64,000 nt of DNA from IMG/VR virus record IMGVR_UViG_3300044796_000401; one strand, written 5' to 3'. This DNA is from a virus (lineage: Duplodnaviria > Caudoviricetes). The notes under the pieces are model-generated. The model was not told the DNA's origin, ran no database searches, and saw only the letters and a list, made by a program, of their open reading frames with translations. This document shows, piece after piece, positions 1-64,000 of this stretch. Position 1 is the stretch's first letter. The number at the start of each line of letters is the position of its first letter. Both the position numbers and the translations under genes were made by a program.

Positions 1-133
1 GCCGATGACCGTCCGCGGCACGAGATTCCCTGCACTTGCGAGACTTTGAATCCGCAGGCTTTGTAGAAAAGGCTTGATTGGCGTTTTGTCAACGGCTATT
101 TAGGGGAATTATCCACTTGACTCCCTGACCGGA

Positions 134-1066
134 TTGTGGGATAATCTTCCCATGAGCCGATCCACCATAAGCACCTTCCAGCTATTCGACAGGTTTCCAG
201 ATGAGCCTAGCGCCGTCGCCCACCTTGAGAAGCGCCTCTGGCCCAATGGTCCCGTATGCCCCCGCTGCAAGGGCACGGAGCGCATTACAGCACGCAAAGG
301 CGGCTTCTACCGCTGCAATCCCTGCCAGTGGGATTTCACCGTCAGGACGGGCACCGTGTTCGGACGCAGCCATGTGCCCCTCAACAAGTGGCTTTATGCC
401 GTGTATTTGCTCGTGACTTCCCGCAAGGGCATTTCGTCGCTGCAACTGAGCAAGGAGATCGGAGTCAAGCAGCACACGGCATGGTTCATGCTACAGAGGC
501 TTAGGGAAGCCTGTGGCAGCAAGGTTGAGATGCTGCATGGCACCGTCGAGGCGGATGAGACCGTGGTCGGCGGCCTTGAGGACAACAAGCACATGAGCGT
601 CAGGCTCCGCAAGGGCGTTCCGCCCAAGACGGTCGTCATCGGGATGCGGGAGCGCGGGGGCCGGACGGTCGCCCAAGTTTTGCAGAGTCACGGCGGGACC
701 GCTATCAGGAATGCAGTCACAGCCAATGTGGAGCCGGGAACCCGGCTCATGGCGGACGAAAATCCCAGCTACACGAAACTGGGCAAGCAAGGCTACGAAG
801 TCCAAACGGTCAAACACGTCAAGGACGAGTATGTGCGGGGGGATGTCCATACGAACGGAATCGAATCGGTTTGGGCGGTCTTGAAGCGCGACATTCACGG
901 AACTTTTCATCACATCAGTCCGAAGCACACGGACCGTTATGTGGACGAGTTCACATTCCGTCTGAACGAGGGGAATGTCGGCAGGCACACATGGGAGAGG
1001 CTTGATAGCCTTGTGGATGCAGTCACGGGTTGTAGGATCACTTACGAAGAGCTAACAAAGAACTAA
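134..1066 (+). CDS. IS1595-family (ISXO2-like) DDE transposase
   Basis: N-terminal Zn ribbon (CPRC...CNPC), EADETVVGG, ADENPSY and HTNGIESVWAVLKR motifs. Confidence 0.93.
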   Translation: MWDNLPMSRSTISTFQLFDRFPDEPSAVAHLEKRLWPNGPVCPRCKGTERITARKGGFYRCNPCQWDFTVRTGTVFGRSHVPLNKWLYAVYLLVTSRKGISSLQLSKEIGVKQHTAWFMLQRLREACGSKVEMLHGTVEADETVVGGLEDNKHMSVRLRKGVPPKTVVIGMRERGGRTVAQVLQSHGGTAIRNAVTANVEPGTRLMADENPSYTKLGKQGYEVQTVKHVKDEYVRGDVHTNGIESVWAVLKRDIHGTFHHISPKHTDRYVDEFTFRLNEGNVGRHTWERLDSLVDAVTGCRITYEELTKN

Positions 1067-1088
1067 CGAAGAGTGGTATTATCTCCGT

Positions 1089-1760
1089 ATGAAAACAAAA
1101 AGCCCCAGCACCTATAAACCACTCAGTAGCATTTGGGAGGCGAATGATGCCACCCTGCTTGAAGAGATGTTTAGGTTCTATGCTGTAATCCCCCCTGAAC
1201 CCGTCTTGGATTCAACACACAATGCGGGGCGATTTTGGAAGGGATCGTCGAGAAACGTCGTTTCGATGGACATTGACCCGCAGCACAAGCCGATGCTTTT
1301 GATGGACAACCGCGAAATGCCGGGCGTGCCCGACGCCAGTTATGGAGCCGTGGTTTTCGACCCGCCGCATGTGGGGCCGCAGGGACGGGACAAAAGCAAG
1401 AAGCGTTTTGACATCGATTTCGGGGCCACAATGTTCAAGCTCGATGCCGAGCACGACTACAAACTGAGTTATTTGTACTCCCCGTTCCTCGTCCAAGCCA
1501 AGCGGGTCTTGAAGCCCGATGGCCTCCTGCTCGCCAAAATCACGGACATCGTAAGTGCCCATCGAAACAAGTGGGCGCATTGCGACTTCATGCGAATGGC
1601 CGAAGAGGCCGGATTCACGGTATGCGACCTCATCATCAAAGTCAGAAAGGGACCGATGCAATCTTCCACTTGGAAAACGGCCCACCATGCGCGAAAGCGG
1701 CATTGCTTCTGGATTGTATGCCGAAACGGGAATACCTGCGACCGAAAACCGTCATCTTGA
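1089..1760 (+). CDS. Putative DNA amino-methyltransferase (IS passenger)
   Basis: VVFDPPH (DPPY-like motif IV), SAM-binding-like VLDSTHNAG, and RVLKPDGLLLAKI; TATTAT -10 box 6 nt before the ATG. Confidence 0.6.
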   Translation: MKTKSPSTYKPLSSIWEANDATLLEEMFRFYAVIPPEPVLDSTHNAGRFWKGSSRNVVSMDIDPQHKPMLLMDNREMPGVPDASYGAVVFDPPHVGPQGRDKSKKRFDIDFGATMFKLDAEHDYKLSYLYSPFLVQAKRVLKPDGLLLAKITDIVSAHRNKWAHCDFMRMAEEAGFTVCDLIIKVRKGPMQSSTWKTAHHARKRHCFWIVCRNGNTCDRKPSS

Positions 1761-1901
1761 AGAGGGAGAAACGGTGCAAAGCGCGGACCCCACTACGGCA
1801 ACAGCCGAAACTGAGCAACTTTGCGGGACGAATGAGTGGTTTCCCCGGAAGTTAAAGGGATAATTCCCCTATTTAGGGGAATTATACGCTCGGTTCCACA
1901 A

Positions 1902-2141
1902 CTACTTCAGATTTCTACAAGCCATAAAATCGGTTAACGGACTTGGATTCCCGGCAACTTCAACAGAACAGATTTGACCTGTGCGTTTATCAAACGCTCG
2001 TGTATACATACCGGGACTACTGCCGGGTTCTTTGTCAATAAGCTCGAATCTATTTGACCCACCTCCCACGACACGACCGGTTAGCCACACGGCTAAAAGT
2101 AAACCACCAAGGAAAAGAAGAAATTTGAATGTTTCTTTCAC
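1902..2141 (-). CDS. Small membrane-anchored hypothetical protein next to an IS1595-type end at 1877
   Basis: N-terminal hydrophobic helix; upstream degenerate TAGCTA-17-CATACC promoter; TIR-like GGGAATTATAC at 1877. Confidence 0.5.
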   Translation of the reverse strand: MKETFKFLLFLGGLLLAVWLTGRVVGGGSNRFELIDKEPGSSPGMYTRAFDKRTGQICSVEVAGNPSPLTDFMACRNLK

Positions 2142-2275
2142 GTTAAAATCCTCTACCCCCGGTATGCCGCCCTTTGGGGATTTTAGCTAGTTTTAACCTG
2201 TGAAAAATCAACGGCTTGCATCGCCAATCACCCCAAAAACCCGCTTTTGCGGTATTTAGTAGGGGGCATCTTCCC

Positions 2276-2665
2276 GTGATTTACGTCCTGACAACCAAAG
2301 AAGGCAAAGAAATTCGTCCGGTCGCCGTGGTGGACGAAAGCAACAAAGGCGTCGCCGACCAGTGGGCGGATGCAAGTCGCCATAACGATTGGATTCCGTT
2401 GGAAATGAACGATCTTTCGCTGGTGTCCGCCGCGAGCGAGATGCCTCTGGAGTTCACGCCCGTGCCACCCGCGCCAGTAAACGAACAGGTGCAGACCATG
2501 GTGGCCGACCTCAAGGAAACGAATGAAAGATTGATCAGTATTATTGAGAAGCTTGCCGAGAGGTACAAGGACAAGGACATCCTGAAGGCGGTCCAGAAGT
2601 TCAAGAAAGGCTCGGAAGACACAGCACAGAAAGACCTATTCGAGAGCGAACTACTGAGAAAATGA
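2276..2665 (+). CDS. Hypothetical protein
   Basis: Open frame with GTG start after AGGGGG; stop overlaps the iscA start (ATGA). Confidence 0.6.
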   Translation: MIYVLTTKEGKEIRPVAVVDESNKGVADQWADASRHNDWIPLEMNDLSLVSAASEMPLEFTPVPPAPVNEQVQTMVADLKETNERLISIIEKLAERYKDKDILKAVQKFKKGSEDTAQKDLFESELLRK

Positions 2666-2985
2666 TAACGATCACCCCAGCCGCAATCGCCAAGGTTCGG
2701 GAGATTATGGCGCAACAGAGCCCGGCCCCCGCGGCCCTGAGGGTGGGCGTCAGGGGCGGCGGCTGCTCGGGTTTTCAGTACGCATTGGAATTCGAAAGCA
2801 CGATTCGGGACACCGACGAAGTACTGGAGTTTGACGGGCTCAAAGTCGCTGTGGATCAAATGAGCGCGATGTATTTAGAGGGCGTTACGATAGACTACGT
2901 GGAGACGCTGGAGGCCAGCGGTTTCAAGTTCGAGAACCCCGGCGTAAAGTCTACATGCGGCTGCGGATCGTCTTTTTCTGTCTAA
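2662..2985 (+). CDS. iscA: Iron-sulfur cluster assembly accessory protein (IscA/ErpA/HesB family)
   Basis: RVGVRGGGCSGFQY and FKFENP...CGCGSSF signature motifs. Confidence 0.95.
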   Translation: MITITPAAIAKVREIMAQQSPAPAALRVGVRGGGCSGFQYALEFESTIRDTDEVLEFDGLKVAVDQMSAMYLEGVTIDYVETLEASGFKFENPGVKSTCGCGSSFSV

Positions 2986-3030
2986 CCACGGATGTCAAAA
3001 GTATAAACATAGACTACCAAAGGCTATGTT

Positions 3031-4545
3031 ATGGCATACAGCGTTAAGGTTCTCGATCACTTTCAGTACCCCAGAAACGTAGGAAGTCTCGACAAGACTT
3101 CAGTAGATGTTGGCACTGGCTTGGTGGGAGCCCCCGAGTGTTTTTCCGGTTCCACCCTCATCGCCACGGCGGACGGGTCCAATCAAAGGGCTTTGGCGGA
3201 ATTATACGCTGAGGGCCAGGACATTCCCGTTTGGTCCTTTAACATAGCCAAAAAACAGTTCGAAATCAATATGGGGAGAGCGGTGTGCACGGGTGAGAAG
3301 CCTGTGGATTCGGTTACATTAGACGACGGCTCAACCCTAGAAGTTACGGCAGACCACGAATTTCTAACTCGTCCGGACTACAAATATATTGCCAACGGCG
3401 AAATCAAAGACGAGTCCATACGACCTTTCAAGCGTTATGTATCGAAGCGGGGGTATTGGCGCATACGAGACTCCAAAGAAAACGATCAATATCGCTCCAT
3501 ATTCAAGTTTTTTACGGGGGCCACTTCTATGCGGGGGTTCAACATCCACCACAAGAATCTAGACAAGCGTAACGACTCCCCCAATAATCTGAAGTTGTTA
3601 ACCATCGGGGAACGCATAAAAGAACATCGTCCTTCGCCGAAGAAGTCCACCGGCCGTCAGATTTTTGACAGGCTTAATTTGGGTGACAACGACATTGTCC
3701 GCATTTCCAAGCTGCTCAAGGATAAAACACGACAAGAAGTGGCTGATGAACTCGGAGTTTTTGTTGACGAGTTTTATGTTGTCTTGCGTGTACTGGGGCT
3801 GGGAAGAGTCAGGAGAATTAACACCCCAGTGGAGTGCTGCGAATTAAGCAGCATTAGAATGAAGAAAGACAATCCGTATCACAAGTTCACCTCAGAGCAA
3901 AAACAGATATTCGCCACCCACGAAGGAAGCTCCAACGGGCGTTGGAAAAACTCCGGCAATGAGGCGCTATTACAAGCGGCAAAGAAAATTTTAGACGAAA
4001 ACGGCAAATTCACCGCAGCCCTTTGGCGAGAAAAGGCCCACAGTTTGGGACTTCCTCAAGACATCAAATCTCGTTTCAAATCGTTAAACGAGTTTCACAG
4101 GCAGGCTGTAGAATTCAACCACAAAATTAAAAATCGTGAAGTTTTGGGAGTCGTTCCAACCTTTACCCTACAGGTGGAAGGCAACAACAACTATGTTGTG
4201 ATTACGAAGATGACTAAAAACTCCCAATGTGGTATTGTTGTGAGGAACTGCGGCGACGTGATGAAGCTCCAGATCAAAGTCAACAAGGAAACGGGTGTCA
4301 TCGAAGAGGCCAAGTTCAAATGCTTTGGGTGTGGATCGGCCATCGCCAGCTCTTCCCTCGCCACCGAATGGGTCAAAGGCCGCACTGTGGATGAGGCCCT
4401 CACGATCAAGAACACCGATATCGTGCGCGAGCTAAACTTGCCTCCGGTGAAAATCCATTGTTCTGTCCTTGCACAGGATGCGATTGCCGCCGCCGTCACC
4501 GACTGGAAGCGGAAACAAGAAAGTTTCCTGAAAGACGGTATTTGA
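3031..4545 (+). CDS. iscU: Fe-S scaffold IscU/NifU-N interrupted by an intein
   Basis: Exteins MAYSVKVLDHF..PRNVGSLD...GLVGAPE | CGDVMKLQIKV...GCGSAIASSS...LPPVKIHCSVLA reconstitute a ~134-aa IscU. Confidence 0.93.
   Translation: MAYSVKVLDHFQYPRNVGSLDKTSVDVGTGLVGAPECFSGSTLIATADGSNQRALAELYAEGQDIPVWSFNIAKKQFEINMGRAVCTGEKPVDSVTLDDGSTLEVTADHEFLTRPDYKYIANGEIKDESIRPFKRYVSKRGYWRIRDSKENDQYRSIFKFFTGATSMRGFNIHHKNLDKRNDSPNNLKLLTIGERIKEHRPSPKKSTGRQIFDRLNLGDNDIVRISKLLKDKTRQEVADELGVFVDEFYVVLRVLGLGRVRRINTPVECCELSSIRMKKDNPYHKFTSEQKQIFATHEGSSNGRWKNSGNEALLQAAKKILDENGKFTAALWREKAHSLGLPQDIKSRFKSLNEFHRQAVEFNHKIKNREVLGVVPTFTLQVEGNNNYVVITKMTKNSQCGIVVRNCGDVMKLQIKVNKETGVIEEAKFKCFGCGSAIASSSLATEWVKGRTVDEALTIKNTDIVRELNLPPVKIHCSVLAQDAIAAAVTDWKRKQESFLKDGI
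3139..4248 (+). mobile_element. Intein (370 aa) with an HNH-type homing endonuclease in iscU
   Basis: Starts CFSGSTLIATADG, ends ...GIVVRN followed by Cys+1; internal IHHKNLDKRNDSPNNL HNH motif. Confidence 0.88.
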
Positions 4546-4643
4546 CCGGGGGATAACCAAGGCCACGGAAATCCTCGAACCCCCATAAAGCTGGGTTTTT
4601 CAGTATCTATCTATGGGGCTCAGGCCCGAATAGGGCTAGAAAA

Positions 4644-5423
4644 ATGTCTGTTACAAAGCGTTCAATAAATCGCGGGGCGGAAGAGCTTCTTTACGTTGAA
4701 ATTCCTGTTTTGGATAAGGGGCACATTAAGCTCGTGGATTACATGGGCAATGACGACTCTATCGTGGGGGCGGCGCGGGTCAGCTATGCGAAGGCTGTAA
4801 ATACCGAAGAGGCGGAGCAGAACGCCAAACTCATCAACTATCTGATGAAGCACAAACACACATCGCCATTCGAGCAGTGCATCCTGACTTTCGAGTGCAA
4901 AATGCCCATCTTTGTAGCCCGCGAATGGGTCAGGCACCGCACGGCGAGGCTGAATGAGATGTCCGGGCGTTACACGCAGCTTCCCGATGAGGTTTATACG
5001 CCGGATTACGGGCGCATAAAAGGACAAGACAAGGCAAACAAGCAAGGAAGCGCAGGCGATCTTCCCGAAGGCATAAAAGCCAGCTTTTTGGCGACGCACG
5101 ATGAAGCCACTCAAAGCGCTTTTCAGCGCTACCAAACTTATCTCGATGGCGGCATAGCCAGAGAGATCGCCCGAATCGACCTTCCGTTAAGCACCTATAC
5201 AAGGTGGGTCTGGCAGATGGACTTGCATAACCTGTTCCATTTCCTTCAACTTCGGATGGCCGAGAACGCGCAGTGGGAAATCAGGCAATATGCGAATGCG
5301 ATCTCAAAGGTCGTGGAGAATAGTTTTCCCATCGCATGGAAGGCTTTTCAGGACCACATTTTGAACACCGTAACCATACCGATTGGCGAATACGAACGGT
5401 TAAAACAATGGGGAGATCGATGA
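4644..5423 (+). CDS. thyX: FAD-dependent thymidylate synthase
   Basis: AARVSY, HTSPFEQ and REWVRHRTARLNEMSGRY motifs. Confidence 0.96.
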   Translation: MSVTKRSINRGAEELLYVEIPVLDKGHIKLVDYMGNDDSIVGAARVSYAKAVNTEEAEQNAKLINYLMKHKHTSPFEQCILTFECKMPIFVAREWVRHRTARLNEMSGRYTQLPDEVYTPDYGRIKGQDKANKQGSAGDLPEGIKASFLATHDEATQSAFQRYQTYLDGGIAREIARIDLPLSTYTRWVWQMDLHNLFHFLQLRMAENAQWEIRQYANAISKVVENSFPIAWKAFQDHILNTVTIPIGEYERLKQWGDR

Positions 5424-5899
5424 GCGCATTGGGCATTTTGAGCGATGAATGGGGCAACATGAGGCAATACAAGTGGGACACCCGGTATCTTGAATTGGCG
5501 AAGTTCGCTGCCCAATGGAGCAAGGACCCGAGCACGAAAACCGGAGCCGTGATTGTGTCTTCCAAGGGCAGCGTGGTAAGTTTGGGTTACAACGGGTTTG
5601 CCAAGGGTGTGGCGGATACCAACGAGCGGCTGAACGACCGCGAAACCAAGTACAAAATGGTCGTGCATTGCGAGCGCAACGCCATCATCTTCGCCGAGCG
5701 TGACTTGGCGGGCTGCACCCTCTACACATGGCCCTTCATGTCCTGCGGGCCGTGCGCCGGAATGGTCATTCAAGCGGGGATCATGCGCTGCGTGGCACCG
5801 ATGAACAACAACCCCCGCTGGCAGGCGGATTTCGCCCTCGCCACCCAGATGTTCAACGAAGCCAAAGTAAAAATGGATTTTGTTGGTGAGACAGAGTAA
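5420..5899 (+). CDS. dCMP deaminase
   Basis: WSKDPSTKTGAVIV, GYNG, HCERNA and SCGPCA Zn-binding motifs; ATG overlaps the thyX stop. Confidence 0.92.
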   Translation: MSALGILSDEWGNMRQYKWDTRYLELAKFAAQWSKDPSTKTGAVIVSSKGSVVSLGYNGFAKGVADTNERLNDRETKYKMVVHCERNAIIFAERDLAGCTLYTWPFMSCGPCAGMVIQAGIMRCVAPMNNNPRWQADFALATQMFNEAKVKMDFVGETE

Positions 5900-5924
5900 T
5901 CTACAACAGATGGAGAGAAACAAA

Positions 5925-6659
5925 ATGACGACAAGTAAATCCACGGGCAAACTCCGCCCCTACCGGGTGGACTATTTCGATGCGCGGGACATGCAGGGCG
6001 ACAAGGCGCTGGTGCGCTTTGCCCTCGTGCACGCCGTAACGGCGGAGGAGGCGAGGCAGCGGGTCTTGAATCCGCATTGCATTGCCATACGGGCGTACCG
6101 CTTCTACAAGAAGCTGCCCAAGGAGCCGGGACTGGTCTCCATCAAGAGGCTGTTTTTCGGCGCTAAACTGGACAAAGCCATGGAGCGGATCAAAATGCGC
6201 CTTCCCGTCTCGGGACCGGGTAGCCCGGCGACCAAGGCGGTCATGAAGGATTTTGCCGGCATGATGTCCCACGACAAGCACGAGCGGATGATGGACACGT
6301 TCGTGCCCGACGAGGCCATGACGCCGGGGGTAGCCCTTATCATCCAAGCTGAGACCCCGGCTGCTCCGCCGGACCGCACCCTCAGCATGATGGAATATGC
6401 TGAGAATCCGCCCAGCAACAAGTTCGCCCCATGGCCAACCACGGCAACCCCTCCGCCAGCCCCGGTTGTCTGCCCGACCTGCGGGATCGGCACGGACACA
6501 GATGGGGACGGCAACCGCCCCGTGTGCGCCGCTCCGGCATACAAGCAACCGTTGACCCGCAATTCCTATGTCCCCCTGTACTGGGCGCTTGGGATCGTGG
6601 TGGTCCTCATAGGCGCTTCACTTGCATATTTATATTTCATAAAGTACATTGGCAACTAA
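5925..6659 (+). CDS. Hypothetical protein with a C-terminal TM helix
   Basis: Long ORF after GGAGA; CxxC near the C-terminus followed by a hydrophobic helix. Confidence 0.6.
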   Translation: MTTSKSTGKLRPYRVDYFDARDMQGDKALVRFALVHAVTAEEARQRVLNPHCIAIRAYRFYKKLPKEPGLVSIKRLFFGAKLDKAMERIKMRLPVSGPGSPATKAVMKDFAGMMSHDKHERMMDTFVPDEAMTPGVALIIQAETPAAPPDRTLSMMEYAENPPSNKFAPWPTTATPPPAPVVCPTCGIGTDTDGDGNRPVCAAPAYKQPLTRNSYVPLYWALGIVVVLIGASLAYLYFIKYIGN

Positions 6660-6794
6660 CGGCATGGGACTGATGGCCCACTCATGCCCCAGTCTCGGGA
6701 TTGCGCTCCTTTTGGCGCTTGTTTCGGCGATCCTGCTGGTCGGCCTCGCCGCCTTGGCCGCCTATTACGGGCTGAAGAAAGGCTGGTGGAAGGA

Positions 6795-6983
6795 ATGAGC
6801 GAAGACAAGGACGAAGGTTTCGGCACTTTGAATGGGGGTGTCGATTTCCCCTCCGCTGAGCAGCAGGAAGAGATTTGCCGGAAGATTCGCCAAAGGAACC
6901 GCGAGGACCGCATCAAGATGTTCGGCTCCTGCACCGTCCTCTTTGTCGAGTACCCGGACGGCACCAGGGAGGCGCTCGAATGA
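6795..6983 (+). CDS. Small hypothetical protein
   Basis: ATG after GGA; stop overlaps the next ATG. Confidence 0.5.
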   Translation: MSEDKDEGFGTLNGGVDFPSAEQQEEICRKIRQRNREDRIKMFGSCTVLFVEYPDGTREALE

Positions 6984-7180
6984 AAGCCCGAGTCAGCCTG
7001 ACTCCCCAGATGATGGAAAAGCTCGTCAAGCGCGAGTCCATCCTCTTCCGGATCAAGCCCGGCGTCACCGTGCTGGAGGTCCGCCTGCTGGAAAATGAGG
7101 GCGCATTTTCCCAGTTCTACGGGGTTTTTGCGAAGGCTTGGAAGACCCTCTTGAGCAAGATGGAGTTCTTCCTCAAGTAA
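6980..7180 (+). CDS. Small hypothetical protein
   Basis: ATG after GGAGG; frame MKARVSLTPQ... in the 6875..7180 ORF. Confidence 0.5.
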   Translation: MKARVSLTPQMMEKLVKRESILFRIKPGVTVLEVRLLENEGAFSQFYGVFAKAWKTLLSKMEFFLK

Positions 7181-7213
7181 TCCCGCTTTGGGTGTCTTTA
7201 GGTAGAGGATGCT

Positions 7214-7846
7214 ATGTCCGACCGCTACCTAGATATTGACGAAGACGGCTTGAGTAAGCTCTACGATGGGTTGTCCATCCTTGAACCTCTTGATCATGAT
7301 AAAGTCCAAGAATTTGACCTCTACCTCTACGGCTTGACCCAAAGCGAAACTATCGTGGACGCTGCCCGAGAAGCCATCGCGGACGACGCCGAGATTGACG
7401 AATCGGACGTGCAGCTTGCCGAAGTGGCCGTCGCTATCCGCATCGGATCGGACGCCATCCGCGCCTTATTGGGATCGGGCTTTCGCGCCAAGCGGGACGA
7501 ATTCGCCTACATGGGGCCGGAGGGCGAGGGCATCCGCACAAAGAGTTTCATATCCTCGCATTTCAAGCCGACGCTGGCCGTGAGCGAGTTCTCGCAGATG
7601 TCCATCGCCTCCTCCGATTCGTGGCTTCCCGATTTCCTGAAGCAATACGGCAACAAAACGCCCGCCCAGATCAAGCAGAACGTCCGCCGCACGGAGGAAG
7701 CCACGCAGCCGGGCATCCCCGCCGTGTCGACGACTCCTGCCGCTCCCGCCGCTCCCGTGCCCGCCGTCACGCCGGAAATCCCCGCACAAGCCTCCCTCAC
7801 GGGCGGGCTCAAGCTGGCGGAAGCCATCGAAGAATTCCTCGGCTAA
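7214..7846 (+). CDS. Hypothetical acidic protein
   Basis: 210-aa ORF with a GAGG Shine-Dalgarno. Confidence 0.65.
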   Translation: MSDRYLDIDEDGLSKLYDGLSILEPLDHDKVQEFDLYLYGLTQSETIVDAAREAIADDAEIDESDVQLAEVAVAIRIGSDAIRALLGSGFRAKRDEFAYMGPEGEGIRTKSFISSHFKPTLAVSEFSQMSIASSDSWLPDFLKQYGNKTPAQIKQNVRRTEEATQPGIPAVSTTPAAPAAPVPAVTPEIPAQASLTGGLKLAEAIEEFLG

Positions 7847-7905
7847 AAAGAAAGCGGGAAAAGCTATACGCTTCCCCCGCTTACCCTTAGTTTGAATTTG
7901 TCGTC

Positions 7906-8376
7906 TTAATTCTTGACTGTCGTAGTTTCGGAGTTGACGGCTTTCTTTCCAGTGACGCCCTCTAGCGCAGCCAGCAGACCGCGGTAGTCGTTCTTGTCGC
8001 ACTGAATTGCGATGCCGCCCCTCACGTCCGCGGTCGCCCATGTCAATCCAACATAGTGCTTCTTGGACTTGGCAAGCACCATGAGCGCCCCGAGGCCGAA
8101 GGACACTATTGCCAAGCCGACAGCCGCCCCGACGCGGCGGTGGACATCTTGGCCGTAGCTGATTTCCGTTATGGAAGCCGGTGCAATCGTTTGCACCAAG
8201 GTCTTCCCAGCAAAAATTTTGATCGAGTCTTGGTCAACTTGAAGCCTCAGTCCGGTGCCGACCTTCAGGTTTGGGAGAGTTCCGCCGTCATATTTCACGG
8301 CAAATCCGGGTTCGCTGCCGAACGCGAGCATTGAAGATAAAGCCGCGCACAGCATCATTGCCAAAAAACGTTTCAT
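7906..8376 (-). CDS. Secreted hypothetical protein, possibly in a degenerate IS1595-type cassette (~7856-8437)
   Basis: Signal peptide MKRFLAMMLCAALSSMLAFG; flanked by TIR-like GGGAAAAGCTATACGCTT (7856) and AAGCGTGTAATTTCCC (ends 8437). Confidence 0.6.
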   Translation of the reverse strand: MKRFLAMMLCAALSSMLAFGSEPGFAVKYDGGTLPNLKVGTGLRLQVDQDSIKIFAGKTLVQTIAPASITEISYGQDVHRRVGAAVGLAIVSFGLGALMVLAKSKKHYVGLTWATADVRGGIAIQCDKNDYRGLLAALEGVTGKKAVNSETTTVKN

Positions 8377-8446
8377 ATTTATTGCCTCCAACTACAGCGT
8401 ACCACCGTCACTCCAGAAGTCAAGCGTGTAATTTCCCAAATAGCGG

Positions 8447-8475
8447 TAGCTAAAATCCCCCAACCGCTGTATACT
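8447..8475 (+). promoter_or_regulatory. Repeated promoter TAGCYA-N17-TATACT (representative copy)
   Basis: Similar motif at 8447, 14389, 19300, 26131, 31560, 34476, 53976, 56272, 58473, 60320 (+) and 13785, 2189 (-), mostly with an AAATCCCC-like spacer. Confidence 0.8.
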
Positions 8476-8631
8476 ATGAGAGTAAGCGGTAAGTTCCGCT
8501 GCACAGAAAAGAGGAAATGCACGAAAAGGCCCGCATTCGTTTTCGTTGACTCCTGCGGCGAGCAGGCGTACAATGATTGTAGCAGTCAGGATTCCCGACT
8601 GATATTTACCGTGGGACAGAAAGGGAGAAAC

Positions 8632-9423
8632 ATGAAACCGAAGACGGAACCTCAAGTAGCTTGGGTCACCATAATAGGGCAGACAGCCACGCAGCGAGCG
8701 GAGGAGAAGGCGGCGGCGGACGAACGAGTGAGAGAGCTTGAAAAAGCCGGGACGGGCTTAAAATGGTTACGCTGCTACAAAAAGCAGGTAGCCAAGCAGA
8801 GAGTAGCACGCCGCAAGAAGGCCGCCGACCCCGAGTGGCAGCAGGCGAACGCGGAAGCGATGCGCAAGATGCACGCCAGCCCCGAGTGGCAGCAGGCGAA
8901 CGCGGAAGCGATGCGCAAGATGCACGCCAGCCCCGAGTACCAGAAGGCGAGGGCGGAAATGTACGCCAGCCCCGAGTACCAGAAGAACGTCTCGGAAGCG
9001 AACCGCAAGAAGGCCGCCAGCCCCGAGTACCAGCAAAAAATGGCGGAAATGTTCGCCAGCGACGAGTGGCGGAAGAACGTCTCGGAAGCGAACCGCAAGA
9101 AGGCCGCCAGCCCCGAGTACCAGCAAAAAATGGCGGAAATGTTCGCCAGCGACGAGTGGCGGAAGGCGAACGCGGAAGCGCACCGCAAGCTGGCCGCCAG
9201 CCCCGAGTGGCAGGAAGCCATGAAGAAGGTGGCCGCCGACCCCGAGTGGCGGAAGGCGCACGCGGAAGCGAACCGCAAGATGCACGCCGACCCCGAGTAG
9301 CGGAAGGCGAACGCGGAAGCAACAGCAAAGAACAACCACAACCGCTGGCATGCAAAACGGAATTTGACGAGCGTGCGCTGCCCCCTGTGCTCCGAGCAGG
9401 GCTTCGTGGTCGCTTGGGGCTAG
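8632..9423 (+). pseudogene. Tandem-repeat protein (ASPEWQQANAEAMRKMH-type repeats) with an in-frame TAG at 9298-9300
   Basis: TAG occupies the position of the repeat Trp codon (TGG); the frame continues to ...NHNRWHAKRN...CPLC...* at 9423. Confidence 0.6.
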
Positions 9424-9431
9424 CCCGGCTT

Positions 9432-9454
9432 GTGGAGTCAAATGGATAGTTCCC
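9432..9454 (+). repeat. IS1595-type terminal inverted repeat (inversion breakpoint)
   Basis: GTGGAGTCAAATGGATAGTTCCC is 20/23 identical to 13825-13847; flanked by ATAAATAA (reverse complement TTATTTAT). Confidence 0.85.
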
Positions 9455-9728
9455 ATAAATAAAGCGGCAACCGATGTTTAGTTCCTGTCCGCCTCAATAC
9501 TGTGAGATTTCCAAACAGTTTTCCAGTTATGTCTACAAAGTTTGCACTTTTCCTCGGATGACATTTGCGGTTCCCGCAATGTCCAATTTGTAGAGCATCT
9601 TCACGAATTTTCTTTTCTGTGCCACACGCGCAAACAGCTTTCCAAAACCGATGATAGTTGCAGGATTCCGCTTGCTCAGTTACAGTAAGCTGCTCGAATT
9701 TTTGTCCGGTTAAGTCCTTAAACACCAT
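9455..9728 (-). pseudogene. N-terminal half of a split HNH homing endonuclease
   Basis: Two DLTG.KF..LTV repeats typical of phage HNH endonucleases; runs into the TIR at 9454; joins in frame to 13848-14337. Confidence 0.8.
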
Positions 9729-9733
9729 ATACT

Positions 9734-10705
9734 TTAATACTGTGAAAACAGGGGGTTTTTCAGCAGCTTGGTAACCTTGATGCCCTTGCCTTTGTACGGC
9801 AATTCCTTTTGCTTCTTGAGGTGCTGCCTCGCCCACTCGATCTCGCGGCGGTACAGCGGGCGGGCCTTTGGCTCCAAGGCCTCTACCGCCTTGAACATCT
9901 CACTAGAGTCGGCGGCGAGGACGGCCTTGGCCCATACCCCGAAGTCCGGGCCGCCAAGCTGGCGGACGACCTCGCTGGCGGTCAGGCGGTGGAACGTTGC
10001 GGCTTTCGTCCGGTCGGCGGTGAATGCGAACTTTTCGACTCGCGTGGCGTTTTCGGGATCGAATTCGACCGAGCTTATGTACATTTCGACGCCCGAGACG
10101 ACTTTGGGCGTTTCGACGGCGACGTGGTATCCCGCCATGATTCCCTTGGATTCTTCTTCCTCCAAGCCTGTCACCCATGAGGGCGCGGACTTCACGGGAG
10201 TTTCGTCCCAAATGTCCTGCGGTTTGAGGGGTGCGGTTTGGGTGACTTGCGATCTGGGCGCGGTCTTTTGAGCGGGCTGATGCGGGTCTTCGGCAATGGG
10301 CCTTGTAAGCAAGCTCAGGGGCTCTTGGCTATAGGCTCCAGACTGCGGTGTGGTCTGCTCCGGCATGATCGTGCGCTCGGCGGTCTTGCTGTTCACCTCG
10401 TTCGTTTCACTGGTATAGGAATCCGACTCGCCATAGTCCGGCCGCCCGCGAAGCCCGGTCACGGCACCCGAATCGTCCGTGGAGGAGCGGTGCGGAGCTT
10501 TCAGCAAATCATTGAGAAATGGATCGTCGCCGACCAACTCGCCGTGGCCGCTCCCGGCGTTGTTTACCGCGATCGCTGCGGGAGAAGCGGCCTTACTGTC
10601 AAAAAGACTGTTTTTCTGGAGTAAATCGCTCTTGGGAATCCCACTCCATGAGCCTTTGCTGCTGCGGTGGCTAGGACAATAAGAGACGCAGGCTCGTTTT
10701 GTCAT
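9734..10705 (-). CDS. Hypothetical protein (start uncertain)
   Basis: 323-aa open frame within the minus-strand block. Confidence 0.5.
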   Translation of the reverse strand: MTKRACVSYCPSHRSSKGSWSGIPKSDLLQKNSLFDSKAASPAAIAVNNAGSGHGELVGDDPFLNDLLKAPHRSSTDDSGAVTGLRGRPDYGESDSYTSETNEVNSKTAERTIMPEQTTPQSGAYSQEPLSLLTRPIAEDPHQPAQKTAPRSQVTQTAPLKPQDIWDETPVKSAPSWVTGLEEEESKGIMAGYHVAVETPKVVSGVEMYISSVEFDPENATRVEKFAFTADRTKAATFHRLTASEVVRQLGGPDFGVWAKAVLAADSSEMFKAVEALEPKARPLYRREIEWARQHLKKQKELPYKGKGIKVTKLLKNPLFSQY

Positions 10706-11025
10706 GCCCCGACCCCCTTGACCCAGTGCAAATGACGATAAACCGCCTCAACCCAAGCCGTAAACTCCTCAAGACTGTAGTTTTTCTTGGCCCAATTGCA
10801 TTTTTGGCAGCATGAGACACAGTTGCTAAATGTATAGCCCTCATCGTTGTTGCGGCGGTCTATGCCGTTGTAGATGTAGTCGCCATAATACCGACGCTTA
10901 CCGCCACCGCATGGGGAGTTCCTACTCATAGACGGCGGAGCATTGCAATAAAAACATTTCCCCTTGGCGAGAATGTCAAACTGTTCGTCTGTCAATTCGA
11001 TCTTAACACTCATTTTTGCCCTCAA
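10702..11025 (-). CDS. HNH-like endonuclease
   Basis: CFYC ... NGIDRRNNDEGYTFSNCVSCCQKCNWAK. Confidence 0.8.
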   Translation of the reverse strand: MRAKMSVKIELTDEQFDILAKGKCFYCNAPPSMSRNSPCGGGKRRYYGDYIYNGIDRRNNDEGYTFSNCVSCCQKCNWAKKNYSLEEFTAWVEAVYRHLHWVKGVGA

Positions 11026-11046
11026 ATAGGGGGCAAAAAGTCTAAT

Positions 11047-11532
11047 TTATTGCGGTTTCTTTTCTATGCCTCGAACCTTGAGCCATTCAATTTCCTGCGG
11101 ACTCAGGGGGCATGGAGGTGGGTCGCCGGGCTTCCACATGTGGATGTGGTCCGGCAGGTTGTTGAAGCTGGCGTCACGGAATCCAAGCCAGACCCATACA
11201 CTAACCATCAAGGCGTTCAAGAGATTCCATATGGCTTGCGGAAGGTGGGGCTCGCTGCGGTCGCCCTCAAGATATCGTTCGGCGTGCCGGATACCGCTAC
11301 CAACCAAGTCGGCAATTTTCATGCCGTTTTCCCAGTTGCGGTCGTCCCCGTTGCCCGTTTTACTGCGCCCCAGATTACCTATCTCATAGATGCGAGAGAC
11401 AAGAAAAACAGCCACGGTTGGCATCCACTGAGGAGCCCCCTTGCCTGTGGCCGCATCCCTCTGGGCTCCCCCAGCGTACTTGCGTTCTTCTGTGGATGTT
11501 TTCTTGAATCCTACGTCTTTGGGTTCATCCAT
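11047..11532 (-). CDS. dATP/dGTP diphosphohydrolase-domain protein (DUF5664-like)
   Basis: GAQRD...GK, RIYEIG, NWENGM, S..RH..RYL.G...E.HL..A.WN pattern. Confidence 0.7.
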   Translation of the reverse strand: MDEPKDVGFKKTSTEERKYAGGAQRDAATGKGAPQWMPTVAVFLVSRIYEIGNLGRSKTGNGDDRNWENGMKIADLVGSGIRHAERYLEGDRSEPHLPQAIWNLLNALMVSVWVWLGFRDASFNNLPDHIHMWKPGDPPPCPLSPQEIEWLKVRGIEKKPQ

Positions 11533-11544
11533 GCTTACTTAATA

Positions 11545-11808
11545 CTAGGTTTCAGGCCCGCCGGGAGGATATTTGGGATGCCGAGCGTATGGACCGCCTT
11601 CGGTTCCCGATCTGTGGTCATCATCGGGCTCTTTTTTCCAGCACAGCCGCGCGGCGACGCCGCAAAAAACGACCATGAAAATGAGAACCGCGTCGGCAAG
11701 CATCGCCACCCAATGCTGGGTGCGCGGGTTCGCCGGGATGAGAAGGCATCCCAAGCTGTAAAGCCCCACCATGGCGTACAGTATTGCGGCTGCTTTCGAT
11801 TGTGTCAT
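11545..11808 (-). CDS. Small membrane protein
   Basis: Two hydrophobic helices from MTQSKAAAIL. Confidence 0.5.
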   Translation of the reverse strand: MTQSKAAAILYAMVGLYSLGCLLIPANPRTQHWVAMLADAVLIFMVVFCGVAARLCWKKEPDDDHRSGTEGGPYARHPKYPPGGPET

Positions 11809-12017
11809 GGATGTTCTCGCAAGAATTCGTCCGTAGAACCTTCCAAGGCTCGGACATCCATCACATCCGGCCCGAATAGGGGTTCGTAGTCCATCGGCAC
11901 GGTCCAAGTGCGGGTCTCATCCCCGCGAGTCGCCGTTAAGGTCCACTCGAATGGAGCCTTGTCGGGCAGATCAGCAACGACATGCCAGCCGTTCTCCGTG
12001 AATTCCGCGTATTTCAT
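11805..12017 (-). CDS. Small hypothetical protein
   Basis: ATG after GGAGG; stop overlaps the next start. Confidence 0.55.
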   Translation of the reverse strand: MKYAEFTENGWHVVADLPDKAPFEWTLTATRGDETRTWTVPMDYEPLFGPDVMDVRALEGSTDEFLREHP

Positions 12018-12246
12018 TTGTCCTCCAACTTGTCCCGTTGTCTTATGTGCCGGTATCCCGTTATCCAGAAAAATACTAGGCCGAACTCCATGGCGAGCTT
12101 CTGGTCCCACGAGGGAGAAATGCCCCGGCGAGAGAGCAGCAAGAGAAGCAACAGCATGATCCCGGCGAAACAGAGCCACACAAACCGATTGGCGCTTCTC
12201 GCCATCTCTTCCGGCGTGTATCTATTCGCCCCCATCGTCACCAGCG

Positions 12247-12894
12247 TCAAGCGCTGGCAGCCGCCCTCTTCACGCGGTAGGGCAGCTTCGCCTTTTTCCC
12301 GCTCGCGTCCGGGTATCCGGCGTGCATCTTCGTGAGGAAGGTGCGGAGGGTGTGCGTGCAGTCCTTGCCTTCGTCCAGATAGCCGATGGCCTTGGCGATC
12401 TCCCTGGTGGTCATGGTGCCCTCGTTCCACAGCCGGGCGACCTCCAGGTAGGGGAACTTCCGCATGGGAGCCCTTGTCGGCTTGGATTCGGGCGCGGGAG
12501 CCGGGATTTCGGCCGCCTGCCGGACTTCCGGTGCCGCGGGGGCGTTGTTGTCCGCCCGCTCGAACTTCATGTCGAAGAGGGACTCGTACCGCGGCTGCTG
12601 CGCCAGTTCGCCGACGAAGCGGATCACGTCGCACGGCCTCACGCCGTGCTCGATAAGCTCGATCTTCGAGCGGGTGCTGGCTCCCTCCTCGACGGAGTGC
12701 TGCTGCATGACCTCTTCCTTGAAATAGGACTCGCGCAGGTTCCGCACGTCCCAGTTCTTGAACGTGCGCTTGTCTCCCTTCGGAAACGTGATCTCCGTCT
12801 CCTGCTCGAAGACGCGGTACTTCACGCTGGCGGTCTGCTCCGGGTAGTCGTCGATCCGGAACTTGACGGTGATGGAACGCAAGGTCGGTGTCAT
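12247..12894 (-). CDS. Hypothetical protein, possible C-terminal HTH
   Basis: 215-aa ORF; upstream TTGACG-16-TATACT promoter on the minus strand; LWNEG.MTTREIAKAIG segment. Confidence 0.6.
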   Translation of the reverse strand: MTPTLRSITVKFRIDDYPEQTASVKYRVFEQETEITFPKGDKRTFKNWDVRNLRESYFKEEVMQQHSVEEGASTRSKIELIEHGVRPCDVIRFVGELAQQPRYESLFDMKFERADNNAPAAPEVRQAAEIPAPAPESKPTRAPMRKFPYLEVARLWNEGTMTTREIAKAIGYLDEGKDCTHTLRTFLTKMHAGYPDASGKKAKLPYRVKRAAASA

Positions 12895-12991
12895 TTCTCC
12901 GCTGCCTTTCTGACAATCAAGTCGTTTTCCCTCCGAGTGGATTACCTGTCCCAGTATACTGCGTTTTCCAAATTCGTCAAGCCCTATTTTG

Positions 12992-13847
12992 GGGAATTAT
13001 CCCTTTGAGTCCACACCCAGCAGGATTAGGACTAGGACGAAAGCAAATGCTTAAGCTGCACCATCACCGTCGGAATATCCTCCATGCCACAAAGCGCAAG
13101 GCAGAAAATGCCAGTATCGTCCATGTAAACCCGCATCTGCTCCGCCAACCCGGCGGCATCGCCGTCATCCGCCTTGACCTCAATGGCGACTAGGGCCTTC
13201 CCTTTTCCGACAACAACATCCATAAACTTGCCGCTCGGTGTCTTGACATTGTGGCGGATTTTCGCTTCAGGAATCTCCGTCCGAATATGGTGGTGGAATT
13301 CCGCCTCCACATCCCGCTCAGTGATATGAGCAAAGTCAATAGCGTACTCCAATTCCCGCTCAACCTCACCCTCCTCAGAATCCTTTTCTGCCGGGTTATG
13401 GGACTGTTTAGCCGTCTCTCTCCCCTCCTCCTCGGACAAAGTGCAACCCATGTCCAGAGATTTCTGGGTCAGCCCCCACTGCCCATACTCCAGTGCAGGT
13501 CTTGTCGAACGATTATCAACATAGCCGGACTTCTTTAGCCGTGTGAGTGCCCAAGCTAGGTCATAATCCAACCCAAACTTGTGACTTTTGTTTGGGGAGG
13601 GCTTAGACAGTTCTTCCGTTGAAAATTTTTTGTGCGTTTGAAAGTAGTCAAAAATAGCGAAGCGAGTAGCGGTGCCTCCGAGTTCTCGAAGGGCACTAAG
13701 TGTTGGATTAAGCAACCGCGTCTCTATCGTATCAGTCATCATTTTCCTCTATCCGTAGTATACAGCCGAGGAGGGATTTTAGCTAGCTGTATTGTGTTGA
13801 AAACAAGCTAGTTATGAGATATTTGTGGACTCAAAGGGATAATTCCC
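12992..13847 (-). mobile_element. Non-autonomous IS1595-type cassette carrying an Mrr-like gene
   Basis: Perfect 23-bp inverted repeats GGGAATTATCCCTTTGAGTCCAC; no transposase; internal TAGCTA-17-TATACT promoter. Confidence 0.88.
13032..13742 (-). CDS. Mrr N-terminal domain plus PD-(D/E)XK-like nuclease
   Basis: LSALRELGG...LAWALTRLKKSGYVDN...GQWGLT resembles Mrr_N; C-terminal MDVVV...AIEVKA motif. Confidence 0.7.
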   Translation of the reverse strand: MMTDTIETRLLNPTLSALRELGGTATRFAIFDYFQTHKKFSTEELSKPSPNKSHKFGLDYDLAWALTRLKKSGYVDNRSTRPALEYGQWGLTQKSLDMGCTLSEEEGRETAKQSHNPAEKDSEEGEVERELEYAIDFAHITERDVEAEFHHHIRTEIPEAKIRHNVKTPSGKFMDVVVGKGKALVAIEVKADDGDAAGLAEQMRVYMDDTGIFCLALCGMEDIPTVMVQLKHLLSS

Positions 13848-14337
13848 TTATTTATGCCTATGCTCCTGCAACAATCAAACGGAGGTTACTAGTGGCAGTT
13901 TGCTAAATGGGAGAACGAAAAGTTGCGGATGCATTCAGCGTCAAAGCGCCTCAGAAACAGCGATAAAATCGCGTAAAAGACCGTATGAAGCGTTTTACAA
14001 CCAACTGATGCGCAACGCAAAGAAGAGAAATCTGGTAGTTGACATTTTATATGAAGCCTTTCTTGAGTACACAAAACAGCCTAACTGCCATTATTGTACC
14101 GACCCAGTAATGTGGGTTGAATACAGGGAACAAAACACGAGAGGCTCCAAAGTGGGGCGCTGTGGTTATCATTTAGACCGTAAAGATAGTAGCCTTGGTT
14201 ATTTGAAAGCGAATGTTGTTGTGGCATGTGCTCGCTGCAATTGGAGTAAATCAGATCGGTTTTCATACGAAGAGTGGTTTGTTATGACCGCTCCGTTAAG
14301 GTTCAAGGGGAATCCCACCCCATCGAACCAGCGCTGA
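13848..14337 (+). pseudogene. C-terminal half of the split HNH endonuclease
   Basis: YLCLCSC...LLNGRTKSCGC...CHYC...LDRKDSSLGYLKANVVVACARCN; starts at the TIR with TTATTTAT. Confidence 0.8.
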
Positions 14338-14423
14338 GGATTTCTTGGCGGTGGATCGTTACAGAAATCAGCAATTTGTTGCTGCGGCTAGCTAAAATTC
14401 CCTGGCTCGTGTATACTAGGAAT

Positions 14424-15032
14424 ATGGAGCCTCTCGAATTAGCGATCATTAAGGCCGTCCAAGCCCATGCCGGACAGCGTGACGCTGACGGCTCCCTCCA
14501 CATCGCCCACTGTATCTCAGTCATGGTGCTCAGCCAAAAGGAGGCCTACGAGAAGTGTCCTAGCGGTGTATCAGTTGAAGACCTCCAGTGTGCCGCCATA
14601 CTGCATGATACCATCGAAGATAGCGGCACAACCTTGGAAGAAATTTGCGCCGAGTTCGGCGATATAGTAGCGAACACGGTGGATGCTTTGTCCCACCGCA
14701 AGGGAGAATCCTACCGGGACTACATCTACCGCTGCAAATCCGATCCCGCCGCCCGGCTCATCAAGATTTGCGACCTGCTGCACAACATGAGCCGCACGCA
14801 CAAAGTCAGCGCCAAGAAAGCAAGCTGGCGGGAAAAGCTGGAATATAAATACCGCATTGCCTCGCTGGTGCTCAACGGCAAGTGGGAGCCCACGTGGGAG
14901 GGAGCGTCCTATGAGGTCCGCTACGAGGATGCCACCGCACGGTTCTACATCGCCGACCCCGACGGCAAAGAAATCGAGATCACCGAGAAGGAAGCGAAAA
15001 ATGTCAAGGCCAGCTTTAAGATCAGCAATTGA
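14424..15032 (+). CDS. HD-domain hydrolase (RelA/SpoT hydrolase, Mesh1-like)
   Basis: AH.GQRD...HI.H, AAILHDTIEDS, V.ALSH, IKICDLLHN motifs; leaderless start 6 nt after TATACT. Confidence 0.8.
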   Translation: MEPLELAIIKAVQAHAGQRDADGSLHIAHCISVMVLSQKEAYEKCPSGVSVEDLQCAAILHDTIEDSGTTLEEICAEFGDIVANTVDALSHRKGESYRDYIYRCKSDPAARLIKICDLLHNMSRTHKVSAKKASWREKLEYKYRIASLVLNGKWEPTWEGASYEVRYEDATARFYIADPDGKEIEITEKEAKNVKASFKISN

Positions 15033-15320
15033 CTGGTGCTACAGGAAGAGGATTATCACCATCCTTGTGCTGCTCCTCACTCTGCTGTTCGCGCTTTTCG
15101 CCACGGCTTCGGGGCTGGTTATCTGCCCGGAGCACGGCGTCAAGTCGGCCTTCACGGGCAACAGGCAGGTGGTCTTCAACGGCTCCAAGCGTCACGATTA
15201 TTGCGAGTACAGTCACGTTCTTCGTGATTTATCTGGCACTCACAAGTTTTGGTCCGACTGCGAATAAATTCGTTTGACTCTCCGCCCCTCGTCCCTTAAA
15301 CTTGTAGGGGATGGGAACAA

Positions 15321-15650
15321 ATGATCGCCGAGTTCCTCAAGCTCGTGTTCCTGAGCATCGCCTGCGGGGCGATCAGCATGACGATCTCGAAGTCCGTGGC
15401 GTTCGCGCCCCTGCGCAGGCGGGTCAAGGCCCGGAGCGCCTTCCTCGGCGGGGGGCTGGCATGCCCCTACTGCACGAGCCATTGGGTGGCGCTCGCCTTG
15501 ATGCTTATTTACTTTCCACGACCGCTGCATTGTGGTATTACTGTCATTGACTTCCTTGTCGGGACCATGATGGTCGTCGCTCTGGCGTCGGCGACAGCAT
15601 GGATGATCTATTCCGCCTACGCGGCTATGGCAGCCCCGGAGGAGCAATGA
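15321..15650 (+). CDS. DUF1360-like membrane protein
   Basis: GLACPYCTSHWVA motif between TM helices. Confidence 0.6.
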   Translation: MIAEFLKLVFLSIACGAISMTISKSVAFAPLRRRVKARSAFLGGGLACPYCTSHWVALALMLIYFPRPLHCGITVIDFLVGTMMVVALASATAWMIYSAYAAMAAPEEQ

Positions 15651-15820
15651 CCGCCAAAGACAAGAAACTGCTCGCCGTATTCCTGTTTACCCTCGTTGCA
15701 GGCGCAACTGCCGCTGTGCAGATCGCCCACCATAACTGGGGCGGGCTGTTCATGACGGCGGCCGCCGCCGTATGGTGCATTCTGTATGCGCAGCATGTGG
15801 ACGACTGGGAGGTCAAATGA
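15647..15820 (+). CDS. Small two-TM protein
   Basis: MTAKDKKLL...; ATGA overlaps at both ends. Confidence 0.5.
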   Translation: MTAKDKKLLAVFLFTLVAGATAAVQIAHHNWGGLFMTAAAAVWCILYAQHVDDWEVK

Positions 15821-17001
15821 ACGTTCAGCAGCAGATAGTCGATCTCAACGCCCGGCTCAGGGAAGCGAGCGAGGCGTACTACAAGAAGAACCAGCCCATC
15901 ACGCCGGATGCGGACTTCGACGCGCTGGAGCGCCAGCTAAGGGATTTGGTCGAGCGGCACCCGGAATTCGCCGAGTACGCGCCCATGCTTTCCTCGGTCG
16001 GCAGCGATCTCAGTGGTGGCCGTATTCCACATGCCCGACCGATGTTGTCCATCGAAAACAAATACGACAAGAATGAGATCGTTGAATTCTTTCGGTCTTT
16101 GCCGAGCCCCAGAGCGATTTTAGAAGAGCCAAAACGCGACGGCATCAGTGCTTGCCTCAGTTTCAAAAACGGCAAATTGGCAAGGGCTCTTTCCCGCGGG
16201 GACGGACAGGCCGGGGAAGACATGACGGCACAGTTTAACGCGCTGAAGAACGTTCCCAAGGAACTATTCGGCTACGGTGTCTCCTTTGTTCCCCCCAAGC
16301 CGCCCATCAATCTTTGTGTATGCGGCGAGCTTGTCATGCGGAAAACGGAACTGGATCGCATCAACGGGGCTGCCCGTGCCGGGAGCGGGAAAGAATACAC
16401 CAGTACGAGGAATCTGGTGGCGGGGACAATGAAACAGAAAAACTTACCCGTGGTCGCTTCCCGCGACATTCGGTTCATTCCGTGGGACGTATATTCGCCC
16501 GACCAAGATGACAAGCTTCCAGACAGCGCCTACGACCGCATGAAGCTGCTTGAAAAAATGGGACTCCCAGGCTTTGACGGCACGCTAGTTACGAAAGAGG
16601 ATCGAATCATTGAAGTGCTGAATGAAATCCTCCTGTTTAATGAAAAATCGGACATTGCGGCGGATGGCGTAGTTGCCAAAGTGGACAGTCACGAACTTCG
16701 CCGAGAATTGGGGATCGGCAGCAAATTTACAAACTGGATGTGCTGTTTCAAGCCTCAGAATTTGGCGGCAATTACCCGTCTTCGGAACGTTATTTGGCAA
16801 ACTGGAAGGGGCGGAAAAGTCACACCGGTGGGGATTGTCGATCCAGTGACGCTCGGCGGGGCCGTGGTGACGAGAGTTACTTTGAACAACCTTAGCTGGA
16901 TTCGCAGCATGAATTTGAAGATCAACAGCCGCATAAAACTTGTAAGAAGCGGGGATGTAATTCCCATGGTTGCGGAGAACTTGGACGGCAAAGAGATTTG
17001 A
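15817..17001 (+). CDS. ligA: NAD-dependent DNA ligase, N-terminal part (adenylation and OB-fold domains)
   Basis: YY...P...DADFDAL, H.RPMLSI, EPKRDG (KxDG), SRGDG..GED, DGVVAK, WQTGRGGKVTPV, RSGDVIP; stops just after the OB fold. Confidence 0.93.
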   Translation: MNVQQQIVDLNARLREASEAYYKKNQPITPDADFDALERQLRDLVERHPEFAEYAPMLSSVGSDLSGGRIPHARPMLSIENKYDKNEIVEFFRSLPSPRAILEEPKRDGISACLSFKNGKLARALSRGDGQAGEDMTAQFNALKNVPKELFGYGVSFVPPKPPINLCVCGELVMRKTELDRINGAARAGSGKEYTSTRNLVAGTMKQKNLPVVASRDIRFIPWDVYSPDQDDKLPDSAYDRMKLLEKMGLPGFDGTLVTKEDRIIEVLNEILLFNEKSDIAADGVVAKVDSHELRRELGIGSKFTNWMCCFKPQNLAAITRLRNVIWQTGRGGKVTPVGIVDPVTLGGAVVTRVTLNNLSWIRSMNLKINSRIKLVRSGDVIPMVAENLDGKEI

Positions 17002-17019
17002 TGTACAATAGACGAATGT

Positions 17020-17102
17020 GGTGGGATTTGGTAAGGTCAGGTACGGCTGGGTTAGGTTTGGTAAGGTATGGGGCGCATGTGCGGAGCATTCCGTACATGC
17101 GC
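17020..17102 (+). ncRNA. GGY-NN pentamer repeat array with a 3' hairpin (VIPR-like guide RNA candidate)
   Basis: Eight consecutive perfect units GGTAA GGTCA GGTAC GGCTG GGTTA GGTTT GGTAA GGTAT (17030-17069) with degenerate flanking units; hairpin GCGCATGT-GCGGA-GCAT-TCCGT-ACATGCGC (17073-17102); TACAAT -10 box at 17004. Confidence 0.75.
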
Positions 17103-17122
17103 CAGTATAAAGAGAGGAGTAC

Positions 17123-17782
17123 ATGGGAGTATCAGCTAAAGCGGCTAAAGAACGGCCTTTGACAGATGTAACGACGCCTACGAACGGAGCGGAAGGCACT
17201 ATTGGCATTGAGGAACCGTATACCGCAGAGACGACCATCCAAGGAACAGCCGATCTGCTTTTCCACGGTTGGAATGTGGAAGCGATTGAAGAAAAATCTA
17301 AGGCTTCTAAGGGTTCGGAAGCGAAGAAGACCGACAACATTGAAACTTATGTTCTTCGTGACAATGACGGATTCATTTGTCTTCCTTCGGAATATCTTCG
17401 GATGTCCATTGTCAACGCTGCCCGGCGCAAGCAGGACCCGAGTTCCCCCCGCAAATCAGCATATGATCCGTTCAAGGCAAGCGTCATAGCCTTGGAACCA
17501 CTAGTTCCCACTATAAACGCCAAGGGCGAAAAAACGAAAGAGTGGGATTTTGCCCACAAATGCCGGGTTCAAGTGCAACGCAGCGGGATTGCTCGTTGCC
17601 GCCCAGCGTTTCACAAAGGATGGAGGGCGACAGTTCAATTAATGGTCATGACGCCCGAATACATCTCGCAGGATTTGCTTCACGATGTTGCCGAAAAGGC
17701 GGGACGGTTAAACGGTGTGGGCGACTACCGTCCCACACATGGACGATTCCGCATCGTCCGTTGGGAGATCGCTAATGCCTGA
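17123..17782 (+). CDS. Stand-alone Cas7-like/RAMP-fold protein (Vipr-like)
   Basis: N-terminal TIQGTADLLFHGW strand, GFICLPSEYLRMSIVNAA, and C-terminal Gly-rich loop AGRLNGVGDYRPTHGRF; AGAGGAG Shine-Dalgarno. Confidence 0.75.
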   Translation: MGVSAKAAKERPLTDVTTPTNGAEGTIGIEEPYTAETTIQGTADLLFHGWNVEAIEEKSKASKGSEAKKTDNIETYVLRDNDGFICLPSEYLRMSIVNAARRKQDPSSPRKSAYDPFKASVIALEPLVPTINAKGEKTKEWDFAHKCRVQVQRSGIARCRPAFHKGWRATVQLMVMTPEYISQDLLHDVAEKAGRLNGVGDYRPTHGRFRIVRWEIANA

Positions 17783-18665
17783 TTTGGTGGAAATCGTTCC
17801 CCCATTCGATTGTCCGGAATGCCGCACCCCTCTCGAAGAGTCGGACGAAGGGGGTGCTGGCATTCTTATTCACTGTTGTCCCAACGCGAGGTGTCCTGGC
17901 CGGATTCGGGGCACCTTGACTTTCATCGGCAGCCGTGAAATTTTGGAAATTGATAACCTGGGACCGGAATCCGCAACCTCACTGATCAAGTTTGGTGTTC
18001 ACGATCTCGGAGAACTGTATACTTTCCAGTCAGAGGCCCTAACCAGCGCTGCGGTTTCCGGTGAAGAGGCCTTCGTCGAACACATGCGGAAGGCTGGGTT
18101 CGACATTACGATCCTCAAGCTGGTCAAGTCCTTGGAGCGGGCTAAAACCGCTTCTTGGGGGCGCTGGATCGCAGCAATGGGCATTCCCATGATCGGTCGC
18201 ACCCTCGGTAAGCCGATTGCCACCGCGCTTGACCTCGGACCCGAAGATATGGCAAACTTGCCGGGCAAGCTGCTCCTTTTGCCGAAGCTGGGCGTTGAAG
18301 GACTGGGAGAAGCGAAGCTCGGTTCCATTTGCGAATGGGCCAACGATCCCAGCAACCAAAAAATGTGCTATACTCTATACGAAAGGGGAATCAGACCTAT
18401 GTCAGTGGAAAAACCGAAAGCCTCCGCCCCATTGAGCGGAGTTATATTTTGTATTACGGGAGCCTTCGTGGAAGGTCGTGATTCGATAACGAAAAAGCTG
18501 GAGAGCCTTGGTGCTGTAGCGAAATCCAGCGTTAGCAAGAAAATCAACCTTCTAATCGTGGGGGACGACGCGGGCAGCAAGCTCGACAAAGCCAAATCCC
18601 TCGGCATTCGAACCGTAGGCGGAGACTGGCTGGCCAAGACGCTAGCGGAGAACGGACTCGCGTGA
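17775..18665 (+). CDS. ligA: NAD-dependent DNA ligase, C-terminal part (Zn finger, HhH, BRCT)
   Basis: CPEC...CPNARCP, EIDNLGP, GIPMIGRT, GLGE, and BRCT FCITG...SVSKKINLLIVGDDAGSKLDKA..LGI. Confidence 0.92.
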   Translation: MPDLVEIVPPFDCPECRTPLEESDEGGAGILIHCCPNARCPGRIRGTLTFIGSREILEIDNLGPESATSLIKFGVHDLGELYTFQSEALTSAAVSGEEAFVEHMRKAGFDITILKLVKSLERAKTASWGRWIAAMGIPMIGRTLGKPIATALDLGPEDMANLPGKLLLLPKLGVEGLGEAKLGSICEWANDPSNQKMCYTLYERGIRPMSVEKPKASAPLSGVIFCITGAFVEGRDSITKKLESLGAVAKSSVSKKINLLIVGDDAGSKLDKAKSLGIRTVGGDWLAKTLAENGLA

Positions 18666-18865
18666 CAATCGAAACCAAACCCGTGATGCGCGCTCTTGTG
18701 TGGAACGAAGGCGAGGAGCCGGAGAAGCTCCTTTACTCGTGCGGAGAGTGCGCCTTTGCTACGTCCGATCCGCGGCGGGCATCGGATCACGAGTCATGCC
18801 ATGGCAAGTTTTACTTCGGGCAACGCTCCCACCACCGCGAATGCCCTTGGAGGAAATTACGATGA
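18662..18865 (+). CDS. Small Cys/His protein
   Basis: CGEC...H...H motif; GTGA overlap. Confidence 0.45.
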   Translation: MTIETKPVMRALVWNEGEEPEKLLYSCGECAFATSDPRRASDHESCHGKFYFGQRSHHRECPWRKLR

Positions 18866-19191
18866 CACAGCACGGACAGAGCTTGCTTGACCGCGTCATG
18901 AAATGGGCGCAATTTCTCAGCGTCATGGGCGCGCTTATCGCCGGATCGACGCACTACCTTTCGACATTCGCGAAGTACCGCGACATGGCGAATGCTAACG
19001 CGTACAAGATCGAGCGTATGGAGCGATACCTCGCATTCAAAAACCCCGAGTACTGGCAGGTGGTTGGAGGCCTCATCCAGCCGGGCGAACCCGACGTTTA
19101 TCAGGTGAAGTCCCGCAAGGCGCTGTCGCAGCAGGAGCTTGAAAAGCTCAAGCAGGACGTAGCGCCCAGCGCGCCGCAAACCAAGAAGTGA
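18862..19191 (+). CDS. Hypothetical membrane-anchored protein
   Basis: ATG after GGAGGA; one TM helix. Confidence 0.55.
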   Translation: MTQHGQSLLDRVMKWAQFLSVMGALIAGSTHYLSTFAKYRDMANANAYKIERMERYLAFKNPEYWQVVGGLIQPGEPDVYQVKSRKALSQQELEKLKQDVAPSAPQTKK

Positions 19192-19438
19192 GGTGCCCAT
19201 GATTCCCTTTATCGCCGCCGCAGTCGGGCTTTCGGTCATCGCATGGTTTTGCTGGATCGCGACAAAACCGAGGAAGCAACGGTTCTAGGGGGCGATTCCT
19301 AGCCAAAATCCCCCCGGCGCTGTATACCATGCGTGTGCCTGATCGGCGAAATCGCTGGCAGGACAAGCTTTGCCGGTGCCGTACGCTGCATCGGGAACTT
19401 CGACCCGAGCCCGCTGAGATGCGGGCGAGGAGATTGAG

Positions 19439-19990
19439 ATGGCGATGAAACCCAACCCGCATCCCGAGTGGCTCAAGGAAATGATCCACGGCTACTCTGA
19501 CTACCAGACGTGGCGTCTGCTGATCGAGGGCGCGAACTTCGCCGTCGTGCAAACGCCCGGCGGAAGGTGGGGCGACAACAGCGGGACGCACTACGGGAAG
19601 ATGAGCTACTACCTCGTGGACAAGCGCAGCGATCCCCGCCACGGGCACGGCATGGAGTACTGGAAGGAACTGAAGCACGGCGGACGCATCGGGGCAAAGA
19701 CCAAGCGGGAGTGGAAGGCCCTCGTGGACAAGTCCGACAAGCTGGACACATTCGTCACAGGCAAGGAAGACGAGGAACTGGTGCTTGAGACCGTCGTGGA
19801 CCGGATTGCGGTCTACTTGGAGACGCAGCGGAATGAAAGCGAGAAGATGCGGACAGGGAAGCGGGACCCCCACGGTTACAGCACCGACTATTGGGCGGGG
19901 CACGTCAACGCCTTCAATTGCACATTGAAAAAGCTGAAAGAGCTTGTGCCGAATCCACTCAAGGAGGAGACCGAGGAGGAAAAGCAATGA
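19439..19990 (+). CDS. Hypothetical protein
   Basis: 183-aa ORF with GAGGAG Shine-Dalgarno, downstream of a TAGCCA promoter. Confidence 0.65.
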   Translation: MAMKPNPHPEWLKEMIHGYSDYQTWRLLIEGANFAVVQTPGGRWGDNSGTHYGKMSYYLVDKRSDPRHGHGMEYWKELKHGGRIGAKTKREWKALVDKSDKLDTFVTGKEDEELVLETVVDRIAVYLETQRNESEKMRTGKRDPHGYSTDYWAGHVNAFNCTLKKLKELVPNPLKEETEEEKQ

Positions 19991-20706
19991 AGAGTTTTGC
20001 TCAAGTGCTGGTTACCGCGTTTGTGCTGGTGTTTGCGGCTTCAGGTCTGAACGCAACCATTAAACCGCCCAAGGGCCACTATAAGAAAGCCTATGATGCC
20101 TCGATGGTGCTTTACGGAAGCAGCGTTAGCGACAAAAGAGAAAACCACCCGATGTGTTCCGCCACCGTATTTCGGAAAGTCCAAGGCGGCTATCTCTTGC
20201 TTTCCGCCGGGCACTGCGCCATCACCGGGGGACTCAATGAGTTTCCCGCTGATTTAACCTACAGCGCCTCAAGCGACATCGGAACACCGATTTATCCCAT
20301 CAAGCTCCTCAAGGCGGTCTGTAATGAAGAGACCAACGTAGACTTTTCCGTCTTCTTCTTTCCGACGACCCTCAAGTTCCCCGTCATCGAATTGGGAGAC
20401 GAAGGCTCGGAACAAATCGGAAACAAGACCTACAACTTCAACTTCAGCAAGGAAATAACGAAACTGCTCTCCAGAGGAGTTATCGTTTCCCTTCCGGTCA
20501 CTACAGGCCCGACCAAGAACTTGGTTTTCGTGGACCAGTTTGCGGCGCTCGGTTCCAGTGGTTCGTCGGTCATCAGTGAGAAGACGAACAGAATCATTGG
20601 CATCGTAACCTATGGCTGGCAGATATTGGAGAAAATGCCCGAGGGGTTTATTCCGATCTCAGCCGTAAAGCTGGAACTCTCGAAGACCAATGATCTTCCT
20701 AAGTAG
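19987..20706 (+). CDS. Secreted trypsin-like serine protease
   Basis: Signal peptide; LSAGHC, VDFSV and GSSGSSV catalytic-triad motifs. Confidence 0.8.
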   Translation: MKSFAQVLVTAFVLVFAASGLNATIKPPKGHYKKAYDASMVLYGSSVSDKRENHPMCSATVFRKVQGGYLLLSAGHCAITGGLNEFPADLTYSASSDIGTPIYPIKLLKAVCNEETNVDFSVFFFPTTLKFPVIELGDEGSEQIGNKTYNFNFSKEITKLLSRGVIVSLPVTTGPTKNLVFVDQFAALGSSGSSVISEKTNRIIGIVTYGWQILEKMPEGFIPISAVKLELSKTNDLPK

Positions 20707-20760
20707 GCCTGTTGACGAACCGCTGTATTGGTGCCATACTTGAGTGGTGCGGAGGAAACA

Positions 20761-20985
20761 ATGGTGGACTTCCTAGACCAGGATCGCCTGGAAAGGCTCA
20801 TCCGGCAAGAGGCCCGTGCAGTCGTTGAAGAAAGCTTCGTGATTGAGAACAAGTTTGAGGCGAAGATTGAGGCGAGGGTCCCCGTGTCCTCCACCGCTGG
20901 TCCCGATGTCCACGCAGATGTGGGACGTTTTGTAGAGGATGAAATTTCACCGAGTGCAACAGGGGCAACCACCAGCGGCGACTAA
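20761..20985 (+). CDS. Hypothetical protein
   Basis: ATG after GGAGGA. Confidence 0.5.
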   Translation: MVDFLDQDRLERLIRQEARAVVEESFVIENKFEAKIEARVPVSSTAGPDVHADVGRFVEDEISPSATGATTSGD

Positions 20986-21198
20986 GAGGACCAATGACGA
21001 ACGATGAGAAGATCATCTACGTGGTGGTTGCAGAGACCGTCCAGCACCCGCTGACGACTACGATCATCGGCAACCATCTCGTCCGTCTCGATACGACCCG
21101 CACCATCGTGCAAATTCCGGGCCGCCTCGCGGCTCAGGCGCATACTGTTCGTATTTATGTTTGGTCAAAAAAGCTGTTACGGCTTAGGAAGGTGAAAG

Positions 21199-21660
21199 AT
21201 GGGACGAAATCGAACGCCACAAGCGATACTCGATGCACGCGGAAGTTTCATCGCAAACCCGCGCTTGAAAAGAGATGACGGAACGGAGCACTCAAAGCCG
21301 CTCGGTTCTGCGCCAAAACACATGACGGAAACAGACGCCGCAATGTGGCGCGAACTGAAGAAGGATTTGCTACCCGGCGTTGCGAAGAAAAGTGACCGAC
21401 ACGCTTTTGAAACACTGGTGCTCCTGAAGGTGCGCGAAAGGTCAGGAATATTTCTGGCCGCCGACCGTGGGCAGATGATAACCCTGCTTTCTCATTTCGG
21501 AATGACACCAGCATCGCGCACAAAAGTTGCGATGCCTGCCGCACCGAAGTCTTCGTTGTCTGACTTCCTTAAGAAGAGCAGACCCGCGCCCGCACCTGCA
21601 CCTTCGCCAGAGCCGGACGAAGTTGACCTGATGCCTGCTGACCCGACGCGCCTGAATTAA
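21199..21660 (+). CDS. Terminase small subunit, P27 family
   Basis: MGRNRTP...L..RG...NP, AP......W.EL, FGMTPASR.KV pattern. Confidence 0.75.
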   Translation: MGRNRTPQAILDARGSFIANPRLKRDDGTEHSKPLGSAPKHMTETDAAMWRELKKDLLPGVAKKSDRHAFETLVLLKVRERSGIFLAADRGQMITLLSHFGMTPASRTKVAMPAAPKSSLSDFLKKSRPAPAPAPSPEPDEVDLMPADPTRLN

Positions 21661-21699
21661 GGTGTTGCCAACATACACCACATGGCATATAATAGAGCC

Positions 21700-22164
21700 A
21701 TGCCAAAGAAACGCACCAACATCTACCTTGACCCAGCGCAGGCGAAGGCTCTCGAAGCGCTCAGTGCGGGGAGCAGCCATTACCGTTATGATGAAAGATC
21801 ACAAAGGGCGCACGAACGGGGACCTGAGCCGTTGGAGAAATTGATGCACAGCCTGTACGGTCATGACATCTGGCGGGACACCGAATACTGTAACTGGTTG
21901 CACCGCGTGGACGCCGGGAAAAATGAGAAGGTTGATGCTGTCCTTGTAGGTCCCGAGGACTGGTACTGGCTGGAAGACCCGCTTTACGGCGACGACCTGC
22001 TTCGCCTGCGGGAAGCGGGCTTGGAGAGCCGCTATATCCAAGTCCACCCCCGCGAGACGTGGGCTTTTGCCGATGCCTGCAAGAAGCTGTTCGCCCTGAC
22101 TGGCGTTGATGCTGAAAGACTTAGCGCCATTGGTGCCAAGATGGAGTGGTTCGAGCACTCGTAG
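21700..22164 (+). CDS. Hypothetical protein with a ribbon-helix-helix-like N-terminus
   Basis: MPKKRTNIYLDPAQ..AL..LS; TTGCCA-17-TATAAT promoter ending 6 nt before the ATG. Confidence 0.55.
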   Translation: MPKKRTNIYLDPAQAKALEALSAGSSHYRYDERSQRAHERGPEPLEKLMHSLYGHDIWRDTEYCNWLHRVDAGKNEKVDAVLVGPEDWYWLEDPLYGDDLLRLREAGLESRYIQVHPRETWAFADACKKLFALTGVDAERLSAIGAKMEWFEHS

Positions 22165-22202
22165 ACCATTAGTCAGCTTTCGCCCTCTTTAAGTGAGGGC
22201 AA

Positions 22203-23762
22203 ATGGCTAACACCCCTAACGATCCCAATTTCATCCCCAACCTCACCCCTCAAGCGGGTGGGCCGTTCAAACAGGTGCTTGTCGAGGCGATCTTCGAGAC
22301 GACTGGACTTGTTGGCTCGCCACCAACTGCCCCGCAGGATGCGTACAAGATCGTTCGTCTCAATCAGTATGGTCAACTCGATCCATCCCTCGGCGCTGGT
22401 GGGGGCGGGGGAGGTGGAAGCGTCTTTAGCGTCAACGGTCAGATTGGGATAGTAGTGCTGACGGCTACGGATGTCGGTGCTGATCCAGTCGGCTCCGCTG
22501 CTTCGGCTCAGACTAACGCCGAAGCTTATGCTTCTAATGCCTCAAATCTCTCTTCCGGCACAATCGCTTCAGCACGTCTTTCGGGCACCTACGGCATCAA
22601 CGTTAGCGGCAATGCTGCGACTGTAACCAACGGTGTTTACACCTCGGGATCGTATGCTGATCCGTCGTGGATCACCTCGTTGGCTGGCTCTAAGATCAGC
22701 GGCAACATCAGTGGCGATGCGACATCGATCACAGGTAACATAACTTATTCGCAAGTGACGGGAGTTCCCGCTTTCCCACAGAACACTTCCGTTGTGCCGC
22801 ATGAGTTCTTTACAGCCTACAACTCAACGACTGGTGCGTTTACCCAAGCTCAGCCATCATTCAGCGATCTCTCAGGCTCAATTGCAACTGGGCAAATTCC
22901 CGCCAGCACGGTCACGGTTTCTCAAATTAACGCCGCAGGAACCCCTTCCTCAACCACATATCTGCGGGGTGATGGTTCATGGGTAACGATTGCTGGTGGA
23001 AGTTCGGCCTTCAGTGCAATCACATCAGGTACAAACACCACGGCTGCTATGGTGGTTGGATCGGGTGCATCCATCATGGTCAGTGGTACGGGTGCGGTCG
23101 AAGCAACGCAGCTTAACGCGGTGGTGGTTAGCGGCACCGCACCGACGACGGGGCAGGCGCTCATAGCAACCAGCCCGACCACGGCAAATTGGCAGACCAT
23201 CAGCAGTGGGTTCACTGACCCCATGACAAACACTGGGGACTTGATTTACGGAGTGGTAAGCGGCTCCCCCGCGACCCTCGTCCCAACTCGATTGGGGATC
23301 GGAACGAATGGATACGTGCTTACGGTCGTAGGTGGGCTCCCAGCATGGGCACCTGCATCGGGGGGAGGTAGTAGTAGCCGCACAACCGTAACGATCACGA
23401 CCCTCAGCTTGGCTGCGGGAGAGATGCAGACGGGGTTGGTGACTGTGGCTAAAACGTTCGCCTTGCAGGTCTTGACAGTGGACGTTCCCGCTAGACTTCG
23501 ACTGTACAGCAGCACGGCTTTCAGGGACGCGGACCTCACACGCCCTCCGTCTCAGTTCCTCCACTACTGGACAAACCACGGATGCATCTGTGATATCCTC
23601 CTCAATGCCGCGACGGGGTTGACGTGGACGCTGAATCCGACAGCCCTCGGCACGGACAATGACACGTCCGTGACCAGCAGCATCCCCTACACTGTGACCA
23701 ACGCTGGGACGCAGGCTGCAACTATAACTCTGACTTTAACTTACCTTACTATGGAGACCTAA
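22203..23762 (+). CDS. Putative virion tail/fibre-associated protein
   Basis: 519 aa, G/S/T-rich; SVNGQIGIVVLTA.DVGA, TTYLRGDGSW and GDLIYG...RLGIGTNG.VL motifs common in tail-fibre proteins. Confidence 0.65.
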   Translation: MANTPNDPNFIPNLTPQAGGPFKQVLVEAIFETTGLVGSPPTAPQDAYKIVRLNQYGQLDPSLGAGGGGGGGSVFSVNGQIGIVVLTATDVGADPVGSAASAQTNAEAYASNASNLSSGTIASARLSGTYGINVSGNAATVTNGVYTSGSYADPSWITSLAGSKISGNISGDATSITGNITYSQVTGVPAFPQNTSVVPHEFFTAYNSTTGAFTQAQPSFSDLSGSIATGQIPASTVTVSQINAAGTPSSTTYLRGDGSWVTIAGGSSAFSAITSGTNTTAAMVVGSGASIMVSGTGAVEATQLNAVVVSGTAPTTGQALIATSPTTANWQTISSGFTDPMTNTGDLIYGVVSGSPATLVPTRLGIGTNGYVLTVVGGLPAWAPASGGGSSSRTTVTITTLSLAAGEMQTGLVTVAKTFALQVLTVDVPARLRLYSSTAFRDADLTRPPSQFLHYWTNHGCICDILLNAATGLTWTLNPTALGTDNDTSVTSSIPYTVTNAGTQAATITLTLTYLTMET

Positions 23763-23763
23763 A

Positions 23764-24684
23764 ATGGCAACATCAACCACAAACGCCTACTGCGACGGCT
23801 CGAACCTCACGAACTTCAATGCGTGGGCAAACTGGATGTACTTGAACTTCATTGCCTTCGGCTGGGTGCAGACCGCCGACACGGGGCAGGGCACGTTCCC
23901 AGCGAGCGGCTCCGTGCCGACAACGGCGGGGACGTACTATGCGATCTTTAAGTCCAACGACGCCACGACGGGTGCGTGTCCAATTTACGTGAAGATTGAA
24001 TTTTGGGCGCAATCCAATGTTCCCTATTTCGGGATCACGGTCGGGACGGGCGGCACCGATGGTGCGGGCAACCTGTTCCAGCCAGCCTCACAGCACATCT
24101 ACGGCGGCGGCACCTACTCATTAAAGGCTAGTGCGGCTTCCACCACCAACTTGCTGCCTTGCTACGCCTCCGGTGATGCTGGGAGTATTCGATTTGCGAT
24201 GTGGTGCTCAACAATCAGTCAAAGCCCGGACTATAGCAATGCTGTCGGATTTGTTGTTGCCCGCTCAAGGGATAGCAATGGGCTTGTCACTGGTAGCTAT
24301 GTCCAATTGTGGACATGGTGCAGCAACAGCTACAACTTTCAGACTATCTTCGCCTCATCTTTGGGAACAACGAACAGCATCGACGCTTCTGGCTGTTTCA
24401 TCGCTCCGTACCCGTTTGGCATGACGAATTCGTGGTTGAATAACGGCGCAATCATGGTATCCCCCGTGATGCAAAATATCGGCGGGCTGAGCAACCCAAC
24501 CCCAGACCTGCTGATTTCTGGAGCTTTGGACTTTCTTCCGGGTACAACCGCAACCGTAACGGTCTACGGCGTTACCCATACTTACTTGTCGGGGACATCG
24601 TGGTATGGCACTGGCAGTCCCTCTCAAGGAGTCGTCGCCTTTCTGTCGAGCACATACTCTACGCCGTTAATTAGGTACGAATAA
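23764..24684 (+). CDS. Putative virion structural protein
   Basis: 306-aa G/S/T/aromatic-rich ORF co-transcribed with the previous gene. Confidence 0.55.
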   Translation: MATSTTNAYCDGSNLTNFNAWANWMYLNFIAFGWVQTADTGQGTFPASGSVPTTAGTYYAIFKSNDATTGACPIYVKIEFWAQSNVPYFGITVGTGGTDGAGNLFQPASQHIYGGGTYSLKASAASTTNLLPCYASGDAGSIRFAMWCSTISQSPDYSNAVGFVVARSRDSNGLVTGSYVQLWTWCSNSYNFQTIFASSLGTTNSIDASGCFIAPYPFGMTNSWLNNGAIMVSPVMQNIGGLSNPTPDLLISGALDFLPGTTATVTVYGVTHTYLSGTSWYGTGSPSQGVVAFLSSTYSTPLIRYE

Positions 24685-24685
24685 A

Positions 24686-25417
24686 ATGGCAACCCCTGTA
24701 GGCGGTACAACATTTGCGCTCGCCGCTCCGAACACGTTTAACGTCTATTCACCAACGGCGGGAAACACCCTTATATTTTTTCTGTTGTTTGATGCTCCTG
24801 TTTCAGGGGTCACGGTGACCAACTATGCTGGAACCGCCTACTCAGACCCAGTAGCAGGACCCGTGATCGGCAACCTTTATAGCTTCATCGCACCAGTGAA
24901 GCAAGCATATCCGTATTGGCCTATAAACTGGACTGGAAGCGCCAACTGCGGCGTGGCGGTCGAAGAATACAGCGGCATCACTGGAGTCAGCCTCACAAAC
25001 CACACCACAGCATCGGGCAATAGCGGCACTGCTACGGCTTCACTGATTACCGATGACGCGAGTGGGGATACCATTGTAGCGGGTATGGGCAACGTCTCAA
25101 ACAACCCCCTCACCGCTACTGTGGGGACTCAACGCCAACAGAATTCTGGTAACGTCTGTCGCCTTGCTCTTATCGACAACACCAATGGGTCCGCATCCAG
25201 CCTTGCTTGTACTGCGACGATGACTTCTTCTCCTTGGGACGTTATTCTGCTTGAACTTCGCTTCGCTATCGGGGCCGTTCCCTTCATCGCCGTCGTTCAG
25301 TCAGATCGACCGAACGCAGGTGGAATTGCGGTGGGAGGAGAGGCAACCGATCAAGCTCTAGGAAATTACTCCCATACCGTTTGCTTCCCATACGGACAAA
25401 CTTTTCCGAGAGGTTAA
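24686..25417 (+). CDS. Putative virion structural protein
   Basis: 243-aa beta-rich ORF in the same operon. Confidence 0.55.
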   Translation: MATPVGGTTFALAAPNTFNVYSPTAGNTLIFFLLFDAPVSGVTVTNYAGTAYSDPVAGPVIGNLYSFIAPVKQAYPYWPINWTGSANCGVAVEEYSGITGVSLTNHTTASGNSGTATASLITDDASGDTIVAGMGNVSNNPLTATVGTQRQQNSGNVCRLALIDNTNGSASSLACTATMTSSPWDVILLELRFAIGAVPFIAVVQSDRPNAGGIAVGGEATDQALGNYSHTVCFPYGQTFPRG

Positions 25418-25443
25418 ACACGGCGGGCGTGGTATTATAGGGT

Positions 25444-26112
25444 ATGGTGTTTGATCCTATCGCGACGGCTAAAGAGGCGGCAGCGTATCGCCCATCCCCC
25501 ATCCTGAAGTTCAATGACTTCGTTCGGATGGCCCCCCGTGCGGGGAAATGCTGCCCCACCGATCTCAAAATCGGGCATCTCTCGAAGGGGTTGATGCACC
25601 GCTACCTTGAACCCCATCGCCACTACCACACACTGGGGCACATCCAATTTGGCTTCGGCGAATATTTCAAGTTTTTTGACAAAATGGACCCCATTACCTT
25701 CTTTGCGTGGGCCTACCATGATGCGGTTTATGACCCCACTCGCGACGACAACGAGGCCCGCAGTGCGATGGTGTTCGAGAAAGACAATCCTGTACTCGGG
25801 TTCGGCGTAGAGGATACCGACAAAATCGTCAGCCTCATCCTCAGCACCGACCATACCGAACACACCAACATCGTGACCGACATCGACCTCGCGGGACTGG
25901 GGCTGCCCGCCGAGCAGTACGACGAAAATACCCGCCTCATCCGTATCGAGTACAATTTCGCCTCCGATGAGATGTGGAAGGCGGGGCGCACGGCATTCCT
26001 GAAGAGATTCCTCGCTCGACCCCAGCTTTACTTCAGTCCTCAGTTCGCGGGAGCCTACACCCTTTTGGCTCGTGAGAACATGCAGCGGGAACTCTCCCGA
26101 CTAAGCTATTGA
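25444..26112 (+). CDS. HD-superfamily phosphohydrolase (COG4339-like)
   Basis: RY.EPHRHYHTL.HI, AWAYHDAVYDP..DNE..SA and DIDLAGLG motifs. Confidence 0.8.
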   Translation: MVFDPIATAKEAAAYRPSPILKFNDFVRMAPRAGKCCPTDLKIGHLSKGLMHRYLEPHRHYHTLGHIQFGFGEYFKFFDKMDPITFFAWAYHDAVYDPTRDDNEARSAMVFEKDNPVLGFGVEDTDKIVSLILSTDHTEHTNIVTDIDLAGLGLPAEQYDENTRLIRIEYNFASDEMWKAGRTAFLKRFLARPQLYFSPQFAGAYTLLARENMQRELSRLSY

Positions 26113-26173
26113 TTATAAAGGCGTAATTCCTAACCAAAACCCAGCCTTTCTTGGTAGAATGGAGGTGTAAGAG

Positions 26174-26707
26174 GTGAATATGGATGCCTACGTACTAGCC
26201 ATTAGTGTCAAGGACTCGAAGAACCTACCAACACGGGCGAAAAACGTCCTGAAGCGACTGGGTTGCGAAACCCTCGAAGATGTGACCAAGCTGACGCCCG
26301 AACAAATCCTGCGCTCAAAGTGGGCGGGCAAGAAGGTTCTGGCTTACATCAAACTTTGGCTTGACAGTTTCGGCCTCACTCTGTCAGACTCAAATCTCAC
26401 CATGCCGACATCCGCTGGATTTCCGCTTCTCAACGGCTACAACCTACTTCGGAAGCGAATCTACGAATACTTCGGCTACGATCCTGAATTCGCCAAGGTC
26501 CTCGAAAACGTGGGGGACGATCTTCCGATACAGGACTGCACGGATCGAGCGTGGAGCGAGTTCTCGTCTGTGGGTATTCAATTTGCATCTACCTATCGCG
26601 GCAAGGACTTCACGATGATTGTCAGCGGGGCTCCTCAGAAAAAAGTCCTCTGCATCTACGACAACGCCAAAGAATTCAAAACCGACGCGGCGAAGGGCGG
26701 CATCTAA
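26174..26707 (+). CDS. Protein with an RNA polymerase alpha-CTD-like domain
   Basis: LPTRAKNVLKRLGCETLEDV..LT.EQIL....GKKVL..IK..L..FGLTL matches the alpha-CTD HhH pattern. Confidence 0.7.
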   Translation: MNMDAYVLAISVKDSKNLPTRAKNVLKRLGCETLEDVTKLTPEQILRSKWAGKKVLAYIKLWLDSFGLTLSDSNLTMPTSAGFPLLNGYNLLRKRIYEYFGYDPEFAKVLENVGDDLPIQDCTDRAWSEFSSVGIQFASTYRGKDFTMIVSGAPQKKVLCIYDNAKEFKTDAAKGGI

Positions 26708-27078
26708 TGAGTGGAACGACTTGGCCCCTAACGAAGCCTCTCCTCAGCGATGAAGAGTTCGCCAAAGTTCTCGAAGAGGACAATGACGCGAGCATCTGGC
26801 TGGCACTGGTGGACGCCGCTCAGAACGATCAAATTCTCAACCGCGTCTTTAATCTTTCCCGTGCAAAAGGCTGGTCTCGCTTTCGCACCGTGATGGTCTG
26901 TTCGTATGTCATGGCTCAGCGACACGAACGATTCATCCAGCAAGAATTGGATCGACTGAACAGTACCGCCGTACCTGCACCGATGCGATTCTGTGCGAAA
27001 TGCTCGGAGGACCTTTTCACGACCGACGATGGCGGTGTGACGCTGCGGTTCAAAACGCCCGAGGAACGGAAGGCGTAA
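26707..27078 (+). CDS. Hypothetical protein
   Basis: TAATG overlap with the previous gene; CxxC near the C-terminus. Confidence 0.5.
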   Translation: MSGTTWPLTKPLLSDEEFAKVLEEDNDASIWLALVDAAQNDQILNRVFNLSRAKGWSRFRTVMVCSYVMAQRHERFIQQELDRLNSTAVPAPMRFCAKCSEDLFTTDDGGVTLRFKTPEERKA

Positions 27079-27192
27079 TTTGCAGTGTTAGTGGGAATTT
27101 GAAGAAGTCGGCACCTGTTTGAGCAGAAAGTCACTTCTTGTTTCTTAGAAAGGTGGTACTCAGTGAGCTTCGGATTCGGAACAGGAGTAGGC

Positions 27193-27624
27193 ATGAAAGG
27201 TACTGGCGTTGGACTTAAGTTGGACCCTAGCAAACGCTCGAACGATGCGCGTGATTTTGAGAAAGCTATGCGGAAGCGTATCGTCGGACAAGATGCCGCC
27301 GTCGAGAAAGTCACCGAGATTTACCAGATGTTCTTGGCGGGCCTGAATGCTCCGGGTCGTCCAGTCGGTAACCTTCTCTTCCTCGGTCCCACGGGCAGCG
27401 GCAAGACCCGCGTGGTCGAAGCCATGGCCGAATCCCTCTTTGGCAGTGATCGTGCGTGCATCAAGATCGATTGCGCTGAATTCCAGCACTCCCATGAAAT
27501 AGCCAAATTGATCGGTTCGCCTCCGGGCTACCTCGGTCACCGCGAGACCCACCCTCTACTCACGCAGGAAGCATTGAACCAGTGGTTCAGTGAGAAGTTG
27601 AAACTATCGATCCTTCTGTTCGAT
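27193..27624 (+). pseudogene. Truncated ClpA/ClpB D2-type AAA+ ATPase
   Basis: IVGQD, FLGPTGSGKT (Walker A), IDCAEFQ, LIGSPPGYLG; homology stops at LLFD, in the middle of Walker B. Confidence 0.8.
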
Positions 27625-27995
27625 GACCGGGTCCGTCAACGATCCAGAATCACAATACCTACACTCCCCCAGCGTCGCGAGCAGCGCCGCAAACTCGTAG
27701 CTCCTACCACGCAGAGAATTTCGGAAGAGAGCACAGGGCTCACTTTGGCCGTGGCGGGGGTCGCTACTTTGGGGGGCACCGCGAATTCTTCTTCGGCGGT
27801 TTCTGGTTCTACTATCCCGGATACTGGCCTGCTTGGTTTTACGGAGACGATGTCTATTTTGTGATCGGTCCAGACGGGTTCTGGTACGCCCACAGCTACA
27901 ACCATCCAGACTTTTTCATCCGGGTTGAAGTCGAGTAAGCTTCATGCTCTGGGTGGCTCAAAAGTCACCCGGAGCACAAATCTAAGGAAGGTTTT

Positions 27996-28136
27996 ATGAG
28001 AGCACCTTTTGTGTTGGTTCTTTTGGCAGCGTTGTTCCTTTCTGGTTGTGCCGTGGCGGTTCCTGTCCAACAGCGCCCAGCACCTCCGGAGCGCCCGGCA
28101 ACTCAGGCTCCCTGTACCACGCCTCCGTGCGCGTGA
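27996..28136 (+). CDS. Small lipoprotein (46 aa)
   Basis: MRAPFVLVLLAALFLSGC lipobox and Pro-rich tail; absent from the ORF track (<60 aa). Confidence 0.55.
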   Translation: MRAPFVLVLLAALFLSGCAVAVPVQQRPAPPERPATQAPCTTPPCA

Positions 28137-28215
28137 CTGGGCGGCTAAGACGATTGCTTATAGCAATCGCATTGAATTTCGAGCAGATTGAGCGGCTCCT
28201 TGAAAGGCGGTAGTC

Positions 28216-28629
28216 ATGACGATACAAGAGTACGTCCTGCAACACACGATCCGCGGCGGGTGCAAGTGCGGCCGGTGTCTTGATGCGGGAATCATACCGG
28301 ACCCCGCGGGCCACACGGCCGACCTCGTGTTTTTCAAGGTTGCGAAAAACGGCGAGCCCGACCTCGCCGAGTTCAAGCGCCTGAGCGCCGAGGAAAGGGG
28401 AGCGTTCGGCGACTGCGATCCCTTTGACGGCAAAGAGCACAACTTCATGGAGATCGGCGGCTGGATCGGCGACCAAGGAACGGCCTTGCAATACATGGGC
28501 CTCGGCACGCTCCTCGGGGCGTTTGAGCTTCTGACGCCGAAAATTGTCTTGGGCCTCGATGGCGACCAGGCGATGCAGCTAGCAGGGATGGACATGCTTA
28601 CTATCAAGGTGGCGAAGGGAGCGGGGTGA
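28216..28629 (+). CDS. Hypothetical protein
   Basis: 137-aa ORF; CKCGRC motif. Confidence 0.6.
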   Translation: MTIQEYVLQHTIRGGCKCGRCLDAGIIPDPAGHTADLVFFKVAKNGEPDLAEFKRLSAEERGAFGDCDPFDGKEHNFMEIGGWIGDQGTALQYMGLGTLLGAFELLTPKIVLGLDGDQAMQLAGMDMLTIKVAKGAG

Positions 28630-29405
28630 TGAACGCGCCGTTCAAGGACTTCGACGTGATGACGCGATGGGCAGCGTGCGCCAACGCTAAGAGGGAAGAC
28701 TGGAGATTCTACACCGTATTGCTCAAGGGGTGCACCGATCTGGGGGGGTTCTTATCACAGAAGTTCATCGAAGACGCCCTTCGCGAGAAGCTGGAACGCA
28801 ATGAGAAGTGCGGCGAGGGCGAGCGAATCCTTAATCCGGGCGGTGACGCAACGATTATCACGCTGCATGCCGAGCAGATTGAACGTCTCGCCCACGGCGA
28901 GGTTATCGTGATCGATGGGGTGGAACTGGTTTTCCTTCCCGACGAGCACTTTGCTACCGGGGCGGAGATCAAGGACTTCTACCTCAACGGGTGGGACGAC
29001 GACTATTACTACGAGCCGGACAACGCCTCCGTGCAGATCGAGGACGAAAACGGCAAGTGGATCGCCGAAGACAGCCGCCTTTACAGGCTGGCTGACCTCG
29101 GGACCTTGCATTGGCAAAATGCCCCTGAACTGGACAAACCGGACTTTCTCGATTTCGAGAAAGCCTTCCTCGCATGGAAGAAAAACAAGCAGTACGAGAT
29201 CGTCATCAACGGGAAGAAGTACAAGCGGACGAGCCCGCAATCGTACTTCGACATCGCGGGCACATGGGGCAACGCCCCGGCATTCGTGACCGTGATGTAC
29301 GACCACGCCGACGCCCCGAAGGAATGCGGCACGCTCGATCCCGGCGAGTCCGTCAAGGTCAAGGACGGAACGATTTTCGACGCATCTGCAATTTCGATTC
29401 GGTGA
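28626..29405 (+). CDS. Hypothetical protein
   Basis: 259-aa ORF with GTGA overlap. Confidence 0.6.
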   Translation: MMNAPFKDFDVMTRWAACANAKREDWRFYTVLLKGCTDLGGFLSQKFIEDALREKLERNEKCGEGERILNPGGDATIITLHAEQIERLAHGEVIVIDGVELVFLPDEHFATGAEIKDFYLNGWDDDYYYEPDNASVQIEDENGKWIAEDSRLYRLADLGTLHWQNAPELDKPDFLDFEKAFLAWKKNKQYEIVINGKKYKRTSPQSYFDIAGTWGNAPAFVTVMYDHADAPKECGTLDPGESVKVKDGTIFDASAISIR

Positions 29406-29411
29406 CGGACA

Positions 29412-29702
29412 ATGCTTAACCTCAAGAAAGTGTTCGACAAGTACAACGACAGGGAATTCCTAAGGTTCGAGCGTGTCGAGTCGCCCCTCAGCGAGCGCCC
29501 CGACCTGTGCGCCTTTCTCCTCCTCGATTCCATCGCGCCGGGCAAGTCCGACATGGTGAGCGGGGCCGACCATGATGAGATTTGGCTCTTTGTGGACACG
29601 GAGGCCCTCGCGGAGAAGGCGACCGAGGAGCAAATCCTCACCTTGGTCCGTTGCGGCATCATGTACGACGAGGAATTCGAATCCTTGGCAATGTTCGTAT
29701 AA
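29412..29702 (+). CDS. Hypothetical acidic protein
   Basis: 96-aa ORF. Confidence 0.6.
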   Translation: MLNLKKVFDKYNDREFLRFERVESPLSERPDLCAFLLLDSIAPGKSDMVSGADHDEIWLFVDTEALAEKATEEQILTLVRCGIMYDEEFESLAMFV

Positions 29703-29758
29703 GCTTCTCGCCAGCTATTCGGGTTGACGAAATCTATCTCGTGAGGTATGGTGGTATC

Positions 29759-29959
29759 ATGACACTCGGACAAGCATTCCTCCCCTTCGGTCGCTTTGCC
29801 ATCTCTTTCGCTGCCGGAGCCATGCTGGTCGGCGGCCTGACTCTCCGCCTCTGGTGGGGGACATGGGGCGGGGTTGGCCAAGGTGCCGCCGTTAGTTTCA
29901 TTTCCGGCATCATCTTGACCCTGCTCGCGCTCCTCATCAACTTCGCAGAGGAACTCTAG
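29759..29959 (+). CDS. Small two-TM protein
   Basis: TTGACG-17-TATGGT promoter ending 6 nt before the ATG. Confidence 0.55.
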   Translation: MTLGQAFLPFGRFAISFAAGAMLVGGLTLRLWWGTWGGVGQGAAVSFISGIILTLLALLINFAEEL

Positions 29960-30037
29960 GCGAAGACCGGATTCAGGTTGCTGGTTCCAGTAACGGCAGG
30001 CCGAGCCGGGAATCGGGCCAAGATCGAAGGAAAGAAA

Positions 30038-30244
30038 ATGAAACTCAAATTCGTATTACCGGTAGTTATGCTGCTAACAGTGGGGGTTCTCGCCACGTTG
30101 GCTGCGCGCTCCCCTAGCTGCACGAACTGGATGAAGCAGAACAACGGCTGCTATTGGATGGAATGCGTCGGCGACGACGGAGTCCAGCGCTGCTACGAGC
30201 AGTGCCCCGGACAAAGGGTTGCTCATCAAGTGAGATGCCAGTAA
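30038..30244 (+). CDS. Small secreted Cys-rich protein
   Basis: Signal peptide and six Cys. Confidence 0.5.
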   Translation: MKLKFVLPVVMLLTVGVLATLAARSPSCTNWMKQNNGCYWMECVGDDGVQRCYEQCPGQRVAHQVRCQ

Positions 30245-30343
30245 TACCAAACTTGGCCGAGTAGCTGAACAGTAGTATAACGGACGCCCAAACGTTCGCA
30301 ACAGCCTTAAAGTACGCTATAACGTTGTACGGAGGGGGAAGCC

Positions 30344-30703
30344 GTGAAACGAGTCCTGAAGAGCACTCTGGCAGCAACCGTACTCGGACTTTCGATGGCG
30401 GGCTGCGCTACGGGGTCTCGCGTAGTGGTGCGCGCTGTTCCCGTCAAAGATGTAGCTCCCGGCGAGCGCTATTTTCAGGACATGGTATTCCTTTCTTGCG
30501 GCACGGTCACGGTGAAAAGCGACAGCGGCGGAAAGTACACCGTTTATGTCCCGCATGCCAGAGAAGTCGTTACTGCTGCGGGCGAGGTCATCGTGAATCC
30601 CAAGGTAGAGCCTTGGCGGGACGCTCCGAGCAGGACCTTTGCTGGTGTGCTGTTTGTCGAAGTCGATGACGGCGAAGACGGATGTCAAAATACGCCACAA
30701 TGA
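30344..30703 (+). CDS. Putative lipoprotein
   Basis: MAGC lipobox; GGAGG upstream. Confidence 0.55.
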   Translation: MKRVLKSTLAATVLGLSMAGCATGSRVVVRAVPVKDVAPGERYFQDMVFLSCGTVTVKSDSGGKYTVYVPHAREVVTAAGEVIVNPKVEPWRDAPSRTFAGVLFVEVDDGEDGCQNTPQ

Positions 30704-30797
30704 CGGGGGCGGAGAAGCCGATCCTGTTGCAGGCGTTGGACAACTCTGATAAGATTTGATTTAGTTGCTCAGCTCCAGCGGGCAAATGGAGAAAAGT

Positions 30798-31184
30798 ATG
30801 AAGATCAGATTCAAGCTGTTGGTTCTAATCGCCGCCGCTGTTCTGCTCACGGGAATCGCAGTGGCACGGACTGTCGATGTGTCCGGCGAATGGCTTCTCA
30901 CGACGGGATGGGACCCCGAAGTGGGGATTATCAGGCTAACAACCTCTGCCAGCGGGTTCCAAGGGGTATATACCGCTGGTCTGGAGGAGGACGGGTATCA
31001 TTGCGACATCAAAGACGGCAAAGTAAGCAAGTCGAGGAAAGTCAGTTTCACCTTCGTCTGCGGCTCAGATGAAATAGAGGCGAGGCTGACAGGACGCATC
31101 GCCAAGGATGGGAACACCATCGAGGGGAGCGTCAACAACGGCGACGGCAAGAAGTACTACTTCACGATGACGAGGACAAAGTAA
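30798..31184 (+). CDS. Secreted beta-rich hypothetical protein
   Basis: Signal peptide MKIRFKLLVLIAAAVLL...; DVSGEW motif. Confidence 0.6.
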   Translation: MKIRFKLLVLIAAAVLLTGIAVARTVDVSGEWLLTTGWDPEVGIIRLTTSASGFQGVYTAGLEEDGYHCDIKDGKVSKSRKVSFTFVCGSDEIEARLTGRIAKDGNTIEGSVNNGDGKKYYFTMTRTK

Positions 31185-31496
31185 GAGCCGCAGTATTAGA
31201 TGAGTGGCTGGGCCGCTTGCCGATAAGGCAAGCCCACTGTCAGACACTACGTCCCGAATCTGACGACAAAGGGACGGTTCGTGAGGGTCGGTCCAGCCAA
31301 TTTTTTTATGGGTTGCCAGCAGAATGAAACGATACGTGAAACGATACGTGAAACGATACGTGATTCAGTTCACCGCTAAGATGGTTGGATGCGATTCGAC
31401 AAGCGGCTATCCGGTTGTGACGGAAATGCTGCAAGACCTCGGCAAGGTACGGACTACGGAACTGCCCAGCGGCTTGATTTCGTTCCCCAAAAACAG

Positions 31497-32175
31497 GGGA
31501 ATTATCCCTTTAAGTACACAAAAAATCTTGTAACTATCTTGTTTTCAACACAATACAACTAGCTAAAATCCCCGCACGGAGGTATACTAAGAGCATGAAA
31601 TATACAAGCATAAAATCCTACCTTAAATCGTACGCCATTTATGGCCACCGGAGCACGTCCATCAGTCATGGGTTTGCATCCGCTATCGCCCCCATTGAAA
31701 CCTATGATGAATCGCGTATTAAGCAAGCACTAGCCTCGCTTGGTCAAGACCCCAACAACCTGACTTGTGTGTTTTGTGGTAAAGAAGCGGAGACTTGGGA
31801 CCATCTGGTTAATCTGGTGCTCGACGGACAACTTCACGGCTACGGCCATCAACTGGGCAATTTGCTGCCCTGCTGTCGTCGCTGTAACTCCAAGAAGGGT
31901 GGACGCAATTGGCGAGAATACCTGCACGAAACCGCACCCAATGAAGCCGAGTACGAACGCAAGAGCGGTGCGATACAAATCTACCTCGACACTTATGCCC
32001 GTCCTGTCAACACTGAAGAAATGAAAATTGTATGCCCCGAAGATTGGAAGCGGTTTTGCGAAATCAAACAACAAATTTTCTCGCTCATGCGGGAAGCGGA
32101 CGAGATTGCCCCCCGTTTAAGGGAGGCCGCTTTACTCCAACGCTCACAAATTGTGGAGTTAAAGGGATAATTCCC
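31497..32175 (+). mobile_element. Non-autonomous IS1595-type cassette carrying an HNH gene
   Basis: 17-bp perfect inverted repeats GGGAATTATCCCTTTAA; perfect 8-bp duplication AAAAACAG (31489-31496 and 32176-32183); no transposase. Confidence 0.92.
31595..32170 (+). CDS. HNH endonuclease (cassette passenger)
   Basis: CVFCG...WDHLV...GNLLPCCRRCNSKKG; leaderless start; stop codon lies inside the right TIR. Confidence 0.85.
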   Translation: MKYTSIKSYLKSYAIYGHRSTSISHGFASAIAPIETYDESRIKQALASLGQDPNNLTCVFCGKEAETWDHLVNLVLDGQLHGYGHQLGNLLPCCRRCNSKKGGRNWREYLHETAPNEAEYERKSGAIQIYLDTYARPVNTEEMKIVCPEDWKRFCEIKQQIFSLMREADEIAPRLREAALLQRSQIVELKG

Positions 32176-32186
32176 AAAAACAGTTC

Positions 32187-32216
32187 TTGACAGTTTTCCG
32201 GCTACCGCGGTATTAT
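32187..32216 (+). promoter_or_regulatory. Sigma70-type promoter of tRNA operon 1
   Basis: TTGACA-18-TATTAT. Confidence 0.8.
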
Positions 32217-32222
32217 ACAGAC

Positions 32223-32303
32223 ATGGTTCGCATACCCATATCGTCGTCATCCAGTAGCCCCTCAGGGGCGGGCGGCGGTGTGCGCGATACCTTCGAAGAT
32301 TAA
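32223..32303 (+). CDS. Leader peptide of the Ser/Ile tRNA operon (MVRIPISSSSSSPSGAGGGVRDTFED)
   Basis: Leaderless ATG; codons ATA CCC ATA TCG TCG TCA TCC AGT AGC. Confidence 0.75.
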   Translation: MVRIPISSSSSSPSGAGGGVRDTFED

Positions 32304-32326
32304 GAGAGCACACAGAAGCAGTAAGC

Positions 32327-32360
32327 GCCGCCAGACAGTTTTGGCGGCTTTTTTGTTTTT
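32327..32360 (+). terminator. Intrinsic terminator/attenuator upstream of tRNA-Ser
   Basis: GCCGCCA/TGGCGGC stem plus U tract; left arm complementary to leader segment GGCGGCG (32271-32277). Confidence 0.8.
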
Positions 32361-32363
32361 AGC

Positions 32364-32455
32364 GGAGACGTGGGTGAATTGGCAAAACCACCACACTGCT
32401 AATGTGGGGCTTCCAGAGATGGGGCATCCGGGGTCGAGACCCGGCGTCTCCGCCA
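32364..32455 (+). tRNA. tRNA-Ser(GCT)
   Basis: GGAGACG/CGTCTCC acceptor, CT-GCT-AA loop, long variable arm, G73-CCA. Confidence 0.9.
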
Positions 32456-32464
32456 AGTTTAAGC

Positions 32465-32556
32465 AGTCCCGTAGTTTAACGGTAAAACAGCGGTCTTATA
32501 AGCCGCAAGCTCTCGATTGGAGCGCGTTGAAGGTTCGAATCCTTCCGGGACTACCA
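32465..32556 (+). tRNA. tRNA-Ile(TAT) with a long variable arm
   Basis: AGTCCCG/CGGGACT acceptor, CT-TAT-AA loop, TTCGAAT, A73-CCA. Confidence 0.8.
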
Positions 32557-32560
32557 GTTT

Positions 32561-32642
32561 GGGGACGTGGCTGAGTGGCTTAAGGCGCACACTTGGAAAG
32601 CGTGAAAGCGTGCCGTGGGTTCGACTCCCACCGTCCCCGCCA
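32561..32642 (+). tRNA. tRNA-Ser(GGA)
   Basis: GGGGACG/CGTCCCC acceptor, TT-GGA-AA loop, G73-CCA. Confidence 0.85.
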
Positions 32643-32653
32643 AAGTTGAATAC

Positions 32654-32748
32654 GGCGAGTTGGCTCAGTGGCTACAGCACCCGCCTCGAAAGCGGGCAAA
32701 TGTCGGTGATCCCGGCATACGGGGGTTCGAGTCCCTCACTCGCCGCCA
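32654..32748 (+). tRNA. tRNA-Ser(CGA)
   Basis: GGCGAGT/ACTCGCC acceptor, CT-CGA-AA loop, long variable arm, CCA. Confidence 0.9.
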
Positions 32749-32799
32749 AAATTGTGAATGTAAGGATTGAACTATCAACTCCTATGTATGGAGGCATTT

Positions 32800-33498
32800 A
32801 TGGTAGTTCATACGGTGTATAAAACCACAAACTTGGTCAACACTTGTTTTTACATAGGCATGCATAAAACGGCAAATCCGAACGACTCGTATTTGGGGTC
32901 GGGCACGGTGATAAAACGGGCGATCAAGAAACATGGTGCAGATAGGTTCAAAAAAGAAGTTCTGTTCGTCTTTCTAACCGCAAAAGAGGCCGCGGACAAA
33001 GAAGCTGAACTGTTGTTAGCTGAGAAAGTCAGCCCGCTTTGCTACAACTTGCACGAGGGCGGTAGCGGGGGTTTTGAATACATTAACAAGCACTATGCTC
33101 ATATGAAGCGTAAGTTGTTTAAGAAGGCTGAAATCGTTAGGCTAGAAAAGTTAAGGACCGATCCCGAGTTTCGCAAACGCGTTGGTGAACGAATCAGTAA
33201 GGCCCAACGCAAGAAATACAAAAGTGACCCAGAATTTCTGGAAGCCGCCAGAAGAAGAGTTTTGCTGCTTCAGCCGTCAGCCGTGGAGGTTTGGCGTGGA
33301 CAGAAGCACACTAAAGAGACCAGAAAAATTCTCAGCGACAACCACCGGGGGGAGCGGAATTCAATGTTTGGAATGCATTGGATGTATAATGATGACACCC
33401 AACAGTCGAAGCGGTTTCCTAAAAATGAAACAACAGCACAGCAACAGGTAGGATGGCAGTTGGGAAGAAAATTCTACGGAAGAGTGGCCGAACGGTAA
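32800..33498 (+). CDS. GIY-YIG (Seg-like) homing endonuclease with a NUMOD3-type region
   Basis: VYKTTNLVN..FYIGMH......YLGSG; GQKHTKETRKILS; 3' end overlaps tRNA-Ser(TGA). Confidence 0.85.
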   Translation: MVVHTVYKTTNLVNTCFYIGMHKTANPNDSYLGSGTVIKRAIKKHGADRFKKEVLFVFLTAKEAADKEAELLLAEKVSPLCYNLHEGGSGGFEYINKHYAHMKRKLFKKAEIVRLEKLRTDPEFRKRVGERISKAQRKKYKSDPEFLEAARRRVLLLQPSAVEVWRGQKHTKETRKILSDNHRGERNSMFGMHWMYNDDTQQSKRFPKNETTAQQQVGWQLGRKFYGRVAER

Positions 33499-33568
33499 GG
33501 CATCCGCCTTGAAAGCGGACGATGCCTTGAAAGGGTTATGGGGGTTCGAATCTCCCCCTCTTCCTCCA
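33478..33568 (+). tRNA. tRNA-Ser(TGA)
   Basis: GGAAGAG/CTCTTCC acceptor, CT-TGA-AA loop, long variable arm, CCA. Confidence 0.88.
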
Positions 33569-33586
33569 TTTCCAGTATTAGTCCTT

Positions 33587-33711
33587 GCGTGGTGCCGCGA
33601 GCGGCAACGCCGCGGGGTGAAATAAAACTGTCAGGGACAAAGACCCCTAAGGGTGAATGGCGTTAACTGGCAGTAAAAGTAGCCGAGTGCCAACATTAAC
33701 CTTCACCACGC
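33587..33711 (+). ncRNA. Candidate structured non-coding RNA
   Basis: Ends pair (GCGTGGTG/CACCACGC); internal GCAA-tetraloop hairpin; further complementary pairs GGTGAA/TTCACC, GTTAA/TTAAC, TGGCA/TGCCA. Confidence 0.45.
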
Positions 33712-33718
33712 ACATCCT

Positions 33719-34015
33719 ATGGAAGAACACTATTGCGATGTCCAGATTTTCAAGGGTCCGTGCGACTGCAAGATAAGCTGCGAGAAGTGCCGGATCGGCT
33801 GCTTCAAGCCCGCCAAGTTCCGGAACCCCTCGTACGATCCGGACGGGTTGGTGAAGGGCACGATCTACAATTACGCCGAATGGTTATGCGCTTCTCACTG
33901 GGATGAAGCGGTGGCATACAAGGAAGAGTATGACGACAGGGTGGAACAGGGGATGTCCGACGATTTTGACTGTAGGACAGGAACGAGATTTTTTGGCGGA
34001 GGACTAGCATGGTAA
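33719..34015 (+). CDS. Small Cys-rich hypothetical protein
   Basis: 98-aa ORF with several CxxC-like pairs. Confidence 0.55.
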   Translation: MEEHYCDVQIFKGPCDCKISCEKCRIGCFKPAKFRNPSYDPDGLVKGTIYNYAEWLCASHWDEAVAYKEEYDDRVEQGMSDDFDCRTGTRFFGGGLAW

Positions 34016-34317
34016 AGTACACGATCACGGCGAGCAAGGACTCGAAGACGGTCGCCGTCCGCTATCATCTGGAGGTCCCGGCCGGGGGGCCCGAGCTTAT
34101 CGCCCGCTTCTCCTTCTACGTGGACGGCAGCGACGCCATCAAGGAAAGCGCCTCGGGGAACACCGTGTTCAGCGGCACCGCGTTCGCCAAGCTCGCCGAT
34201 GGGGCCAAGGACGTGGCTGTGAGCTTCGCCATCTCGTCCAGCACCGGGTGGACGGCGGACGGCTCGGACACGCTGCGCGGCGGGCACCCGTATGACGACT
34301 CGGAGTTCTCGAACTGA
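34009..34317 (+). CDS. Hypothetical protein
   Basis: GGAGGA Shine-Dalgarno. Confidence 0.55.
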   Translation: MVKYTITASKDSKTVAVRYHLEVPAGGPELIARFSFYVDGSDAIKESASGNTVFSGTAFAKLADGAKDVAVSFAISSSTGWTADGSDTLRGGHPYDDSEFSN

Positions 34318-34510
34318 TGCACACGTGCAACAAGATGTTGCCGGACTCGGCGGGAGGATATTCGCAATGCCAAAAGCCTGCCGTTCGGTCTGCACTGCTT
34401 GGCTGGTGCGGCGATGTTTTCCAGCACCGCATAAAACCCAGCAGCATACGGTTGGTCTCGCCACATCAACTGAGGTAGCCAAAATCCCCGGTTCCCTGTA
34501 TACTACGGGT

Positions 34511-34822
34511 ATGGAAACCGTATCAGTTTACGTGCTCATCGAGTCGACCGTGCTCCCGAAGGGCAGGATCAACCGCAACGTGGGCGTCACCACGGACCTC
34601 GACGAGGCCAAGGACCACAAGGCCCGGAACCCCGTGCCGGGCACCGGCACCTCCTACATCGAATTTGACTACCAGGAATTCACCACCGCCACCGACCTCT
34701 TCGTGGCTGGCGCTGAATCCGCGCTTTTTATGAAAGAAATGGAGCAGTTCAAGGAAACCGTCCAAGGCGTCCGCGACAGGCTCGTGGACACCATGATGGG
34801 AAGGCAACCGCATGCTCGATAA
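34511..34822 (+). CDS. Hypothetical protein
   Basis: Leaderless start 6 nt after TATACT. Confidence 0.6.
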   Translation: METVSVYVLIESTVLPKGRINRNVGVTTDLDEAKDHKARNPVPGTGTSYIEFDYQEFTTATDLFVAGAESALFMKEMEQFKETVQGVRDRLVDTMMGRQPHAR

Positions 34823-35241
34823 CCAGCAATGGGATACGTTGCAGGACCGGATCGCCAGCGCCATATGCGCCAGCACGGGCGGAACAACCCAAGGCGGCGG
34901 CCGAACAGTATGACAAGATGTTCAAGTATCGCCGCGGCTGCAGCATGATCTTGCTGGACAAGTGGAGCGAGGCCTCGTGGATGCGCAAGCGCCCGACGTG
35001 GCACACCGCGGGCTATTCGCCATCGCTCGAAGAGGCGTTGGCCGTCTTCGAAAAGGACTGGAAAAATGGCGGTTGACCAAAAGGCGACATTCAAGAGCGA
35101 GCGTTCGGCGTTCCTCGTGAAGCCGCCCGCCTGCTACTGGTGCCTCGACGCCAAGCGGGTCGCCGTCACGCCCTTCACCACGGAGCAGCATGACAACGGC
35201 ACCGTCCCGGTGAAGGAATGCCCATACTGCAAGGGGAAATA

Positions 35242-35559
35242 ATGGAGTCCCTCGGACCCAAGCCGACCGCGAAACAGATGGAGACGCTCAAGAAGCTGTG
35301 CGAAGAGGGCGTGGAAATCCATTGGTGGTCCGGTCTTCGCAGCCCCGACCATGCTTCGATTGTGTGGAAGGATGCCGCCGGGGCCAGCTTCGGATCGGAA
35401 CGATTTCGTACCGACACGCTTTACAAGTTCCGCACGTGGGGCTGGATCGAGGCGATCGGCGACCCGGCTTGGGCGTGGCGGAACAACGAGTACCGCATCA
35501 CCGAAAATGGACGCAAGGTAGCGGAGATGGGAGCGATACGAAAGTCAAGGACCCCATAG
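35242..35559 (+). CDS. Hypothetical protein
   Basis: TAATG overlap; MESLGPKP... Confidence 0.55.
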   Translation: MESLGPKPTAKQMETLKKLCEEGVEIHWWSGLRSPDHASIVWKDAAGASFGSERFRTDTLYKFRTWGWIEAIGDPAWAWRNNEYRITENGRKVAEMGAIRKSRTP

Positions 35560-35592
35560 CTAAAGCTGGGGGTATCCGCAGCGGCATAAGAG

Positions 35593-35799
35593 ATGAGCAA
35601 AGCCGTCACGATCAAGTACCGCGGCGGGAGGCAGGAGATCAAGAGCCTCAAGGCCGACTACTGCTCCGGCGTGGTTCCAACGGGAAGCTCCACGTCCTAC
35701 CGGTGTTTCCGTCTCAACAATAAAGACGTGGGACGCGTGGCCGAGGGGAAATGCGACCCCGAGAAATGCGTGTTCTGCAAGCCAAGGAAAGAGGAATAA
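35593..35799 (+). CDS. Small Cys-containing protein
   Basis: 68-aa ORF abutting the next gene. Confidence 0.45.
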   Translation: MSKAVTIKYRGGRQEIKSLKADYCSGVVPTGSSTSYRCFRLNNKDVGRVAEGKCDPEKCVFCKPRKEE

Positions 35800-36261
35800 G
35801 TGGTTCCCTTAATCGCAGGCTTCCATCCCGGCTACGAGCGCAACGGCATCTACACGATAGAGGCCGTGCTGTCGCGGCTTGGCAACTCGTGGGCCGTGTT
35901 CGGCAACGACATAATCCCGGTCGTCTCCTTGCGGTACCAGGTTTTCGCCCGGTCGCTGGTTTGCGTAAGCTGCGGGCTCGAAGGAAAATATTTCGCCAAG
36001 GAGCGCAGCGCGAAGAAGCTCAGGGACGGCTCGGGCTTCAAGGCCACCGCCAAGGCTTGGCATTTCAATCTCTATGCGATGCGGGCGGATGGCCGGGAAG
36101 TCCTCATGACGAAAGACCATGTTCTCCCGAGATCAAAGGGCGGGCCGGACGTTCTTGAGAACCTACAGACCATGTGCGCCCCGTGCAATTGCCGGAAACG
36201 GGACAACCATCGCTATCAGGCGAGGCTTCCGTTCGAGGCCCGCGGGGAAAATTCCCGGTAG
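35800..36261 (+). CDS. HNH endonuclease
   Basis: CVSCG ... TKDHVLPRSKGGPDVLENLQTMCAPCNCRK. Confidence 0.85.
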   Translation: MVPLIAGFHPGYERNGIYTIEAVLSRLGNSWAVFGNDIIPVVSLRYQVFARSLVCVSCGLEGKYFAKERSAKKLRDGSGFKATAKAWHFNLYAMRADGREVLMTKDHVLPRSKGGPDVLENLQTMCAPCNCRKRDNHRYQARLPFEARGENSR

Positions 36262-36465
36262 AATTGGCAATTCCGTATTAGGCCTCATGATCATTCGGTT
36301 CGCCAATTTCGTGCTCATCCTGTGCTACATTCTTCTTGGGCACAATCGCTTTAGGGCTGGATGGGCCGCAAGCGTCACGGGAAATTTGATTTATGTGGCC
36401 ATGATGCTGCGCATGCACCGCTTTGACCTTGCATTTTTGCCAGCAACCTTCACAATACTAGCAGG

Positions 36466-38601
36466 GTGGAATCTATGGGTCCTCGTCAAGCGCCAGAAAT
36501 CTACGAACTGATCGTCGGGAAAACGGATTACCCGTACCTCGACGGGACCGTCCATCTCTTCGTCGGCGGCTCCGCGGCGCACGGCGCGAAGCTCGAAGGC
36601 AAAAGCGACTTCGACCTGCTCGGCGTGTACGTCCCACCGATAGAGGAGGTCGTCGGCGTCCGCGGCGTGGACGAGCATTGGGTCTGGAGCACGGCGGGGG
36701 ACAAGGTGCGCAACGGCGCGAACGACATCGACATGAACATGTACTCCCTTCGCAAATGGGCAAGGATGGCAACATCCGGCAACCCGAGCGCCATCGAGTT
36801 CATGTTCGTGGACAACCTCGCTCCCAAGAGCGACATCTGGGAGCGCTTCGTCACGCCGAACATCCCCGTGTTCCTGAGTTCCCACGCCGGGCTGCACTTC
36901 CAGAAATTCTGCGAGCACATGCTCCGCACGCTCAAGGGCGAGGGGCAGGGCAAGCGTGGAAAGCGGCTGGACTTGATCGCCGAGTTCGGCTACGATTGCT
37001 ACGACGACAGTCAAACCGAGTTTCTTACCGACCGTGGTTGGAAGAAATTCGATGGTGTGTTAAATTCAGACAAGGTAGCTGCTTTCGACCCGCTCACAGG
37101 CGAGATCAAGTTTGAAACTCCGCTATCTAAAATAGACAAACATTACTCTGGGTTGTTGTATGAAGTAGAGCCCCAGCTTACACGATGCGTAGTAACTCCC
37201 AACCACAACATGGCAGTTTCTCCAGCTTCCCGCAACCCAAAAACAAACTTCAGCACTAAATTTGATCCCGGCAAGGCAGACTGGGGTCTTGTTCCTATTT
37301 CAAGTTTAATGTCCGGGGTCAAAAAGCGTGTAGCGCGTTCTATGTACCACATTCGCCGCGCAGGATCGAGACGGGATCAAAGATTTGATGTTCAATCCGA
37401 ATACCTGCTCTTGGCTGGGATGTACTTGTCCGAAGGTTCAATCGCCTTTTACAAAAGTAAAACGGGGAAAAAAGTGAAAGCCGCCCGTCTCACCCGGACT
37501 AAAGAAGGCAAAGACGAATACTATAAGTATGCCGATAGGCTGATTCGTTTATTCCAAGGGCACCGCCATGACTATCCCCGTAAGCATGTTGAGTGTGAAA
37601 CCACTTGGGTTTTTCCTCGTAAAATTGCTAGACAGATATACGCAGATTTTGGACATCATAAGGAAAAGCACCTTCCCGATTGGTGTTTTCGGTTATCATA
37701 CGATCAGGCATGGGAGATGTGGAACGGCTTGTGCTTGGGGGATGGAACTCGCATTAAAACAAAGCGGAGCGTAGGGCAGGGCGTTGTATTTTACACATCT
37801 GTCAAGAATCTGGCGGATGACATACATGCAATGATGGTTTCATCCGGGCACATATGCGTGGTAAACGGACCATATGGCCCCTATGGATACGAACCGAAAA
37901 GCGCGTTCGGTGATTGTGCGATGTACCAAGTATATCGTCCAGACGATCAAAATCCGTATCGATGTGTGAATTTTAGAAGCGGTATCTTGAAAACCGGAGA
38001 GGAACCGGACCTCGAAAAGGGATACTCTATCAAAGAATCCCTCGTAGAAAACCGTCGAATCGTTTGCTTTGAAATGCCATCTGGCACGCTTATAACTCGC
38101 AGTAATGGACGACCCGCATTCCAAGGCAATAGCAAGGCAGCTATGCACCTGATCCGCGTGCTCAACGAGGGCATCGAGCTCATGGAGACGGGCAGGATCA
38201 CGCTGCCCCGCCCCGAGAAGGAGCACCTGATCGACATACGGAAGGGCAAAGCCGGAACCCTGAAGGACATCGAGGACATCGCGCAAGCGCTTTTCACCCG
38301 GCTCGAATCCGCACGGCTGGCCTCCGCCCTGCCACCGGCGGTCGATCTCGGCAAGGTCAGCGGCATCATTACCTCCGCGCAGGAGACGGTCTGGAACCAA
38401 AGCAACGAGGTCTTGCAGATCATAAGCAAGGCGTTCTCCGTATCAGCGTGGTGGATCGCCTCGCACAACAAAGCCAACCCGACGCCCTTGACAGGGAAAT
38501 GGGATGAGTGGCAAGATCAGAAGTGGGTCGAGAGGGAGATGGTCAAGGTGGCGATGGACCTCCACGAGAAGGAGAAGGCCGATGCCAAAAAAGGCGTCTA
38601 A
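36466..38601 (+). CDS. Pol-beta-superfamily nucleotidyltransferase (Nuc-transf/RlaP-like) with an intein
   Basis: GSAAHG...KSDFDLLGVY, SLRKW....GNP..IE, GYD|SKAAMHLIR, ITLPRPE..L..IRKG. Confidence 0.8.
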   Translation: MESMGPRQAPEIYELIVGKTDYPYLDGTVHLFVGGSAAHGAKLEGKSDFDLLGVYVPPIEEVVGVRGVDEHWVWSTAGDKVRNGANDIDMNMYSLRKWARMATSGNPSAIEFMFVDNLAPKSDIWERFVTPNIPVFLSSHAGLHFQKFCEHMLRTLKGEGQGKRGKRLDLIAEFGYDCYDDSQTEFLTDRGWKKFDGVLNSDKVAAFDPLTGEIKFETPLSKIDKHYSGLLYEVEPQLTRCVVTPNHNMAVSPASRNPKTNFSTKFDPGKADWGLVPISSLMSGVKKRVARSMYHIRRAGSRRDQRFDVQSEYLLLAGMYLSEGSIAFYKSKTGKKVKAARLTRTKEGKDEYYKYADRLIRLFQGHRHDYPRKHVECETTWVFPRKIARQIYADFGHHKEKHLPDWCFRLSYDQAWEMWNGLCLGDGTRIKTKRSVGQGVVFYTSVKNLADDIHAMMVSSGHICVVNGPYGPYGYEPKSAFGDCAMYQVYRPDDQNPYRCVNFRSGILKTGEEPDLEKGYSIKESLVENRRIVCFEMPSGTLITRSNGRPAFQGNSKAAMHLIRVLNEGIELMETGRITLPRPEKEHLIDIRKGKAGTLKDIEDIAQALFTRLESARLASALPPAVDLGKVSGIITSAQETVWNQSNEVLQIISKAFSVSAWWIASHNKANPTPLTGKWDEWQDQKWVEREMVKVAMDLHEKEKADAKKGV
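36997..38130 (+). mobile_element. Intein (378 aa) with a LAGLIDADG-type endonuclease
   Basis: Starts CYDDSQTEFLTDRGW, ends TLITRSNGRPAFQGN followed by Ser+1; LAGMYLSEGS and GLCLGDG motifs. Confidence 0.88.
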
Positions 38602-38860
38602 ACCCAGCAGCAGCAGCGTCGAGAAGAGCATCATGGACTGGGCCAACGACCCCCTGTCCTCGGCGAATGTCGAGGACCCGGTGGATTCGCTGGAGGAGGA
38701 AATCCGCAAGCTTCCTTGCTACAGCACCAAAGTTCTCGCGTCAAGCGGTATTCATGCGACGGCTTGCGTGCAAGTGGAAGACGTGATGCTCGCCATCCGG
38801 CGCTACAGGGCAAGGATTTGGGAACTCAAGGAAAAGGGAACCCGAGGAGAAAAACGATGA
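38582..38860 (+). CDS. Hypothetical protein
   Basis: ATG after GGAGAAGG; overlaps the previous stop. Confidence 0.5.
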   Translation: MPKKASKPSSSSVEKSIMDWANDPLSSANVEDPVDSLEEEIRKLPCYSTKVLASSGIHATACVQVEDVMLAIRRYRARIWELKEKGTRGEKR

Positions 38861-39141
38861 ATTTCAAGACATGGATACCGTATTGCGCAGTACCGCACAA
38901 ATGACAGGTGCGGCCACGTGTTCTTCACGCTTCATGCGGTGCCCGAACTGGGAGAAAAAGGAGTCATACTTGTTTAAGCATCTTCTTTTGCTGTTGTCAC
39001 GATTGTTCCCTCCGAAGATGGGGAAGTTCGGCGTCTACGTCGAATCGCCGGAACCGGATGAACGGGGATGGGCCGGAAATGTGCGCGAGAAGCGGTACCG
39101 TGACGGCATCGACCGCGTGATGCAGGAGGGGATGTAGAGCC

Positions 39142-39492
39142 ATGAAAAAGCATTTGTTGCCGTTGGCGGGCGTGCTGCTCGGCACAATGTTGTTCTTAAT
39201 GGCTTGTGGTAACCCGCCTGTTTCGTCTTTGTCTCTCGCGGTTACAACAGCGTCTTTGCCAGCAACGGTTGTGGGCCAGTCCTACTCGCAACAGTTGCTT
39301 GCTTCCGGTGGTGTCGGACCGTATCGTTGGTCTGTCATTTCCGGCAGCTTACCCGTGGGTCTCAGTCTCAGCACCACGGGATTGCTTTCGGGTAAGCCTA
39401 CCACGGTAGGACAATTCTCGTTTACGGTTCAGGTAACTGATTCCGCAACTACAGCGGGGGCTGTAGCCCAAATTCAAATGAGGGGGGTTTAA
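39142..39492 (+). CDS. Lipoprotein with a putative Ig (He_PIG-like) domain
   Basis: LMAC lipobox; TTASLP...VGQSYSQQL.ASGG..PY.WSV.SGSLP.GL.L...G.LSG.PT. Confidence 0.75.
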   Translation: MKKHLLPLAGVLLGTMLFLMACGNPPVSSLSLAVTTASLPATVVGQSYSQQLLASGGVGPYRWSVISGSLPVGLSLSTTGLLSGKPTTVGQFSFTVQVTDSATTAGAVAQIQMRGV

Positions 39493-40169
39493 TGAAGAGG
39501 TTTTTCATCGCAGCTTTTCTATCTCTCGGTTTGTCGATGGCCGCATTCTCACAGGATAAGGCCACGGCAAATTTGAGCATCGTCGTCAACGCGGCTGTTG
39601 TTACAATCGCGCCCAGCACGCTTCCGCCGGGCATGGTTGGGACAGTCTACGGCGGCGTGGGCACCACGATTTCGGCGTCAGGGGGTTTGGCACCATACAC
39701 CTTTGCTATCTCGGCTGGCACGCTGCCCGCTGGAGTGGTGTTGGGTTCCTCTACGGGCGCTCTTACAGGGGCACCAACCGCATCCGGTCTGTTTACATTC
39801 ACGGTGAAGGCCACGGATTCCGAGGCTACACCCGCCACGGCAGCACAGGTTTATTCCATCAACGTGCTTGCTACTCTGGCAATTACAACGATCAGTCTGC
39901 CTTCTGCTAATCTCGGTGTGGCTTACTCTTCAAGCGTGGCCGCGTCGGGCGGTCAGTCTCCGTACACCTTCGCAGTAACGCTGGGGTCTTTGCCCACAGG
40001 CTTGACTTTGAATGGTTCGACTGGCGCTATCACAGGAACGCCAACAGCAGCCGGGACATTCACCTTCACGATTACCGTAACCGACTCTGCAACGAATGTG
40101 GCTATGACCCATGTTGAAGCCGTAATCGTAGCTGAAAACAAAGTTAAGACGAAGAAAGGTACTGTCTAA
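39492..40169 (+). CDS. Secreted protein with two He_PIG-like Ig domains
   Basis: Signal peptide; two LP.G..G..Y...ASGG..PYTF....G.LP.G..L....G..TG.PT..G.FTFT repeats. Confidence 0.8.
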   Translation: MKRFFIAAFLSLGLSMAAFSQDKATANLSIVVNAAVVTIAPSTLPPGMVGTVYGGVGTTISASGGLAPYTFAISAGTLPAGVVLGSSTGALTGAPTASGLFTFTVKATDSEATPATAAQVYSINVLATLAITTISLPSANLGVAYSSSVAASGGQSPYTFAVTLGSLPTGLTLNGSTGAITGTPTAAGTFTFTITVTDSATNVAMTHVEAVIVAENKVKTKKGTV

Positions 40170-40816
40170 TGCGCCGGGCACCTGAGGTTTCGTTGGAACT
40201 AACGAAAACCCATCTGGTTATTCGCATTCCGATCAAAGCTCAGCTTGTGCCTATTGCGGAGAAACTAAAAGATAGGGCGGGTTCGCCGCCCTATCTTCCT
40301 CCGCAAACTCTTAAAGTATTTGAAGGCGTGCGCAAAGGACTCCAAAACAAGGAAATCGCCTCAAATATGAACATCTCGGAACGAACTGTGAAATTTCATG
40401 TAACTGAGATTTTTCAGCGTCTTGGGATAACCGGACGAGCAGAAATTCTTAAACGATTCGGCTACTCACTGATGCTGTTGTTTGCTTTGTTTTTGATGCC
40501 GCTCCATGCTCAAGACAAAACGTCAAAGGTTTTTTCGATGTGGGTTGGGCACACGGTGATGCTTACTTGGACTGCCAGCACGAGTTCCGGTGTCACGAGC
40601 TACAACATCTACTCGTCGGCTTCGAGCGGCGGACCGTACACGATTCTGGGTTCAACGTCGGGCTGTTGCAGCTTTCAGGCTTTGAACTTGGTTGCTGGAA
40701 ACACCTATTACTTCGTGGCGACAGCCGTAGCACCGCCGTGCGTCGATGGACAGGACGTACCCTGCGGAGAGAGTATCTACTCTAACGAGGCGACGGCGAC
40801 GCTTCCGACGCCGTAG
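40169..40816 (+). CDS. LuxR-type HTH fused to a TM/signal segment and an FN3-like domain
   Basis: GLQNKEIASNMNISERTVKFHVTEIFQRLG; hydrophobic LMLLFALFLMPL; VMLTWTAS...SYNIYSS...YYFVATAV...ES.YSNEA. Confidence 0.65.
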   Translation: MRRAPEVSLELTKTHLVIRIPIKAQLVPIAEKLKDRAGSPPYLPPQTLKVFEGVRKGLQNKEIASNMNISERTVKFHVTEIFQRLGITGRAEILKRFGYSLMLLFALFLMPLHAQDKTSKVFSMWVGHTVMLTWTASTSSGVTSYNIYSSASSGGPYTILGSTSGCCSFQALNLVAGNTYYFVATAVAPPCVDGQDVPCGESIYSNEATATLPTP

Positions 40817-40847
40817 TTGAAAGGAGCGCGTGATGAAAAGGTATTTG

Positions 40848-41115
40848 CTGCCAGTTGCTGTTGACCGAAATCTTGCTTCGGGCAAAATTCTAGGGAATCA
40901 CTGTATAATTCCCACAAGATAAGAAAGGACTTACGATGAGAAGAGAAGGAAACAGCATTGTGTGGTCGCCAGAGATTGAAAGGCAAATGCTGAAAAACAT
41001 AGCGGATGAACGAAAATGCCCGTGCAATGGGAGTAAAAACTGCCCGGACTGCCAGTTGCTGTTGACCGAAATCTTGCTTCGGGCAAAATTCTAGGGAATC
41101 ACTATATAATTCCCA
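40848..41115 (+). repeat. 67-bp direct repeat (40848-40914 and 41049-41115, one mismatch)
   Basis: CTGCCAGTTGCTGTTGACCGAAATC...GGGAATCACT(G/A)TATAATTCCCA; flanks a 52-aa ORF at 40936-41094. Confidence 0.9.
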
Positions 41116-41138
41116 AAATTTATTAGTAAGGAAAAAAC

Positions 41139-41819
41139 ATGACTGAACGAACAGTTGAGCAAGCGAAGGCGGATTGCATCGCGGCATGGGCCGCGCACCC
41201 GGAGGCGACGCACGGCTGGTGTGTGCATCATGAGGTAGAGATGGAAGAACTAACCGAGCCGATTGAAAACCGAATCCGCTACATTGTAGAAAACAAAGCG
41301 GAAGAAGAAATCGTTACACGCTTGGATAATCTGCGCCCCGTGCTATCCAAAGTTCCCATATTGACACAGAAGGCCTATGATGAAGCCACCGCCCCGGCAT
41401 GGAAGGCCTACCGCGAAGCCACCGCCCCGGCATGGAAGGCCTACGACGAAGCCACCGCCACGGCACGGAAGGCCCACGACAAAACCATTGCCTCGGCATG
41501 GAAGGCCTATGACGAAGCCACCGCCCCGGCATGGAAGGCCTACGACGAAGCCACCGCCACGGCACGGAAGGCCCACGACAAAACCATTGCCTCGGCACAG
41601 AAGGCCTACGACGAAACCGCCGCCCCGGCATGGAAGGCCTACGACGAAGCCACCGCCCCGGCATGGAAGGCCTACCGCGAAGCCATCGCCCCGGCAGAGA
41701 AGGCCTATGGCAAAGCCATCGCCCCGGCACGGAAGGCCTACGGCGAAGCCATCGCCGCGGCGCACAAGCAGGATGTCCCGGACCACACGTGGGACGGAAA
41801 AACCATTTTCCCGAAATAA
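41139..41819 (+). CDS. Protein with 11-aa Ala-rich tandem repeats (KAYDEATAPAW)
   Basis: About 12 imperfect 33-bp repeats in frame; AAGGA Shine-Dalgarno. Confidence 0.75.
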   Translation: MTERTVEQAKADCIAAWAAHPEATHGWCVHHEVEMEELTEPIENRIRYIVENKAEEEIVTRLDNLRPVLSKVPILTQKAYDEATAPAWKAYREATAPAWKAYDEATATARKAHDKTIASAWKAYDEATAPAWKAYDEATATARKAHDKTIASAQKAYDETAAPAWKAYDEATAPAWKAYREAIAPAEKAYGKAIAPARKAYGEAIAAAHKQDVPDHTWDGKTIFPK

Positions 41820-42013
41820 AAGAGAGGCGTAGCATGGACGAAAGCGAAAACGAACGCATAGACCTCGACGTGCAGGACGGGCAGCAGGTGCACCCGCTGG
41901 ACCGCTGCCATTGCGGCAAGGATTCCCACGAGGACGAATCCACCGCCTGGCTGGGGGTCAATAATCCCCAGCCCCAAAGGGCGGGGCTTGGTGAGTTCCA
42001 CTAAGCACATTGA

Positions 42014-42256
42014 CATAAGTTAGCATATTTCGGCGACTTCTGCGAACGCAATGCGATTTACGTTAGCTGGGAACTTTTGGCCGATGCGAAACAGCTTGCT
42101 TCATTCGTGACCGCCGAACTCAACCGTGCGATCTTTACGTATGAGGAAAACGCGTTCATCAACGGCACCGAGCCCGACCGAGCCGATACCATCACCAATG
42201 AACGGATCGCATCGCTTCCCGCCGAAGTCCGGGAAGCCATCAGAGGAGGGAAGTAA
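42014..42256 (+). pseudogene. Possible fragment of an HK97-type major capsid gene
   Basis: Frame without a start codon: HKL...IYVSWELLADAKQLASFVTAELNRAIFTYEENAFINGT. Confidence 0.4.
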
Positions 42257-42669
42257 TGGCAAAAGAGACAGCGAAAAAGAACCACGGGGAGAGAAAAGAC
42301 CCCGGCATGGCGGACAAATTCCGGAACCTGCGCAGGGAGACGAACGCCCTCCGGCCGAAGCAGCGCTGGGTCGGCGAGCACGCCAACCTCGGCCAAGCCG
42401 CCGGGCACTGGGAGCGGTAGTTCGGGGGAACGGAATGATCGAACGATTTTTCAACTGGCTCAGAGCCGCGTTGACATCCGATATGCCACCGGAGCCGGGG
42501 GCCGATCCCAACCCGAATTGCATGGGGCACGGCGCGAACAACGTTCCCGGCTGCATCTGCCGCCTGCTTTACTACCGCCAGTGGTTGGGCCACGACTAGC
42601 GGAAACCCGTTGAAACCGCTGGTTTTAGCCCTGGCCTGATCTTTCTTGAAATATTTTCGACAATTCCCC

Positions 42670-42697
42670 TTGATTTTCCCGCTGTCCGGTGTATTAT
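42670..42697 (+). promoter_or_regulatory. Promoter of tRNA operon 2
   Basis: TTGATT-16-TATTAT. Confidence 0.65.
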
Positions 42698-42725
42698 GTA
42701 GGTGCACAGTATCGTGGTTAAGAAC

Positions 42726-42830
42726 ATGACCCTCAGGAAATCCAATTCGACGAGAGCCGCCCGAAAGCATCAGGGCGACGGCCAGCGGTGGAATACCGCG
42801 GCGGGTCTGTTCGATGGGTGGGACGAGTAA
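42726..42830 (+). CDS. Leader peptide of tRNA operon 2 (MTLRKSNSTRAARKHQGDGQRWNTAAGLFDGWDE)
   Basis: Contains AGG, AAA, AAT, AGA, CGA, AAG, CAT, CAG, CAG, CGG, TGG, AAT; an in-frame GTG at 42714 after AGGTG is an alternative start. Confidence 0.75.
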   Translation: MTLRKSNSTRAARKHQGDGQRWNTAAGLFDGWDE

Positions 42831-42855
42831 GAAGAGTCCCAATCCAAAGAATTCC

Positions 42856-42895
42856 AAACCCGCCGACCGAGAAGGTTCGGCGGGTTTTTTGTTTT
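42856..42895 (+). terminator. Intrinsic terminator/attenuator upstream of tRNA-Trp
   Basis: AAACCCGCCGA/TCGGCGGGTTT stem plus U tract; ACCCGCCG is perfectly complementary to leader segment CGGCGGGT (42799-42806). Confidence 0.85.
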
Positions 42896-42969
42896 AGGGG
42901 AGTCGTCCAACGGTAGGACTCTGGTCTCCAAAACCAGGTATGGCGATTCAAATTCGTCCTCCCCTGCCA
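42896..42969 (+). tRNA. tRNA-Trp(CCA)
   Basis: AGGGGAG/CTCCCCT acceptor, CT-CCA-AA loop, G73-CCA. Confidence 0.88.
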
Positions 42970-43010
42970 AAGTTTAAGCCGTGTCCGTGAGTTAGCCGGG
43001 CACGCAGGGT

Positions 43011-43086
43011 GTGGCCGTGGCAACTATTGGCATGTTGCACCTGTCTGTGGAACAGGGTCTTGTGGGTTCAATTCCCACCGGTCACC
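43011..43086 (+). tRNA. tRNA-His(GTG)
   Basis: GTGGCCG/CGGTCAC acceptor, CT-GTG-GA loop, C73; CCA and G-1 not encoded. Confidence 0.8.
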
Positions 43087-43131
43087 CTTTCGTGACTTCC
43101 TGAGTATTAAGTAGGGTGCTCAGGAGGGTTC

Positions 43132-43974
43132 ATGATGTTTTACACGGTGTACAAGACGGTTAATTTGCTGAACGGTGAGTACTACTTCGGGGTTCACAAG
43201 ACTGAGAATCCCAAGGATGTTTATCTCGGTTCCGGGACATACATCAAGCGAGCCGTTGCCAAGTGCGGGGAACAGAACTTCCGCAAGGAAGTGCTGTTCA
43301 CCTATCTCGATGCGAAGTCGGCGTTCGGTAAGGAGGACGAACTGATTCAAAGTTATCGCGGACGTGATTCGCTGTGTAAGAATCTGAGAAAGGGCGGTAG
43401 CGGTGGGTTTGATTGGATCAATGAGAAGGGATTAAACGGCACCAAAGTAGCTAGGGCGGCTGGGGTAGAAAAAAGACGGAGAGATACTTTTCGTAAACGA
43501 TGGGAGAATGATCCAGCGTTCAGGAAAAAGCTTTCGAAAAACGGACGAAGAGCCCTAAAATGTGTTTCCGATGAAACCAGAAAAAGGAATCTTCTTTTAG
43601 GCGCGAAAGCTTGGAAAGGACAACACCACACTAAAGAGTTTCGAGAACGAAAAAGCCAAGAACAACGCGGAATTAACAATTCCCAATTTGGCTGCCGATG
43701 GATGAGAAAGGAAGGGGTTGTACGGAAGGTTGCTCGAACTGAAGTTGAGAGGGCTTTAACTGAGGGATGGTTATTTGGAAAAGTCGCACCTAAAGTACGA
43801 CAAAAACAAACTAGAAAACCAACATTAAACGAGCAAGCCCCCAAAGGAACCCGTTGGTGTTCTAGTCACAAACAATTTTTGGATGTTCAATTGTTTCACG
43901 GGAAATATAAATATTGTAAGGCATGCCGAAGAACTCAAAGAATTATTCGGCGTCAGCGGTTAGGACATTGGTAA
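43132..43974 (+). CDS. GIY-YIG (Seg-like) homing endonuclease
   Basis: VYKTVNLLNGEYYFGVH......YLGSG; GQHHTKE; paralogue of 32800..33498. Confidence 0.85.
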   Translation: MMFYTVYKTVNLLNGEYYFGVHKTENPKDVYLGSGTYIKRAVAKCGEQNFRKEVLFTYLDAKSAFGKEDELIQSYRGRDSLCKNLRKGGSGGFDWINEKGLNGTKVARAAGVEKRRRDTFRKRWENDPAFRKKLSKNGRRALKCVSDETRKRNLLLGAKAWKGQHHTKEFRERKSQEQRGINNSQFGCRWMRKEGVVRKVARTEVERALTEGWLFGKVAPKVRQKQTRKPTLNEQAPKGTRWCSSHKQFLDVQLFHGKYKYCKACRRTQRIIRRQRLGHW

Positions 43975-43981
43975 AAGTTTT

Positions 43982-44058
43982 GCGCCCGTAGCTCAATGGA
44001 TCAGAGCGTTCGGCTACGAACCGAAAGGCTGCGAGTTCGAGTCCCGCCGGGCGCACCA
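43982..44058 (+). tRNA. tRNA-Arg(ACG)
   Basis: GCGCCCG/CGGGCGC acceptor, CT-ACG-AA loop, CCA. Confidence 0.92.
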
Positions 44059-44079
44059 GATTTTTGAAGAATGGGTTTT

Positions 44080-44157
44080 GCGCCTGTAGCTCAGTTGGAG
44101 CAGAGCGTTCGCCTCCGAAGCGAAAGGTCGCGAGTTCGAGTCTCGCTAGGCGCACCA
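44080..44157 (+). tRNA. tRNA-Arg(CCG)
   Basis: GCGCCTG/TAGGCGC acceptor, CT-CCG-AA loop, CCA. Confidence 0.92.
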
Positions 44158-44162
44158 GATTT

Positions 44163-44254
44163 GAGTTCGGCCCTGTCGGCAACTGGACAGTCGGCTTCGC
44201 TACGAACGCCCAGCCCTTCGGGGAATGCAGGTTCGAGTCCTGTCACCCGTTCCA
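44163..44254 (+). pseudogene. tRNA-like element with an unpaired acceptor stem
   Basis: Intact T arm GCAGG-TTCGAGT-CCTGT, variable arm, D-like hairpin and CCA, but no 5' strand matching CACCCGT. Confidence 0.55.
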
Positions 44255-44258
44255 GTTT

Positions 44259-44334
44259 TGGGAAGTGGCGCAATTGGGAGCGCAGCGGGTTCTGAACCCG
44301 AAGGTTGTTGGTTCGAACCCAACCTTCCCAACCA
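44259..44334 (+). tRNA. tRNA-Gln(CTG)
   Basis: TGGGAAG/CTTCCCA acceptor, TT-CTG-AA loop, CCA. Confidence 0.85.
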
Positions 44335-44339
44335 AGTTT

Positions 44340-44414
44340 TGGGGTGTGGTCTAACGGTAAGGCACCGCACTGTTAATGCGGACGATGAAGGTTCGAGTCC
44401 TTCTGCCCCAGCCA
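44340..44414 (+). tRNA. tRNA-Asn(GTT)
   Basis: TGGGGTG/TGCCCCA acceptor, CT-GTT-AA loop, G73-CCA. Confidence 0.88.
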
Positions 44415-44432
44415 AGTTTTGAAGGGAGACTG

Positions 44433-44579
44433 ATGGGAACAGCTATTGCGGTGATTGCGAGTTTTATCTTGGGCGCTGTCATGGACCACTTCTTGGAAGC
44501 GCGAAGCGCCAAGGCCGTAACGACGGCGATCAAGCATTTGGAAGATAGCGTTGTGGCGGAGATACGGAAGTTGCGGTAA
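44433..44579 (+). CDS. Small single-TM protein (48 aa)
   Basis: GGGAG Shine-Dalgarno; MGTAIAVIASFILGAVM... Confidence 0.5.
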   Translation: MGTAIAVIASFILGAVMDHFLEARSAKAVTTAIKHLEDSVVAEIRKLR

Positions 44580-44590
44580 AAAGTTTCAGT

Positions 44591-44665
44591 TCCCCGTTAG
44601 CTCAGTGGCAGAGCGTTCGGCTGTTAACCGAAGTGTCGGGAGTTCGAATCTCTCACGGGGAGCCA
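44591..44665 (+). tRNA. tRNA-Asn(GTT)
   Basis: TCCCCGT/ACGGGGA acceptor, CT-GTT-AA loop, G73-CCA. Confidence 0.92.
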
Positions 44666-44671
44666 AGATTT

Positions 44672-44746
44672 GGGTCTGTAATTCAGCGGCAGAAAACCTC
44701 GCCCTTAACGAGGGGGCCGAGAGTTCGAGTCTCTCCAGACCCACCA
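44672..44746 (+). tRNA. tRNA-Lys(CTT)
   Basis: GGGTCTG/CAGACCC acceptor, CC-CTT-AA loop, CCA. Confidence 0.85.
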
Positions 44747-44783
44747 AATGCAGACTCTTATTATGAATTCAGTATTAAGAGTC

Positions 44784-45275
44784 ATGGAACAGGAAAAAGT
44801 ATGCTGCCGATGTAAGGCTCCTAAACCAGTTGACGCTTTTAACTGGAAAAATCGAGCTAAAGGAATTCGACAGAGTTTTTGTCGGACGTGTAAAAAGGAG
44901 TATCAAGGCACTTGGTATAAAAATCACAGAGACGAGCAACTAGCACGAATCCTAGCTAGAAAAACTCGTATTGTGAAAGAAAACCAAGATCGCATTTGGG
45001 TTTATTTGAAGGAACATCCATGCGTTGGCTGTCCTGAGAATGATCCGGTTGTTTTAGATTTTGACCATGTACGTGGGGCTAAAAGAGTGGAAATCTCTAC
45101 GATGTTAGCCCACGGATGTGCATGGAAAAGCATCTTGAAAGAGATAGCTAAATGCGAAGTTCGCTGTAGAAATTGCCATCATCGCCGACATGCGGTGGAA
45201 CTTGGCTCTTGGCGAGTAACGCAAGCTTCACAAGATTGCGCTCATAGCTCAACTGGGAGAGCAGGAGACTCTTAA
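44784..45275 (+). CDS. HNH homing endonuclease
   Basis: CCRC...CRTC Zn motif; CVGC...VLDFDHV...EIAKCEVRCRNCH; 3' end overlaps tRNA-Lys. Confidence 0.85.
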   Translation: MEQEKVCCRCKAPKPVDAFNWKNRAKGIRQSFCRTCKKEYQGTWYKNHRDEQLARILARKTRIVKENQDRIWVYLKEHPCVGCPENDPVVLDFDHVRGAKRVEISTMLAHGCAWKSILKEIAKCEVRCRNCHHRRHAVELGSWRVTQASQDCAHSSTGRAGDS

Positions 45276-45313
45276 TCTCAAGGTTGCAGGTTCGACCCCT
45301 GCTGGGCGCACCA
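45238..45313 (+). tRNA. tRNA-Lys(CTT)
   Basis: GCGCTCA/TGGGCGC acceptor, CT-CTT-AA loop, CCA. Confidence 0.9.
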
Positions 45314-45362
45314 GATTAAACTGGAAGGACTTTTGAGTTCTTCTGGTAGAAGGGAAGTTGTT

Positions 45363-45941
45363 ATGGGAACTGACACACTAGTGCTTGACATGACGGGAAC
45401 CCCCATCGGGTTCGTCGGCTGGCAGAAAGCCGTGACCATGGTGTGGAAAGATCGTGCTATGGTCATGGATGAAGATTCGGAAAAAATTTTGAGGTCGCCT
45501 TCGTTCGAGATGGGCATGCCCACGGTCATCCGTGCGAGGAACTGGGTGCGCCGCCGTCGGAAGACCGCGGTCCCGTTCTCCCGCCGCAACGTTGCGGTCA
45601 GGGACAACAGCGAGTGCCAGTACTGCGGCAAGCTGCTTCACCTGCCGGAGTACACGCTGGATCACGTGGTCCCGAGGGTCCAGGGCGGATCGAGCAACTG
45701 GAAGAACCTCGTGCTGGCATGCATCAGGTGCAACAAGCACAAGTCCGGGAGCACCCCGGAACAGGCCGGAATGCGTTTGCGCAGGATGCCGTTTGAGCCG
45801 AAGCCGGACGACCCGAAGTACAACTTCAAGCTTCGGATCAAGAAGATGCATCCGAGTTGGCGGCCGTATGTGGACGGCGGCTGGCTGTATGCCGAGAAGG
45901 CCGCCTACGCGTATTGGAACGTGGAACTCTCGGAGAAATAG
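45363..45941 (+). CDS. McrA-like HNH endonuclease
   Basis: FSRRNV..RD...CQYCG...TLDHVVPR.QGG.SNW.NLV.AC..CN..K...TPEQAGM.L. Confidence 0.88.
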   Translation: MGTDTLVLDMTGTPIGFVGWQKAVTMVWKDRAMVMDEDSEKILRSPSFEMGMPTVIRARNWVRRRRKTAVPFSRRNVAVRDNSECQYCGKLLHLPEYTLDHVVPRVQGGSSNWKNLVLACIRCNKHKSGSTPEQAGMRLRRMPFEPKPDDPKYNFKLRIKKMHPSWRPYVDGGWLYAEKAAYAYWNVELSEK

Positions 45942-46183
45942 GTTCCACGGGAGATCGGCTCAACGGAAGGTCAGGATTGAGCCGGACCATCGTGGTCGCC
46001 GCCAGGCGATGCCGGTGGCAGGACGGGAGAGGGCGATGTGGAGGCCCTCTCCCGTACGGAATTCGGTCGGTAGCTACGGCTCCCGGCGATAGCCCGAGGC
46101 GCTTAGTACAGGCGTTCGGGCGGGGAAGCTCTCTTGTCCCCCATCCTGCGGTTGAGAGTCCGTGGCCACGGATCGCAGGAAGC
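45942..46183 (+). ncRNA. Candidate multi-hairpin non-coding RNA inside the tRNA operon
   Basis: At least five long GC-rich hairpins, e.g. perfect 12-bp ACGGGAGAGGGC/GCCCTCTCCCGT, CGGCTCAA/TTGAGCCG, TCCTGCG/CGCAGGA. Confidence 0.5.
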
Positions 46184-46185
46184 AC

Positions 46186-46261
46186 GGCCCCATAGTTCAA
46201 ACGGACAGAACGCTAGTTTCCTAAACTTGAAATCCCGGTTCGAGTCCGGGTGGGGCCGCCA
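46186..46261 (+). tRNA. tRNA-Arg(CCT)
   Basis: GGCCCCA/TGGGGCC acceptor, TT-CCT-AA loop, CCA. Confidence 0.85.
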
Positions 46262-46280
46262 GATTTTGATTGAAGGATGT

Positions 46281-46355
46281 TGCTTTGTCGTCTAATCGGC
46301 AGGACACAGGTCTCTGGAACCTGTTATAATGGTTCGAGTCCATTCAAAGCAGCCA
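46281..46355 (+). tRNA. tRNA-Gln(CTG)
   Basis: TGCTTTG/CAAAGCA acceptor, CT-CTG-GA loop, G73-CCA. Confidence 0.88.
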
Positions 46356-46621
46356 ATTTTATGACGAAGGCGAAGTCGCTCAAACAAGTCGTTGCAACCG
46401 CCCGCAAGAACGGGAAGATGAGGATGTCGCAGGCGTATTTCGACCTGATGCTTGAGGGGATGCAGATGCCCGAAGAGCTCGGTAAAGCAGCGGTAGAGGC
46501 GGCAAAAAGGAAGAAGTGATGCAGGCTCTCGCACAACTCGGTGTCGCAACGGGATTCGTCGTGATCCTTGTCGGGTTGCTCTTTCTTCCCAACCTCAGAC
46601 GAAAACGTTGATCCCACCTCC

Positions 46622-46698
46622 GCTCCCGTCGTCCAATGGAATAAGGACGCTAGTCTTCTAAACTAGGAATATGGGTTCAAGTCCCATCGGGAGCCCCA
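46622..46698 (+). tRNA. tRNA-Arg(TCT)
   Basis: GCTCCCG/CGGGAGC acceptor, CT-TCT-AA loop, CCA. Confidence 0.88.
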
Positions 46699-46708
46699 AT
46701 CTTTCCGT

Positions 46709-46784
46709 GGGCTGCTAATTCAATTGGCTAGAAGCGCAGACCTTTAATCTGTTAATTTCGGTTCGAGTCCGGAGCGGCCCACCA
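46709..46784 (+). tRNA. tRNA-Lys(TTT)
   Basis: GGGCTGC/GCGGCCC acceptor, CC-TTT-AA loop, CCA. Confidence 0.82.
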
Positions 46785-46884
46785 ATTCTTTATATTTAGA
46801 CTATCAACCATTCCATTGGGGCGTATAATGGTTACAACCGGGGTCTGAAACCCGACTTCCGCCGCCGTAAGTGGAGGCACTTCC

Positions 46885-47082
46885 ATGACTCAATTTATCG
46901 TTTGCACGATTTGCTTTGTGGCTGGCGGGATCGTCGGCGCGGGCGGCTGGGCGGCTTTCCAAGCGAAGGTCAAGTCCGACGCATCGGCCCTTTTGGCTTC
47001 CGCGAAGGCGGAAGTAACCAAGACCGCTCCGAGCCTCGCAGCCGTCGGCGCTTGGATCGACGCGGCCATCGCGAAATTGTAA
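46885..47082 (+). CDS. Small membrane protein
   Basis: GGAGG Shine-Dalgarno; N-terminal TM helix. Confidence 0.55.
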   Translation: MTQFIVCTICFVAGGIVGAGGWAAFQAKVKSDASALLASAKAEVTKTAPSLAAVGAWIDAAIAKL

Positions 47083-47447
47083 ATCGGGGCTTGTTTGCCG
47101 GGGGCTGGCCGGAGCCAGCCCCCGATTTTATCCCCCGCCGGAAGTCCGTCTTTTTTCCTCCTCCGAGTATTATCCGGTATGTTCCAGCTTCCCGAATTGC
47201 CGCCCTGCCCCTACCACGCCGCCGAGCCCCCCGAGGAGCTTGCCGCCCACAAATGCTATGATTACCAGCCCAAGCGGTTCCACGAACTGATGGACGAGAC
47301 TCGGGAAGAGACGTTTTCGCAAGTGCCCGAGATCGTGCCCAAGATCATCGAGACGCCGGAGGGGGAAGAATGAAACCGTTTCCGCCCTCCCCCACGTCTA
47401 ACAACAAGATTGGTGAATACGGGTTTACTAGATAGCGAGGAACACAT

Positions 47448-48020
47448 ATGAAATACTTTATCGGTCTATTGGTTCTTTTCTTCAGTTTTGTTGGTCTTTC
47501 CGCGGCCCAGCATCCGGGCGGAGGGTCCCACGGCGGCGGTGGCGGCGGCTCCCACGGGGGCGTTAGCGGAAGCCATGGCGGCGGAAGCAGCCACGGGAGC
47601 GCCAACAAAGGCTCCTCCCACAAGGGCGGCAGTCGCGGAGCGGTCTCGCATGGCAATCAGGGACGCAATCAAGGACATCAATCGCGAGTAACCGACCGAG
47701 GACATTTCAACGGCGACCAAGGGCGTCACACAAGCGCCAACGACCGCAGCCACTTCGACGGGCGTCATTTCGACGCTGGGTATCGCGGTCGCTATTTCGG
47801 ACGCAGCAACCGTTTCCGCTTCGGGCCTCGCGTGCGGTATGGCACCGGCGGTTGGCGTTTCTGGTATGGAAATTTTTGGTTCAACATGTATGACCCGTGG
47901 TATAGTGACTGGGGATGGGGCGATGACATGTACATCGACTACTCTGAGGGTGATGATTGCTACTTCCTGTACAACTACCGCCATCCCGGATTCAGAATCC
48001 GCCTCGGCGTAGTTTTTTAG
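47448..48020 (+). CDS. Secreted Gly/His-rich protein with an aromatic C-terminus
   Basis: Signal peptide, low-complexity linker, W/Y/F-rich C-terminal domain. Confidence 0.65.
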   Translation: MKYFIGLLVLFFSFVGLSAAQHPGGGSHGGGGGGSHGGVSGSHGGGSSHGSANKGSSHKGGSRGAVSHGNQGRNQGHQSRVTDRGHFNGDQGRHTSANDRSHFDGRHFDAGYRGRYFGRSNRFRFGPRVRYGTGGWRFWYGNFWFNMYDPWYSDWGWGDDMYIDYSEGDDCYFLYNYRHPGFRIRLGVVF

Positions 48021-48233
48021 GGTTTTATCGATAGGAACATTATACCGCTACCCACATCCCAACGAACCTGCCCGTTTCATTTATGTTGGGCAGGGAGCGA
48101 ACCGGGATAAAAGACACCGTTTGGGACGTTCATCTTGTTCATCTTTTGGTCGGCGCTTCAAAAACACTTTCCCAACGTTGAACCGCTTAGCGAGCGCAAT
48201 CCCAGACTTTAGTCTGGGTAAGCGAGTGACTTT

Positions 48234-48371
48234 ATGATACAAGCACAACTCAAGCTTCGTCTCAACAAGAAGCAAGAAAACACTCTGACGGGATGGTTGT
48301 GGAACCTAACTGGTGTCTGGAACTGGGCTATCCGCAAGATAGAATTAGACGCAAAGGCGGGTGCGTCGTGA
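48234..48371 (+). pseudogene. tnpB: TnpB N-terminal stub (45 aa)
   Basis: MIQAQLKLRLNKKQENTL..W......VWNWAI matches the TnpB N-terminal helix pattern. Confidence 0.7.
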
Positions 48372-48868
48372 TTATTTGTAAAGCGTGTTTAGTCCCTAAA
48401 GACTCTCGTGAGTTCAGCAAAGACTCTCGCAAACGTAATGGATGCCAGAGTTATTGCAAGCCTTGTGCCGCCTCTAAAATTGCTCGGGCGAGGGCGGCAA
48501 ACCCCGAGAAAGATAAAGCCACACGCAAACGGTGGGAAGCGACACACCCCCAGCGCCACTTGAAACATTCGGTAGGAATCACTCTGTCCGAGAAGCGGAG
48601 TCAATTTAAGAAGCAAGGCAGTAAGTGTGGTGCATGCGGCAGCCTTGAACATAATCACCCGTATCTGCAAGGCGAGAATGGGTGGTGCGCCGACCACGAC
48701 CACGAGACCAGACAGTTCCGTGGCGTGATTTGCTGGCCTTGCAATATGACGCTCGGATTTGCTCACGATTCCGTAGAGCGATTACTGGGCTTGCTGGATT
48801 ATCTGGCGGCTCGTAACACGCTATTTGCCGGGGCAGGATATGCCCACGAGGAGGCTTGCTATGCGTGA
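48368..48868 (+). CDS. Endonuclease VII-family nuclease ending in a TnpB-like C-terminal tail
   Basis: CKAC...CKPC Zn motif; QGSKCGAC...DHDH.T.QFRGVICWPCN..LG...DS..RL...LDYL; ends AARNTLFAGAGYAHE. Confidence 0.8.
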   Translation: MIICKACLVPKDSREFSKDSRKRNGCQSYCKPCAASKIARARAANPEKDKATRKRWEATHPQRHLKHSVGITLSEKRSQFKKQGSKCGACGSLEHNHPYLQGENGWCADHDHETRQFRGVICWPCNMTLGFAHDSVERLLGLLDYLAARNTLFAGAGYAHEEACYA

Positions 48869-49209
48869 GCCTGTCAGGAATCCCAGAGTTTACTCTGGGA
48901 GTATCAAGCAAAAGCGCGTGCTTGTTACAATGGAGGCCGCACTCAGGGGCGTAAAAACGCTGAAAGCGGATTCCTCAAGATTATTCTTGCAAAGGGCCGA
49001 CACAGCCGTTGGCACATTGCCCGAAATAAGCCGAATCTCCGTTGCTCTCTTTGTGTTGACGAGGAATTAACTAAAGCGGCGGCTCATAACTGAACTCAAT
49101 TTTGCCTGCCGCGCTGAAAAGGCCGAACCTTTGCGCGAAATCTAGCGGTTGTCTCGCGTCGCAGGCATAATTTCCTCGACGTTCAATCCCCATCTGGTAT
49201 TATCTGGAT

Positions 49210-49557
49210 ATGGACGAAATCAAGCAAATCAGCATCGTCAACTCCGAGTATGGCAAGCCCTTCAATCTCTACGTTCGTTCAGACCGCCTCAAGGCGTTCT
49301 ACCAGTTCATGATCGATGAGCGCCATCCCGAGCGCAAATCCGACCCCATGCCCGGTGCGAGTTGGGCCGTGGTGCTGGGGCTTGATGCGATCTTTGCCCG
49401 CCGCCCCAAGAAATTTCCCGTCGATGACATCCTGCTTTGGCTGGCCAGCGGCATCATTCCACACCCGGATTTCCCGCGCGTGACCAAGACCGAGGTCGAG
49501 TACGCCCTTGAGCGTTTCTCCGCGATGTACCCTCCGGACGCCTCGGAGGACGCATGA
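49210..49557 (+). CDS. Hypothetical protein
   Basis: Leaderless start 6 nt after TATTAT. Confidence 0.6.
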   Translation: MDEIKQISIVNSEYGKPFNLYVRSDRLKAFYQFMIDERHPERKSDPMPGASWAVVLGLDAIFARRPKKFPVDDILLWLASGIIPHPDFPRVTKTEVEYALERFSAMYPPDASEDA

Positions 49558-50090
49558 ACTTCCACGACGAGATAAGCGCGATCCGCAGCAATTGGACCGG
49601 CGGGCGGATCACGAAACGCACCGCCATCATCGAGTTCGAGGCGCTGCTGCGGGAGCATCGCATGCTCCCGAAGGACCACCTGCTCAATCCGGACCTTTCC
49701 GACGAAAGCTTCCTGTCTTTGCTCAACCATTCGTTCGCCCTGACGGAGGGGTCCCTCGCGTGGCTGGAGCAGCAGACCGAGACGTTCTTCGCCGAGCATC
49801 CCATCACGGAGTCCCGGTGCCCCGCATGCAACCGGTGGGTCGCCGGAGGGCTGTACAAGCAGGTCGGCATAGAGGAAGAGGACGACGGGGACCAGATTGC
49901 TCCGCGGGAAATCTTCGACCTGCCCTCGCTCCGGTGCGCGGCCTGCGCCCAGGCCTACTTGGACGAGCGCGTGTTCAAGACCAAGAGTCCGGGCATCCCC
50001 GACACGGGCGAGGCTCCGATGAGTAAAGAAGAGGCCTCGTGGTTTGCTTCGCTGGAAAAACAGATGAATGAGCCCAACGGCAAGAAGTGA
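49554..50090 (+). CDS. Hypothetical protein with two CxxC pairs
   Basis: CPAC...CAAC; ATGA overlap. Confidence 0.6.
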   Translation: MNFHDEISAIRSNWTGGRITKRTAIIEFEALLREHRMLPKDHLLNPDLSDESFLSLLNHSFALTEGSLAWLEQQTETFFAEHPITESRCPACNRWVAGGLYKQVGIEEEDDGDQIAPREIFDLPSLRCAACAQAYLDERVFKTKSPGIPDTGEAPMSKEEASWFASLEKQMNEPNGKK

Positions 50091-50113
50091 GGAAAACCTC
50101 AGTATTGACCAGT

Positions 50114-50320
50114 ATGAAGCGAGCCACCGCGACGGCGAAAGTCTGGTTGGACGGAAAGCCCGTGGTCTTGAGCGGCACGTTGCAGCCGCTCCAAGACGGC
50201 ATCCAGCTATTCTGCTGCAAGGGCAGGTGGTGGCTCTACTACGATTTCGACGACAACACGGGCTCCTTCGAGTCCAAGAAGGAAGCCAAGGAATGGCTGC
50301 TGAATAATGGCGGACGGTAA
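50114..50320 (+). CDS. Small hypothetical protein
   Basis: Aromatic-rich 68-aa ORF. Confidence 0.5.
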   Translation: MKRATATAKVWLDGKPVVLSGTLQPLQDGIQLFCCKGRWWLYYDFDDNTGSFESKKEAKEWLLNNGGR

Positions 50321-50726
50321 GTTACAGGCCAAAATGGGGCTTAATCCTAAGAACGCGTTACGAAAGGAACTTCGACCGTATGGCGGCTGCAAACGGTGGA
50401 TGTACCTATTTCTTTGTGCAGAATGCAAAAAAGAACTTTGGTATGAACGACGTATTGTCTTCAAGCAACAAGGGAAATGCCCAAGATGCGCCGCGAAAAT
50501 TAACGCCGTTCAAGCCCACGAATCTGTCACAAAGCGCCCCTTTGAGGCCATCTATAACAGATTAGTCAAATCCGCTTCGGACCGTAATTTGTCGTGCGCA
50601 CTGACTTACGAATCCTTTTTACGGTTTACAAACACCCATAAGTGCCACTACCGCGGGTCATCCATTGTTTGGTCAAAACACACAGGTTCAGTAGGACAGG
50701 AACGAGATTTTTTGGTGGAGGACTAG
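50307..50726 (+). pseudogene. Truncated HNH-like endonuclease
   Basis: CAEC...CPRC, RPFE..YN.L...A..R.L...LTYE.F...CHY; lacks the HNH core seen in paralogue 13848-14337. Confidence 0.5.
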
Positions 50727-51185
50727 ATGGACAATAAACTCAGCAAGCCGAAGAAGCTCACCGAGCGATGGCTGGACGCGGCGTTCGAGGAGTTGCGGAA
50801 ATACAAAGCCACCCTCCAGGAATGGGACGACCTCCTGACGGACAAGGAAGCCATGCTGGAATCTTGGGAGGCGAGGCTCCTCGCCTTCACGGAGGAGCAC
50901 AGCGAGGAGTTCGAGGACGAAGGATGCCCGTGCGACATGTGCCGGTACGAGCGCATCGGAGAGGACGACGAGGACTGCGGGATGCGCGAGTGGGATGAAG
51001 AGGAAAAAGAAGCCATCCGTAAAGACCCTGATCTTGAACAGCATATGCGCCAACTCAAGCTCGTGCGCCATTGGGGTCCGCCTCCCGAGCCGGTAGTCGC
51101 CGCCCCGGACGCCGGAGCCCGGAAAGACATCGTGGAGCTCGATAAATTGTACGCTTTGCCGGACAGGCGCAAGGGGAAGCGATGA
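50727..51185 (+). CDS. Acidic hypothetical protein
   Basis: GGAGGA Shine-Dalgarno; CPCDMC motif. Confidence 0.6.
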   Translation: MDNKLSKPKKLTERWLDAAFEELRKYKATLQEWDDLLTDKEAMLESWEARLLAFTEEHSEEFEDEGCPCDMCRYERIGEDDEDCGMREWDEEEKEAIRKDPDLEQHMRQLKLVRHWGPPPEPVVAAPDAGARKDIVELDKLYALPDRRKGKR

Positions 51186-51412
51186 GCTTGGGCGGGAAAG
51201 TCTGCTGCGTGGTCGAATGGCTCGACGGGGGGGAGTCCGAACAGTGCGAGAATCCCCCGACGCATGCCGCCTACAGCCCCGAGGGCAGGCTGAAGCACTA
51301 CTGCACCCCGCATTTCGACGCCCTGGTCGAGACGCTGCGGGCTTGGGATCGCACGAACCGGTACCCCGAGTACATCACCAAGGTCAAGAAACTCAATCCG
51401 GGGCTCCTGTGA
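51182..51412 (+). CDS. Small Cys/His protein
   Basis: C...C...YC.PH motif. Confidence 0.5.
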   Translation: MSLGGKVCCVVEWLDGGESEQCENPPTHAAYSPEGRLKHYCTPHFDALVETLRAWDRTNRYPEYITKVKKLNPGLL

Positions 51413-51422
51413 GGCCGGTCTG

Positions 51423-51635
51423 ATGCCGCACGAATGCCAATGGCCGATATCGGAAACCGAAGCCTGCGGGCTGCCAGCCCACAATCGCATCGAATCCGAT
51501 AATGACGGAGAGCCCCTCATGTGGCTTTGCGCGAAGCACTTCGACTGGATGGCAAACCTGATCAAAAATGTGGCAGAATGGGACGATCCTGTTGGGGAAT
51601 TGATGGCCCGGATCGTCAGGAAGAACCGTCTATAG
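51423..51635 (+). CDS. Small Cys/His protein
   Basis: CQW...CG...LCAKH motif. Confidence 0.5.
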   Translation: MPHECQWPISETEACGLPAHNRIESDNDGEPLMWLCAKHFDWMANLIKNVAEWDDPVGELMARIVRKNRL

Positions 51636-52032
51636 AGGGAAATTAAGCGGGGTAAAATCGTCCTTTGCGGCGTATTCCCTTTATATATCCTAGCACTTCA
51701 TACTGAGGCCACTCCTCAGAGCGGATGCGTTTTGCGGCAAGTGTCCGATGATGGATTGGAACTCTTCCTTTCATGGAAGCTGCAAGAAGTAAAAGTCGGG
51801 TTGAGTTTTCGCCCGGACTAAAACACCAAAGCCGCCGTTTCAGGCGGCTTCGGTATAGATTTTTTGGGATCACCACCTTTCTACGGAGTACTGGGCAACT
51901 TCAAGTTTTCCTGATATATGAGGCTGCACTGCTTTTGATTCATAGGCATCCTCCACCGAGAAAGGGATTAGATTGAGTATTAGGTTGTGTCAAGCGACCG
52001 TTGAATGAGGCCGCTTAAATAAGGAAACCGTA

Positions 52033-53580
52033 GTGGAAAATCTCAAACGCATTTTCGGAATACTGGATGACCCCGTGCGCATCTACTATTTTGATGAAAG
52101 CCGGGAAGTGGAAAAGGAAGAAGTAGCCTACGGTCGGATACTACATCAGATTGTCTTTGGCAACAACGGCCTAGTTGAGAGTCTTGGTCCAACGTGGTCC
52201 TTGGTGGCCGATCCCAGATTCTCAAAAATTGAAGCCATGATGATTGTGGATCGTAAGGCCGTATTCGGCGGGGATTCGCGGCTTGGGGTGCAATATATCA
52301 GCGAGAACGGACTCCTATCTTCTTCCATGGGGGATTTGGAAAAATATGCGGAGATTTTAGGAGAAGGGCGGAACTTCCACAATGTCCTTGTCCACCCCGA
52401 CGAAAATTGCCTCGTCCGCCGCTGGCTTGAGCGCATCTTCAAGGGCTACACTTTGGTAAGGCCCCACCTCTCCCTCAACTGCAAGTGCAAGCCGACCGCC
52501 GACCCCCGGACGTTCAAGGACGCTCCGGACGAGGTTGTATGGGATTTGATAGGGCGGGAGTGCCCCAACCGGGGTTTCGACCGCGCAGGGGCTCCCACGG
52601 CGTATGGCACCCTAATGCACAGCCTGATCCGGTCGGACCTCGTCGGCCTGATCCACGATTACGCCGAGACCCCGCTCATCGACAGCTACATCTACTTGCA
52701 GAACAACGGCGTCGTCGTGGCACCGGAGGATGTCCAGAAGCTCGATCCCCGCGGGGTGGACCACCAGCGAGTGCTTCAAGAGATCGACATACTGGAGCAG
52801 GCGCTCACCCACCGGGCGGTCCTGAGGGTCACGGCGGCAAAAATACTGCAACAAATGCAGGTCGAGAACGAGCTTAAGAATCTCAAGGATTCGGAGGGAA
52901 ACCCGCTCCAGCTTACCGACACCGAGCGTGACGAGCTTCTCCGCATCGTGTATTTATCCAAGTGGCCAGACGAGAAGCCCGAGCTTATGATGAACATATT
53001 CGGATTCATCGCTTCCTGCATGAAGCGCCCGTTTGCCGAGCGCCAAGCCAGGCAGCTTGCGGACGCCAGCAACCGCTCGCTGGAAACGATCGAGGACCTG
53101 AAGCGCGGCATCATCATGCCGATCAACCACTACACGGAGCCCGTGCTGGAGATTCCCGCCGACCTCGCGGAGAGCGAGGTCATGCGGTACGCCGCGGTGC
53201 TGGACGCCTTGACCAAGAACCCGCTGAAGGGCCTGCTGTTCCAGATTTACGTGGCGGCGGAGCAGGAGGGCGAGGTCGGCGTGCTGGACATCCTCGCGCC
53301 CATTTTCGATCCCAACTACCGGCTTGACGAGGAGACCTACAACAATTTCCTGCGCGCCATCACCCGCCGCGCCCGGAGCCTGCGGGTCATGGAAGCCGCG
53401 GAGGTCGTCCCCCGCGGCACGACGGACACGGGCGTCTCGGACATGGACACCCGGACCAAGGAAGGCAAGCTCGATATCTACGGGCAGCGCCCGAACCCCG
53501 ACGATCCCACGAAGATGCAGGTCAAGCTGGGGGACGGCACCTGGCACGACACGAAGTTCCCCGATCCGCCTAAGGAATAG
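52033..53580 (+). CDS. Large hypothetical protein
   Basis: 515-aa open frame; no motif recognised. Confidence 0.7.
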   Translation: MENLKRIFGILDDPVRIYYFDESREVEKEEVAYGRILHQIVFGNNGLVESLGPTWSLVADPRFSKIEAMMIVDRKAVFGGDSRLGVQYISENGLLSSSMGDLEKYAEILGEGRNFHNVLVHPDENCLVRRWLERIFKGYTLVRPHLSLNCKCKPTADPRTFKDAPDEVVWDLIGRECPNRGFDRAGAPTAYGTLMHSLIRSDLVGLIHDYAETPLIDSYIYLQNNGVVVAPEDVQKLDPRGVDHQRVLQEIDILEQALTHRAVLRVTAAKILQQMQVENELKNLKDSEGNPLQLTDTERDELLRIVYLSKWPDEKPELMMNIFGFIASCMKRPFAERQARQLADASNRSLETIEDLKRGIIMPINHYTEPVLEIPADLAESEVMRYAAVLDALTKNPLKGLLFQIYVAAEQEGEVGVLDILAPIFDPNYRLDEETYNNFLRAITRRARSLRVMEAAEVVPRGTTDTGVSDMDTRTKEGKLDIYGQRPNPDDPTKMQVKLGDGTWHDTKFPDPPKE

Positions 53581-53597
53581 TGTGCTATACTCAGCCC

Positions 53598-53978
53598 ATG
53601 TTCTCGCGAAATAAAATCCCGACTGTCTTCCCCTCCTGTAGGAGGGGTTTCGTGGCCGACAAACACATCGACATACCGGATGCTGAAGCGCCAAATTTGG
53701 GTGACATTTTGGGGATTTGCAAACTGATCGACTCGACGGCGAAGTCCTACGCCGAGCTTGCGGCGTCGAATGTCGATCCGAACGATCCCGAGCTTCCCCG
53801 GCTCCGCATGGTTGGCGGAGTGTTCATGCGGGTTCCCCACAAGGCCCTTTACCGCCAGCTTTTCGAGCCCTCGTACAGGCGGGCAAAAACCCTCGGGTAC
53901 AGGGGCACCCTCCAGCGCTGGGGAGAGCTTCTCCAGGAAGCCGCGGACCAGCCCCAATCCCCGCCCCCGGCCAAGTAG
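53598..53978 (+). CDS. Hypothetical protein
   Basis: Leaderless start 6 nt after TATACT. Confidence 0.55.
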   Translation: MFSRNKIPTVFPSCRRGFVADKHIDIPDAEAPNLGDILGICKLIDSTAKSYAELAASNVDPNDPELPRLRMVGGVFMRVPHKALYRQLFEPSYRRAKTLGYRGTLQRWGELLQEAADQPQSPPPAK

Positions 53979-54045
53979 CCGAAATCCCCCGACCGCTGTA
54001 TACTATGGGTGAGGAGGCGGGAGCCAACGGTTCCCCCCAAACACC

Positions 54046-54279
54046 ATGAGCACAGAAGGATTCTACGCAGGCAACCCCCCGAGCGGATTCTATGCGGGCG
54101 ACAGCTTCGTCCACCAGCAGTACGAAAAGCGGGTCCGCCCTTGGGAGGAACTCAGCGCCGAGGTCAAGGAAGCCACGAAGCCCCCGTTCAAGGTGTTCCG
54201 TTCCTCGGCGAGGGAAGACGAGGCGCTCGCCCGGCTGGACGCGGAGATCGAGAAGCTCAGGATTCGGAATTCCCGATAG
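54046..54279 (+). CDS. Small hypothetical protein
   Basis: Downstream of the TAGCCG-17-TATACT promoter. Confidence 0.5.
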   Translation: MSTEGFYAGNPPSGFYAGDSFVHQQYEKRVRPWEELSAEVKEATKPPFKVFRSSAREDEALARLDAEIEKLRIRNSR

Positions 54280-54794
54280 CGCGCCCCGACATCACGCCGG
54301 ATCGGAGCGGAGCGCGGATGACATCGATGAAACAGGCGGCCATCGGTGCTTATTTCGAGGTATCATAGGACATGGGCTGGAATCTTCTGATCGATTGCGC
54401 CGTATCGGCGGGGCTTCTGTTCTGCGCCGCCACTTTGGTCTATGCGCTGGCGCAAAGCCGAAAAGGAAAGCAGCCGTGGAACTAGACTTGGGGAACGGCA
54501 TCATACTGACGGGGGCGGATGAAAAAACCGCCAAGGGCCTTCTCGCGCGGAAGGCTTTCATCGCGCAGTATTGCAAGGGCAAGGGCTGGGATGCCGACGA
54601 TCTCACGATAACGCAGGTGCTTGAAATCCGTGCGCAGGAGGGCTGGAAAAATCCTCTGGCTACCGCACCATAAAGATAGGGGCTGGTGGAGTGGGTATCA
54701 GACATTCTACAGATAAGCTGGGCGCGAACCCAGTGCAAAACGAAATGCCTCATCCGGTGAAAGCCGGGTGAGGCATTTTTGTGTTTGGGGCCGG

Positions 54795-55748
54795 TTACTT
54801 TGCGAGCTTCGTGTCCAAGACCTGAAAGAGTTTGGCTTCCGCTCTTACCAAGCTGCCGTCGCAAGAAACTGCGTATTTCCCGTCGCTTGCGCAGCCGCCG
54901 TGGACTTCCTCGCTCCAAAGTACGTTCCCCGCTGCTATGCCGCTATCCAAAGCCTGAATCTTGATTCCCAAGCAGGCGTTAGCCCTGCTGAACCCCATAG
55001 GGCGGTCGATGATGAGAACGATTTGGATTCTGGAATCTTCCGCCGTCCCGATGGAAAGCCCCTTGCCTTTCAGGTAGGCGAGCGTATCGCTCTGGATTTT
55101 GTCCACCGTATCCCCTTCGTAAAGGCGGTTGGAGCCGTGCTTGATGCCGGGGGTGCGGGTCAGCCACTTGTCCGCGCTCTTGGTCGTATGAATAACGAGG
55201 GCAACATCTTTCATTTGCGGTGTTGTTGCCACGGGTGCTGGCGTTGCCGCTGGCGTTGCGGGCACGGGCACGACAGGTTCGGCCTGCACGGGTGCTGGTG
55301 TCACAGGTTGGGGTACGGCTTCGGGAACCGGTGCGGGCAGCTTGCCGTGTATCCTCCAATCAAGGGCGATGGCGAGGCAGGCGTCCTTGACGGCCTTGCC
55401 GACCGATACTCTTCCCCCCGCATAGATGATGCCTTTGGCGGCATTCAAAACCATGATTTGCGATGCGCCCATCTCGCCGAAGACCGTTCGGTAACCTTCG
55501 CGGTTCAAGCTGATGAAATAGTCCGGGGCAAGCTGGTCGCTGAGGGTGATTGTGACGGCGGGGCACGACTTCAGCAAATCCTGCGCCATCTCGATCGTCT
55601 GGTCGTGCTTGTTGGTGATGCCGTTCTGCGTGCTGGTGTTGCCTTCGCCCGATATAAAGACGACGGGTTTGGTCTGCGCGAATGCGGACGCGGCGAACAT
55701 CAGGACTGCGACCGAGAGAACAGCTAGAATCTTTGAAGCTGGTTTCAT
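54795..55748 (-). CDS. Secreted two-domain hypothetical protein
   Basis: Signal peptide; Pro/Ala linker; GGAGA Shine-Dalgarno. Confidence 0.7.
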   Translation of the reverse strand: MKPASKILAVLSVAVLMFAASAFAQTKPVVFISGEGNTSTQNGITNKHDQTIEMAQDLLKSCPAVTITLSDQLAPDYFISLNREGYRTVFGEMGASQIMVLNAAKGIIYAGGRVSVGKAVKDACLAIALDWRIHGKLPAPVPEAVPQPVTPAPVQAEPVVPVPATPAATPAPVATTPQMKDVALVIHTTKSADKWLTRTPGIKHGSNRLYEGDTVDKIQSDTLAYLKGKGLSIGTAEDSRIQIVLIIDRPMGFSRANACLGIKIQALDSGIAAGNVLWSEEVHGGCASDGKYAVSCDGSLVRAEAKLFQVLDTKLAK

Positions 55749-55808
55749 AAGTCTCCTTTGTGAACCGGTCAGGGGCGGGCTGGCGCGTGAACGCTGTCCG
55801 CTCCGTCT

Positions 55809-55949
55809 TTACTGCTTGGCCTGCCTTCTTTCCAAGAACTCCTCGACGGCTTTCCGAACCAGCCAGCCGACCGAGCGTTCGTCCTGCTTTCCTATCTTCT
55901 TGAGGGCCGCGACAGCGGGGCTGTCCAGCCATAGTGTGAGTCTCTGCAT
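55809..55949 (-). CDS. CopG/ribbon-helix-helix regulator (46 aa)
   Basis: MQRLTLWLDSPAVAALKKIGKQDERSVGWLVRKAVEEFL; GGAGG Shine-Dalgarno; TTGACA/TATTAT promoter upstream. Confidence 0.75.
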   Translation of the reverse strand: MQRLTLWLDSPAVAALKKIGKQDERSVGWLVRKAVEEFLERRQAKQ

Positions 55950-56317
55950 AGGGCCTCCAGCTGCATAATACTACATCTTACGTTATCTTGTCAATTCCTG
56001 TTTTGGGCTGTCCGGGCGGAACTGATGGGCTGCCAGCCGCCGGTCCGCCGCGGCGATGCTGCATGGTGAAGGGCTTCCGCGCATAGAATAGAGGCTGGCG
56101 TGCCTCGTGCCGGGGAGCCACGACCGTAAAGTCTCTCATACTATGCATCGGCTCCCCGATTCAATTTTCTCCTAAACCGTTGAAAACCAAGGGCTTAAAA
56201 ATAGACGAAATCCCTTTCAGGCCGACAACCCGAAGTACCGAGGACGACCCCCAAAAGTACCAGTCCTCGGGTAGTCAAAGTCCCCCGTCCGCTGTATACT
56301 GTGGGCAGGAGAAACAA

Positions 56318-57271
56318 ATGACAAGCTTGAAGAAATCAAAGAACGCAAACCAAAACTTGGCAAAAGCAGCCAAGAAGGACGAGTTCTATACCCAGCTTGA
56401 CGACATCGCGAGGGAATTGAAGCACTACAAAAAGCATCTCAAAGGGAAGGTCGTGTTCTGCAACTGCGACGATCCGGAAGAGAGCAATTTCTGGAAGTAC
56501 TTTGAGAAGAATTTTGAATTTCTCGGACTGAAACGCCTCATCTCAACGCATTATGTGCCGAAGGGTCCGTCCTTCAAGCTGGAAATCATCGAAACCCGTA
56601 AATCGCCGCGTGTCGTTCGCACCCCACTGGAGGGCAACGGCGACTTCCGCAGCGAGGAATGCGTGGACCTGCTGGAACAGGCGGACATCATAGTTACAAA
56701 TCCGCCGTTTTCCCTGTTCCGCGAGTATGTCGCCCAGCTTGCCGAGCACGGCAAGAAGTTCATCATCATCGGACACCAGAACGCTATTGCCTACAAAGAC
56801 ATATTCCCACTCATAAAGGACAACAAACTTTGGTTAGGCTTCGGTTTCCAAGGTGGGGCGGCTCACTTTATCAATAAACATTACAAAGACTATGCTTCGG
56901 CAACTGACCACAAAGACGGCATGATTCGAGTCTCAGGCGTTCAATGGTTCACCAACCTCGACACCGCCAAGCGCCACGAAGACCTGATTCTTTACAAGAC
57001 CTACACGCCCAAGGAATACCCGACCTACGACAATTACGACGCCATCGAAGTCAGCAAGACAGGGAACATCCCCATGGACTACAGCAAAGTGATGGGCGTA
57101 CCCGTGACTTTTTTGGAAAAATACAATCCCGATCAATTTGAATTGCTTGGTTCAAATCGTGGTATTGACCAAGACCCAAATGGTGTTTATGGTCGAGGCT
57201 CAATGCTGAATGGCAAAGAAACCTACAAAAGATTATTCATCAAACGAAAAGTCAAGAAAGCGGGGGCTTAA
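56318..57271 (+). CDS. EcoRI-family adenine-specific DNA methyltransferase
   Basis: KKDEFYTQL, VFCNCDDP, GNGDFRS.EC, DIIVTNPPFSLFREY, MGVPVTFLEKYNPDQF. Confidence 0.9.
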   Translation: MTSLKKSKNANQNLAKAAKKDEFYTQLDDIARELKHYKKHLKGKVVFCNCDDPEESNFWKYFEKNFEFLGLKRLISTHYVPKGPSFKLEIIETRKSPRVVRTPLEGNGDFRSEECVDLLEQADIIVTNPPFSLFREYVAQLAEHGKKFIIIGHQNAIAYKDIFPLIKDNKLWLGFGFQGGAAHFINKHYKDYASATDHKDGMIRVSGVQWFTNLDTAKRHEDLILYKTYTPKEYPTYDNYDAIEVSKTGNIPMDYSKVMGVPVTFLEKYNPDQFELLGSNRGIDQDPNGVYGRGSMLNGKETYKRLFIKRKVKKAGA

Positions 57272-57274
57272 ATC

Positions 57275-58384
57275 ATGGACATCAAACTCAAGGAAATCAC
57301 CGTCCGCGAACTGACGGACGGCTATAAGGACAACGAGGAAGCCGGGGTCATCGGCTACAAAGGTCGGCTGGATATCCGCCCGCCGTACCAGAGGGAGTTC
57401 ATCTACAAGGACAAACAGCGAAACGCGGTCATCGATACCATCGCCAACGACTTCCCGCTGAACGTCATGTACTGGGCCGTTCGGAAAAACGGCGATTTCG
57501 AGATCATTGACGGCCAGCAGCGCACCGTTTCGATCTGCCAGTTTGTCACTGGGGATTTTGCCCTTGCCGTTTTCGGCAGCAAAGAGCAGCGGTTCTTCCA
57601 CAATTTGCAGGAAGACGAGAAAGAGAAAATCCTGAACTACAAGTTGATGGTGTACTGGTGCAGCGGCACGGATAGCGAGAGGCTGGGGTGGTTCAGGACC
57701 ATCAACATCGCCGGAGAGAAACTGATGGAGCAGGAACTCCGCAACGCCGTGTATGCCGGTCCTTGGGTCTCGGACGCCAAGCACTATTTCAGCAAGACCG
57801 GGTGCCCCGCATGGGGATTAGGCAGCGACTACCTTACGGGCTCGCCTATCCGGCAAGACTTCCTTGAAACAGCCATCGACTGGTTCGGCGAAAGCAAAGG
57901 CGATAGCATCGAAGATTACATGGCCAAGCAGCAGCACGAGCCAAACGCCCACGAGTTGTGGCTGTATTTCCAAGCCGCCATCAACTGGGTCACGGTCACT
58001 TTCCCCAAGCATCGCAAGGAAATGAAGGGCGTCGCTTGGGGAAAGTTGTACAACACGCACAAAGACGACAAGATCGATGCTGCCAAGCTTGAGGAAAAAA
58101 TCGCCCGTCTCATGGGCGATGACGATGTCACAAACAAAAAGGGCATCTATTCCTACGTTTTGGATGGAGAAGAACGAAGCCTGAATATCCGAGCCTTCAC
58201 CGACAACCAGAAACGAGAAGCCTACGAACGGCAGAAAGGCATCTGCCCCCGGTGCGAAAAGCAGTTTGAGCTTGAAGACATGCAAGGGGACCATATCACC
58301 CCGTGGCACCAAGGCGGAAAGACAACGGCTGACAACTGTCAGATGCTCTGCGCGGATGATAACCGGCGCAAATCTGGGAAATAG
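57275..58384 (+). CDS. DUF262 (GmrSD-like) plus HNH endonuclease
   Basis: IRPPYQREFIY, EIIDGQQR, F..IN.AG..L..QELRNA; C-terminal CPRC...DHITPW.QGGKT..DNCQMLC..DNR.K. Confidence 0.88.
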   Translation: MDIKLKEITVRELTDGYKDNEEAGVIGYKGRLDIRPPYQREFIYKDKQRNAVIDTIANDFPLNVMYWAVRKNGDFEIIDGQQRTVSICQFVTGDFALAVFGSKEQRFFHNLQEDEKEKILNYKLMVYWCSGTDSERLGWFRTINIAGEKLMEQELRNAVYAGPWVSDAKHYFSKTGCPAWGLGSDYLTGSPIRQDFLETAIDWFGESKGDSIEDYMAKQQHEPNAHELWLYFQAAINWVTVTFPKHRKEMKGVAWGKLYNTHKDDKIDAAKLEEKIARLMGDDDVTNKKGIYSYVLDGEERSLNIRAFTDNQKREAYERQKGICPRCEKQFELEDMQGDHITPWHQGGKTTADNCQMLCADDNRRKSGK

Positions 58385-58508
58385 CCAGACGGGGTTTTAA
58401 TCGTAAAGGTGGGGGAACCGCCCCGCTCCCGCAAAAAATCTTATAAATATAGTGGAATCAACTACTTACAAATAGCCAAAACCCCTCCGATAGCGGTATA
58501 CTATGGAC

Positions 58509-60230
58509 ATGGAAGAAACGCCTAACATAGCAGCAGAGCCGATCTGCTTCATCTCTAAATCCAAATTCATCGCAGGGCTTCAATGCCCCAAGCGTGAATG
58601 GCTTCAGGTCTACCGCCCAGAACTTGCCGTCGAAACCGCCACAGACATTAAGGAACAGGGTTCATTGGTTGGCAAGGCAGCACGGGATGCGTTTCGCGGC
58701 GGTGTCCTCGTTGACATCCCCAGCTACAATAGCACGTTTGACAAAGCCGCAGCAGAAACCAAGCGTCTCATGGAAGACCCAAACGTGCAAATCGTCTTCG
58801 AGGGGGCGTTTTCGGCGTCCGGCGTCCGGGTGCGCGTGGATGTTCTTATCCGCAGGGGCGACGGGTGGTCCTTGGGCTACGCCCCGGTCAATGGCGAAGA
58901 TTACTCCGTGGGTGAAATCATAGGCGAGGTCAAAGCATCTACGAAAGTTAAAGAGTCCCACATTTGGGACGCTAGCCTTCAGGCATATATCTTGCGCAAG
59001 TGCGGCGTGAACGTGCCTGACGTTGCCGTCATCCATCTCAACCGCAAGGGCTCAAGCACAGAGATTACAGGCAACGTGGCGGCACACGTTCCAGCCGATA
59101 CATACGCCCAGATGGGCGGCGGCTACATATGGGATGGCGCGATGAACGATGACGGCACCCGCAAGTATAACTTCGCCGAGCTTTTTGTCACCGTGCCGAT
59201 CACGCCGGTTCCCGATAGCGAGATCGTCACAGAACTCAATAAACAGTTTCGTATCCTCGGCCAGCCAACCGAGCCCAGCGCCACGTGCGGCAGCCAATGC
59301 ACAAAACCCTACGCGTGCGAATTCGCCAAGCGTTGCCATGAGGGTCTGCCTATCGATGATCTTGTCTATATGCCCAACGTGTTCGGCTCAACAAAATGGA
59401 GCCAGATCGACAAGCTGCGTAATTTGGGTGTTGTCTCGATCTGTAGCATCGACAGCAACAAGTTTCCCAAGACTAAGAGCAAGATCGAGCGCGTGCAGGA
59501 CGCTTTTAAGAGTGGCAGCGTCACGGCTGACTCGCAGAAGCTCGTCGAATGGCAGCGCAAGCTGAAGTTCCCCATTAATTTCCTCGACTATGAAACCGTG
59601 GCTTACGCCCTTCCCAATATCAAAGGCACCAAGCCGTGGGACGCCGTACCGATGCAGTTGTCCAATCATCGCTTGGATGCGGATGGCACACTCACGCATC
59701 AGGAATTCCTCGGCGAGGCGGACGGGACCGATCCCCGCGTGCCGTTCATCGAGGTACTGTTGGCGGCGGTCGGTACTGAAGGCACTATTGTTACTTACTC
59801 AATGTTCGAGTTTAATAACGTGAACGAGCCCTTGGCGAAGCGGTATCCGCAGTACGCCGAGCGCCTACGGGCGCTCAAGGAGCGTGCGTGGGACATGTGC
59901 GCGGTCGTCAAGGACTGCGTGTACCACCCGAAGTTCCGGGGCTCATTCAGCATCAAGACTGTGCTGCCCGTGCTCGTGCCCGGCATGAGCTATGAGAACT
60001 TAGCTATTGGCAGCGGCATAGATGTGTCGCCCGCATGGGACCGCCTGCTCAACAAGTGCACGCCCGCCGCTGAGCACCAGCAGCTTCGCGTTGACCTGCT
60101 TGCGTACTGTGGGCAGGACACGATGGCTATGGTTCAGGTGCTAGAAGTGCTAGTCGGACTGTCGGGGCAAAATGTGGCATCTGTCAACTTCCTCAAGCCT
60201 CTTTCCAAGGCGCAGAAGGCGGGGGCGTAA
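58509..60230 (+). CDS. DUF2779-containing nuclease (PD-(D/E)XK plus RNase H-like)
   Basis: SKSKF..G.QCPK..WL, RVDVL...EVKAST, FLDYET, H.EFL...DPR, GSFSIK.VLP, YC..DT.AM. Confidence 0.75.
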   Translation: MEETPNIAAEPICFISKSKFIAGLQCPKREWLQVYRPELAVETATDIKEQGSLVGKAARDAFRGGVLVDIPSYNSTFDKAAAETKRLMEDPNVQIVFEGAFSASGVRVRVDVLIRRGDGWSLGYAPVNGEDYSVGEIIGEVKASTKVKESHIWDASLQAYILRKCGVNVPDVAVIHLNRKGSSTEITGNVAAHVPADTYAQMGGGYIWDGAMNDDGTRKYNFAELFVTVPITPVPDSEIVTELNKQFRILGQPTEPSATCGSQCTKPYACEFAKRCHEGLPIDDLVYMPNVFGSTKWSQIDKLRNLGVVSICSIDSNKFPKTKSKIERVQDAFKSGSVTADSQKLVEWQRKLKFPINFLDYETVAYALPNIKGTKPWDAVPMQLSNHRLDADGTLTHQEFLGEADGTDPRVPFIEVLLAAVGTEGTIVTYSMFEFNNVNEPLAKRYPQYAERLRALKERAWDMCAVVKDCVYHPKFRGSFSIKTVLPVLVPGMSYENLAIGSGIDVSPAWDRLLNKCTPAAEHQQLRVDLLAYCGQDTMAMVQVLEVLVGLSGQNVASVNFLKPLSKAQKAGA

Positions 60231-60759
60231 TGTTTCCGTTTTCTAAATATGACAGGAAATCGTGCATTTACTATCGATTTATTCTTTAATGCAGCTAACT
60301 CCGTAACAATCAACTGAGGTAGCCATTTTACCCGGAGCGCTGTATACTAGGGGCGTGGACGGTGGACGGAGTTCAACCAGCGGGGCGCTGATCGCAAAGA
60401 GGAAAAGGAGAAACACCATGAACATCGGAACGAAGGTCACTCACAAATTCAACGGCGAGATGGTTGGCGAAGTCGTCGCCATCGGGACCGGGCCGTTCGC
60501 AGGCAAGGCGAAGGTCCAGATCGAGGTATACTTAGGATCAGGAGACAACGATGAAAGCCAAAGATAAGACAAAAGAGTTGGACGCATTTGTCGAGCGACT
60601 GCGAGCCGCGTTTGACAAACTTGACGGTCGTGAAGCCGAGAAACTGTTGAAGTCACTTGACCGCACAATCATCCGGACAATCGAAATTAAAGAGGGCAAG
60701 ATGACCGATTTCCCATATTGACTGGCTGACAGTTTGTTAGTATTATAGTGATCCTAACT

Positions 60760-62967
60760 ATGAACACTTCGACAAATCCAGCAATCGCCCACAGTGCCCA
60801 ACCAAAGGAGGGCATTCCAGAGCAGTCGTATGCGAACCACATCTCCAACGTGGTGTCCAACACGACTAGCAAGTGCGAGGACATGCTGAAGTACCATATC
60901 GCTGGTGCAAGGTTTTTGTCTTCTGCGAAGGCTGCCAGCGAATTTCACGACCTCGGCAAGCTCGAACCGGAAAACCAAGAAATCCTCCAAGGCCGCAAGA
61001 AGGGGAAGCTGATCAATCACGTAGACGCAGGTGTGGCACACCTTGTTGCGAACGGGCTTTGGGAGGCGGCCATAGCGGTAAATGCCCATCATTGGGGCTT
61101 GCCAGATTTGGTTGAGGAAGAAGAGAAGGGGCGTCGAAACGCCTGCCTGCGGGACGAAACAATTTTTGAACATACGAATCGCAGCATGGAGGACTTGATT
61201 AAGCGCCACGGCGAGAACGGGTTTTCTGTGTCTCTCCAGCCGGGTAACAACCCCCACTTGTCCGGCTTGGAGCGTCGGCTGCTGCTCTCTTGCCTCGTAG
61301 ACGCCGACCACTCCGACACCGGGCACAATTACCCCCAATACTTTCCTCCGCAAGTACCCGAATGCGGGTGGGAAGAGCGGCTCGCGGCGCTGAATGCCTA
61401 CGTCAATGGCTTGCCGAAAGGCTCCAAGAGCGACAAATTGCGCAGGGAGATCGCCGATGCTTGCCGCAGGGCCGAACTGGTGCCGCTCAGCACGCTGGAC
61501 AGCGCGGTAGGCACGGGCAAGACGTTATCGGCGATGGCGTACCTTCTGCGGCTGGCCATCCGGTTCAACCTCCGGCACATCTTCGTCGTGCTGCCGTACT
61601 GCAACATCATCCGCCAATCGGTAAAGGAGTATCGAAAGGCGCTGACCTTGCCCGGCGAAGACCCGAAATCGGTGGTGGCGGAGCACCACCACCTGATCGA
61701 ATTCGAACCCGTGCAGCAGCGGCATTTGACCACGCTTTGGAACGCCCCCATCATCGTCACCACGGCGGTGCAATTCTTCGAGACCCTGACCGCCGCCAAG
61801 ACCAGCCGCCTGCGCAAGCTGCACGAATTGCCGGGTTCGGCAGTATTTATTGATGAGGCCCACGCCGCCATGCCTGTCAAACTCTGGCCGTTCATGTTCG
61901 ATCAGATGAGGGAACTTGCCGAAGCATGGTCGTGCAAGTTCGTGCTGGGCTCCGGATCGTTGACCAAGTTTTGGGAGAGCCAGCGCATCATGGGCGAAGG
62001 AGTCGCCTTGCCGGACATTCCTGACCTAGTGCCTAACGAAATCAGGCGCGAGAGCGCGGAAGCGGAAAAAGAACGAACCGTCCTCAGGACGAAAAAGCAA
62101 GCCATGAGCTTGGATGATTTGACGCAATGGCTTATGGGCTTCAACGGCGCACGGCTCGTAGTCATGAACACCCTCAAGAACGCCGCCAAGCTCGCCCAAG
62201 CGCTCAGGGCTCAGGGGGTACAGGCATTGCACGTCTCCACCGCCCTCGCCCCGGCAGACCGCGAAAAAGTGCTGGAACAGGTCGAGAAGCGGCTCAACAA
62301 TGACCGAAACTTTGTCTTGGTCGGCACAAGCTGCATCGAAGCCGGATGGAACGTTTCGTTCGATGTCGGCTTTCGGGAGCGCAGCAGCCTCGTGAGCCTT
62401 GAGCAGATTCGCGGGCGAGTCAAGCGGCACGGAGGCGACGGCCCCCCGGCCGAGGTTTGGGATTTCAAGGCTGACGAGGACGACGATTCCTTTAGCCTCA
62501 ACCCCGAGTTTGCGAATAGCTCAGTCGTGCTAGGAAGCATGTTTGAAGATGGAAGCTTCGAGCAGGGGATGCACGCCGCAGACTTGGTGTTCCGAGCCTT
62601 GGAGGAAGAATGGAAATTGCAGCCCAAAGACGCGTGGGTGGCAACTATCCGTGAGGTGGAGAAAAGTGGGTGTTATAACAGCAGGAACCCCGAGAAAATA
62701 TTCACTGTAAGCCGAATGGCTCGGCTGATCACGCAGGAAACCCTGACCGTTGTGACCGATCCCGTCCTCGCCAAAAAGATGAAGGATGGGAAGCAGGTCA
62801 CTCCGCAGGAAGTGCAGCGGCACAGCGTCCAGATTTGGGAGCAGAAATTCGAGAAGCTGCATTTGGAGAAAAAGCTGGCTCTGATTGCCGACGACGTTTA
62901 CGAGTGGACGCTGGGTTATGACCCGGATTTTCTGGGCGTGATGGAGGGATTGCTGCCTCTCATTTAG
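60760..62967 (+). CDS. cas3: CRISPR-associated helicase/nuclease Cas3
   Basis: HDLGK, AHHWGL, SCLVDADHSDT (HD domain); GTGKT, DEAH, QIRGRVKR (SF2 helicase); TTGACT-17-TATTAT promoter. Confidence 0.92.
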   Translation: MNTSTNPAIAHSAQPKEGIPEQSYANHISNVVSNTTSKCEDMLKYHIAGARFLSSAKAASEFHDLGKLEPENQEILQGRKKGKLINHVDAGVAHLVANGLWEAAIAVNAHHWGLPDLVEEEEKGRRNACLRDETIFEHTNRSMEDLIKRHGENGFSVSLQPGNNPHLSGLERRLLLSCLVDADHSDTGHNYPQYFPPQVPECGWEERLAALNAYVNGLPKGSKSDKLRREIADACRRAELVPLSTLDSAVGTGKTLSAMAYLLRLAIRFNLRHIFVVLPYCNIIRQSVKEYRKALTLPGEDPKSVVAEHHHLIEFEPVQQRHLTTLWNAPIIVTTAVQFFETLTAAKTSRLRKLHELPGSAVFIDEAHAAMPVKLWPFMFDQMRELAEAWSCKFVLGSGSLTKFWESQRIMGEGVALPDIPDLVPNEIRRESAEAEKERTVLRTKKQAMSLDDLTQWLMGFNGARLVVMNTLKNAAKLAQALRAQGVQALHVSTALAPADREKVLEQVEKRLNNDRNFVLVGTSCIEAGWNVSFDVGFRERSSLVSLEQIRGRVKRHGGDGPPAEVWDFKADEDDDSFSLNPEFANSSVVLGSMFEDGSFEQGMHAADLVFRALEEEWKLQPKDAWVATIREVEKSGCYNSRNPEKIFTVSRMARLITQETLTVVTDPVLAKKMKDGKQVTPQEVQRHSVQIWEQKFEKLHLEKKLALIADDVYEWTLGYDPDFLGVMEGLLPLI

Positions 62968-63021
62968 GACTTGACAGGGGTTTTTATTCATGTTATGCTG
63001 TCTTAACGGATGGAGGATCGC

Positions 63022-63624
63022 ATGAAGGATGAAAAGATTTACGAGGTTGCACTGGAGATCGCAGGACCGATGGCGCAATTCACGCGCCCCGACTCCGGCA
63101 ACTCATTTGTGTCCTATCCAGTCCCGACTTTCGCTGCGGCAGCGGGCATTTTCAGGAACGTCGCATGGTGGAAGGACGTTTACATCGAGCCGATACGGGT
63201 GGAAATTTGCACGCCTGTCAAATTCATGCGGCTGACGCAGAATTATCATGGGCCGTTCAAGAAGCCCGGCAATAACAATTTCCAGCTTAGCATGCTGGCG
63301 CTTGTGGATGTCTGCTACAAACTTTACGGACGCACCCGCAGGCTCGGCGACGGATTCACGCCGGGATACAACCCCCTGCATGCCTTGCAAGAGCAGTTCA
63401 GCCGCCGCCTGAAGCAGGGCAAGCTGTTCCGCACCCCGTGCCTCGGCCTCTCGGAATGCACGCCGAGCTACTTCGGTCCGCTGCGGGATTCAACCTTTGC
63501 CCAGAAAGACATCAACTTGACGATTTCCAGCATGCTTTTCCGCACATTCAACGACGCCGGGGAATACGCGCCGGAATTCCGGCAGAACGTGAAGATCAAG
63601 GACGGAGTGCTGATTTATGCTTAA
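63022..63624 (+). CDS. cas5: Cas5, type I-C-like
   Basis: LEIAGPMAQFTRP...SYPVPTFAAAAGIF, LVDVCYKL, F.RRL..G.....PCLG..EC; own TTGACA-17-TATGCT promoter. Confidence 0.85.
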   Translation: MKDEKIYEVALEIAGPMAQFTRPDSGNSFVSYPVPTFAAAAGIFRNVAWWKDVYIEPIRVEICTPVKFMRLTQNYHGPFKKPGNNNFQLSMLALVDVCYKLYGRTRRLGDGFTPGYNPLHALQEQFSRRLKQGKLFRTPCLGLSECTPSYFGPLRDSTFAQKDINLTISSMLFRTFNDAGEYAPEFRQNVKIKDGVLIYA

Positions 63625-64000
63625 CGAAATCCATGCCCTCGCTGAAGCGCTGAAAGCCCGCAACGTGCTTGTTCCGGAGCGCCACCCTTGGATACAAAGC
63701 GTGGGCAAGAGCAAACCTATGTTCCGAGTCTTTCTCTCCCCCGCAGGCATCGTCAAATCCGTTGAGGAAATATCCCCAGAAGCTCGCAGCGGCATGTGCT
63801 TGATCCGCAGGGGCAACCACTTTTCGTTTCCCGTAACGAACCTGACGCTCAGTGACGACCCCAAGACGATCAAGAAGAACGCCGCGCAGCTTGGGCGGCT
63901 GCTGGAATTCGCCGCCGAACTCGGCAAGGTGTTCGACAAGGACAACGCAAAGCTCCTCGCCACGACGTTGCTGATCGAACGATTGAAAAAGGTCGAGCCG
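63617..64000 (+). CDS. Probable Cascade large subunit (Cas8c-like), partial at the window edge
   Basis: Open to the window end; begins MLNEIHALAE, overlaps the cas5 stop; called mainly from position. Confidence 0.55.
   Translation, partial: MLNEIHALAEALKARNVLVPERHPWIQSVGKSKPMFRVFLSPAGIVKSVEEISPEARSGMCLIRRGNHFSFPVTNLTLSDDPKTIKKNAAQLGRLLEFAAELGKVFDKDNAKLLATTLLIERLKKVEP

Follow-up and report, generated by a model that had tools for sequence, protein, structure and literature searches.

The IS200/IS605 element at positions 48183–48907 of the window, by which we mean the whole 64-kb stretch of phage DNA analysed here, retains both transposon ends together with the first and last codons of tnpB, and encodes between them an endonuclease VII (EndoVII)-type nuclease that reads in frame into the C-terminal tail of TnpB. 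It belongs to a family of such chimeras in which the nuclease is under purifying selection and in which nuclease core and transposon shell have incongruent histories, and it is dispensable in a related phage. We propose, with a confidence of about evens, that this is a non-autonomous element in which an EndoVII homing endonuclease has replaced tnpB codons ~42–329, tnpB being both its habitat and its probable target.

Results

Anatomy and boundaries of the element

The boundaries of the shell (725 bp, non-autonomous; Table 1) were set by comparing many elements. On its left side it retains the TGAA target, a hairpin, the ribosome-binding region of tnpB and the first 41 tnpB codons, and on its right side the last 102 nt, comprising 20 tail codons, two RNA hairpins, the TnpA hairpin and TCAA. 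The left hairpin has the sequence CCCAGAC-TTT-AGTCTGGG and a near twin at the right end; both are intact, as the initial annotation held, and the pair constitutes the sole matches in the window, with 0.11 expected by chance. The hairpins and the bases adjacent to them are common to the window element and to the full-length elements L002, L007, L009, L010 and L013. At the DNA level the window element is homologous to L013, the element of TnpB P0001, from the left end to ~48356 and again, at 92% identity, from 48806 to the end.

TGAA lies 13–17 nt upstream of the GCGCAATCC motif in all 16 of the genuine left ends found, the sequence 5′ of this TGAA is unrelated between copies, and one Acidoferrales genome carries an element in three copies that diverge right up to TGAAC. 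Because TGAA precedes every left end and the copies differ up to TGAAC, we place the start of the element at 48183 (or 48184) and not at 48191, where it had been put initially. The TCAA assigned to the other end was correct: the right end terminates ...GGGAG(C/T)ATCAA, immediately beyond which the flanking sequences of more than 10 loci are unrelated. An empty site would thus read TGAA joined to GCAAAAG, in place of the junction near TTAG suggested earlier. The exact empty-junction pattern had zero matches in viral contigs, and we found no empty site in a relative differing by the element alone, the related phage L074 lacking a larger segment of 1.08 kb.

The bases before the hairpins are CAAT on the left and GAAT on the right, and the cleavage sites are TGAA and TCAA respectively. 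IS608 has GAAT before its hairpin and TCAA at its right end. Under the pairing rules between guide and cleavage site in IS608, the G-to-C difference in the guide would match the C-to-G difference in the site.

Neither TnpA nor TnpB was found in the 64-kb window, and the element itself has no TnpA. The RuvC D-E-D residues and the zinc finger of TnpB are gone, residues 1–41 and ~330–349 (P0001 numbering) being what remains of the protein. Matches in a promoter and terminator scan were no more frequent than expected by chance.

Table 1. Coordinates in the window of the element, its parts and the surrounding gene remnants.
Feature	Position	Strand	Basis or remark
Segment missing from related phage (GIY-YIG-like remnant + IS shell, 1.08 kb)	48023–49100		L074
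N-terminal remnant of GIY-YIG-like gene, ~51 codons, ends with TGAA	48031–48182	+	homologue N-termini
Left target/cleavage tetranucleotide TGAA, presumed TAM of parent TnpB	48179–48182	+	16 left ends
IS200/IS605 shell	48183–48907	+	comparison of many elements
Left-end hairpin, 7-bp stem, CAAT before	48201–48218	+	also in full-length L002, L009, L010, L013
tnpB stub, 45 codons; codons 1–41 = tnpB N-terminus	48234–48371	+	homology ends 48356–48362
Endonuclease VII ORF (HNH, beta-beta-alpha-metal), 166 codons from GTG	48368–48868	+	Pfam, PHROG
TnpB-derived C-terminal tail AARNTL...HEEACYA	48806–48868	+	17/20 residues = P0001
Right-end module, 102 nt, three hairpins, ends TCAA	48806–48907	+	92% identical to L013
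RNA hairpin 1	48830–48847		
RNA hairpin 2	48852–48872		
TnpA-type hairpin, GAAT before	48882–48899		near twin of left-end hairpin
Right cleavage tetranucleotide TCAA	48904–48907	+	flanks diverge directly after in all loci
C-terminal remnant of same GIY-YIG-like gene, 61 codons + stop	48908–49093	+	GGRxQGR, RWHIxR parts

The tnpB stub and the endonuclease VII reading frame

The stub shares 80–93% identity with the N-terminal part of 332 database proteins and, among the matches listed for it, most are TnpB proteins of ~350 aa with PF01385 and PF07282; its match to the Pfam family HTH_OrfB_IS605 is weak (E=0.022). The TGA of the stub overlaps the GTG of the nuclease at 48368 (GTGA), in agreement with the initial description of a 45-aa TnpB N-terminal stub overlapping an EndoVII frame. 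An alternative start for the nuclease, an ATG at 48293, would yield 191 codons.

The nuclease frame matches the Pfam family PF02945 (Endonuclease_7) at E=1.6e-14 and 54 bits, the cut-off being 23.6, and the PHROG family 'endonuclease VII' at E=4e-27. Because free-standing 'endonuclease VII' genes of Klebsiella, Pectobacterium and Synechococcus phages align with it from residue 1, at 33–37% identity, we regard the nuclease as complete and of the mobile phage type. Five relatives share the zinc and catalytic motifs (CxxC..DHDH..CxxCN) with little or no variation, and these motifs align with that of Hpy99I. Fusion in frame to a TnpB-like tail had also been noted at the outset, and 17 of the last 20 residues are indeed those of the C-terminus of the closest full-length TnpB, P0001. 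We considered whether the CxxC region of the nuclease resembles the zinc finger of TnpB and rejected this, the similarity being due to the shared tail and to generic Cys pairs. RNA contigs from one metatranscriptome span 47832–48203 and 48757–49521, without the nuclease frame; these contigs are uninformative on expression or RNA ends.

The structured right end

Across 37 full-length elements 96% of the cells of hairpin 1 are paired, with compensatory change in five of the six pairs, and the end hairpin covaries across 37 elements as well. A long-range helix is 82% paired, with compensatory change in four of its five pairs; its 5′ strand lies ~70 nt upstream of the chimera junction and is deleted, and ~102 nt are left of an apparently ~150-nt structured right-end RNA region. 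Judged from these covariation patterns, the chimeras keep the 3′ two thirds of the structured omega-RNA region, but probably not a complete omega-RNA. Residue changes in the protein tail (Y/C/T in the loop; A-to-L and A-to-S in the stem) track the RNA hairpin, which argues that the tail is conserved mainly as nucleic acid. Rfam returned no relevant family, and no group I intron was detected at E values up to 10 in 47900–49300.

A family of EndoVII–TnpB-tail chimeras

EndoVII nucleases fused to a TnpB tail occur in at least eight protein clusters, at identities from <50% to 98%. A word-based search returned four relatives, one of them a 98% twin (L068) at the same site and with the same right flank, and the other three (L017, L018 and L019) all with a TnpB tail and with nucleases 58–63% identical to that of the window. 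Complete TGAA...TCAA ends bound both L017 and L019, which lie at sites unrelated to the window site; the stub is frameshifted in the former and missing from the latter. These two are further elements with such ends and EndoVII cargo, of the kind that the initial annotation suggested seeking. In L018 the stub is 31 codons long and the left hairpin is absent. The same fusion of nuclease and TnpB tail is carried by P0121–P0127 and by P0157.

An exhaustive profile search gave 80,235 EndoVII relatives, only nine of them with E<=1e-30, and the tail-bearing 50%-level cluster representatives P0125/L069, P0126/L070–72, P0127/L073 and P0157 are among the best of these 80,235. The L069, L070–72 and L073 loci are phage-like, with stubs of ~35–74 codons that often overlap the start of the nuclease. 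The chimeras L015, L018, L069 and L070 lack the left hairpin and are therefore not transposable units.

Among the nucleases of the window, L017, L018 and L019, pN is 0.14–0.31 and pS is 0.79–0.90 (saturated); as pN is low while the synonymous sites are saturated, we conclude that the nuclease is under purifying selection.

Searches of phage records by blastn with the region and by tblastn with the stub gave zero matches, and a related-locus search for more EndoVII chimeras gave no confirmed locus in viral or metagenome contigs. TnpB domains are absent from the long EndoVII relatives (324–485 aa). Short stub-bearing proteins fetched as possible further chimeras were rejected as truncations or frameshifts. 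L130 was considered as the same nuclease in the shell of another TnpB family, but its stub is unsupported by profile comparison (probability 0.07%), its tail is barely supported (12 columns, E=0.03), and tblastn against plasmids and Pfam were both empty; we treat it as a lead only.

Histories of nuclease core and transposon shell

With their tails removed, the nine tail-bearing nucleases still cluster, none of 500 label shuffles being as low, and a tree in which the cores form one clade is better than the free tree and is not rejected (AU p=0.875). For the right-end modules (102 nt) the tree requires four changes to accommodate four chimeras, and their grouping as one clade is rejected (AU p=1.15e-6). 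These modules are 66–76% identical to one another, and each has its closest relative in a different full-length TnpB element: that of the window is nearest to L013 (92%), that of L017 to L007/L101 (99%), and that of L070 is sister to L081 (support 99/83). The stubs are likewise closest to full-length TnpBs, L017 is mosaic, resembling L006 on the left and L007 on the right, and the tails of P0122, P0127 and P0018 match the TnpB C-termini of L007, L111 and L113. As synonymous divergence between the nucleases is saturated and the ends are 92–99% identical to those of full-length elements, we conclude that exchange has been recent. Either the cassette would have entered new shells or the ends of the shells would have been converted.

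No allelic pair, that is, a full-length tnpB and a chimera at the same site in related genomes, was found, and the flanks of L017 and L019 show no sharing with any of the full-length elements compared. One contig, X19, might represent such a pair; because its divergence begins 12 nt short of the junction, it may be a k-mer chimera.

Junctions and other cargoes

In every chimera the right junction falls within 0–3 residues of NAA(I/R/V)NTL, just past the lost RuvC-III aspartate, and in L017 the NAA is duplicated at this junction. Left junctions vary, lying after 0, ~35–45 or ~72 codons. The retained arms adjoin the invariant tnpB blocks W29 N30 A32 K35 E37 L38 D39 on the left and R326 D327 N329 A331 N333 L335 on the right. 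That the right junction is constant and the left one variable is consistent with a break at the DNA encoding RuvC-III, and would equally fit selection for the right-end module.

Cargoes other than EndoVII occur in shells of the same TnpB family. In P0018 the stub passes at codon 42 into a NUMOD3 (E=3.9e-7)/HNH-like protein and thence into NAAINTL, so that both junctions are positioned as in the EndoVII chimera. In P0071 an HNH nuclease (PHROG, E=1e-6) occupies the interval from residue 115 to the end of the zinc finger, and here the junctions differ. P0012/L129 is a cargo-less deletion derivative in which codon 72 is joined to AAINTL, with the same right junction.

Phage context and the interrupted gene

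The window derives from a large phage with an intein-bearing NifU, an NAD ligase and an EcoRI-type methylase, and the stretch recurs in pond, peat, freshwater and viral metagenomes, with 13 studies and 20 sequencing runs represented. The element is flanked by the two ends of a GIY-YIG-like gene (Table 1). Twenty-eight homologues (~100–320 aa) are 55–79% identical, at their N-termini, to the part at 48031–48182. The C-terminal half has zero matches in phage records. We considered a seamless joining of the two halves across the element and rejected it, the intact homologues having a middle part that is missing from the window. As neither the halves nor the intact homologues match Pfam or PHROG, the label 'GIY-YIG' reflects a motif only. 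The shell thus sits in the remnant of another dispensable, probably selfish gene, with an extra deletion beside its right end.

The related phage L074 is collinear with the window, aligning to 47395–48022 and to 49102–50314 with nothing between. The presence/absence polymorphism characteristic of homing endonuclease genes is thus found here as well, in the form of an indel that includes the GIY-YIG-like remnant too. Full tnpA–tnpB copies of the same family are found in Acidobacteriota, in other genomes and in the phage contigs L075 and L081, and in the relatives L020–L029, L075 and L081 the C-terminus of tnpA lies directly upstream of tnpB. A population variant, seen in one low-depth contig, has a deletion that runs exactly from TCAA to the next TGAA; if real, it resembles TnpA chemistry acting on this right end.

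Discussion

A model for the origin of the chimeras

We propose that the nuclease would cut intact tnpB near the conserved DNA encoding RuvC-III, and that repair of the break would copy the cassette in, with the two most conserved tnpB blocks acting as homology arms. The outcome would be that a transposon for an RNA-guided nuclease becomes the carrier of a protein nuclease, which would be expressed from the tnpB signals by way of a short leader ORF. Indirect support for this reading comes from a nuclease lineage that looks like a single clade although its shells are polyphyletic, and from a right junction that never leaves the NAA codons of RuvC-III. The copies with both ends (window, L017 and L019) may still move by TnpA supplied in trans. 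More tentatively, and with something less than even confidence, we suggest that there is a class of 'transposon-hunting' homing endonucleases, made up of the EndoVII clade, the NUMOD3-HNH and the HNH cargoes, that would overwrite tnpB by way of the DNA of its catalytic motifs. They would be hyperparasites of OMEGA/IS605 systems, for which the ends of tnpB would serve as universal arms.

A different explanation, which we think less likely, is that EndoVII is a passenger in a mini-transposon mobilised by TnpA in trans and has its target elsewhere, for example in competing phages, in which case the mosaics would be due to gene conversion and the junctions would mark the minimal ends. The window element, L017 and L019 have full TGAA...TCAA ends at three unrelated sites, complete tnpA–tnpB copies of the family exist in Acidobacteriota, in other genomes and in L075 and L081, and mobilisation of gene-less derivatives in trans is described (Meers et al., PMC10055086); the TCAA-to-TGAA deletion variant, with its likeness to TnpA chemistry, and the cargo-less P0012/L129, with the same right junction as the chimeras, can be read in the same way. 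The high identity of the ends could also stem from gene conversion between co-resident elements without any action of the nuclease, and the constant right junction could reflect selection for a functional right-end/RNA module. What a passenger leaves unexplained is that one nuclease clade, whatever the lineage of its shell, is always joined at the RuvC-III codons, and that the unrelated NUMOD3-HNH cargo of P0018 sits at the same two junctions; moreover, half of the chimeras have no left end and yet have kept stub and tail.

The initial annotation envisaged a nuclease swap in which a conventional homing nuclease took over either the element or its retention role. The swap itself is upheld by a conserved and diversified family under purifying selection, but the takeover of retention, in which the protein nuclease would cut the element's own vacated donor site and recombination would restore the element, we consider improbable because the copies have differing flanks. 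The nuclease does sit in TnpB's place and on TnpB's signals, and retention is the role of TnpB (PMC10055086); however, the flanks of different copies are unrelated, the 4-nt TGAA that they share is far too short for a homing site, and a protein-only HNH enzyme has no guide with which to follow differing empty sites. Just as improbable is it that the nuclease serves the phage itself, as a Holliday-junction resolvase or packaging enzyme (T4 gp49-like) that happens to lie within a dead transposon, even though PF02945 is named after T4 endonuclease VII: the related phage L074 does without the gene, the N-terminal zinc-ribbon extension and the overall match are those of the free-standing mobile 'EndoVII' found between core genes, and the fusion to the TnpB tail recurs in unrelated phage contexts. 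Least credible of all is a decayed, inactive one-off chimera produced by random deletion and insertion, a possibility raised at the start, for which the tiny stub and the lack of TnpA and TnpB in the window might speak. The family is conserved, with synonymous sites saturated and little non-synonymous change, the active-site motifs are intact, and the stretch recurs in the 20 runs and 13 studies mentioned above.

Relation to known systems

The element resembles the IS1341-type, TnpB-only members of IS200/IS605 (for which ISDra2 and IS608 are the models) in its subterminal hairpins, in insertion 3′ of TGAA without duplication, in the retained start and end of tnpB, in an RNA-coding right end that overlaps the 3′ end of the gene, and in its TCAA terminus. 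It differs from TnpB-only elements in that the RuvC/zinc-finger core is replaced by a protein-only nuclease of the HNH type. The cargo in turn resembles the free-standing EndoVII homing genes of T7-like Klebsiella phages and of cyanophages S-CBS2 and S-CBS4, with which it shares fold family and length, 33–37% identity from residue 1 and presence/absence polymorphism between related phages; F-CphI of S-PM2 is reportedly a free-standing homing endonuclease of the EndoVII type. Whereas the free-standing genes lie between or beside core phage genes, the lineage described here is embedded in transposon genes and continues in frame into their final codons. IscB and Cas9 also combine an HNH-type nuclease with a TnpB/IscB-type gene at the RuvC-III region, but there the HNH domain is inserted, whereas the window element represents a replacement, without RuvC, bridge helix or the part that binds guide RNA.

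Comparison may also be made with PATEs and other gene-less derivatives with omega-RNAs (Meers et al., PMC10055086), which are likewise internal deletions that retain their ends and depend on functions in trans; in contrast to these, the window element carries an intact, selected ORF of 166 codons, and its cargo lineage is found in shells of different lineages. IStrons (PMC4227781; bioRxiv 10.1101/2023.11.20.567912) are, like the present element, chimeras of two selfish elements on an IS605 shell and are common in phages, although in IStrons TnpB replaces the homing endonuclease of the intron while here the homing endonuclease replaces TnpB and, by the Rfam search, there is no intron. Phage-borne TnpB-only elements (PMC2853527) and gene-less IS200/IS605 derivatives (PMC10055086) are known. 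In full-text literature searches we met no description of TnpB being replaced by a homing endonuclease.

Cas12 descends from TnpB elements, whose persistence is attributed to the use of their RNA-guided nuclease as a programmable homing enzyme. In the chimeras a protein-only homing enzyme has repeatedly taken TnpB's seat, with the transposon ends and part of the guide-RNA region kept. If the nuclease does target tnpB, it would be a natural antagonist of OMEGA systems and a parasite of a parasite, the family would supply nucleases whose target is conserved and predictable, and its activity would help to account for the frequent gutted IS605 elements in phages. The family also offers a natural test of what must remain of the IS605 ends and of the omega-RNA region, and it is common enough in phages of peat, pond and groundwater to be studied there.

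Insertion locus

Comparison with the related phage contig L074, which is collinear with the window on both sides, reveals that a 1.08-kb segment of the window (48023–49100) is absent from L074, the corresponding gap lying at L074:3041–3044. The segment consists of the remnant of a GIY-YIG-like gene, so labelled from its motif alone, together with the IS200/IS605 shell. Both the N- and C-terminal parts of the GIY-YIG-like protein are retained in the window, and the middle part, present in intact homologues (P0275 and others), is gone beside the right end of the element. No profile library names these intact homologues.

Element ends and variants

At the left junction there is a 6-bp hairpin (window 48348–48367) situated directly before the GTG start of the EndoVII ORF, whose loop holds AAGGCGGG, a putative ribosome-binding site rich in purines; in the scan this feature does not exceed chance expectation. 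At the left end of L068, the contig carrying a 98% twin of the element, the sequence to the left of the end hairpin (L068:1–26) differs from that of the window, and the 19 nt upstream of the hairpin match the right-end flank of another TnpB element type (L003, L011 and L012). The match points either to a recombination event that linked a right-end hairpin with a left-end one, or to a join made during assembly.

Two candidate variants are seen in the freshwater sequencing run X19. One, represented by a single contig at a depth of about 5, lacks exactly 57 nt (window 48908–48964), from the TCAA of the element to the next downstream TGAA, a geometry that would be expected for TnpA-type cutting and joining. 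The other, the contig of record 14, matches the window exactly through the left flank, left end and stub (48093–48344), and past 48344 continues with codons of full-length TnpB (LDAKDKVYHG). This contig may represent an allele of the site with a full-length tnpB, or a chimera assembled through k-mers of the conserved VWNWA region.

Related arrangements in other contigs

A mini-element of about 75 nt and without an ORF is present at L004:1060–1128, where half a left end is fused to a complete right end stopping at TCAA. On contig L130 (1654–2363) there is an EndoVII with 47% identity to that of the window, whose C-terminus reads NAARNIL and is followed by a hairpin; the stop of a 44-codon ORF upstream overlaps the EndoVII start. 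Possibly the layout of the window's element recurs here in another TnpB family, although profile comparison did not confirm the 44-codon ORF as a tnpB stub.

A cysteine-rich ORF immediately precedes the stub in the chimera locus L069 (728–1123) and a full-length tnpB in L116 (939–1235), the two ORFs sharing 45% identity. It may represent an accessory gene or a common insertion neighbourhood.

Other genes of the window

Further selfish or defence-type genes of the window are listed below.

Further selfish or defence-type genes and their window coordinates
Feature	Position	Context
NifU-like gene interrupted by an HNH-bearing intein	3031–4545	
139-aa zinc-ribbon ORF	50307–50726	
GmrSD-N + HNH protein	57275–58384	adjoins EcoRI-type methylase
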